A stretch of DNA of 32,000 nucleotides from Candidatus Methylomirabilis limnetica (GTDB taxonomy: Bacteria; Methylomirabilota; Methylomirabilia; Methylomirabilales; Methylomirabilaceae), in NCBI RefSeq assembly GCF_003044035.1, contig NZ_NVQC01000024.1, forward strand, positions 32,773-64,772. Reading direction: 5' to 3'. Both the position numbers and the translations under genes were made by a program. Within the stretch, counting starts at the first letter, position 1. The number at the start of each line of letters is the position of its first letter. Shown in pieces: positions 1-32,000 of the stretch. Below the pieces are notes generated by a model. The model was not told the origin of the DNA, did not search any database, and was given only the letters and a program-made list of their open reading frames with translations.

Positions 1-55
1 TGCCCGGATCACGATACAAGATATCTAAGATTTCCTGAGCCAATGACATGCGCAT
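1..55 (-). CDS. hypothetical protein, first 18 codons only (gene continues past the left edge)
   Basis: Reverse-strand ATG at 55-53 is preceded by AAGGGTGA (Shine-Dalgarno-like). The frame stays open to position 1 (MRMSLAQEILDILYRDPG...). Too short to name. Confidence 0.25.
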   Translation of the reverse strand, partial: MRMSLAQEILDILYRDPG

Positions 56-330
56 TGCATCACCCTTATGCTGTGTTATTGACTGAGCGTACTACCTCTT
101 CATCCAATCCACAAGCGAAAAATCTCACTGGCGCCACAAGAAAGAATCGTATCGCCTCTACGGCTCACGGGAAGCCTTCCCGCCGTTCAAGAAATTCTCT
201 TGGCCCTTAACCAGTATATCGACACATGCGGTGAACTCGTGATGAGAAAATCCAGTTGAAGAAACTCGTGCCGTACGCCGAAGGGATCTTCTTGCGCGTA
301 GATTGAAAGGTGTCATTGTAAGCGTAGGAA

Positions 331-388
331 CCCAATACCCCATTCGCCCACCTTTATCAAAGGGGGAATTGGGGGGATTTAGGGGAGC
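331..388. repeat. G/C-run palindromic (REP-like) element just downstream of the peptidase gene
   Basis: The CCTTT-ATC-AAAGG hairpin at 351-363 is flanked by C-runs and G-runs (cccaatacccc ... gggggaattggggggatttagggg). It has the same style as the element at 6654-6712. Confidence 0.6.
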
Positions 389-399
389 GACACGCGTCA

Positions 400-1554
400 T
401 CATTCGATCTCAAACTCGCTGATCTCTTTTGGGAAGTTGGTCAGATTTCGGCACCCTGCCGCAGTGACGACCACTAGGTCCTCAATCCGAATGGCCCCTG
501 CATCCAGATAGTAGAGCCCAGGCTCAACTGTCACCACGTAGCCACTTCTCAGAACCCCACCTGTCTTACCGATACGCGGGGGTTCATGGATATCGAGACC
601 AACCCCGTGACCAGTGCCGTGGAAGAACCCTTGCATCCGCCCGCCGAGCATACAGGTGGTAAATCCATCCTTCTCCAACACACCATTCACCTCGGCGTGT
701 ATGGCCCTTCCGTCGGCTTCGTCTCTGATTAACTCCATCCCGCGCTCCTGGGCGCTGAGCACCGCTCTGTACATAGCTCGAAGCTTCGGAGATGCCTTCC
801 CCTTCACGACGGTCCGGCTCATGTCGGCATAGTAACGGCTACGTTCCGACCTCGGAAAGACGTCGATCACAATCGACTCGTTTGCCCTGATGGGCCCATT
901 TCCATGATGGTGCGGATCGACCCCCTGCAGGCCGGGCGCCACAATCGTATGTTGGGCCACGCACTCGTGTTCCATCAACTTCATGTGCATGATCTTCTTG
1001 AGCGCCTCGGCGGTCAATTGCTCACCGTCGAGGTACAGCAGCCCGTCGCTCTCTATCCTGGCTGCCCGAATTGCCGAGACCGCCGCGCCCATGGCCTCTT
1101 CGGTGGCGCGCTGAGTCGCGGCAATCGCCTCAACCTCTGCGTCGCTCTTCACCAGCCGCGCCTCGAAGAACGGCTCACGTTTCACGGAGAGCGTGTAGCC
1201 CCTTGCCCGCAGGCCATCGGCGTACTCGACACCGAAGTTGCCAGGGACCAGCAGGTGGCGAGCCCCTCGCTCCTGCAGCACGAGGTCCAGGACATCCAGC
1301 AAGGACGGTGCGTCGGCGCCCTTCTGCCTCGCCATGCGCTCATACGCGCCATAGGAGAGAACCGTATCTACGCTCGATTGACTCTTCGCCCGATCCAGCT
1401 CCAGGTCGCTCATCACGGCGATCTTCTCTGCGCTAGTCTGGACAAAGATAAAGGGGTCCGGCGCCGCGAACCGGGTCGCATAGTACAGGTTCGCATCGAT
1501 CTCGCTGGCTGAGATCATGACCGTCGCATCACAGCCGGACAGCTCTTCCATCAC
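400..1554 (-). CDS. Xaa-Pro aminopeptidase/dipeptidase, M24B family
   Basis: 384-aa ORF with a creatinase-like N-domain followed by the M24 fold. Metal-ligand motifs HGTGHGVGLDIHEPP and VEPGLY are visible. The first codon is GTG at 1554, with an ATG one codon later (1551). Confidence 0.85.
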   Translation of the reverse strand: MMEELSGCDATVMISASEIDANLYYATRFAAPDPFIFVQTSAEKIAVMSDLELDRAKSQSSVDTVLSYGAYERMARQKGADAPSLLDVLDLVLQERGARHLLVPGNFGVEYADGLRARGYTLSVKREPFFEARLVKSDAEVEAIAATQRATEEAMGAAVSAIRAARIESDGLLYLDGEQLTAEALKKIMHMKLMEHECVAQHTIVAPGLQGVDPHHHGNGPIRANESIVIDVFPRSERSRYYADMSRTVVKGKASPKLRAMYRAVLSAQERGMELIRDEADGRAIHAEVNGVLEKDGFTTCMLGGRMQGFFHGTGHGVGLDIHEPPRIGKTGGVLRSGYVVTVEPGLYYLDAGAIRIEDLVVVTAAGCRNLTNFPKEISEFEIE

Positions 1555-1654
1555 CCATGCCCCCAGAAGGCAGGACCCTTTGATCTTGCGGCCGTCATGT
1601 GAGCAAATACCCCATGCGCCGAAGGTGCGCCGCAGGTATGAAAGTCGGCACCCC

Positions 1655-1792
1655 GTTCCCCCTCACCTTCATCCTCTCCCTCCCCGCTGGGGGGAGAGGA
1701 GATTTTATTATTATCCCTCGCCTCTGGGTGCGGAGCCGCGTCTTTTTTTACCCCTCGCCCCCCGCTGGGGGAGAGGGTGCGGGTGAGGGGAA

Positions 1793-1793
<1 letters not shown>
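1655..1793. repeat. G/C-rich nested-palindrome element (outer stem closing two CCCC-GCT-GGGG hairpins)
   Basis: The outer arms gttccccctcacc (1655-1667) and ggtgaggggaac (1782-1793) are reverse complements. The inner hairpins lie at about 1673-1700 and 1752-1777, and both have a GCT apex. The last base is the first base of the thiC stop codon. Confidence 0.8.
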
Positions 1794-3184
<1,391 letters not shown>

Positions 3185-3195
3185 TCAACCTTTTC

Positions 3196-3288
3196 AGGAT
3201 GCTCCCTACGCTGGCATGACCCAGATCAGGTCCGACGGTCGACGACGGTTTCTGTCGCCCTCTCAGCCTGCTCCCGCAGACTCCCGTA
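3196..3288 (-). promoter_or_regulatory. TPP (THI-box) riboswitch aptamer upstream of thiC
   Basis: The minus strand reads ...GGGAGCAGGCUGAGAGGG...ACCUGAUCUGGGUCAUGCCAGCGUAGGGA. The conserved CUGAGA lies at 3260-3266 and the ACCUGAUCUGG..UGCCAGCGUAGGGA block at 3203-3231. Position and orientation are correct for thiC. Confidence 0.88.
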
Positions 3289-3353
3289 CCCGCTTCCTAT
3301 TGTTTTCTAATCTACCCCCAATCAACAGGGGTGTCAAGAATCCACCAAAAGAT

Positions 3354-3534
3354 GGTCTATCTGGTCTATTTGGTCTGTCTGGTCTGTCTGGTCTATTTGG
3401 TCTGGGACGAGAAAGACGGAATAGACCAGAAGGACGGAATAGACCGAAGATGGTCTATCTGGTCTTTCTGGTCCTTCTGGTCATTTGGTCGGTGACGAGA
3501 TAGACGAAATAGACGGAACAGACCGAATAGACCA
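3354..3534. repeat. GGTCTAT-family element, two adjacent long imperfect hairpins built from 9-bp tandem units
   Basis: Units start at 3354, 3363, 3372, 3381, 3390 and 3399 (GGTCTNTNT), and the inverted units AGACGGAATAGACC... run to about 3450. The second module (3452-3534) has the apex TTTGGTCGGTGACGAGATAGACGAAATAGAC. The element ends 2 nt before the rmuC stop codon. Confidence 0.92.
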
Positions 3535-3536
3535 AT

Positions 3537-4925
3537 TTACTCTGCCTCGTCGATATCGAATGCGGTCAGGCGTCGAGGCGCTTGATCGATCGGCTGCAGT
3601 TCCTGGATCTCCTTCTTGCCACCGGCTCCGAGCGCCTGAAACTTTCGGGCCGTGGGGAAGACGCGGCTCTCAAACGAGGCAACCGCGGCGTTATATGAAT
3701 CCACGGCCTTGCCAATGGCCCCACCGACCTTGAGGAGGTGCTCGGCAAGTATCCCCATCCGGTCGGCGAGTTCCTGGCCCAGGGCACAGATGCGCTGGGC
3801 GCTCTCCGCGACGAGTTCCTGTCGCCACCCATAGGCGATGGCCCGGAGTAGGGCGATAAAGGTCGAGGGTGTCGCGATGACGACCTTCTTCGAGATTGCC
3901 GATTCAACCAGAGCCGGATCCTTCTCGGCGGCTGCGGCGAGAAAGGAGTCGTTCGGGATGAAGAGTACGACGAACTCTGGAGCGGCCGCGAACTGATCCC
4001 AGTACTCTTTCGAGGCCAGCTTCGTGACGTGCTGGTTCACCTGTGCCGCATGCTTGAGGAGGGCCACTTCGCGTTCCTCATCCGTTTTGGCTTCCAGCGC
4101 CTCGAGGAATCCTCCGAGTGGGACCTTGGAGTCCACCACTACCTCGCGCCCGGCCGGAAGCTTGACGACCATATCGGGGCGGACACGCCCTTCTTCAGTT
4201 GTCACGCTCTCCTGTTCCACAAAATCGCAGTGGGGCGACATCCCGGCGAGCTCAGCCGTTTTCCGAAGCGCGATCTCCCCCCACCGGCCGCGAACCTGTG
4301 GGGATCTCAGGGCGTTGACCAGCTTGGCGGTCTCACTCTGAAGGGTGGTCTGACTCAGGGCGACTGCACGCAGTTGTTCCCCCACTGTGCTGTACTCTCT
4401 GAGCCGTTTCTCTTCGAGCGCTTTTGTCTCTTGCTGATAAATGGAGAGGGTTTCGCTGAGTGGGTTAATAATAGTCTCGATCGCTTTTCTACGAGCGTCC
4501 AAATCGACAGTAGCTTCATCCTTCAGCGCCTTGAACTTCTCCTCGGCGAGGATGAGGAACCCTGTGTTGTTACCGGCCAGCGCTTCAGCCGCAAGCGACT
4601 TGAATGTATCAGTGAGCCGGGTCTTTGCATCCTCCAGGAGCGCTTTCTGCTCAGTAAGGTTTTTGTCGGTCTCGACGACTCGAGTTTCGGCGGCAGTCCT
4701 GGCTGTCTCAGCCTGTCGTAAATCCTCGCGCAAGGTGTCGAAGTCCTCCCTGGCCGAGGCGAGCTGGATGCGAATCTCCTCAACCCGCGCCTCTGCGGCC
4801 GCGGTTCGCGTCTCCTGATCTCGCAAGATGGAGCCCGCTGCTGCCTTGGTCCGGGCCGCGCTTATCACCCATCCAAACCCGGCGCCGATCACGAGCCCCA
4901 ACAGCAGGATCATCCATTCTGTCAT
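3537..4925 (-). CDS. rmuC: DNA recombination protein RmuC
   Basis: 462 aa. It has an N-terminal TM helix, a long Ala/Glu/Arg coiled-coil region and a C-terminal RmuC nuclease-like domain (PDMVVKLPAGREVVVDSK, FVVLFIPNDSF). Confidence 0.85.
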   Translation of the reverse strand: MTEWMILLLGLVIGAGFGWVISAARTKAAAGSILRDQETRTAAAEARVEEIRIQLASAREDFDTLREDLRQAETARTAAETRVVETDKNLTEQKALLEDAKTRLTDTFKSLAAEALAGNNTGFLILAEEKFKALKDEATVDLDARRKAIETIINPLSETLSIYQQETKALEEKRLREYSTVGEQLRAVALSQTTLQSETAKLVNALRSPQVRGRWGEIALRKTAELAGMSPHCDFVEQESVTTEEGRVRPDMVVKLPAGREVVVDSKVPLGGFLEALEAKTDEEREVALLKHAAQVNQHVTKLASKEYWDQFAAAPEFVVLFIPNDSFLAAAAEKDPALVESAISKKVVIATPSTFIALLRAIAYGWRQELVAESAQRICALGQELADRMGILAEHLLKVGGAIGKAVDSYNAAVASFESRVFPTARKFQALGAGGKKEIQELQPIDQAPRRLTAFDIDEAE

Positions 4926-4952
4926 ATTGAGTTCCCTAGAAAATGTCTAACT

Positions 4953-5102
4953 GGTCTATCTGGTCATTTGGTCTGTTTGGTCTGTTTGGTCTATTTGGTC
5001 TGTTTGGTCGGTGACGGAGTAGACGAAATGATCCGCTGTCGATTTGGTCGGTGACGAGATGGACGAGATAGACCAAATAGACCAGATAGACGAAATAGAC
5101 CC
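4953..5102. repeat. GGTCTAT-family element, second locus (long hairpin with duplicated apex motif)
   Basis: 9-bp units (one of 8 bp) start at 4953, 4962, 4970, 4979, 4988 and 4997. Apex motifs TTTGGTCGGTGACGGAGTAGACGAAAT (5003-) and TTTGGTCGGTGACGAGATGGACGAGATAGAC (5043-5073) are present. The inverted arm ATAGACCAAATAGACCAGATAGACGAAATAGACC runs to 5102. Confidence 0.92.
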
Positions 5103-5121
5103 AAGCCGGCCCATGCGGTCA

Positions 5122-6564
5122 TCACCCTTTGATGACGCCCATGGGGCGGAGGCGGGCGACCATCTTAGAGAGGCCGGCACGGTGAACAACCGTCACCACT
5201 TGGGTCACATCCTTATACGCCTCGGGCATTTCTTCAGCCAACGACTCCTGGCCGGACGCCTTGACAATGATCCCTTGATCCTCAAGCTCCCTGTGTATGG
5301 CGCGACCTTTGGCGGCCTTGATGGCGGCATGGCGACTCATGACCCTGCCAGCTCCATGGCAGGTACTCCCGAAGGTCTGCTCCATGGCGCCCGTTCCCAC
5401 CAGCACAAAGGAGGCCCGGCCCATGTCACCAGGGATGAGCACAGGTTGGCCGATGGCCTGGTAGTGAGCCGGCAGCTCCGGGTGCCCAGGCGGGAAGGCT
5501 CGCGTTGCGCCCTTCCGATGGACCGCCAGCTTAAGCCGCCTGCCCTCGACCTCGTGCTCCTCTACCTTGACGATGTTGTGGGCTACATCATAGACCGTGG
5601 AGAGTCCCAATGTCCTGGGGGAGATGCCAAAGACCTTCAGGAATACCTCCTTCGCCCAGTGGGCCAGACATTGGCGATTGTTCCAGGCAAAGTTGGCGGC
5701 GGCCCGCATGGCGCCAAGGTACTGCGTAGCCTCTGGCGACTTCCAAGGCGTACAGGCGAGCTGCCTGTCTGGGAGCTCTATCCCATACTTCCTCACTGCC
5801 CGCTCCATTTCGACGAGAGAATCTGTGCAGACTTGGTGCCCCAGGCCTCGAGAACCGGTATGAATCATCACGGTCACTTGGCCCTCGAACAGACCGAGAA
5901 CCTCGGCGGCATGGGGATCGTAGATCTCGGCGACGGCTTGGACCTCCAGGAAGTGATTGCCGGAGCCTAACGTTCCGAGCTGGCTACTCCCCCGCTCAAG
6001 GGCTTTATGGCTTACGGCATCCGGATCAGCGTCCGCAAGGCACCCGCCGGATTCGATGCAGGCAAGGTCTGCCGGCTCTCCGTACCCCTGTTTAACAGCC
6101 CATGCTGCGCCTTTGAGCAGCGGCGCCTCCATCTCCTGCCTGCTCAAGCGGATCCGGCCCCGTGAGCCGACGCCGGTTGGGATTTCGCTGAACAGGGCGA
6201 GGACCAACTCCTTGAGCTTTGGCCGCACCTCCTCTTTTGTCAGCTCCGTACGAAGCAATCGAACCCCACAGTTGATGTCGTACCCGACCGCGCCGGGAGA
6301 CACGACACCATCGGTGATGTCCGTGGCAACCACCCCACCGACCGGAAGACCGTACCCCTGATGGATGTCGGGCATGGCAAAGGAGGCCTTGACGATCCCC
6401 GGCAGGAAGGCTCCATTAGCCACCTGCTCCAAGGAGAGGTCCTTCATGATCGCTTGCATCAGGATGTCATCGGCATAGATGATCCCCGGAACACGCATCC
6501 CAGGTTTGTAATCTTGCGGGAGTAGCCATCGATAGTCATCGAGCTGTTGTACACCCTTGCTCAC
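5122..6564 (-). CDS. rtcB: RNA-splicing ligase RtcB (3'-phosphate/5'-hydroxyl RNA ligase)
   Basis: RtcB motifs PDIHQGYG, GSGNHFLE, HTGSRGLGHQV and GSTCHGAGR are present. The ORF track starts at TTG 6570. I prefer GTG 6564 because AAGAGG sits exactly 6 nt upstream of it. Confidence 0.92.
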   Translation of the reverse strand: MSKGVQQLDDYRWLLPQDYKPGMRVPGIIYADDILMQAIMKDLSLEQVANGAFLPGIVKASFAMPDIHQGYGLPVGGVVATDITDGVVSPGAVGYDINCGVRLLRTELTKEEVRPKLKELVLALFSEIPTGVGSRGRIRLSRQEMEAPLLKGAAWAVKQGYGEPADLACIESGGCLADADPDAVSHKALERGSSQLGTLGSGNHFLEVQAVAEIYDPHAAEVLGLFEGQVTVMIHTGSRGLGHQVCTDSLVEMERAVRKYGIELPDRQLACTPWKSPEATQYLGAMRAAANFAWNNRQCLAHWAKEVFLKVFGISPRTLGLSTVYDVAHNIVKVEEHEVEGRRLKLAVHRKGATRAFPPGHPELPAHYQAIGQPVLIPGDMGRASFVLVGTGAMEQTFGSTCHGAGRVMSRHAAIKAAKGRAIHRELEDQGIIVKASGQESLAEEMPEAYKDVTQVVTVVHRAGLSKMVARLRPMGVIKG

Positions 6565-6576
6565 GTCCAACCTCTT

Positions 6577-6628
6577 GCGTTCATGGCGTTCATGGCGTGT
6601 GGCGTTGATTGCGTCTGTGGCGTGGATT
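6577..6628. repeat. one-armed tandem array of six GCGT-initiated 7-9 bp units
   Basis: The units are GCGTTCATG GCGTTCATG GCGTGTG GCGTTGATT GCGTCTGTG GCGTGGATT. No inverted partner was seen. The array begins directly next to the rtcB Shine-Dalgarno sequence. Confidence 0.8.
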
Positions 6629-6653
6629 AGTGCTCAGCGCAGAAAATAGCTTA

Positions 6654-6712
6654 CCCCCTTTCCCGAAGCGAGGATTGACCCCTCTTTGGAAAAGAGGGGC
6701 GAGGGGAGATTT
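6654..6712. repeat. G/C-run palindromic (REP-like) element just downstream of mqnC
   Basis: A perfect 9-bp stem CCCCTCTTT-GGA-AAAGAGGGG at 6679-6699 is flanked by ccccctttccc and ggggcgaggggag. The element ends 2 nt before the mqnC stop codon. Confidence 0.75.
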
Positions 6713-6714
6713 GC

Positions 6715-7788
6715 TCATTCTAAGAGCTGATATCGTGAGTTTCGACGTTTTGGGACAAAACCTGCGTCGGCAATGTTTCGTCGGATCTCATCGAGAGGCA
6801 TAAGCTGCGCCGTGACGGCAGTCCTCACAACATTCTCCTCAAGAACGGTGCTCCCGAAGTCATTGACGCCGTACTGTAGCGAGAGCTGTCCGATCTTTGG
6901 GCCCATCGTCAGCCAGGATGCCTGGATATGCTGTACATTGTCCAGCATAATTCTGGACACAGCCACAGTCCGAAGATAGCCGTAGCCACTACCACCGCGC
7001 CCTCGGAGCGCGTCGCCATTGGGTTGATAGCTCCAGGGGATGAAGGCCGTGAAACCGCCGGTCCGATCCTGCAGCTCTCGAATCCTGATAAGGTGCTCAA
7101 TGCGCTGGGCCAGCGTCTCTCCCACCCCGTACATCATCGTGGCCGTGCTGGGTATCCCAAGACCGTGGGCGATCTGCATGAGGTTCAGCCAGTCAGATGC
7201 GCTCTCCTTAAGTGGCGAGACCCGCTCTCTCACCTCATCAACTAACAGTTCAGCCCCAGCTCCTGGGATCGAATCGAGGCCAGCCGCTTTAAGCCGCTTC
7301 AACGTGTCCTTGAGGGATAGCCTGGAACTATCTGATATATAACTGATTTCTACAGTAGAGAGCGCATGGAGATGGACCGGAAAGCGAGCCTTGATTGAGG
7401 TGAGCAGATCCTCATAATAGTCGATCTTCAGGCCGGGGTTAAGCCCCCCTTGCAGCAGGACCTCCGTCCCACCAAGCTCGATCAGCTCCTGGATCTTATG
7501 AAAGATATCCTCCTTGGGCAGGAGATACCCTTCGGTAGAGCCCGGGACCCGGTAGAAAGCGCAGAACGAACATTGGACCCAGCAGACGTTGGTATAGTTG
7601 ATGTTACGGCCAATGACATATGTCACAACCGGCTCGGGATGTAATCGCCAGCGCACGCAGTCAGCCATCGCGGATAGTTCCAGTAGTGTCGCGCGTTCGA
7701 AGAGTTCAACCCCATCATCGAAGCAGAGCCGCTCCCCCGCCTCGACCTTCTCTGCTATCGCCTCGATCCTGCCGTTCGACTCAGCCAT
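6715..7788 (-). CDS. mqnC: cyclic dehypoxanthinyl futalosine synthase MqnC (radical SAM, futalosine menaquinone pathway)
   Basis: The CxxxCxxC motif is present (NYTNVCWVQCSFCAFYR). MqnC-type blocks LLQGGLNPGLKIDYYEDL and GGFTAFIPWSYQP are visible, and 357 aa is a typical length. Confidence 0.8.
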   Translation of the reverse strand: MAESNGRIEAIAEKVEAGERLCFDDGVELFERATLLELSAMADCVRWRLHPEPVVTYVIGRNINYTNVCWVQCSFCAFYRVPGSTEGYLLPKEDIFHKIQELIELGGTEVLLQGGLNPGLKIDYYEDLLTSIKARFPVHLHALSTVEISYISDSSRLSLKDTLKRLKAAGLDSIPGAGAELLVDEVRERVSPLKESASDWLNLMQIAHGLGIPSTATMMYGVGETLAQRIEHLIRIRELQDRTGGFTAFIPWSYQPNGDALRGRGGSGYGYLRTVAVSRIMLDNVQHIQASWLTMGPKIGQLSLQYGVNDFGSTVLEENVVRTAVTAQLMPLDEIRRNIADAGFVPKRRNSRYQLLE

Positions 7789-7899
7789 GCCTTAGATTCC
7801 TCGGTTCCATCCGGCACTCGCTATGGGACAGCGATCCTGAAGCAGTTAAACTCATGCACCGTTGTTTTGTCAGTCATCTCAATCGGTCCGCGTCCGGGA

Positions 7900-8220
7900 T
7901 CAGCCGGCCTTGGCGGTTACCCGCAGCTTTACGCGGGCCTTCTTCTGGAGGGCGCTCACGATACCGAAGAAGTTCTCTGTACTCGGGTTGCCGCGCGGCG
8001 CCAGCATCCGATGCAGGCTCTTGCTCGGCTTGTTCAGCTCAGCGGCCAATTCTTCGAACCCGACGGTGGCGTTGACCAGATCGCGCAGGATGGCCTTACC
8101 CGCGGCGGTGTCACCCCCGAGATAGGCGTTGATCGCCTCCGTGAAGAGCATTTCGCGAAAACGCGGGTCGAGCTGCGCGCGCGCCACAACTGTGTCCTTG
8201 AAATCCCGTGTGAGTGCCAT
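7900..8220 (-). CDS. HigA-type antitoxin (addiction module antidote protein, HTH)
   Basis: 106 aa from ATG 8220 (MALTRDFKDTVVARAQLDPRF...). GGAGG lies 7 nt upstream and the toxin stop lies 16 nt upstream. The longer ORF-track model (to 8505) overlaps the toxin gene in another frame and is rejected. Confidence 0.8.
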   Translation of the reverse strand: MALTRDFKDTVVARAQLDPRFREMLFTEAINAYLGGDTAAGKAILRDLVNATVGFEELAAELNKPSKSLHRMLAPRGNPSTENFFGIVSALQKKARVKLRVTAKAG

Positions 8221-8236
8221 AGCGCCTCCGGTCTGC

Positions 8237-8569
8237 TTATCCCTTGGCCTTGCGGCGGCGATAATCGGCCCAGCGCTCCTTCGCCGCCTCGATCGCCTGT
8301 TGCTGGCGTTGCTTGGTGCTGCCGCCGAGCAAGATGACCACGCGCTCGCCGTCCCTGCCGAAATAGACTCGGTAGCCAGGGCCAAAGTCGATTTTTCGCT
8401 CGAACACACCCGAGCCGACCCCCTTGAGGTTTGAAGAGTTGCCCGCGGCCAGTTGATAGAGCGCAACCGCGACCTTGACTGCGGCGGGCGCGTTGAGCCC
8501 CTCAAACCAGGCGGCGTACGGCGAGCGACCCTCGGGATCGAGGTACTCCAGAATTCGAATGGCTGCCAT
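8237..8569 (-). CDS. RelE/ParE-superfamily toxin (addiction module killer protein, HigB-like)
   Basis: 110 aa with the typical killer-protein pattern (IRILEYLDPEGRSPYAAWFEGL..., GVGSGVFERKIDFGPGYRVYF, VVILLGGSTKQRQQQAIEAAKERW). The toxin-first order is typical of HigBA-like pairs. Confidence 0.82.
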   Translation of the reverse strand: MAAIRILEYLDPEGRSPYAAWFEGLNAPAAVKVAVALYQLAAGNSSNLKGVGSGVFERKIDFGPGYRVYFGRDGERVVILLGGSTKQRQQQAIEAAKERWADYRRRKAKG

Positions 8570-8576
8570 CGTCTAA

Positions 8577-8594
8577 GGTAACATATAGGTTACC
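8577..8594. promoter_or_regulatory. perfect palindrome GGTAAC-N6-GTTACC, candidate operator of the toxin-antitoxin promoter
   Basis: The palindrome lies 8-25 nt upstream of the toxin ATG in an AT-rich stretch (tatatggtaacctatatgttacc on the minus strand). Autoregulation through such sites is general type II TA knowledge. Confidence 0.45.
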
Positions 8595-8618
8595 ATATAA
8601 ACTCTGTCACAGCAATCA

Positions 8619-8674
8619 CGAAAAGTTTCACCGTATGGTGAAGGGCAGGGAAATTCAGTTCGATTCCCTTGCCT
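8619..8674 (-). terminator. two tandem hairpins downstream of mqnE, possible terminator
   Basis: On the minus strand GGCAAGGGAA...UUCCCUGCC (8641-8674) is followed by UUCACC-AUAC-GGUGAA (8627-8642) and then ACUUUUCG. The U tract is short. Confidence 0.4.
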
Positions 8675-8737
8675 TACCCGGAGCTCCTTAAACCCCTAGA
8701 CCCCTGAAACACTGCAGCGCTGGTCAGTATAGCAGCT

Positions 8738-9871
8738 CTATCCTCTACCAGACGTGGTGAGAGGAATGGGAGTGATGGCGTTGTAGAGCGCGTCGCGCTC
8801 TACTGGCTGGCGGCCGGCCTCGTGGATCATGGCGAGAAGTTCGGCGTGAGCGAGCTCCTGATGATGGGAGTTGTCACCCATGGCGTGGGTAATCTCATAA
8901 TGGCTCACCGTCCCATCGACATCGTCCGCCCCGTACCAGAGCGCCAACTGCGCCACCGCCGGTGTGGTCATGACCCAGAATGCCTTGATGTGAGGGATAT
9001 TATCGAGGAGCAGACGGGCGATGGCAATCTCACGCAGGTTGGCATACCCGGTAGTGATCGGGAGATGGCTGAGCTCGGTGTTGGTCGGATCGAATGCCAA
9101 CGGGACGAAACACATGAAGCCGCCCGTTTCGTCCTGCAAATCACGAATATGGAGCAGGTGCGTGACCTTTTCCTCAACCGTCTCGATGTGGCCATAGAGC
9201 ATCGTAACGTTTGAACGGACACCGGCCCGATGTACGGCCTTGGCCACGTCAAACCATTCGTCGTTGTCCAGCTTGGCCCTGAACAGCTCTTCGTGAACGC
9301 GGTCACTAAATACCTCTGCTCCGCCGCCAGGGCAACAATCGAGCCCTGCCGCCTTGAGGTCGGCCAGCACCTCTTCCATCGGCTTGTTGGCCACTCGCTG
9401 GATCTGCGCCAGTTCGATCATGGTGAACGCCTTGACCTGGACGCCGGGTCTCGCGTCTTTCACAGCTGTGATGAGGTCGAGGTAGTACTGGTACGGGAGT
9501 TTCGGATTGATCCCCGCCACTATGTGGATTTCACGGAGGGGAACCTCATCGTACTTCCGGATCTGATCCTGGATATCATGGATGCTCAGTACATACCCTC
9601 GTGGGTCGGTGGGCGGGGCATAAAATGAGCAAAACTTGCATCCCTTGTTGCAGATGTTCGTGTAGTTGATGTGCAGGTTGCGGACAAAATAGGCGAGGTT
9701 GCCGTTCAGGCGCTCGCGCACCAGGTTGGCGAGAAACGCCACTGAGGTCAGGTCGCGTGTCTGGTAGAGCGCTAGTCCGTCGCAGAGGTCCATGCGAATG
9801 CCATTCAGTATCTTCCGATACAGCGCGTCTAAGCCTGAGGCAGCGAGCCGAGACTCCATGAGGCGGCTCAT
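8738..9871 (-). CDS. mqnE: aminodeoxyfutalosine synthase MqnE (radical SAM, futalosine menaquinone pathway)
   Basis: The CxxxCxxC motif is present (NYTNICNKGCKFCSFYA). MqnE-type blocks EIHIVAGINPKLPYQYYLDL and GGFMCFVPLAFDPTNTEL are visible. 377 aa. The ATG overlaps the stop of the upstream small ORF (ATGA). Confidence 0.8.
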   Translation of the reverse strand: MSRLMESRLAASGLDALYRKILNGIRMDLCDGLALYQTRDLTSVAFLANLVRERLNGNLAYFVRNLHINYTNICNKGCKFCSFYAPPTDPRGYVLSIHDIQDQIRKYDEVPLREIHIVAGINPKLPYQYYLDLITAVKDARPGVQVKAFTMIELAQIQRVANKPMEEVLADLKAAGLDCCPGGGAEVFSDRVHEELFRAKLDNDEWFDVAKAVHRAGVRSNVTMLYGHIETVEEKVTHLLHIRDLQDETGGFMCFVPLAFDPTNTELSHLPITTGYANLREIAIARLLLDNIPHIKAFWVMTTPAVAQLALWYGADDVDGTVSHYEITHAMGDNSHHQELAHAELLAMIHEAGRQPVERDALYNAITPIPLTTSGRG

Positions 9872-10203
9872 CGGCGCGGTTTGCCTCTGGACTCAACGTC
9901 TCCGCCTGCCTGTTGCGTGCCTATACCGTCGATCTGTTTGAGGAGAGCAATCGCACTCAGTTCGTAGCTATGGCGCGCCTGCTCATAGTCTTCGAGACTG
10001 AGCCTCCCAGCCTGGTAATCGAACTCAAGCTCCTTGATTGCGGCATATACCATTTGCTTCTCGGCCAGGAGCTCCTGCAACTCGGTCTGTTCTGACCACA
10101 GTGGAACTCCATTAGACGATCTGAAGAACGGCATGATTACCGGCAAGAGGGCGAGAAGAACTAGCAGGATGATAATTAGTATTAACATTATGGTTGGGTT
10201 CAA
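9868..10203 (-). CDS. small membrane protein, CcmI/CycH N-terminal-like (one TM helix plus helical tail)
   Basis: Hydrophobic N-terminus (LILIIILLVLLALLPVIM), then LQELLAEKQMVYAAIKELEFDYQAGRLSLEDYEQ. This resembles the LxELxxDxxxGxL segment of CcmI. The stop overlaps the mqnE ATG. The start is ambiguous: TTG 10203 lies inside the repeat array, and ATG 10188 is the alternative. Confidence 0.5.
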   Translation of the reverse strand: MNPTIMLILIIILLVLLALLPVIMPFFRSSNGVPLWSEQTELQELLAEKQMVYAAIKELEFDYQAGRLSLEDYEQARHSYELSAIALLKQIDGIGTQQAGGDVESRGKPRR

Positions 10204-10323
10204 CGTTCAATGTTCAACGTTCAACGTTGCACCCCGAACATTGCACGTTGAACATTGCACTTTGAACGTTGCACGTTGAACATTGCACTTTGAACGTTGC
10301 ACGTTGAACATTGAACGTTGAAC
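10198..10323. repeat. array of 18 consecutive heptamers (GTTCAAC x4, then GTTGAAC/GTTGCAC variants) with a 28-bp higher-order repeat
   Basis: The heptamer phase is unbroken from 10198 to 10323. The first four units are the reverse complement of the later GTTGAAC units, so a hairpin can form. The segments 10254-10281 and 10282-10309 are identical 28-mers. Confidence 0.93.
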
Positions 10324-10335
10324 TTTCTATGATCA

Positions 10336-10800
10336 TCAGCGTTCCGATTCCTTGAGTTCCGCTTCGAGTCGAGTGGCGTAGCGGGGATCAAGGGGGCGCG
10401 ATGCATCCCCGTTTGGGCCGTGACCCCTCCTCATCGCGCGACGGATCTTGAGAACGATGATCCCAGCTCCGCCCAGGATGGCGACGAATGGCAGCAGCCA
10501 CGCGATCCAGTTAAAACCCTTGCGCGTCGGCGCAAGCAGAATCCACTCGCCATAGCGACTAACGAAGTAGCCTCGAATCTGCTCCGGGCTCTCACCGTTC
10601 TTGAGTTTATCGAGGATGACCTCGCGCATCTGGATCGCCATCTCTGAGGGTGAGTCGGCTACCGAGAGGTTCTGACACACCGGGCAGCGCAACCCGGCAG
10701 CCAGTAGGTGGGTCTGTTCCTCGATGCTGCCAGCGAGTATGGCGGATGGCCACGTCCCAAGGACTACCACCATCACCACCAAGGCAACCGTTCTACGCAT
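10336..10800 (-). CDS. ccmH: cytochrome c-type biogenesis protein CcmH (heme lyase subunit)
   Basis: Signal/TM segment, LRCPVCQ redox motif and a C-terminal TM helix. 154 aa. Confidence 0.9.
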   Translation of the reverse strand: MRRTVALVVMVVVLGTWPSAILAGSIEEQTHLLAAGLRCPVCQNLSVADSPSEMAIQMREVILDKLKNGESPEQIRGYFVSRYGEWILLAPTRKGFNWIAWLLPFVAILGGAGIIVLKIRRAMRRGHGPNGDASRPLDPRYATRLEAELKESER

Positions 10801-10840
10801 GTGTCATCTCTTTCTCAGCAAGTTCCAGAGCTTCCCAACA

Positions 10841-10881
10841 AGGAACTCTGAACTTTGAACCTTGAACGTTGAACGTTGAAC
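10841..10881. repeat. short array of five to six xTTGAAC heptamers, same family as 10198-10323
   Basis: aggaac TCTGAAC TTTGAAC CTTGAAC GTTGAAC GTTGAAC lies in the 86-nt ccmG-ccmH spacer. Confidence 0.85.
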
Positions 10882-10886
10882 GCAGA

Positions 10887-11405
10887 TCAGAGCATCTCAT
10901 CGATCTTTGCCTTCAGCACCTTCGCGTCGACGGCTCCGACGTGTTTGTAATGAATCGTGCCGTCCTTCGTAATGAAGAAGGTCTCCGGTACGCCATAGAT
11001 ACCATAGTCAATGGAGATCTTTCCCTGCGGGTCAGGACCGCTTGGAAAGCTGAGCTTGAGCCGCTCGATGAACGCCTTTGCATCAGCATCCCGATCCTGG
11101 ATATCCACCCCAATGACCATCACCCCTCGATCCCGGTAGGTCTGCCAGGCGGCCTCCAGGTGTGGCGCTTCTTCGTAGCAGGCTGGGTAGCACCAGGAGG
11201 CCCAAAAGTTCAGGACCACGACCTTCCCACGGAGCTGCTCCAGGCTGGTGCTGCTTCCATCAAACATGGAAAGAGCGAACGCGGGCGCCTGGTGTCCCAC
11301 CAGCGGCGATGGCACCTCCCTCGGGTTGGTCTTGAAGCCGTAAGCCAGGAGCAGTAGGAGTGGGATAATGCTGAGCAGCAGGCTTAGCTTCTTCCAGGTT
11401 GCCAT
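10887..11405 (-). CDS. ccmG: thiol:disulfide interchange protein CcmG/DsbE (thioredoxin fold)
   Basis: TM anchor, WASWCYPAC (CxxC) and YGVPETFFI motifs. The start is set at ATG 11405 (MATWKKLS...), which overlaps the ccmF 3' end by 22 nt. The longer ORF-track start is unsupported. Confidence 0.85.
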   Translation of the reverse strand: MATWKKLSLLLSIIPLLLLLAYGFKTNPREVPSPLVGHQAPAFALSMFDGSSTSLEQLRGKVVVLNFWASWCYPACYEEAPHLEAAWQTYRDRGVMVIGVDIQDRDADAKAFIERLKLSFPSGPDPQGKISIDYGIYGVPETFFITKDGTIHYKHVGAVDAKVLKAKIDEML

Positions 11406-13384
11406 GCCATCTGCTCCTCCACCTGGTTTGCAGCGAGGGCCCGTCTCCGGTCGGGCCAGATCGCGATCAGCGAGCCCAGGACCATCACCCAGCCACCAAG
11501 CCAGATCCACATCACCAGCGGGCGAACCAGCGCCTTCACGGTGGCGGTAGTTCCATCCTGCGCAAACGACGAAAGGACCAGGTAGAGATCCTCCCGTGCC
11601 GTAGAGCGGACATCGACGGTGCCGATCGGCTGTTGCTCGGCCGGATAAAACCGCTTGGCAGGCCGCATCTCGGCTACCTTTTGATTCGAGTTGAAGACCG
11701 TAAAGCTCCCTTGCACTACAAAGCGATGCGGCTCTTGCCAGGCGCTGAGTTCGTCAAATCGAACCTGGTACCTACCAAGCTGGAGCGACTCGCCTTTCTT
11801 CAGGGTGACCTCCTGCTCCAGCTTGAAGACCGACGAGGCGGTAATACCGACCACGACGAGCGCTACCCCCAGATGGACTATGAGGCCGCCATAGCGCCGT
11901 CGGCCCCGGCTGGTGAGTTTCGAGAGCGCGACCAGATACCCCTCTCCTGTTTTTCGACGTCGCGTTATGGCGCCACTGGCAAACTCCTGAATGACGGTAA
12001 TGGCGGCAAACAGGCTGAAGGCAAAGGCCAGGAGCGGGTACAACCCACGAACCCCAAGGAACCAGCAGATACCGGCTCCCGGAATAGTGAGGCACAAGGG
12101 TATGGTAAAGGTCCGTCGCAGGCTATCGAGCGAGGCGTGTCGCCAGGCGATCAGCGGTCCGATGGCCATCAGGAAGATCAGACCCAAGCCGATAGGAACG
12201 TTCACCGCGTTAAAGAACGGCTCGCCCACGCTAACCTTGACCCCGCGAACCGCCTCGGACAGGAGGGGAAACAGCGTACCAAGGAGGACCGCAAACGCGA
12301 ATCCCAGCAGTAACAGATTGTTCGTCAGGAAGGCGCTCTCGCGGGACACCAGTGAATCGATATCGCCTTCCGCCTGTAACTTGTCGCTCCGGTACACCAT
12401 GAGACCGAAGGAGAAAAACAGGATCAGGCCGATGAAGACCAGAAACAACGGCCCGACGGTCGAGTCAGAGAACGCGTGAACAGACGAGAGAATACCGCTT
12501 CGCGTAAGAAAGGTGCCGAAGATGGTCAGCGCGAAGGTGATGATGATCAGCGCCACGTTCCAGAACTTCAGCATCTTTAGTCGCTCCTGGATCATGATCG
12601 AGTGTAGAAATGCCGTGCCGGTGAGCCAGGGCAGCAACGAGGCGTTCTCCACTGGGTCCCAGGCCCAGTAACCGCCCCATCCCAATACGTCGTAGGACCA
12701 CCGCCCCCCGACGATAATGCCGACCGTAAGGAAGGCCCAGGACGCGAGCGACCAGCGGCGTACGGCCCTGATCCATGCCTCACCGAGCCGACCGGTGATC
12801 AGGGCGGCTATGCCGAAGGCATACGGAATGGACCAGCCGACATAGCCGGCGTACAGGCCGGGGGGGTGAACCGCCATCAGGGGATGATTTTGCAGAAGCG
12901 GATTCGGCCCGCGCCCGTCAAGTGGCACTGGGAACATCGTGGTAAAGGGATTGGCCGGAAAGGCCACCAGGATGAGGAAAAAGGTCAAGATGCACAGCAG
13001 GACAGCCGTCACGTACGGGATCAATTCACGCTGCCGCTTCCTCTCGAACATCACCGTGAGGAGGGTCATCAGGGCCAGCAGCCAGACCCAGAGCAGAATT
13101 GAGCCCTCGAGCGCTCCCCACAGTGCAATTATCGTGTAGAATAGCGGTGTATCAAGGCTGGCATTCCTGGCAACGTACTGAAGGCTGAAGTCGTGGCCGA
13201 CCAGCCCAGCCTCCATCAGCAGGATTGCGAAGGTGCTGAGGCCAAACACCGAGACTACCGCTCCTTGGCCGCTCTCGATCATGGCCGGTTGACGCCGCCG
13301 CGCCCCCATGATAGAGACGAACGCGCCGTAGACCGCGATGGCGAGGGCCAACCAAAGACTGAACCGGCCAAGTGTCGCAATCAT
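11384..13384 (-). CDS. ccmF: cytochrome c heme lyase subunit CcmF
   Basis: 666-aa polytopic membrane protein with the WWD motif (GWGGYWAWDPVEN). ATGA overlap with the ccmE stop. Confidence 0.93.
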   Translation of the reverse strand: MIATLGRFSLWLALAIAVYGAFVSIMGARRRQPAMIESGQGAVVSVFGLSTFAILLMEAGLVGHDFSLQYVARNASLDTPLFYTIIALWGALEGSILLWVWLLALMTLLTVMFERKRQRELIPYVTAVLLCILTFFLILVAFPANPFTTMFPVPLDGRGPNPLLQNHPLMAVHPPGLYAGYVGWSIPYAFGIAALITGRLGEAWIRAVRRWSLASWAFLTVGIIVGGRWSYDVLGWGGYWAWDPVENASLLPWLTGTAFLHSIMIQERLKMLKFWNVALIIITFALTIFGTFLTRSGILSSVHAFSDSTVGPLFLVFIGLILFFSFGLMVYRSDKLQAEGDIDSLVSRESAFLTNNLLLLGFAFAVLLGTLFPLLSEAVRGVKVSVGEPFFNAVNVPIGLGLIFLMAIGPLIAWRHASLDSLRRTFTIPLCLTIPGAGICWFLGVRGLYPLLAFAFSLFAAITVIQEFASGAITRRRKTGEGYLVALSKLTSRGRRRYGGLIVHLGVALVVVGITASSVFKLEQEVTLKKGESLQLGRYQVRFDELSAWQEPHRFVVQGSFTVFNSNQKVAEMRPAKRFYPAEQQPIGTVDVRSTAREDLYLVLSSFAQDGTTATVKALVRPLVMWIWLGGWVMVLGSLIAIWPDRRRALAANQVEEQMAWQPGRS

Positions 13385-13830
13385 GGTCGCGTAGCCGGCG
13401 GCTTCACCAGCGTTCGGTAGTGATCCTTCGCCGTGGCCTGACCCTCCTCAGGCGGCCGATACTCTTCAGAATGCTTGGCCAGGATCGTATCTGCCTGAAA
13501 GAGGCCGTTCATATACTTCCCCTCCACAATCGCGCCAGATCCCTCCTTGAACAGGTCAGGCGGCGAGCCCACGTACTCGACCGCAACCTGCTCTTTCTCG
13601 TCGCCCAAGCGGAAGGTCAGCTTCAGTGTCTGCGGATCCCAACTGCGCGATCCAGCCACCACCATCCCGCCTACGCGAAAGGCTCTATCCGTTGTCGCCG
13701 ATCCCTTTTGCTTGAGCTCCGTCGGGGTGATGTAGTAGACGGCGGCCTCTCGGATTCCGCCAACGATCAGATAACCGATGGTCGACGCGATGACGACCGC
13801 CCCCAGGAGCAGTTTAGTCTTTTTCTTCAA
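13381..13830 (-). CDS. ccmE: heme chaperone CcmE
   Basis: N-terminal anchor, OB-fold region and the heme-binding LAKHSEEY motif. The start codon is TTG (13830-13828) and overlaps the ccmD stop. Confidence 0.9.
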   Translation of the reverse strand: MKKKTKLLLGAVVIASTIGYLIVGGIREAAVYYITPTELKQKGSATTDRAFRVGGMVVAGSRSWDPQTLKLTFRLGDEKEQVAVEYVGSPPDLFKEGSGAIVEGKYMNGLFQADTILAKHSEEYRPPEEGQATAKDHYRTLVKPPATRP

Positions 13831-13973
13831 TTGGCCTTGTCCTTCGTATGGTGCTTGAGCGCCATAACCTGCACCCTCACTGCCTTCATACGCCTCCAGA
13901 TCGAGACGATATACCAGAGCAGACCCACGGCGGACAGCAGATACGCCGCCAGATTATAGGACCACGGATTCAT
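13827..13973 (-). CDS. ccmD: heme exporter protein CcmD (48 aa, not in the ORF track)
   Basis: Hand translation gives MNPWSYNLAAYLLSAVGLLWYIVSIWRRMKAVRVQVMALKHHTKDKAN. It has a single TM helix followed by a basic tail. The ATG overlaps the ccmC stop (ATGA) and the stop overlaps the ccmE TTG. The position between ccmC and ccmE is canonical. Confidence 0.8.
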   Translation of the reverse strand: MNPWSYNLAAYLLSAVGLLWYIVSIWRRMKAVRVQVMALKHHTKDKAN

Positions 13974-14653
13974 CCGAGTAGCTCCATCCGCAGGTTGAAA
14001 AGCTCTTCCCTCGCCCCCTCGAGCCGAAGTCGCTTAGCCAGGAGATATCCGTACAACAGCACGAAGGCAGCGAGGTTCGTCAGGAGCGCCATCAGCATGT
14101 CCGGGGCCACCGTCCATAGACCAGATTTCAGGAGCGACGCGGGTTGGTGCAGGGTGCGCCACCACACGACGGACATGTGGATGATCGGAATATCGAGGAA
14201 CCCGATAATCCCAAGGACGGCGCAGAAGGCGGCCCCTCGCGACTCGTCTTCCATCAGTGCCCGAAGCATCAGATAGCCGAGGAAGATCAGCAGCAGGATA
14301 GCGGTCGAGGTCAGTCGCGCATCCCACGTCCACCAGGCCCCCCACGTCGGTCGCCCCCATATTGAGCCGGTTGCAATCGCCAGGGCGGTGAAGAGCGTGC
14401 CGATCTCGGCAGACGAATGCGCGATCGCATCGTACTGCCGGCTACGGCGCCCCAGATACAGGATGCTCGTCACGAACACTACAAAAAAGGCCAGGTAGCT
14501 GACGAGGATCAAGGGGACGTGCAGGTACATCAACCGCTGCACCTCTCCCTGCACTGCATCGGGCGGCGCATAGATCAAGCCTATGTACAGGCCGATCAGT
14601 AATCCAATGGCAGTACACACGCCCAGTACCCATTCGATCCGTTGTAAGGTCAT
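13970..14653 (-). CDS. ccmC: heme exporter protein CcmC
   Basis: Polytopic protein with the WWD motif (WGAWWTWDARLTS). The start is set at ATG 14653, 4 nt after the ccmB stop. The ORF-track start at 14668 is a TTG inside ccmB. Confidence 0.9.
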   Translation of the reverse strand: MTLQRIEWVLGVCTAIGLLIGLYIGLIYAPPDAVQGEVQRLMYLHVPLILVSYLAFFVVFVTSILYLGRRSRQYDAIAHSSAEIGTLFTALAIATGSIWGRPTWGAWWTWDARLTSTAILLLIFLGYLMLRALMEDESRGAAFCAVLGIIGFLDIPIIHMSVVWWRTLHQPASLLKSGLWTVAPDMLMALLTNLAAFVLLYGYLLAKRLRLEGAREELFNLRMELLG

Positions 14654-14657
14654 CGTC

Positions 14658-15335
14658 TCATTCCTCAACCAGAAACTCGAATGTCAACAACGACCCCACA
14701 AGGAACAGCACATCAAACGCCCCCATCAGCTTGAGCCAGGGCATGGCAAGGTCGAATGACTCGCGCCGCAGCACGACCTCCGTCCCCCTGACGGCAGCCA
14801 GGATCAAGGGAATCGTCATAGGAAACAGGAGGAACGGTAGCATCGCCTCCCGTGCCCTCAGGCCCGCCGTCATGGTAGACAACAGCGTTCCGGCCGCGGC
14901 GAATCCGAGCGTCGCCGGTACCGTAATCACGAGGAGCTTAGGCAGTTGCGACCAGAGGTCCATATTGTACAGGATCGCAAAAAGGGGAAAGCTTATCAGC
15001 TCGACAAGGAGGATCACGCTGAAGTTGCTCAACAGTTTCCCCAGGTAAATCGCCTCCCGCTCGGCAGGATACAGGAGCAGGCCATCCAAGCAGTCATTCG
15101 CCAGTTCGCTCTGAACCGATCGAGCCAGACCAAGCACGCCGGTGAATGCAAAGGCCAACCACAACAGGCCGGATGAGGCGCCTCGGATAAGCGTCTGATC
15201 CCCGTTGAGCGCGAAGCTGAAGAGGAACAAGACCAGGAAAGCGAAAAAACACATGGCGGTGATACTTTCCCGATCGCGCCACTCTGCGATCAGATCCTTC
15301 CACGCGATCGCAAGGACCCTTCTGGCAAAGATCAT
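14658..15335 (-). CDS. ccmB: heme exporter permease CcmB
   Basis: Six-helix hydrophobic protein between ccmA and ccmC. ATG 15335 overlaps the ccmA stop (ATGA). Confidence 0.88.
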   Translation of the reverse strand: MIFARRVLAIAWKDLIAEWRDRESITAMCFFAFLVLFLFSFALNGDQTLIRGASSGLLWLAFAFTGVLGLARSVQSELANDCLDGLLLYPAEREAIYLGKLLSNFSVILLVELISFPLFAILYNMDLWSQLPKLLVITVPATLGFAAAGTLLSTMTAGLRAREAMLPFLLFPMTIPLILAAVRGTEVVLRRESFDLAMPWLKLMGAFDVLFLVGSLLTFEFLVEE

Positions 15336-16084
15336 TCGACCTCCCACAACTCGCCATGGAGCGCAAAAAGGGAGCGCAACGATTCCAGGCTCACCTCGTC
15401 TCGTCTCGCGTCAAAGACCAGCCGCCCCTGCCGCAAGATGGCCATGTGGTCTGCTATAGCACACCCCATCGTCAGGTTGTGAGTGGCCAACAAGATCGTT
15501 GTGCCGGTACTTTTTGAGGCGATGAGAAATTCCTCCAGCAGCTTTGTCGCCTGAAGGTCAAGGTTGGTGAACGGCTCGTCAAGAAGCATGACCTTTGGCT
15601 CACGCAGCATCAGCTTTGCCATGGAAAGGCGCCGCTTCATCCCGCTGGAGAAGGTCCTGACACGACCATTTGCTGCCGCCTCCAGTCCAACCTTGACCAG
15701 AACCTCCGACACTCGTTCGGCTGAACGATCCAGACCCAGCATGGTCGCCGCGAACAGGAGGTTTTCACGCCCGGTCAGAGCCTCATATAGCTGGTGACCG
15801 CTGGCAAGAACGCCGATAGCCCGCCTCACGCCATCGCCATCCCTACTCACATCAAGCCCGGCGACATGCGCTGATCCGGCGGTCGGTCGCATCAGTCCGG
15901 CCAGGATTCTCAGCAGTGTGCTCTTGCCCGCTCCGTTCGGGCCAAATAGAGCCAGGATCTCCCCCTTGGCAACGCGAAGGTTCACGCCCCGCAGGGCCGG
16001 ATGCGCGCCAAACCACTTGACCAAACCCTTGGTCTCAACGGCGGGCGCAACATCAGAGAGCCCCACTACTCCATCAGTCCTCAC
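15332..16084 (-). CDS. ccmA: heme exporter ATP-binding protein CcmA
   Basis: Walker A GPNGAGKST, ABC signature FSSGMKRRL and Walker B MLLDEP. GTG start at 16084. Confidence 0.9.
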   Translation of the reverse strand: MRTDGVVGLSDVAPAVETKGLVKWFGAHPALRGVNLRVAKGEILALFGPNGAGKSTLLRILAGLMRPTAGSAHVAGLDVSRDGDGVRRAIGVLASGHQLYEALTGRENLLFAATMLGLDRSAERVSEVLVKVGLEAAANGRVRTFSSGMKRRLSMAKLMLREPKVMLLDEPFTNLDLQATKLLEEFLIASKSTGTTILLATHNLTMGCAIADHMAILRQGRLVFDARRDEVSLESLRSLFALHGELWEVE

Positions 16085-16312
16085 CGTTCGAGATCCTGAG
16101 TATGGGAAGCCACAGCGCCCTCAACAGCCCCGTCACACAAGACGAGGAGCCGCAACTGCTCTGCCAACGTCAGCATTGCCATCATCTGTTTACAGAGAGG
16201 AGTGCTACGGGAAGACGTTCCGACGGCACATCAAGCATCGTTGACAGGGCGCATGGTCCCAACCGCGGATTCACGCAGATTGCGAAAATAGAGTCGAGTA
16301 CGCGTTCAAATC

Positions 16313-16343
16313 CTCTGCTAACAACAGATTCAGTTTAGCAGAG
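16313..16343 (-). terminator. 9-bp stem hairpin downstream of the response regulator gene, weak terminator candidate
   Basis: CTCTGCTAA (16313-16321) pairs with TTAGCAGAG (16335-16343) around a 13-nt loop. On the minus strand only AUUU follows, so the U tract is poor. Confidence 0.3.
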
Positions 16344-16396
16344 ATTGTATGGAGGAACAACCTAAAAGGAGCCGAACAGGTACCCATCTACAGCCG

Positions 16397-17395
16397 TTAG
16401 CGACTCACCTTCTCCAAACCTACCAGGGTCTCATCAGACTGCAGTAAGCTTATAAACTGCTCTATTAACCTGGGCTCGCATGAACCCTTCTGTGATGCCT
16501 GTCGCATGATCGAAAAGACCTGGTGGGTTTCGAGCGAGGGCTTATATGGGCGGGCCGTCATCAGTGCATCGTAGATATCAACGGTCTGAATGATCCTGGC
16601 CGAGATGGGAATCTCCTGTCCATTCAAGCCATCCGGATACCCGCTGCCGTCCCATCGTTCATGGTGGTGGCGAATGATGGGAAGAACCGATCTCAGCGAC
16701 TTGAGCGGCCTGCAAATCCGCTCCCCGATTATCGGGTGTTCCCGCATGATCCGCCTTTCTTCATCGGTCAATCCCGTCTTTTTATTCAGGATCACCTCCG
16801 ACACAGCAATCTTCCCGACGTCGTGCAGGTAGCCTCCACGGTGTAGCGCCCTCAACTGCTCATAGGGAAGGCCAAGACTCCGGCCAAGGGCGACTGAGTA
16901 AAGGGACAATCGCTCGCAGTGTCCGTTGGTGTACTCATCCTTGGCCTCGACGCTCAGGGCCAACGTGAATAGGACGTCCTCCGCGCTTTCTAACTCATCG
17001 GTAAACTGCTTGAGCTTCAGCAGGGATCGAACTCGCGCGCTCAACTCCGCCGAGTGAAAGGGCTTGCTCAAAAAGTCGTCTGCCCCGACCTCGATCCCGC
17101 GGATTCTGTCTTGCGGATCGTTCAGAGAGGTCAGCATCACGATGGGAATAAGCCGGGTTCGTTCATCCTCCTTGAGTCGAGCGCAGACGTCGAATCCGTT
17201 CATGCCTGGCATCATGACATCTAGCAGGATAAGATCCGGCGGCTGGGCTGCCACCAGTTCGAGGGCCTGCTCCCCATTCGATGCCGCGATAATCGTATAA
17301 CCCTGTGGGGCCAGGATGGCCTCGACCAACGCGATGTTGGCTTCCTGATCGTCGACGACCAAAATCGTCTGGCGGTGTTGGCGTTCCAGGTCCAT
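16397..17395 (-). CDS. response regulator with HD-GYP domain (RpfG-type c-di-GMP phosphodiesterase)
   Basis: REC domain (ILVVDDQ, LILLDVMMPGMNG, LTSL, KP) followed by HD-GYP motifs HDVGK and HHERWDGSGYPDGL. ATG 17395 shares one base with the lipB stop (TGATG). Confidence 0.88.
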   Translation of the reverse strand: MDLERQHRQTILVVDDQEANIALVEAILAPQGYTIIAASNGEQALELVAAQPPDLILLDVMMPGMNGFDVCARLKEDERTRLIPIVMLTSLNDPQDRIRGIEVGADDFLSKPFHSAELSARVRSLLKLKQFTDELESAEDVLFTLALSVEAKDEYTNGHCERLSLYSVALGRSLGLPYEQLRALHRGGYLHDVGKIAVSEVILNKKTGLTDEERRIMREHPIIGERICRPLKSLRSVLPIIRHHHERWDGSGYPDGLNGQEIPISARIIQTVDIYDALMTARPYKPSLETHQVFSIMRQASQKGSCEPRLIEQFISLLQSDETLVGLEKVSR

Positions 17396-18126
17396 CAACT
17401 CGCGCCTCGAACGATAGCTGGTACATCCCTTTCGATTCTACCCGCCTGGCTCCTCGAACAGAAAAGTTCAGGCAACGACGTAGGCAGAAGAGACACCCCA
17501 AACTCAACCTCGAAACGTTCGATAAGAGCCACCATCACCTCACGAACTGAGATTGGACGAGACAACTCCTGTGTCATGCTTGTCATCTTGGCGCCCTGGA
17601 TACCGCAAGGAACGATCATCTCAAACGGCGCCAGATCCATATTGATGTTCAGCGCGAAACCATGACGGGTGACCCACCGGCTGACATGAATGCCTAGCGA
17701 GGCAATCTTCTCTTCACCCACCCAGACGCCCGTCCGACCGAGTGAGCGACCAGCAGCGATCCCGAAGCCCGATAGGGTCATAATCAGCACCTCTTCGAGC
17801 TGCCGAAGGTATCGATGCAGGTCACGACCATGTTCGGTCAGATTGAGGATCGGGTAGCCTACTAACTGGCCAGGACCGTGATAGGTCATGTCGCCACCAC
17901 GCTCCACTTCGAAAAACTCGATTCCCATCGCGGCCAGGGAAGATTCCGGTACGCGGAGGTGAGCCATCTGCCCGGCTCGCCCGAGGGTAATAACCGGCGG
18001 GTGTTCGACGAGGAGCAGGACATCCCCCAGGCGGTCCTCAGCCAGAAGAGTCGCCAGCCGGCGTTGCAGGGTGAGTGTTTCGGTGTAGGGTATGAGCCCA
18101 AGGTCAATCAGGCTACAGGTCGGCAT
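17395..18126 (-). CDS. lipB: octanoyltransferase LipB
   Basis: Motifs RGGDMTYHGPGQLVGYPIL and the active-site PCGI. The start is set at ATG 18126 (MPTCSLIDLGLIPY...) by alignment logic with LipB N-termini. The ORF-track extension to 18189 reads through the AGGGT repeat. Confidence 0.88.
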   Translation of the reverse strand: MPTCSLIDLGLIPYTETLTLQRRLATLLAEDRLGDVLLLVEHPPVITLGRAGQMAHLRVPESSLAAMGIEFFEVERGGDMTYHGPGQLVGYPILNLTEHGRDLHRYLRQLEEVLIMTLSGFGIAAGRSLGRTGVWVGEEKIASLGIHVSRWVTRHGFALNINMDLAPFEMIVPCGIQGAKMTSMTQELSRPISVREVMVALIERFEVEFGVSLLPTSLPELFCSRSQAGRIERDVPAIVRGAS

Positions 18127-18128
18127 CA

Positions 18129-18249
18129 GTAGTACAGGGTAGAGGGTTGAGGGTATAGGGTTTAGAGTGCAGGGAAAGGACGGGAGCACAACTTATTCAT
18201 ACTTCTTTTCTCCTATCTTATCCTCTACCCTCTACCCTATAGCCTATAC
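18129..18249. repeat. hairpin element with arms made of xxAGGGT heptamers
   Basis: The left arm is ACAGGGT AGAGGGT TGAGGGT ATAGGGT TTAGAGT GCAGGGA (18134-18175). The spacer is about 35 nt. The right arm carries inverted ACCCTCT/ACCCTAT units (18211-18249). The element starts 3 nt from the lipB ATG and ends 9 nt from the lpdA stop. Confidence 0.9.
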
Positions 18250-18258
18250 GCTTCTTCT

Positions 18259-19671
18259 TTACAGATGGACCGGCCGGCCAAGTGCGGCAAGGGCGGCTTC
18301 CCCCATCGCCTCGGAAAGGGTTGGGTGGGCATGAATCGACTTGGCAATCTCTTCCGGGGTGGCCTTCAATGCGATCGCCAAGCCGGCCTCGGCGATCAGT
18401 TCGGTGGCATGGGCACCCATGATATGCACGCCTAGGATCTCTCCATGCGTCGCATCGGCGATCACCTTTACCATCCCCTCAGTCTCGCCGAGGGTAATCG
18501 CCATCCCGCTCGCACTGAATGGGAACCGTCCGACGCGTATCGTATATCCTTCGGCCTTCGCCTTCGCCTCCGTCAAACCGATGCTCGCGACAGCCGGGTG
18601 ACAGTAGGTGCAGCTCGGGATCCTCCTGGGGTTCACCGGTGTCACGTCATCCAGCTTGGCCATCTTTTCGATCGCAACGATTCCTTCATGAGAAGCCTTG
18701 TGGGCCAAGAGTGGCGCGCCAACAAGATCGCCAATGGCGTAGATTCCGGCTACGCTGGACTCCATCCACTCGTTGACCTTGACATATCCATTCTCCATCG
18801 CAACGCCCAGCTCTTTCAGGCCGCCCACCTCGGAGTTGGCTACCCTGCCTACCGCCACCAGGACCGTCTCGCCATGAAGCTCTTGGCTTCCGCTGCTATT
18901 AGATACCCTGACCGTGGCCTTCCCCGCCTCAACGATTACCTGCTCAACTCGCGTCCCGGTGAGGATCTTGATCCCCTTTTTGGTCAAAGAACGATGCAGT
19001 AGCGCCGTAATCTCCTCGTCCTCATAGGGAAGGATCGTCGGCAGCAGCTCAACGAGTGTTACGGCCGTTCCATAGGCGTGATAGATGTCGGCGAACTCAA
19101 TGCCGATCGCTCCCGCCCCGATGATAACCATGGAGGTAGGGGCTTGGCTACGTAGCATGGCCTCTGTGCTGGTGAGCACGACCTGACCATCGATCGTCAG
19201 GTCCGGAAGTAGTCGGGGTCTCGACCCGGTTGCCAAGAGGATCCGTTCAGCTAGGATCGATCCAGTCGTCTTTCCACCCCTGTCCGCGATCTCGAGTTCC
19301 TTAGCCGAGGTGAAGCGGGCTTCGCCCATGAAGACGGCGACCTTGTTCTTACGCATCAGGTATTCGATGCCCTTGGACAGCCGCTCGGCCTTCTCGCGGC
19401 TCCGCTTCACGGCAATGCCGAAATCTCCCCGGAGGTTCTCCGCGTGGATCCCGAACTCCTCGGCACGACGTAGGAGGGAAAGTAGATGCGAACTCTGAAG
19501 CAATGCCTTCGTCGGAATGCAGCCCCAGTTGAGACAGACCCCGCCCAATTGATCTCGCTCTACGAGAGCCACCCGCATCCCGAGCTGCGCGGCGCGGATC
19601 GCCGCCACGTAGCCTCCAGGGCCCGCCCCAACTACCGCCAGATCAAATGGTTGCTTGTCCTGTCCCATCAT
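18259..19671 (-). CDS. lpdA: dihydrolipoyl dehydrogenase (E3)
   Basis: FAD motif GAGPGGY, redox-active CLNWGCIPTK and C-terminal HAHPTLSE. 470 aa. Confidence 0.93.
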   Translation of the reverse strand: MMGQDKQPFDLAVVGAGPGGYVAAIRAAQLGMRVALVERDQLGGVCLNWGCIPTKALLQSSHLLSLLRRAEEFGIHAENLRGDFGIAVKRSREKAERLSKGIEYLMRKNKVAVFMGEARFTSAKELEIADRGGKTTGSILAERILLATGSRPRLLPDLTIDGQVVLTSTEAMLRSQAPTSMVIIGAGAIGIEFADIYHAYGTAVTLVELLPTILPYEDEEITALLHRSLTKKGIKILTGTRVEQVIVEAGKATVRVSNSSGSQELHGETVLVAVGRVANSEVGGLKELGVAMENGYVKVNEWMESSVAGIYAIGDLVGAPLLAHKASHEGIVAIEKMAKLDDVTPVNPRRIPSCTYCHPAVASIGLTEAKAKAEGYTIRVGRFPFSASGMAITLGETEGMVKVIADATHGEILGVHIMGAHATELIAEAGLAIALKATPEEIAKSIHAHPTLSEAMGEAALAALGRPVHL

Positions 19672-19733
19672 GGTTTATCTGATCTATACATAAAGCCATA
19701 ATCCGAAATAATGGACGTTATTGCCCAGAAAGT

Positions 19734-19826
19734 CCCCCCCCCCATCCTCACCTTCCCCCTCATGGGGGGGAAGGGACCCCTTACGCGACCTCCTCCCCCC
19801 TTGAGGGGGAGGATTGAGGTGGGGGG
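19734..19826. repeat. G/C-rich nested-palindrome element, same architecture as 1655-1793
   Basis: The outer arms are C10-ATCCTCACC and GGATTGAGGTGGGGGG. The inner hairpins are CTTCCCCC..GGGGGAAG (19752-19773) and TCCTCCCCC-CTTGA-GGGGGAGGA (19791-19813). Confidence 0.8.
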
Positions 19827-19857
19827 TAATGGGTAACCAGAAAGGCACTGACCAGCG

Positions 19858-21096
19858 CTACAGAACGAGGTCAAGCGGATGCTCAAGTAGCCGCTTGACC
19901 TCTTGAAGGAATATCGCCCCCGTCATGCCATCTACCGCCCGATGATCGCACGAAAGCGTCATCCGCATTCGTTGGCCGATCTGCACTCCTCCATCTACGA
20001 TGACCGGCTTGCTCTGGATCCTGCCGATTGCCAGAATGGCGGCCTCTGGGGGGTTGATGATGGCGGTGAACTCTTCTATCTCATACATGCCCAGATTCGA
20101 AATGGTAAAGGTCGCCCCGGCGTACTCTTCAGGTCTCAACTTCTGAGCTCTGGCTCGCTCGACCAAGCTCTTCGTCTCTCTGGCGATCTGTGCCAGACTT
20201 TTCCGACCACAGTCGCGCAGCACCGGGTTGATCAATCCCTCTTCAAGGGCCACCGCGATGCCGATATTGGCTTGGGAGTAGACGCGAATCTGTTCTCCCA
20301 CAAATGATGCATTGACCGCCGGATGCCGCCCGAGCGCAATGGCCACAGCTTTGATGATGATGTCGGTGAAGGTTACCTTGAGGTCTGACGTCTGCGACTG
20401 TATCGACTCACGCAACTCCGTGGCCTTATCCATGGCCACCTCGACCGTAAGGTAGAAGTGTGGCACGGTTGCCATACTCTGGGCCACGCGCTTCGCAATC
20501 GCCCTACGCATCGGGGAGAGATTCCGGTCCTCAAACCCTGCCGATGGCGTGGATGCGGCAATCTCTACGGCACGCTCTGCAATCGATGGCGCCTGCTGAC
20601 CGGCAGCCGAAGCCGATGGTATAAGGACAGCCACATCCCGGCGGATCACCCTTCCACCCGGGCCAGACCCGCTCACCATCGACAGATCAATCGCCTGCTC
20701 GCGCGCGAACCTCTTTGCCAGCGGTGAAGCTTTGACGCGTCCAGGAGCGACCGCCTGAAGAGCTGGAGGGGTTGGCGCAGGAGTGCCTGGCTGAGTCGGC
20801 GTTGCTGACTCAACGGCTAAGCCTCTAACGGGAGGAAGTAGCGTCGAAATGTCCTCATCCGTTTCGGCAATCACCCCGATCATGTGACCGACCGGCGCTG
20901 ACTCGCCCGCACCGATAAGAATCTTTCGAAGGGTGCCTGACCCAAAGGCCTCCATCTCAATGTCAGCCTTATCGGTTTGGACCTCGGCGATGATGTCACC
21001 CACCTCTACCAGGTCTCCCTCTTTCTTCAGCCACCGAAGGATCTTCCCCTCCTCCATGGTGTCGCTCAACCGGGGCATGACCACAGAAATGGCCAT
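19858..21096 (-). CDS. pdhC: dihydrolipoamide acyltransferase (E2) with a single lipoyl domain
   Basis: Lipoyl-lysine motif VQTDKADIEME, a Pro/Ala linker, a subunit-binding domain and the catalytic SCDHRAVDG. GAGGAGA lies 10 nt upstream of the ATG. Confidence 0.9.
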   Translation of the reverse strand: MAISVVMPRLSDTMEEGKILRWLKKEGDLVEVGDIIAEVQTDKADIEMEAFGSGTLRKILIGAGESAPVGHMIGVIAETDEDISTLLPPVRGLAVESATPTQPGTPAPTPPALQAVAPGRVKASPLAKRFAREQAIDLSMVSGSGPGGRVIRRDVAVLIPSASAAGQQAPSIAERAVEIAASTPSAGFEDRNLSPMRRAIAKRVAQSMATVPHFYLTVEVAMDKATELRESIQSQTSDLKVTFTDIIIKAVAIALGRHPAVNASFVGEQIRVYSQANIGIAVALEEGLINPVLRDCGRKSLAQIARETKSLVERARAQKLRPEEYAGATFTISNLGMYEIEEFTAIINPPEAAILAIGRIQSKPVIVDGGVQIGQRMRMTLSCDHRAVDGMTGAIFLQEVKRLLEHPLDLVL

Positions 21097-21123
21097 TGTG
21101 CGTATGTCTCCTCTTCTTATTTT

Positions 21124-21251
21124 GGTCTATTTCGTCTATCTGGTCTATTTCGTCTATCTGGTCTATTTCGTCTATCTGGTCTGTTTGGTCTATCTGGTCT
21201 GTTTGGTCTGTGACGAAATAGACTGAATAGACGAGAAGGACGGAATAGACC
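21124..21251. repeat. GGTCTAT-family element, third locus, with an 18-bp higher-order repeat
   Basis: GGTCTATTTCGTCTATCT occurs three times (21124-21177), followed by GGTCTGTTT/GGTCTATCT units. The apex is TTTGGTCTGTGACGAAATAGACTGAATAGAC (21202-21232). The shorter inverted arm ends in ATAGACC, whose last base starts the pdhB stop codon. Confidence 0.92.
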
Positions 21252-22228
21252 TAAATAGCCATGACCTTCTTTACCGCCGCGATGACCCGTTCTTTGCTTG
21301 GGGCCTTGGCACGCTCAAGGTTCTTCGCGTATGGCGTCGGGGCGTTGGCGCCGGTGACCCGCTCCACCGGGGCGTCCAGATAATCAAAAGCCTGCTCAGA
21401 AATGATGGCCGCGATCACCGTCGCTATCCCGGCGAATCCGGCGCCGGACTCCATGACTACAGCCCGGTTGGTCTTCTTGACCGACTCGATGATCATGTCA
21501 GCATCCAGCGGGCGGAGCGTACGCGGATCCACTACCTCCACAGAAATCCCCTCCTTCTCCAGATCCTCTGCCACCTGCAAGGCCAGCAGAAGCATCGTAG
21601 AGTAGGCTACGATAGTGACATCGCGTCCCTCCCGCTTTATTTCGCCGACACCAAGCGGGATGGTGTACTCGCCATCCGGCACCTCGCCCTTGGTCCCGTA
21701 CAGAAGCTCTGACTCGATGAAGATGACCGGATCATCGTCACGGATCGCACTTTTAAGAAGTCCCTTTGCATCCTTAGGGGTCCCTGGGCGCACGATCTTG
21801 AGACCAGGAACATGATAGAAGTACGACTCCATGCTCTGCGAGTGCTGAGCCGCCAATTGATGCGCCGGGCCGCCAGGGCCGCGAATGACCAGTGGAACAT
21901 TATACTGCCCGCCGGACATGTACAGGATCTTCGCTGCTTGATTGACGATCTGATCGATCGCCACCAGCGCGAAGTTAAAGGTCATCATCTCCACAATCGG
22001 CCGCAAGCCGACCATCGCCGAGCCGATACCGACGCCGGTAAACCCGGCCTCACTGATCGGGGTGTCGATGACCCGCTTGGGGCCAAACTCCTCAAGCAGG
22101 CCTTGACTGACCTTATAGGCCCCCTGGTAGAGGGCTACTTCCTCTCCCATAAGAAAAACGCGAGGGTCTCGGCGCATCTCTTCGCGGAGCGCCTGATTTA
22201 GAGCCTCTCGATAGGTGATAATTGCCAT
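21251..22228 (-). CDS. pdhB: 2-oxoacid (pyruvate/acetoin-type) dehydrogenase E1 beta subunit
   Basis: Transketolase-like pyrimidine-binding and C-terminal domains. The start is set at ATG 22228 (MAIITYREALNQAL...) with GGGAGG upstream, 16 nt after the E1 alpha stop. The ORF-track extension overlaps pdhA. Confidence 0.9.
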   Translation of the reverse strand: MAIITYREALNQALREEMRRDPRVFLMGEEVALYQGAYKVSQGLLEEFGPKRVIDTPISEAGFTGVGIGSAMVGLRPIVEMMTFNFALVAIDQIVNQAAKILYMSGGQYNVPLVIRGPGGPAHQLAAQHSQSMESYFYHVPGLKIVRPGTPKDAKGLLKSAIRDDDPVIFIESELLYGTKGEVPDGEYTIPLGVGEIKREGRDVTIVAYSTMLLLALQVAEDLEKEGISVEVVDPRTLRPLDADMIIESVKKTNRAVVMESGAGFAGIATVIAAIISEQAFDYLDAPVERVTGANAPTPYAKNLERAKAPSKERVIAAVKKVMAI

Positions 22229-22244
22229 GCTCTCGTTCCCTCCC

Positions 22245-23216
22245 TCAGCGCTCTGAGACGTAGACGTCGGTGTGCAGCCACTCCACTGGTGGCTCTGGGG
22301 AGGCATCGGCGTAGCGAATCGCCTCCTCCACCGTAGTTTGGACTTCCTTCTCCAGCGCCTTCCAATCCGACTCCTTAATCACCGCCTCGGCCATGAGGTG
22401 GGCCCGAAACGTCACGAGGGGGTCCCGTTGCTTTTCTCGTTCGACCTCCTCTTTCGTTCTGTAGGTACCCGGATCCGCCATCGAGTGCCCCCGGAATCGA
22501 TATGTCTTGGCCTCGATCAAAGAAGGGATGCGTTCTCGTCGGGCCCGTTCTACTGCTAACCCCACACACTCCCGAACGGCCAGGACATCCATCCCGTCTA
22601 CCGCCTCGCCGGGCATCCCATACGCCTCGGCCCTTCGGTACAGCTCCTTGACTGGGGTGGCGCGCTCTACAGCAGTCCCCATGCCGTAACGATTGTTCTC
22701 GCAGATATAGACGATCGGCAGGTGCCACAGGGCCGCGAGATTCAGCGCCTCGTGGAACACGCCCTGGTTGACGGCGGCGTCCCCAAAGAAGCAGAGCGTG
22801 ACCTGATCCTTCCCCTCGTACTGGCTCGCGAAGGCGGCGCCAGTTCCGATCGGAATCTGCCCCGCCACGATCGCATGCCCCCCCAGGAAGTTGCGGCTCT
22901 TATCAAATAGGTGCATCGAGCCACCCTTGCCCTTACAGAGGCCATCCGCCCGACCGAACAGCTCCGCCATCATCCTCCGTGGATCGCAGCCCTTGGCTAA
23001 GGCATGGCCATGTTCCCGGTAACTGGCAATCACATAGTCGTCTGGTCGCAACACAGAAATGGCGCCCGTTGCCACCGCTTCCTGGCCGATATACAGATGC
23101 AGGAAGCCGCCGATCTTGCCCATGGAGTACATCTCCGCGCACTTCTCCTCGAACCGGCGCATCAGGAGCATCTGTCGGAGGAGATCTACCAGCTCCTTCT
23201 GCTCTAACTTCTGCAT
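22245..23216 (-). CDS. pdhA: 2-oxoacid (pyruvate/acetoin-type) dehydrogenase E1 alpha subunit, TPP-binding
   Basis: TPP motif [31 protein letters not shown] and a 323-aa alpha2beta2-type E1. Substrate (pyruvate, acetoin or branched-chain) is not resolvable by eye. Confidence 0.88.
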
Positions 23217-24148
23217 AGCTCAGTCCTCTCGCTCTCACGCTTCCGGCTGACTTCCTCAGCCTGGCCGCGGGCATGGTACGAACTCCGGACCAGGGGCCCG
23301 GACTCTACGTACTTAAACCCCATCCCTTCCCCGATCGCCTTCAACTCACTAAACTCCTTTGGAGTATAGTATTTCATAATCGGCAGGTGCGCGCGGCTTG
23401 GCCGCAGGTACTGTCCCAGCGTCAGAATATCGCAATCGACAGCCCTGAGGTCAGCCATCGTCTGGAGCAATTCCTGCCATGCCTCCCCGAATCCCACAAT
23501 GATCCCTGACTTCGTGACTAACTCCGGCGCCAATCGTCGCGCCATAGCCAGAAGATCGAGTGACCGCTCATAGTGCGATCCCGGACGGACCTCTCGATAC
23601 AACCGGGGAATAGTTTCCACGTTGTGGTTCAGGATAGCGGGTCCGGCCTCGACCACCGTTCTCAGGGCGGCCTTGCTACCACGAAAATCAGGAATCAGCA
23701 CCTCAACGCTACAGCCAGGGGCAAGCCCCCTCACCCTGCGAATCACGGCCGCAAAGATACTCGCCCCCCCGTCGGGCAAGTCATCGCGATTGGCGGAGGT
23801 CACCACAGCATGGGCCAGCCCCAGCGCGCTAATCGCCTTGGCCACCCGCTCCGGCTCGGTCCGATCGAGTTCTGTCGGCTTGCCCTGTTTGACCGCACAG
23901 AAGCTGCAATTACGGGTGCAGGTATCGCCCAGGATGAGGAAGGTTGCGGTAAGCTCCTCCCAGCATTCGCCGATGTTGGGACAATGGGCCTCTTCGCAGA
24001 TGGTCTGAAGCTGCTGCTCTTGAAGGAGCCGTTTCAGCCGAAGGTAGTTGGGTGCGCCTGGCGCCTTGACCTTCAGCCAGGGTGGCTTGGGTGAGCCAAA
24101 AATCTCGGGAAGCGAAATCAGCGGCGTTACCTTAACCGGTTGGAGCAC
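23204..24148 (-). CDS. lipA: lipoyl synthase LipA (radical SAM)
   Basis: Auxiliary-cluster motif [12 protein letters not shown], radical SAM motif [10 protein letters not shown] and the KPPWLKVK N-terminal block. GTG start at 24148. The 3' end overlaps the pdhA start by 13 nt. Confidence 0.93.
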
Positions 24149-24386
24149 AAATGCCTCATTTGAGCCCGTATAAGTGATCAGTCAGGCCGCCGTTTGGGAA
24201 GGCGGCACACAGGCCTACTCGCCAATTCTTCTACCATAGTCTTGACCCGATTGTCAACCTGAGAAGGACGCAGTTCACCTGATCTGGACGATCACCCGCC
24301 GCTCACGTGGACCGTCAAACTCCACGAGCATCAGGCTCTGTCAGGTTCCCAGCACCAGTCTCCTGCCGTCTTGACGAAGAACTCTT

Positions 24387-25286
24387 TCATCTGTTGACCT
24401 GTCCCGCCTGGTCGCGAGGAATACGACTACCCTCTTCACCCTTACAGCCGGACGCGGTAGTGCGGGAGGCAGATACGGCGGCGAGCAACTGTTCGAACTT
24501 TGCCTCTGGCACTGCTGACCTGCCAAGCCCGTCTGATCGGAGCCCAGGAGTGCCATGGTAGTCAGATCCGCCGACTGCCAATAGACCGTATCTCAGGCAC
24601 GCTCGCTCGTAACGGAATAGCGATTCGGTATCGTGTTCCAGGTGATACACCTCCAGTCCCATAAGCCCATGCTGCACGAGAGATGGAATAATCTCGTCGT
24701 GACCGTACTGCCCAGGATGCGCAAGGGATGGCACGCCTCCAGCTTCCTTGATGGTACGGATCACTCCGGTCGCAGGAATTCTGGAGCGTTCCACGTAGCC
24801 TGGCTTGCCCGTAGTCAGGTATCGGTCAAACGCCTCCTTCATCGACGTCACATATCCGCGCCTGATCATCGCCTGTGCCACATGGGGACGCCCAACCGAG
24901 GAGCCTAGCGCCATACTCAAGACCTCATCAGCGTCCAGCGGGAGACCAAGAGCCCAGAGCTTCGCGATCATCCGATGGGCCCTCTCGATTCGGTCGTTAC
25001 GGGAGGAGGCAAGGAATGCGGCAAGTTGGTTATCGTCCGGATCGATGAAATGCCCCAGAATGTGAATCTCCAGGTCCCCCACGTGCGCGGTAATCTCGAC
25101 GCCTGCCACGACCTGCAGGCCCACCTGCGAGGCCTCCGCCACCGCCGCTGGAAGACCCTCCAGGGTGTCATGATCGGTAACGGCCAGGACTGAGATATTG
25201 CAGTCCTTGGCGAAGCGAACCAATTGTTGCGGAGAGAGGACGCCGTCAGAAGCAGTCGTGTGGGTGTGCAGATCGATAAGGCGCAT
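24387..25286 (-). CDS. PHP-domain metal-dependent phosphoesterase (TrpH/YciV-like)
   Basis: N-terminal IDLHTHTTASDG and further His/Asp ligand blocks (VTDHD, GVEI, AHP, GGSDYHG). 299 aa. Confidence 0.85.
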   Translation of the reverse strand: MRLIDLHTHTTASDGVLSPQQLVRFAKDCNISVLAVTDHDTLEGLPAAVAEASQVGLQVVAGVEITAHVGDLEIHILGHFIDPDDNQLAAFLASSRNDRIERAHRMIAKLWALGLPLDADEVLSMALGSSVGRPHVAQAMIRRGYVTSMKEAFDRYLTTGKPGYVERSRIPATGVIRTIKEAGGVPSLAHPGQYGHDEIIPSLVQHGLMGLEVYHLEHDTESLFRYERACLRYGLLAVGGSDYHGTPGLRSDGLGRSAVPEAKFEQLLAAVSASRTTASGCKGEEGSRIPRDQAGQVNR

Positions 25287-25292
25287 CGCGTG

Positions 25293-25320
25293 AGCTATTA
25301 GCTATTAGCTATTAGCTGCT
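25293..25320. repeat. AGCTATT x3 plus AGCTGCT heptamer array at the fdhD/PHP gene junction
   Basis: Read directly from the sequence. It encodes the last codons and the stop of fdhD (QQLIANS*) and places stop codons in all six frames. Confidence 0.9.
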
Positions 25321-26107
25321 GGATATGGGACAGGCGGCTGGTCGCCACCCGCTGTGGAAGCAGACGCTCGGGGTGGCTATAGACATTAAATCCTTCGCCC
25401 CGGCAGTAGCCGATCACGGTGATGCCGAAGCGCTTGGCCGCGGCAATGGCGAGGCTGGTGGGTGAGGTTCGAGAGATGACAATTGGGGTCCGCATGTGGG
25501 CCCCCTTACGAAGCATCTCAGACGAGATGCGACCGGTGGAGAGGAGGATATTGCCGGCAGTCGTAATCCCCTGCTGAAGTGCTTCGCCGTGGATCTTATC
25601 CAGAGCGTTATGTCGGCCGACGTCCTCGGCGACAAGCAGCAGGCTCTTGCCGTCGCTCAGGGCGGCGGCGTGAATGCCACGCGACTCCCGATAGAGATGC
25701 GCCGCGGCATACAACTGTTTCATGAGATCGAACGGTTGCTCCGGGCGCAGGATCGCCTCCTCTGGGAATGCTTTAAACCCCTCCATCGGCATGCCGAATG
25801 TGATACCTCCGGTGCACCCGGATGTCAGGATTCGGTGACTCGGGGGGGTGAATGCCTTGGTCAGTCTGACGTCTGCCACCGCCTCCTCTGTGAAGACCTC
25901 CAGCGAGTTAACCTCATCGAGCTCCTGGATGATCCCCTCAAAACTCAAAAAACCCAGGACCAGGCAATCGAGCTTCACCGGCGTACACATCAACGTCGCC
26001 AGCTCACGACCGTTGACAAAGATCGTGAGGGGATGCTCCCCCACCACTGGAATCTCTACCGTCTCGTACGATCCACCGCGGTACCGAACGATTCGATGTA
26101 TGGACAT
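25298..26107 (-). CDS. fdhD: formate dehydrogenase accessory sulfurtransferase FdhD
   Basis: FdhD blocks GRHNALDK, SGCTGG and SRTSPTSLAI. The start is taken as ATG 26107 (MSIHRIV...), with GTG 26125 as the alternative. Confidence 0.88.
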   Translation of the reverse strand: MSIHRIVRYRGGSYETVEIPVVGEHPLTIFVNGRELATLMCTPVKLDCLVLGFLSFEGIIQELDEVNSLEVFTEEAVADVRLTKAFTPPSHRILTSGCTGGITFGMPMEGFKAFPEEAILRPEQPFDLMKQLYAAAHLYRESRGIHAAALSDGKSLLLVAEDVGRHNALDKIHGEALQQGITTAGNILLSTGRISSEMLRKGAHMRTPIVISRTSPTSLAIAAAKRFGITVIGYCRGEGFNVYSHPERLLPQRVATSRLSHIQQLIANS

Positions 26108-26108
26108 A

Positions 26109-26315
26109 CTAGTCCCAGAGGGCACTGATGAAGTGCCCTACGCCATACCATGCAACCGTGACCAATAGCCCGATCGCCATCATCTCGACCTCATCTTCCG
26201 AAAAGCCCTTGCTCCGGTAGATCTAGCGCATAAAGACGACCTCGCGAACGGCTCGTCCCTTCGGAGAATGCCAACTCTCCTCGATTGCAGCACTCCCGGC
26301 GCTAGCCTCGTTCAT
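26109..26315 (-). pseudogene. 68-codon frame with one in-frame TAG; a gene remnant or a 24-aa membrane peptide coupled to fdhD
   Basis: Hand translation gives MNEASAGSAAIEESWHSPKGRAVREVVFMR * IYRSKGFSEDEVEMMAIGLLVTVAWYGVGHFISALWD *. The in-frame TAG is at 26225-26223. The final stop lies 1 nt before the fdhD ATG (TAGTATG). Confidence 0.3.
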
Positions 26316-26353
26316 TGCCGCGCCACTCGGGAGGGGTCCGCACGCCAAACCTC

Positions 26354-26782
26354 TTATTCGCCCATTACCTGGAGTTGGATCTGCCGGTCTCTTGGCCCGT
26401 CCAGCTCGGCGAAGATAATCGACTCAAAGGTGCCGAGACTCATCTCCCCGTCCACCACAGGAATCGAAAGCTGTCGGCCAAGCAGGAGGGAGCGAAGGTG
26501 CGAGTCGGCGTTGCTTCGATCACAATCAGAGTAATTTGGATCGTTGTGGCGATAGCCGTCATGCTCATTGATCAGGCGGTCCAGCAGGAGCTGGATGTCA
26601 TGAAGTAGAGCCTCCTGCCACTCATTGATGAACAATGCAGTCGTCGTGTGAAGGGAACTGAGGGTGAGCAACCCCTGTTTGATCTCATGCCGCTGAAGAA
26701 GATCTCGCACACGCTTTGTCAGATCCGTGAACTGGAGTCGCTCCTCCGTAGTCACCGTAAAGGTTTCGTGCCTGATCACCAT
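26354..26782 (-). CDS. yjbQ: YjbQ/UPF0047 family protein (secondary thiamine-phosphate synthase-like)
   Basis: 142 aa from ATG 26782, with GGAGGGAGG upstream. Family-typical blocks are LHTTTALFINE, DGYRHND and NADSHLRSLLLG. Confidence 0.8.
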   Translation of the reverse strand: MVIRHETFTVTTEERLQFTDLTKRVRDLLQRHEIKQGLLTLSSLHTTTALFINEWQEALLHDIQLLLDRLINEHDGYRHNDPNYSDCDRSNADSHLRSLLLGRQLSIPVVDGEMSLGTFESIIFAELDGPRDRQIQLQVMGE

Positions 26783-26932
26783 GCCTCCCTCCGTTGATTT
26801 GCCGAACTCTTCACAGAGATGCCTACCGCCAAAGACAGCAACATCCCCACCCCTCAAACCCAGACTTATACCACTCTCGGCTATAAACGCGATCCCTCCA
26901 TACTGACTTCACGCCCGCTCGCCTTGAGTCAG

Positions 26933-27394
26933 CTACCAGTCAGCGTGGAGGTCAGGCCGCTGCTTCAGCGCCTCCGCTAGTGGCGTCATCAGGCGATCCT
27001 TTCCGTACACGAAGCCGCCCCTGTTGTAGGAGGCAAGCTCGTACTGTTTCCCCAGCACAATCGCCTCCTCCGGGCAGGCCTCCTCACAGTAGCCGCAAAA
27101 GATGCAGCGCAGCATATGGATCTTGTACACCTTCGCGTAGCGCTCACCCCTGGAGTGACGCTCTTGCTCGGTGTTCTCGGCTGCCTCAACATAGATCGCA
27201 TCGGCAGGACAGGCGACGGCGCACAGTTCACAGCCCACACACCGCTCCATCCCGTCCTCTCCCACCACGAGCATGTGCAGACCACGGTAGCGAGGCGCAA
27301 GCGGTAGCCGCTCTTCCGGATAGGAGACCGTCACCGGCTTCCGGAAGATATGCTTGAATGTCGTCGCCAGCCCCTTGAGAATCTCGCCAATCAT
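26933..27394 (-). CDS. nuoI: NADH-quinone oxidoreductase subunit I (NuoI/TYKY, 2x[4Fe-4S])
   Basis: Canonical N-terminus MIGEILKGLATTFKHIFRKPVTVSYPEE and two ferredoxin motifs, CVGCELCAVACP and CIFCGYCEEACP. The start is at ATG 27394 with AAGGGTGG upstream. The ORF-track extension runs into the repeat element. Confidence 0.9.
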   Translation of the reverse strand: MIGEILKGLATTFKHIFRKPVTVSYPEERLPLAPRYRGLHMLVVGEDGMERCVGCELCAVACPADAIYVEAAENTEQERHSRGERYAKVYKIHMLRCIFCGYCEEACPEEAIVLGKQYELASYNRGGFVYGKDRLMTPLAEALKQRPDLHADW

Positions 27395-27412
27395 CGTCGC
27401 CACCCTTGACGC

Positions 27413-27575
27413 GTAACTACTCAGGTGTTTAGACTGAAGGCTGAAGACTGAAGGTTCTAAATTGCCTCGCAAGGCACGAGTCGAGCCATTCAAGACCTTT
27501 TCGGAGTTTTATATGATCACGCATGACTTACCCCTAAAAGCCTTCAGCCTTCAGCCTATCTACCTGAGTAGCTAC
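27413..27575. mobile_element. MITE-like element: about 35-bp terminal inverted repeats containing CTGAAGG heptamers, flanked by an 8-9 bp direct duplication
   Basis: The left end is GTAACTACTCAGGTGTTTAGACTGAAGGCTGAAGACTGAAGG. The reverse complement of the right end is GTAGCTACTCAGGTAGATAGGCTGAAGGCTGAAGG. (C)CTTGACGC occurs immediately outside both ends (27404-27412 and 27575-27583). No ORF lies inside. Confidence 0.7.
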
Positions 27576-27599
27576 CTTGACGCAACACGCGCGACTTCC

Positions 27600-28145
27600 C
27601 TATGCCGTCCTTCGCCAAGGGAGGTGGAAGAGGCCCTGGCTGCTCGGCCGTTCCTTGGCGATCTTTTCCTGCAACAGCATGATCCCATGGATCAGCTGCT
27701 CCGGCCTGGGCGGGCAGCCGGGAACATAGACATCCACCGGAACAACCTGATCCACACCCTGAACGATGGTATAGGTGTTGAAGATTCCGCCGCAGGAGGC
27801 ACACGCGCCCATGGCGATCACCCACTTTGGCTCAGGCATCTGATCGTAGATCCGTCTCAGGACTGGGGCCATCTTGCGGCTCACGCGGCCGGCCACAATC
27901 ATCAGGTCGGACTGACGTGGCGACCCACGAAAGACCTCCGCCCCGAATCTGGCAAGATCGAAACGCGACGCGCCCGTTGCCATCATCTCAATAGCACAGC
28001 AGGCAAGCCCGAAGCTCGCCGGCCAGATCGACGACTTCCTCGCCCAATTGATCAGGCTATCCAGGGTTGTGAGGAGGAGGCCCCGCTCAAATTCCTCCGC
28101 TTCGGCCTTGGAGGGCAGGATGTCGTTCTCCGTCAACTGAAGCAT
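27600..28145 (-). CDS. nuoB: NADH-quinone oxidoreductase subunit B (NuoB/PSST, N2 cluster)
   Basis: Motifs [18 protein letters not shown] and GCPPRPE carry all four N2 cysteines. 181 aa, with GAGGA 8 nt upstream of the ATG. Confidence 0.9.
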
Positions 28146-28158
28146 ACGATGTATCCTC

Positions 28159-28306
28159 GTAACTACTTAGGTGTTCAGGCTGAAGGTTGAAGGTGATGCA
28201 TTATCTCGCACAGCACAAATCAAATGCCAGAAGTTTTTTGCGATCACTGCTTTATACCTAACAGCCTTCAGTCTTCAGCCTTCAGTCTATCTACCTGAAT
28301 TGTGAC
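28159..28306. mobile_element. second, more diverged copy of the CTGAAGG-armed element
   Basis: The left end is GTAACTACTTAGGTGTTCAGGCTGAAGGTTGAAGG. The right arm is CCTTCAGTCTTCAGCCTTCAGTCTATCTACCTGAATTGTGAC. The internal part is recognisably homologous to copy 1 (ATTATCTCGCACAGCAC versus ATTGCCTCGCAAGGCAC). I can see no flanking duplication. Confidence 0.6.
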
Positions 28307-28308
28307 AA

Positions 28309-28611
28309 TCAGCAACCACAGTCCGCCTTCGGGTTGGGGTTCTTCAGGCTGAAGCCGGCCCCCTGTAAGCCGTCGATATAGTCGATCTCGGAGCCGGCCA
28401 GGTAGGTGTAGCTCTGCGGGTCCACCAGGACCTTGACACCGTTCGTCTCGAAGACTTGATCGGCCGCCTGGGGGTGGTCGAACTCCATCTCGTAGGAGAG
28501 GCCGGAGCAGCCACCGCCGATGACGCGGACGCGCAAGCCTTCTTCAGAATTCTCCTGCGTCTTGAGCAAATCAGCCACTTTCGTTGCAGCCGACTCGGTA
28601 AGGGTAATCAT
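28309..28611 (-). CDS. iscA: A-type iron-sulfur cluster carrier (IscA/ErpA/HesB family)
   Basis: 100 aa from ATG 28611, with AAGGAGG 6 nt upstream. The family cysteines are in GGGCSG and the C-terminal DCGC. The ORF-track N-terminal extension is unsupported. Confidence 0.88.
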   Translation of the reverse strand: MITLTESAATKVADLLKTQENSEEGLRVRVIGGGCSGLSYEMEFDHPQAADQVFETNGVKVLVDPQSYTYLAGSEIDYIDGLQGAGFSLKNPNPKADCGC

Positions 28612-28710
28612 TGGGACCTCCTTATTATTGAGAGCTTTTGGTCGACGCCTCGGCTCCTCGCGAAGAGCTCGTGCCGTTAGCTCACACGAACTATGGCACA
28701 CCTTCGACAC

Positions 28711-30348
28711 CTACATCGTGCTGATAAACTGCCCGCTACTTAATCCCTGCACAAGCTTGTAATAATGGTAGTGAATGATACAGTTTACGATGTATCCGCT
28801 TACAAAACTTGGCAGGGTTTCTACCTTTAATGCCCGCCATAGTCGTTGGCAATACTCGCGTCGTAAATCCTTCTCCTTAACGCTCTTGATAAGCCGGTAC
28901 ATTAACACTACCGCAACAGCGGCATTCATGACCTCATACTTCACTCGCAGCCATGGATGCCGTTTCAAGTACTTCACGCCGCCTAACTGTCCCTGTCCCA
29001 AATACCCCCTAAGATACAGTGCCTCTAAACGGTAAAAGTACGCATTGACATCATACACCGATTGCATGGTACTGATATAGCCATCCAGCAGTTGCCGACG
29101 GCTTAGGTTCTGCGGAATGACATTTGTCCCAAATTCTGTGATATCAGACGGATCGAGACGACCTTCCTTGTTTAATCGGTCATACAAGGGTGTTTTAGGG
29201 GTGGCATAGAGTAACCCGATCATCGCGTGAGGAATATAGGCCTCTGAGAGGAACTCCTGTTGCGCTCGGAAGATCGTCGCATCGTCATGATCGAATCCAA
29301 CAATCATGCCACAGGTGACCTCAATACCGGCGCGCTGAATTATATGTACGCGATCCAGAAGACTGCCCGCCGCCGGCCTGACATTGTGATGCTTCTTCGT
29401 CTCGCGTAACGAGTCTTCATTTGGAGTCTCAATTCCGATAAAGAGCCCTTCGATGTTCGCATCGGTCATCAAGCCCATAAGCTCGTCGTCTTCCGCTAGA
29501 TCGAGCGTGGCTTCCGTAAAGAACCTAAATGGATATGCGTACTCCTCTTGATACTTGACGATGTCTCTGAGCACAACTTTAATGGCAGCCTTATTCCCAA
29601 TGAGATTGTCGTCGACGATGAACACTTGTTTCACGCGTTGAACACGCAAACTGTCGAGTTCTGCCAGAACTTGCGCGCTCGTTTTTAATCGGGGGAGACG
29701 TCCAAAGGTTACAATGATGTCACAAAATTCGCAAAGGAAGGGACAGCCCCGGGAGATTTGAATACCCGCATAAAAGTAATCCTGCATCTTAAGTAGATCA
29801 AAGCGTGGCGTGGGAACGCGGGTCATGTCCGATCTTGTGCTTTGTTCGTAGCGTCGTTTCCACCTACCCGCTTGCCAATCATGTAAGAATGCGGGCCACG
29901 ATTCTTCCGCTTCTCCCACAAATATGACGTCCGCCAAATCTTCAAAGTAGTCTTCCTGGACCGTAACCCACGCGCCCCCGACAACCGTAAAGCAGCCCCG
30001 CTTCTTCAATTCGCAAAGAATGTGTTTCATGCGGAAACGCTGAACACTCATCCCGGTCACGCCAATAATGTCCATGTCCGCCAAGGCGTCATAGTTAATG
30101 GACTCTACGTTTTCATCAATCAGCGTAACCACATACTCCTGTGGCGTCAGCGCTGCGAGCAGCGGCAGCGCCGCGACCGGCGTGATCGCCCGCTTGCCGA
30201 CGATGGCTAATGCATACTCTTGCCCCCAAAATGAAACCTCAAATCGTGGACTAATGATCGCAATGCGAGTAATGCCTTCTCGTCCACCTTGTGTGCGCCG
30301 GGGTTTCTCTTGGGCCTCCTCAAGGGCCATCGAGGTTTCCTTTTTCAT
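28711..30348 (-). CDS. B12-binding-domain radical SAM protein with long C-terminal extension (DUF4070-type architecture suspected)
   Basis: N-terminal Rossmann-like B12-binding region (IAIISPRF..., IIGVTGMS) and radical SAM motif SRGCPFLCEFCD. The C-terminal domain of about 150 aa is rich in Tyr/Leu. Hand counts on five 60-nt lines give 38-50% G+C, against 60-65% in the neighbouring genes. The start is ATG 30348 or ATG 30330 (MALEE...; the latter has AAGGAA upstream). Confidence 0.75.
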   Translation of the reverse strand: MKKETSMALEEAQEKPRRTQGGREGITRIAIISPRFEVSFWGQEYALAIVGKRAITPVAALPLLAALTPQEYVVTLIDENVESINYDALADMDIIGVTGMSVQRFRMKHILCELKKRGCFTVVGGAWVTVQEDYFEDLADVIFVGEAEESWPAFLHDWQAGRWKRRYEQSTRSDMTRVPTPRFDLLKMQDYFYAGIQISRGCPFLCEFCDIIVTFGRLPRLKTSAQVLAELDSLRVQRVKQVFIVDDNLIGNKAAIKVVLRDIVKYQEEYAYPFRFFTEATLDLAEDDELMGLMTDANIEGLFIGIETPNEDSLRETKKHHNVRPAAGSLLDRVHIIQRAGIEVTCGMIVGFDHDDATIFRAQQEFLSEAYIPHAMIGLLYATPKTPLYDRLNKEGRLDPSDITEFGTNVIPQNLSRRQLLDGYISTMQSVYDVNAYFYRLEALYLRGYLGQGQLGGVKYLKRHPWLRVKYEVMNAAVAVVLMYRLIKSVKEKDLRREYCQRLWRALKVETLPSFVSGYIVNCIIHYHYYKLVQGLSSGQFISTM

Positions 30349-30356
30349 AACGAGAA

Positions 30357-30398
30357 CGGTTCGCTATCGTATCGCCGATCTACACATACGACGAACCG
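30357..30398 (-). other. intercistronic stem-loop between the cysteine desulfurase and radical SAM genes
   Basis: CGGTTCG (30357-30363) pairs with CGAACCG (30392-30398) and TCGTAT (30367-30372) pairs with ATACGA (30386-30391), with a 3-nt bulge and a 13-nt loop. Confidence 0.5.
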
Positions 30399-30420
30399 CG
30401 TGTCTCTCACGCCATCCCCC

Positions 30421-31647
30421 TTAGCATGCGTGAAGACTCCTTTGCGTACCTTTTACGTCGATCCCCTCAAGCGCCATGTCGTACAAGGGTGAAAGCGCCC
30501 GCAGACGAGCCACGCTCTCTATCACCCTCGCGGAGACATAGTCCACCTCTTCCTCAGTATTCGACCGGCCGAAGCCGAAACGGATGCTGGCGTGCGCCAG
30601 CTCTGCGTTCAGACCGAGCGCCAGCAGGACGTACGAGGGCTCAAGCGTAGCGCTGGTGCAGGCAGAACCGGAGGAGACGGCAATCCCCTTGAGTGCCATG
30701 AGCAGCGACTCCCCCTCGACAAACCCAAACGACACATTCAGGTTGCCGGGAAGGCGATCGGTCGGATGACCGTTAAGGTGCAGGTAATCAAGCTTGGACC
30801 AGAGGTCATTCCGCAAGCGCTCTCGAAGCGCGAGGAGCCGCGCAGGCTCGGTCTGAAGCTCACGCTCGGCGAGGGCGCAGGCCGCGCCGAAACCGACGCA
30901 TCCGGGAACATTGATCGTCCCGGAGCGACGGCCCTTCTCGTGGCCGCCCCCATCCATCTGGGGGACTAGCTTGACGCGAGGCTTTGTCATCCGCACATAG
31001 AGCGCGCCCACTCCCTTCGGGCCATAACATTTATGCGCCGACGCCGAGAGGAGATCGACCTGCCAGTCGTCCACCGAGAGCGGCAGTTTGCCCACATACT
31101 GGGCGGCGTCGGTATGAAACAGTACGCCGTGGCGCTTAGCAATCCGGCCAATCTCAACAATCGGTTGCAGCGTCCCGATTTCGTTGTTCGCCGCCATGAT
31201 TGATATAAGAATCGTTTCCTTCCTGATCGCTCGCTCTACGTCGCCCGGATCGACCCGCCCCGTTCGATCTACCGGAAGGTAGGTGACCTGACAGCCCTCC
31301 TGTTCCAGTCGCTTACAGGTGTCGAGGACGGCGTGATGCTCAATCCGAGAAGTGATGAGGTGCCGACCCTTCTCCCGGTAGGCGGCGGCCACCCCTTTTA
31401 TAGCGAGATTATTCGACTCCGTGGCGCCGCTCGTCCAGACGATCTCCGCCGCTTTACAGCCAAGTAAGTGTGCGACCTGGGCACGGGCTTGTTCCACTGC
31501 CTCCTCGGCCACCCAGCCAAAAGGGTGGCTGCGAGAGGCCGGGTTGCCGAACCGCTCACAGAAGTACGGACGCATCGCCTCGAACACCTCCGGGGCGACT
31601 GGCGTAGTCGCCAGATGATCCATGTAGATCGGAAGAGTGATTGCCAT
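30421..31647 (-). CDS. iscS: class I cysteine desulfurase (IscS/NifS-type, PLP-dependent)
   Basis: PLP lysine in [12 protein letters not shown] and the active-site loop SSGSACTS. Also [15 protein letters not shown] and an IscS-like C-terminal tail. 408 aa. Confidence 0.9.
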
Positions 31648-31721
31648 TGGGTGATCCTATTCCTTTACCGCCTTCTCCGGGCTCTGCCCGCAACCAATTT
31701 CATTCTCGTCGAGGGTCGATA

Positions 31722-31804
31722 CCCCGCGGCTTGCCGCGAGTTCGTAATACCGGCGGAAGCCGGTATCCAGCGGGCCCGACTGGATTCCGTGTCAAGCACG
31801 GAAT
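31722..31804. repeat. REP-like cluster of three short perfect hairpins
   Basis: CGCGG-CTTG-CCGCG lies at about 31725-31738. ATACCGGC-GGAA-GCCGGTAT is at 31747-31766 and ATTCCGTG-TCAAG-CACGGAAT at 31784-31804, linked by CCAG...CTGG. This resembles the widespread element type that translates as ...IPAEAGIQ.... Confidence 0.7.
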
Positions 31805-31850
31805 GACGGGCCAGAACAGAAGACGATACCCCATAGATTGCTGCGGGGTA

Positions 31851-31872
31851 GTTAATTCTAACTTAATTCTAA
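31851..31872. promoter_or_regulatory. AT-rich 11-bp tandem direct repeat in the divergent promoter region
   Basis: GTTAATTCTAA CTTAATTCTAA, with a period of 11 bp (about one helical turn). It lies between the iscS-led operon and the plus-strand gene at the right edge. On the minus strand each unit contains TAGAAT. Confidence 0.35.
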
Positions 31873-31935
31873 GGGCTCTTCGCGTAATCGAGTGGGTGAA
31901 TTTAACATGAAATCCTCTGTAAGCCTTGTGGCATC

Positions 31936-31944
31936 TGGTAAAAT
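31936..31944 (+). promoter_or_regulatory. candidate extended -10 element (TGGTAAAAT) for the plus-strand gene at the right edge
   Basis: It matches the TGnTAnAAT pattern about 40 nt upstream of ATG 31984. No convincing -35 was found. Confidence 0.3.
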
Positions 31945-31983
31945 CCGGTCTGCACCCCTTGCAGAAAACGGGAGGATTTCTCA

Positions 31984-32000
31984 ATGGCTATTTCAACCAA
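31984..32000 (+). CDS. start of an unidentified plus-strand gene (5 codons visible)
   Basis: ATG at 31984 is preceded by GGGAGGA with a 7-nt spacer (MAIST...). This is the only plus-strand coding start I can support in the window. Confidence 0.4.

Follow-up and report, generated by a model that had tools for sequence, protein, structure and literature searches.

A candidate REP/MITE-like family of palindromic repeats with tandem 9-nt arms in Candidatus Methylomirabilis

We analyzed a 32,000-nt stretch of DNA (hereafter the window, meaning that whole stretch) and found five palindromic modules at three loci within these 32 kb of the home genome. We judge the chances to be about even (probability roughly 0.5) that they belong to a dispersed, non-autonomous, imperfectly palindromic, REP/MITE-like repeat family of Candidatus Methylomirabilis, the arms of which expand by slippage. 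The best reading is that this family is one of several 7- or 9-nt tandem-armed hairpin families that occupy post-stop gaps in the Methylomirabilis lineage. Judging from their sequences, the modules evidently derive from one another by copying, across spacers and across species alike, and they are present or absent at orthologous spacers. After arrival, the modules evidently change, to go by the blocks preserved in the arrays, through replication slippage or unequal exchange in steps of 9, 18, 27, and ~88 bp.

Anatomy of the modules

Locus 1 (3354-3534), which extends from rmuC toward the thiC riboswitch, reads exactly as the first-pass annotation had described it: inspection of the sequence reveals two adjoining palindromic modules of phased 9-bp units. 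On the plus strand, the units are GGTCTATCT at 3354, GGTCTATTT at 3363 and 3390, GGTCTGTCT at 3372 and 3381, and GGTCTGG at 3399. These six phased units, of the form GGTCTRTYT, lead to the loop TGG (3403-3405) and then to inverted units (3406-3445). The second module consists, on the same strand, of a left arm (3452-3490), the loop GGT (3491-3493), and a right arm (3494-3534). All genes neighboring loci 1-3 are on the minus strand, and the features are listed here in the gene sense.

21121-21251, minus strand: locus 3, within the pyruvate dehydrogenase operon, in the E1-beta/E2 spacer
4945-5101, minus strand: locus 2, in the rtcB/rmuC spacer
3537-4925, minus strand: rmuC (Pfam)
3494-3534, minus strand (gene-sense): module 1a, 5′ arm, GGTCTATTC GGTCTGTTC CGTCTATTT CGTCTATCT CGTC
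3491-3493, minus strand: module 1a, loop, ACC (GGT on the plus strand)
3452-3490, minus strand: module 1a, 3′ arm, GACC AAAT-GACC AGAAGGACC AGAAAGACC AGATAGACC
3446-3451, minus strand: linker between modules 1a and 1b, ATCTTC
3406-3445, minus strand: module 1b, 5′ arm, GGTCTATTC CGTCCTTCT GGTCTATTC CGTCTTTCT CGTC
3403-3405, minus strand: module 1b, loop, CCA
3354-3402, minus strand: module 1b, 3′ arm, GACC AAAT AGACC AGAC AGACC AGAC AGACC AAAT AGACC AGAT AGACC
3309-3337, minus strand: sigma-70-like thiC promoter (TTGACA, 17-nt spacer, TAGATT), directly downstream of locus 1
3186-3297, minus strand: thiC TPP riboswitch (Rfam match)
1793-3169, minus strand: thiC

The 5′ arm of module 1a begins 3 nt past the rmuC stop codon (3537-3539), and its 3′ arm includes one 8-nt unit. 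The 3′ arm of module 1b stops 16 nt short of the -35 box of the thiC promoter; the sequence UCUUUU follows 2 nt beyond the stem. Modules 1a and 1b together form an 88-bp tandem duplication with 83% matches, as detected by TRF. Loci 1 and 2 were identical in three independent assemblies (SRR6684601, SRR24858483, and SRR24858484), indicating that they are not an assembly artefact. Locus 1 had been called non-coding, and rightly so: it is bounded by a stop codon on one side and by a promoter or start codon on the other, and its 8-nt units break the reading frame. A coding reading was rejected because these units and stop codons disrupt the frames, and CRISPR and tRNA-like readings were ruled out on anatomy.

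Where the first-pass annotation had pictured two back-to-back hairpins, the minimum-energy fold of locus 1 is instead a single nested hairpin on both strands, in which the stem made by the outer arms (3362-3402 with 3494-3534) surrounds that of the inner arms (3406-3445 with 3452-3482). The nested form gains ~13 kcal/mol over side-by-side hairpins (-98.0 vs -85.2 on the plus strand, and -75.5 vs -62.6 on the minus strand), and the folding z-scores of the locus were -8.7 and -9.3. Complementarity between arms was 70-85% and nearly unchanged by a 9-nt register shift, in agreement with the earlier proposal that pairing can occur in several registers.

Locus 2 begins ~20 nt past the rtcB stop codon (5122-5124) and stops ~19 nt before the rmuC start (4925). 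Between its long outer arms (4945-5009 and 5053-5101) are two apexes, with loops at 5010-5012 and 5050-5052, and a short inner arm belongs to each apex. The 5′ arm of locus 3 (21212-21251) is four units long and shares its first base with the TAG stop codon, namely the G; the loop (21209-21211) is followed by a 3′ arm of ~10 units (21121-21208) with a higher-order period of 18 bp. The E2 Shine-Dalgarno sequence GAGGAG and start codon are located within 27 nt of locus 3. TRF found period-9 arrays at all three loci, including 4952-5100 and 21121-21209, as well as higher-order repetition at 18 bp (97% matches), 27 bp (96%), and 88 bp (83%). The 9-mer matched 51 times in the window, vs 18.8 expected.

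A conserved apex motif had been reported at five sites across the three loci. We found the apex core TTTGGTCKGKGACGA at all five (3396, 3484, 5003 with one mismatch, 5043, and 21202), whereas 0.18 occurrences were expected by shuffling and the observed count was reached in 0 of 100 shuffles. The accompanying idea of a conserved 31-nt core that carries the arms was not supported as stated, as mean pairwise identity within the window was 77% for core and arms alike. The supposed core is a mere junction of the innermost inverted units around a 3-nt loop, which varies among modules (ACC, CCA, ACA, ACT, or CCC on the minus strand); the conserved entity is the whole module, unit-variant order included.

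Shared unit order at non-orthologous spacers

Each module spans ~90 nt. In minus-strand order, a 5′ arm of ~4 units that alternate between (G/C)GTCTATTC and CGTCYTTCT is followed by the junction CGTC-NNN-GACC and then by a 3′ arm of AAAC/AGAT-AGACC units. The pattern SGTC-NNN-GACCAAAY was present in 11 modules from five species-level genomes, at no fewer than five different spacers, all in Methylomirabilis DNA. Five of these modules are in the window; the others are in L128 (two copies), L134 (two copies), L004, and L005, relatives that we refer to by L numbers. The pattern occurred in 0 of ~115 metagenome contigs that share the 9-mers, and this junction is diagnostic of the Methylomirabilis family. 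The exact 23-nt apex pattern matched only two MAGs among the GTDB representative genomes. The home genome is that of a relative of Ca. Methylomirabilis (NC10): RmuC of the window shares 88% identity with a protein from Ca. Methylomirabilis sp. and 83% with that of M. lanthanidiphila, and E1-beta is 95% identical to a protein named Ca. Methylomirabilis oxyg[eniifera] (truncated name).

Comparison of arms between loci revealed a common register. In register, 5′-arm identity was 89% for module 1b vs locus 3 and 86% for module 1b vs L004, falling to 60% and 62%, respectively, after a 9-nt shift; between locus 3 and L134, the 3′ arms were 94% identical in register and 71% identical after the shift. 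Because non-orthologous loci share unit-variant order in register, the modules are best regarded as copies of one ~90-nt element, although ectopic gene conversion between arrays could likewise yield shared unit order. In 10 aligned modules, 69.9% of cells paired, vs 29-39% when the partner was slid by 1-3 columns. The mismatches were conserved as well: columns 20/30 held C.C in 9 of the 10 copies, and columns 11/39 were unpaired in 8. Conserved stem irregularities are typical of hairpins that are recognized as single-stranded DNA, such as REPs, IS200/IS605 ends, and attC sites, a resemblance that we treat as a lead.

At both gathering and permissive thresholds, Rfam returned only the TPP riboswitch, and the sub-threshold matches were generic miRNA-precursor hairpins. 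Literature searches with the unit sequences and for NC10/Nitrospira repeats, STRR, nonamer repeats, and intercistronic tandem-repeat stem-loops yielded no matching description. These searches of Rfam and the literature thus gave no described family to which the element could be assigned, in line with the first reading of the sequence, which had not recognized it.

The metagenome scan for the array AGACCARAY x2.5 gave more than 120 contigs with GC contents of 23-67%, and hairpin-type arrays were restricted to contigs of 51-63% GC. One hairpin-type contig is from Nitrospirota, and its apex differs from that of the Methylomirabilis family; the hairpins in these contigs are of other apex types. 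Arm polarity was fixed, the G/T-rich arm being 5′ in 52 cases and 3′ in 1. We rejected the idea that the AGACCARAY 9-mer is universal and special: in viral contigs, shuffled-unit controls gave 4, 9, and 23 matches vs 19 for the real unit. Because these controls are about equally frequent, the wide spread of the bare 9-mer is no evidence of function. AGACC is also the site of the type III restriction enzyme EcoP1I; this match was treated as coincidence, since sister unit families have no AGACC.

Presence, absence, and turnover at orthologous spacers

Orthologous regions were compared in about ten Methylomirabilis genomes plus metagenome contigs. The modules occupy a short gap, 0-20 nt past the upstream stop codon and before the next promoter or ribosome-binding site. 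At rmuC/thiC, L128 has a single short module with the same flanks as in the window, indicating an orthologous insertion. ACGC-type 9-mer arrays fill this spacer in L132-L134, opening with a GGGTC(T/A)ATC remnant in L133 and L134; in L130 the same position is taken by a canonical C6/G6 hairpin with AUUU after it, and L126 has no element. In L126/L127 (RmuC 87% identical), the spacer is just 41 nt (L126 11404-11446) and has neither the TPP riboswitch nor the promoter region; the riboswitch is kept in all other relatives examined.

These comparisons supported the original suggestion that the arms are expandable and vary in unit number. The rmuC/thiC spacer holds two modules over ~181 nt in the window vs one module of ~50 nt in L128, and at one orthologous site the 5′ arm has four units in L004 vs one in L005. 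The 18-, 27-, and 88-bp block duplications detected by TRF are recent. Strain-level comparison of lengths covered three near-identical Logan assemblies, which were 100% identical and hence uninformative on unit number.

At rtcB/rmuC, the family was found in the window and L134 only; elsewhere this spacer is empty or contains either a C/G-run hairpin or unidirectional 9-mer arrays that extend as far as the start codon. The mqn/rtcB spacer is an empty 23 nt in L126, carries the family in L128 and L134, and carries other hairpins in the window and L130. Because orthologous spacers in L126 and L130 lack it, the element is dispensable at individual sites.

At E1-beta/E2, a long tandem-armed hairpin was present in all five Methylomirabilis genomes, with differing unit families: 9-mers in the window, and elsewhere 7-mers of the GGGTATAG type, the GGGTAAAG/CCCTACA type, and the GAGTTTT type. 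In four of the five genomes, these hairpins had z-scores of -3.9 to -4.8. At E2/E3, L194 carries a variant of the family with the junction AGTC-AGAT-AGACC, which is outside the SGTC-NNN-GACCAAAY pattern. At E3/LplA, a GGGTATA/TATACCC hairpin was found in four of the five genomes (window, L193, L194, and L195) and a partial 5′ arm in L192; in the window (18120-18255), the 7-mer arms GGGTAGA/GGGTATA and TCTACCC/TATACCC surround a ~55-nt center.

Possible spread and role of the modules

If the modules form a REP/MITE-like family, they would reach new spacers by a transposition-like or templated copy-paste route. The single-stranded hairpin might be recognized by an HUH/RAYT-type enzyme, which we propose because the mismatches are conserved across copies. 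No transposase domain was found among the genes of the syntenic loci examined. No direct repeats flank any module, so there is no target-site duplication, and the filled and empty mqn/rtcB sites (L134 vs L126) likewise revealed no duplication. The flanks of nine modules differ (AAATT, GCTTG, ATTTA, AGTTG, AACTC, and others), with no conserved tetranucleotide. As no transposase, target-site duplication, or conserved flank was found, the copying mechanism is purely what we infer.

In mRNA, a module would form a long hairpin with regular mismatches and thereby loop out the insert, so that insertion would be tolerated inside operons. At most, it may play a REP-like role, blocking 3′ exonucleases or serving as a partial terminator or insulator; in the case of locus 1, such a role would be to shield the thiC promoter and riboswitch from rmuC read-through.

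Alternative explanations

The modules might instead be RNA structures under selection, that is, hairpins that punctuate operons and in which sequence is free to turn over because structure alone matters; the roles envisaged are terminator or insulator, RNase processing site, mRNA-stability element, and stop-to-start juxtaposition. We consider this explanation possible but somewhat improbable. It would account for the tandem-armed hairpin at E1-beta/E2 in five of five genomes despite differing unit families, and for the GGGTATA/TATACCC hairpin at E3/LplA in four, but mobile hairpins that target the post-stop gap would give equally conserved occupancy. The hairpins begin 0-5 nt past stop codons, and in L134 and L194 the start codon is 3-4 nt beyond the 3′ arm, so that folding sets stop and start side by side. 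The C6/G6 hairpin with AUUU in L130, at the position of locus 1, and the UCUUUU past module 1b also favor a selected RNA. However, hairpin potential is not conserved at the two rmuC-flanking spacers, where the A/C-rich arrays of several relatives are unstructured (z near 0), and some orthologous spacers are empty. Covariation, which had been put forward as a test of pairing, gave no support: the 10 aligned modules contained 0 compensatory pairs, with a score below the shuffle mean that was reached by 474 of 500 shuffles, and the orthologous E3/LplA hairpins contained just one, in alignments of tandem repeats whose ambiguity limits covariation tests on these hairpins. In the window, the hairpin in gene-sense RNA was 11-33 kcal/mol weaker than in antisense, and 29 hairpins showed no consistent sense bias (18 vs 11, p = 0.2). 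Locus 3 speaks against termination in particular, since a complete stop to transcription within the pdh operon would do harm. A terminator scan of 3100-5300 with a simple pattern did not flag the element; it flagged only the riboswitch terminator (3178-3155) and, by chance, a plus-strand site (3439-3458). A broader form of the idea, in which tandem-armed hairpins are operon punctuation throughout the Methylomirabilota, and probably the Nitrospirota too, seems to us quite doubtful. With tandem arrays on both sides, the stem pairs whatever the register; if this idea is true, slippage would alter stem length without destroying the hairpin, and each intercistronic junction would gain a heritable, finely adjustable control of read-through, mRNA half-life, or stop-to-start coupling. 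Occupancy of E1-beta/E2 and E3/LplA by changing units would then be the signature of selection on architecture alone.

We considered two further explanations. The arrays may be purely local minisatellites, formed by independent slippage and template switching (quasi-palindrome formation) in A/C-rich 9-mer arrays with no copying between loci. This would fit the higher-order tandem periods, a turnover of unit types in orthologous arrays that resembles concerted evolution, and the orthologous pair L011/L110, one of which has the 3′ arm only and the other both arms; near-exclusive periods of 9 and 7 suggest a lineage-wide mutational tendency. Yet unit order is common to loci 18 kb apart and, across species, to non-orthologous loci, identity is 83-89% in register vs ~60% after a 9-nt shift, and one junction type recurs at five or more different spacers. 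This shared order of unit variants, in which GGTCTATTC and CGTCYTTCT alternate, already disfavors local origins, which we regard as unlikely. Lastly, motifs spaced by 9 nt could serve as a periodic landing pad for an iteron-type DNA-binding protein or a ring-shaped RNA-binding protein (such as Rho), with one YC per unit on the A/C-rich, G-poor strand and a complementary arm that masks or unmasks the pad. In unidirectional AGACCARAY arrays from metagenomes, the A/C-rich strand is the sense strand in 46 cases vs 13 (p = 2e-5), and in 18 vs 3 among arrays that cannot be coding, but this bias is confounded with replication direction and the gene calls are crude. The sense-strand 3′ arm of hairpins is longer (53 vs 39 nt) and purer, and the near-invariant 5′ position of the G/T-rich arm (52 vs 1) points the same way; in L004 and L005, however, the element is opposite to gene orientation. 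Unrelated units (GGGTATA, CTGAAGG, GAGTTTT, and ACGCAATCA) fill the same spacers, which makes a single binder unlikely, and in viral contigs the real unit and its shuffled versions occur at similar frequencies. We hold a landing pad to be very improbable.

Comparison with known repeats and terminators

Under the preferred reading, a dispersed repeat family with slippage-prone arms, the modules resemble the RAYT-mobilized REP/BIME/REPIN elements of proteobacteria. Both are imperfect palindromes outside genes that recur at separate sites, adjoin stop codons or lie between cistrons, occur in cluster and tandem arrangements, are dispensable at any one site, and carry conserved stem irregularities that tell the two strands apart. 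REPs number tens to hundreds of extragenic copies per genome; the element has five modules at three loci in 32 kb. As in REPs, the imperfect palindrome is able to form a hairpin, but its arms are far longer: REPs are 20-40 nt and have no internal periodicity, whereas the element has arms of ~40 nt or more of tandem 9-mers, pairs independently of register, and changes length by slippage. REPs have a GTAG-like 5′ tetranucleotide, and none was present at the flanks of nine modules; REPs are also accompanied by a cognate single-copy RAYT (Y1/HUH transposase) gene, and no RAYT gene was seen within the 32 kb of the home genome.

MITEs such as pneumococcal BOX, Neisseria Correia, RUP, and ERIC are likewise small, non-autonomous, hairpin-forming intergenic repeats, and BOX also contains an internal module in variable number (the boxB units). 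Whereas MITEs have terminal inverted repeats, target-site duplications, and a known parent IS, no target-site duplication was found for the element, nor, in the DNA covered here, a parent IS, and its entire arm is a micro-tandem array. The STRR heptamers of heterocystous cyanobacteria are similar in being dispersed intergenic arrays of short units with several unit families per genome, and the home genome of the window has separate 7-mer families too. The element differs from STRR in its 9-nt unit, its NC10 host, and its inverted arm pairs with a family-specific junction, which, as far as we know, are not part of the definition of STRR, repeats that are not known to have a function. With intrinsic terminators, the element shares a hairpin right after the stop codon and, at module 1b, a U-rich stretch thereafter (UCUUUU). 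However, intrinsic terminators have a G+C-rich stem of 5-20 bp with a U run 0-2 nt after it; the stem of the element is far longer, A/U-rich, and regularly mismatched, its U-tract is short and offset, one locus lies within the pdh operon, and both orientations occur.

The stability of mRNA, its termination, and the plasticity of genomes are all shaped by REP, BIME, and MITEs, which have been studied almost wholly in proteobacteria and firmicutes. The present family belongs to uncultured, biogeochemically important NC10 methanotrophs, and we know of no previous description of its architecture, a spreading palindrome with micro-tandem arms. Arms of this micro-tandem kind allow the element both to reach other spacers and to vary in length where it sits. 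With its sister 7-mer families, it makes up much of the intergenic DNA in these genomes, and it is a hazard for annotation and assembly, since it gives rise to spurious ORFs and to false miRNA-model matches, lengthens gene calls, and causes repeats to collapse. Hairpins of this kind would be a simple and evolvable means of regulation if they do tune the expression of operons.

Other tandem arrays in the window and its relatives

Periods of short tandem arrays were tallied in two sets of Methylomirabilis loci, drawn from the window, L004, L005, L126-L134, and L192-L195. Over ~130 kb of Methylomirabilis loci, the arrays were nearly all of period 9 (24) or 7 (15); one of these two periods was found in 39 of 44 arrays in the first set and in 14 of 17 in the second, and periods 6, 8, and 10-12 were nearly absent.

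A 9-mer array of the ACGCAATCA/CATGAACGC type, with an A/C-rich sense strand, is located just upstream of the rtcB start in the window (6577-6623). This family takes the place of the GGTCTAT family at the rmuC-flanking spacers of L128, L132, L133, and L134. In L128 (9958-10001), L133 (394-427), L126 (9961-9995), and L134 (8847-8925), arrays leave only 3-6 nt ahead of the rmuC start, and a canonical Shine-Dalgarno sequence is absent. In L126, L128, and L133, the final one or two units become ...ATGGAC..., which may supply a weak GGA Shine-Dalgarno sequence; the L134 array ends in ...AGAGAGACGAAC. Arrays of 9-mers also enter coding sequence: RmuC of L126 is five residues longer and terminates within a GACTCAATA array (11378-11411). 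In L011 (~2500-2560), the upstream ORF reads through a AGACCAGAC array to a later stop codon, and in the orthologous L110 the ORF stops ahead of the hairpin version of the array.

Two copies of a ~150-nt element with arms of CTGAAGG/CCTTCAG 7-mers are present in the window (27410-27600 and 28150-28310). Its outer ends resemble terminal inverted repeats (ACTACTCAGGT...ACCTGAGTAGT), its center is partly conserved, and both L193 and L195 have it upstream of the Oxidored_q6 gene; its appearance suggests a separate MITE or a structured RNA. A third hairpin family, in which C-runs pair with G-runs (for example, CCCCCCACC...GGGGGGAGG), is represented in the window at ~19700-19835 (E2/E3) and ~6650-6705 (mqn/rtcB), and its relatives occupy other spacers in L130, L132, and the metagenome contig L014. 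GTTCAAC/GTTGAAC heptamer arrays flank a ccmH-like gene of the window (10198-10323, 18 copies; 10849-10882, 5 copies), and the matching spacers in L128 contain 21 heptamer copies and a 14-mer array of 16 copies. Finally, a perfect AGCTATT x3.6 array is situated at the FdhD/PHP gene junction of the window (25293-25317).

Follow-up and report, generated by a model that had tools for sequence, protein, structure and literature searches.

An IS66-type MITE in the nuoB-nuoI spacer of Candidatus Methylomirabilis limnetica

Background

ISDge4 of Deinococcus geothermalis is a member of the ISBst12 group of the IS66 family that is bounded by the terminal inverted repeats (TIRs) GTGACTACTCAGCA and GTAACTGCTCAGCA and by an 8-bp direct repeat (PMC12898284). 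Classical IS66 ends read GTAAGCGTCC... (PMC12888890). In addition, an IS66-like element was delimited in this work on the Geobacillus plasmid pHTA426 (L129, 14107-15741), with the tips GTATCTATTCAGCCC and GTAACTATTCAGCCC, the duplication GACGAGTT and a single 485-aa protein that matches PF03050 (DDE_Tnp_IS66) and zf-IS66. The element described below resembles ISBst12-group elements such as ISBst12, ISDge4 and that of pHTA426 in its tips beginning with GTAACTAYTCAG, its 8-bp duplication and its imperfect TIRs. However, those elements are 1.5-2.6 kb long and encode a DDE_Tnp_IS66 transposase, whereas this one spans 163 bp and carries no gene. Moreover, its arms contain tandem CTGAAGG heptamers that most single-ORF IS66 members do not have.

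[quoted passage not shown] The position inside an operon and the very stable hairpin are common to both elements. On the contrary, the duplication of the present family is 8 bp, the comparison with Chunjie being one of descriptions and not of TIR sequences.

The element also recalls the REP and BIME repeats, which are short, intergenic, palindromic and transcribed within operons. REPs are 20-40 nt long, are associated with RAYT (Y1) transposases and do not duplicate their target. The TIRs, the 8-bp duplication and the empty sites of the present element led to the rejection of a REP.

Taken together, the 163-bp element is very probably a MITE with ISBst12-group IS66 ends that was recently inserted into a 34-nt nuoB-nuoI spacer and duplicated the 8 bp CTTGACGC.

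The element and its target site

The window, that is the whole stretch of 32,000 nucleotides that was analysed, holds a 163-bp non-coding element at 27413-27575 between nuoB and nuoI. All genes of this part of the window are on the minus strand, and the features are the following.

26933-27394, minus strand: nuoI, the gene downstream of the spacer (NCBIfam NF004537, 197 bits against a cutoff of 163)
27405-27412, no strand: left copy of the target-site duplication, CTTGACGC (GCGTCAAG in gene orientation), present once in the empty alleles L002, L004, L006 and L008
27413-27575, no strand: element copy 1, with one GTTYAG-type and one RGATAG-type end, missing from near-identical contigs
27413-27449, plus strand: left TIR, with the tip GTAACTACTCAGGT, the spacer GTTTAG and CTGAAGG-type heptamers at 27434-27454
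27539-27575, minus strand: right TIR, with the tip GTAGCTACTCAGGT, the spacer AGATAG and heptamers at 27539-27557
27576-27583, no strand: right copy of the duplication, CTTGACGC, an exact repeat of the left copy
27600-28145, minus strand: nuoB, the gene upstream of the spacer (NCBIfam NF005012, 258 bits against a cutoff of 116; Pfam PF01058)
28159-28306, no strand: element copy 2, 148 bp, older and diverged, between an erpA-like gene and nuoB

The tips, GTAACTACTCAGGT and, as reverse complement, GTAGCTACTCAGGT, agree at 13 of 14 positions, the same score as in the initial annotation, and begin with the GTAA that marks the IS66 family, in its ISBst12-group form GTAACTAYTCAG. The arms are imperfect terminal inverted repeats that measure 37 nt each and are 84% complementary, and the inner part of both is indeed built of CTGAAGG-type tandem heptamers, as had been noticed from the letters. 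The first 14 nt of the left TIR are those of the tips of autonomous IS66-type elements, and the right TIR agrees with the consensus end of the family at 33 of 35 positions. Compared with shuffled versions of the window, the tip 14-mer is found 3 times against 0.18 expected and the 13-mer CTGAAGGCTGAAG, with up to two mismatches, 9 times against 0.98. A copy from Methylomirabilis sp. bin48 (L049) is 87% identical to the element over 145 nt.

The 8-mer CTTGACGC flanks the element exactly on both sides and occurs one further time in the 32 kb. It had been proposed that the duplication is 8 bp, or 9 bp if the preceding C is counted. The repeat of the 9-mer CCTTGACGC is genuine, but its second copy starts at the last base of the element. 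Among the perfect cases listed, a match at the ninth base is seen in just 6 of 34 on one side and 4 of 34 on the other, roughly as often as chance would give. The true length is therefore 8 bp; the 9-bp version was discarded and the extra C in the window is a coincidence.

The nuoB-nuoI spacer is 205 nt long here. Removing the element and one duplicate (171 nt) leaves the 34 nt that had been calculated beforehand, and a spacer of this very length is found in the contigs with an empty site. The insertion point lies upstream of the nuoI ATG by 10 nt plus the 8-bp duplication, so that the start codon is 10 nt past the downstream duplication. In gene orientation, the last bases of the duplication, AAG, and the GGTGG that comes next make up the motif AAGGGTGG upstream of the nuoI start. 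Because the duplication restores GCGTCAAG beside GGTGGCGACG-ATG, this purine-rich motif, presumed to be the ribosome-binding site, is unchanged. The insert may be tolerated for this reason, the sequence just upstream of nuoI being re-created by the duplication.

At 90% identity or more, the NuoB protein falls into one cluster with its counterpart in Candidatus Methylomirabilis lanthanidiphila. In the region 24387-31647 of the window, read from the gene table of the contig L001, nuoB and nuoI are adjacent and stand without the remaining nuo operon. Their neighbours are genes for cysteine desulfurase-like, radical SAM/DUF4070, ErpA-like, YjbQ and FdhD proteins, an iron-sulfur and cofactor setting that is unusual for complex I subunits.

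Older and nested copies, and the RNA fold

Eight contigs (L001-L008), fetched by exact match to the NuoB protein, were used for comparison of alleles. The second copy of the window, at 28159-28306, has an intact left tip, GTAACTACTTAGGT, and a decayed right tip, ACCTGAATTGTGAC; no duplication was found in its flanks. It was seen in all contigs that span the spacer between the erpA-like gene and nuoB (L001, L002, L003, L005 and L007), the shorter L004, L006 and L008 extending only partly into it. In L003, which belongs to a strain 99.6-99.9% identical to the window, a third copy of 168 bp (4815-4982) is nested in copy 2 at the place corresponding to window 28245-28252. A perfect 8-bp duplication, AAGCAGTG, stands on either side of this copy, and its heptamers are a mixture of CTGTAGG and CTGAAGG.

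In contigs of the M. lanthanidiphila type (L230-L232, about 1390-1480), a short hairpin with CTGAAGG arms and mutated tips (GTAGAAAGACAGGTGGAGAGGCTGAAGG...) is located directly upstream of nuoB. Judged by its letters, it resembles what an old MITE would leave behind, and its place relative to nuoB is that of copy 2 in the window.

As RNA, the nuoB-nuoI spacer is predicted to fold at -90.5 kcal/mol (z = -7.2), and this stability follows from the inverted repeats alone. No terminator-like site, defined as a GC-rich stem with a T-run, was detected in 27200-28500, and the covariance models of Rfam 15 gave no match up to E = 1 in 27000-28600. The element was on these grounds rejected as a terminator or a known RNA family. 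In the same way, the search for a sense-strand promoter in the element gave no significant match, and a promoter-like match at 27406-27435 (plus strand, 9/12) was dismissed, as it runs antisense to these genes and is no more than chance would give. The element is most likely transcribed along with the two genes, in the form of a long hairpin.

Such a stable fold could mean that the hairpin is primarily a regulatory RNA of the host, acting as a processing or stability site or as an attenuator, or that it was exapted as one. The older copy directly upstream of nuoB in all contigs spanning that spacer, and the decayed one at the same place in M. lanthanidiphila-type contigs, are in line with this explanation. 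Nevertheless, it is improbable: the presence of the element varies among near-identical strains, its copies adjoin unrelated genes in many phyla, neither an Rfam match nor a terminator-like site was found and the inverted repeats by themselves yield the fold.

A family across metagenome-assembled genomes

The end pattern CTACTYAGGTNNNYAGRCTGAAGG was found in at least 120 stretches when species-representative genomes were scanned. The matches listed come from Nitrospirota, Desulfobacterota, Nitrospinota, anammox Planctomycetota, Methylomirabilis (Methylomirabilota), Elusimicrobia and a few Pseudomonadota, as well as from one Dehalococcoidia single-cell genome and one Ca. Methanoperedens bin. 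In the latter record (L085, 245-330), the sole archaeal one among the matches listed, the copy is short and degenerate. Its contig is AT-rich, and the genes beside it encode TPR proteins and a protein in which CxxCH (haem-binding) motifs are numerous. For this reason an archaeal host is mentioned here as doubtful, a binning error being plausible.

Among the matches listed, pairing of the termini gave 93 elements, the shortest of 63 bp and the longest of 315 bp, with lengths peaking near 172 bp. The initial annotation had suggested looking for duplications around other copies, and these exist: 34 of the 92 scorable copies listed, a number that includes the window copy, have perfect 8-bp flanking duplications, all 34 of them different, and 10 more have one with a single mismatch. 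When the boundaries were shifted by 1-10 nt, none of these 92 listed copies matched. As the duplications differ from copy to copy, CTTGACGC is target DNA and not part of the element consensus. Within the same listed set, the targets that were duplicated are rich in AT, with a GC content of 30% where the host loci have 46%, and 3 of 44 reconstructed target sites fall inside ORFs, compared with 75% of random positions.

The two ends of the listed copies differ systematically. An RGATAG-type end is paired with a GTTYAG-type or CACGTAGTCAGG-type end in 27 of the 44 listed copies with duplications, and the same end type is present twice in only 2 of these 44. Unlike ends are expected if an element derives from an IS, whose left and right ends are distinct, and would not be expected of a simple palindrome. 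Between listed copies from different phyla, similarity reaches 70-90 nt inward at 78-88% identity, which points to horizontal spread.

Other heptamers, namely GGTTCAC and CTGTAGG, also stand behind the same tips among the matches listed. For instance, GGTTCAC-type heptamers follow GTAACTACTCAGGT tips in other MAGs (L076 4242-4331, L081, L116 and L070). In a Desulfobacteraceae MAG, a 276-bp MITE (L125, 5871-6146) has tips, GTAACTATTCAGCCACAGAT, that are nearer to the pHTA426 and ISDge4 type and holds a nested CTGAAGG-type end, so that several IS66-type MITE lineages occur in this one MAG. Three loci considered as autonomous elements, L050 (termini 2.9 kb apart), L053 and L081, turned out to be separate MITE copies that flank ordinary genes. 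Finally, scanning IMG/VR with the end pattern gave no match, and in the plasmid and phage collections searched by BLAST the element had nothing but chance matches of 27-30 nt.

Autonomous elements with matching termini

The initial annotation had reported no transposase in the window, and no IS66-type coding potential was found there. Searching the window and at least 120 MITE loci by tblastn did not reveal any IS66-type transposase. Genes beside unpaired MITE termini were also considered and set aside, being those of secretion ATPases, aminotransferases, TPR proteins and others.

The autonomous IS with the same termini that had been called for was found in other metagenomes and not in a Methylomirabilis genome. 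It belongs to the single-transposase elements of the ISBst12 group of the IS66 family. Through relatives of the pHTA426 transposase, 80 metagenome loci were fetched. Most of them contain a 1.5-1.6-kb element whose tips are both GTAACTACTCAG, with G or C next and at most two mismatches, and many have perfect 8-bp duplications. One of them, L162, has GTAACTACTCAGGT at both ends and the duplication AGCAACTT. The 8-bp target duplication is thus common to the MITE family and to autonomous IS66-type elements.

Starting from the locus L176, a tight clade of 2.6-kb IS66-type elements (L210-L226) was reached, whose proteins are 71-86% identical to each other. Their tips read GTAACTRCTCAGGTAGGC and they have 8-bp duplications, for example in L211, L217 and L224. 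They encode a DruA-like ORF of 287-292 aa (PF14236, a Druantia protein) that overlaps the start of the transposase gene. This ORF (L176 243-1118; L210-L224) stands where IS66 elements normally have TnpA/TnpB.

At their right ends, the members of this clade have subterminal repeats that are short and in tandem: GTAACTACTCAGGTGAGTAGGCTGTAAGCTGTAGGCTG in L176 (GGCTGTA repeats), CAGGAT repeats in L210 and L224, and GTAACTGCCCAGGTGGGTAGGCTGAAGGCTTTCAGG in L225 and L226. The end of L225 includes TAGGCTGAAGGCT, as does the window MITE; in L225 one full heptamer is followed by CTTTCAGG, and the left end of this element is cut off by the contig. Compared with the MITE consensus end, the right end matches at 27 of 30 positions in L225 and at 26 of 30 (30 of 35) in L176, and the BLAST E-value of the MITE ends against the L176 end is 1.6e-7 in the local set. 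From these terminal alignments, the 2.6-kb clade with the DruA-like ORF appears to be the closest autonomous relative found. It shares with the window MITE the GTAACTRCTCAGGT tips, the 8-bp duplications and the subterminal repeats, the latter being seen at the right end only and not at both ends as in the MITE, and none of its members was traced to Methylomirabilis.

A perfect CTGAAGG tandem was absent from 91 IS66-type loci, in which related repeats were seen only in L225/L226 and L176, and no autonomous element with CTGAAGG repeats at both ends was present among the IS66-type loci examined. The interior of the MITE has no detectable similarity with the IS elements compared, only the terminal 45 nt or so matching, and a direct parent was not found among them. 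Termini are thus shared with autonomous IS66-type elements at family and subclade level, no partner being found in the same genome. The IS66-type loci were collected by protein similarity, and likeness of tips is to be read at family level and not as a proof of partnership.

Target duplications of 8 bp are also made by IS families other than IS66. The MITE could hence be moved by another such family, for example ISL3, IS1595, IS6 or IS256, with a coincidental likeness to IS66, all the more since a partner transposase was not found in a Methylomirabilis genome. However, the tips are identical at 14 of 14 positions with many IS66-type elements, and the match extends to 26-27 of 30 positions in L176 and L225. 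The tips of those other families start differently (GG...) in the ISfinder summaries, which makes this explanation very improbable.

Empty and filled alleles

The contig L001 (ENA ERZ4201063 NODE_362) is 99.99% identical to the window and, like L003 and L005, has the filled allele with a 205-nt spacer. The empty site that had been anticipated in relatives exists: L002, L004, L006 and L008 have a 34-nt spacer with one target copy, GCGTCAAG(G), that reads GGAAGTCGCGCGTGTT-GCGTCAAG-GGTGGCGACG and then ATG. Aligned with the window, these empty alleles break precisely at 27412/27575 with an overlap of 9 nt. Their flanks are 98.0-99.9% identical to the window, L004 reaching 99.9% over 6.2 kb. In parallel, the more distant Methylomirabilis lineages (L227-L232) also have a 34-nt nuoB-nuoI spacer, without any trace of the element.

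Presence and absence by itself gives no direction, and the flanking direct repeat is able to mediate deletion. The element might then be ancestral, and the 34-nt alleles might result from precise deletion between the CTTGACGC repeats through excision or slippage. Deletion was nevertheless rejected as the direction of the polymorphism on the 34-nt spacers of the more distant Methylomirabilis. With the 8-bp duplications that differ across the family, which argue for insertion, and with the fresh nested insertion in L003, an ancestral element is highly improbable. Insertion is thus the favoured direction: the outgroup spacers make the filled state the derived one, and the existence of near-identical contigs and of other Methylomirabilis species with an empty site makes the insertion recent. 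The two adjacent spacers occur in three states among near-identical strains, so that transposition is recent and probably ongoing.

There is next to no chance that the insert is a repeat-induced chimera: metagenome assemblies may mis-join at repeats, but three independent assemblies (L001, L003, L005) have the filled allele and four (L002, L004, L006, L008) the empty one, with exact junctions and a clean duplication.

Other repeat-armed hairpins of the window

Other intergenic hairpins of the window have arms made of tandem repeats.

3353-3534, 4945-5104 and 21121-21250: hairpins with TGGTCTATY arms, which are pure tandem 9-mers and their complement
10198-10326: hairpin with GTTCAAC arms, of about 18 tandem 7-mer units
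18132-18249: hairpin with GGGTAGA arms, of tandem 7-mers GGGTAGA/GGGTTGA

The initial annotation had linked the heptamer-armed hairpins of the window to mobile DNA. This link is valid for the CTGAAGG type, of which the second copy at 28159-28306 is an example. It does not extend to the TGGTCTATY, GTTCAAC and GGGTAGA hairpins, around which neither IS66-type tips nor flanking duplications were detected in the window. The TGGTCTATY hairpins are about 88% alike, the one at 3353-3534 being a tandem pair. As they have no unique tips or flanking duplication, they would constitute a separate repeat family. The contigs of other strains extend over about 21.2-27.4 kb of the window, where they include only the edge of the hairpin at 21121-21250, and no length polymorphism was observed in this part.

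A connection of the other repeat-armed hairpins to the MITE family is possible, because same-tip MITEs with GGTTCAC-type heptamers exist elsewhere and because a tip-decayed CTGAAGG hairpin is present upstream of nuoB in M. lanthanidiphila-type contigs. Two other spacers of the window (1659-1790 and 19738-19826) contain C-rich/G-rich inverted repeats (CCCCTCACC...GGGTGAGGGG) with arms of 32-33 nt that are 76-78% complementary.

Mechanism and significance

The element is short and has no transposase gene, it has TIRs and a duplication of fixed length and variable sequence, and it exists in multiple copies (two in the window, a third in L003 and at least 120 stretches in MAGs) and as empty sites. 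It has the ends and the duplication length of the ISBst12 group, and it moves. The initial proposal of a transposase-type insertion of a non-autonomous element is in this way supported by the empty sites, the varied 8-bp duplications and the IS66 termini.

It is most likely moved in trans by a DDE transposase of the ISBst12 group that would be encoded elsewhere in the genome or in the community. This enzyme would bind the 14-bp tips and possibly also the subterminal heptamers, alone or with a DruA-like protein, the heptamers being candidate protein-binding sites. The element would be cut or copied, and then integrated through an 8-bp staggered cut.

A bolder and rather unlikely idea is that, in a cross-phylum IS66 MITE family, the interchangeable heptamer arrays (CTGAAGG, CTGTAGG, GGTTCAC) form a recognition code for the DruA-like protein whose gene adjoins that of the transposase in the 2.6-kb elements. 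The tip-less hairpins in the spacers of this genome would then be decayed or expanded remnants of such elements. If this were true, transposition in one IS66 subclade would be directed by a protein homologous to one of a defence system.

In the searchable literature, neither the element sequence nor an IS66-derived MITE was found described, which is weak evidence of absence, and the tip sequence matched solely unrelated primers. A widespread and apparently unnamed repeat of sediment and groundwater bacteria can be assigned to the IS66/ISBst12 group. From a practical point of view, the MITE family is usable as a strain marker, and it is a cause of metagenome contig breaks and mis-binning. Its very stable hairpins should not be taken for riboregulators. 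The element itself is a standard non-autonomous transposon of an ordinary kind. It provides a clean and dated case of MITE activity in a nitrite-dependent methane oxidiser, Candidatus Methylomirabilis, with three insertion polymorphisms within about 1 kb among strains that are 98-99.9% identical.
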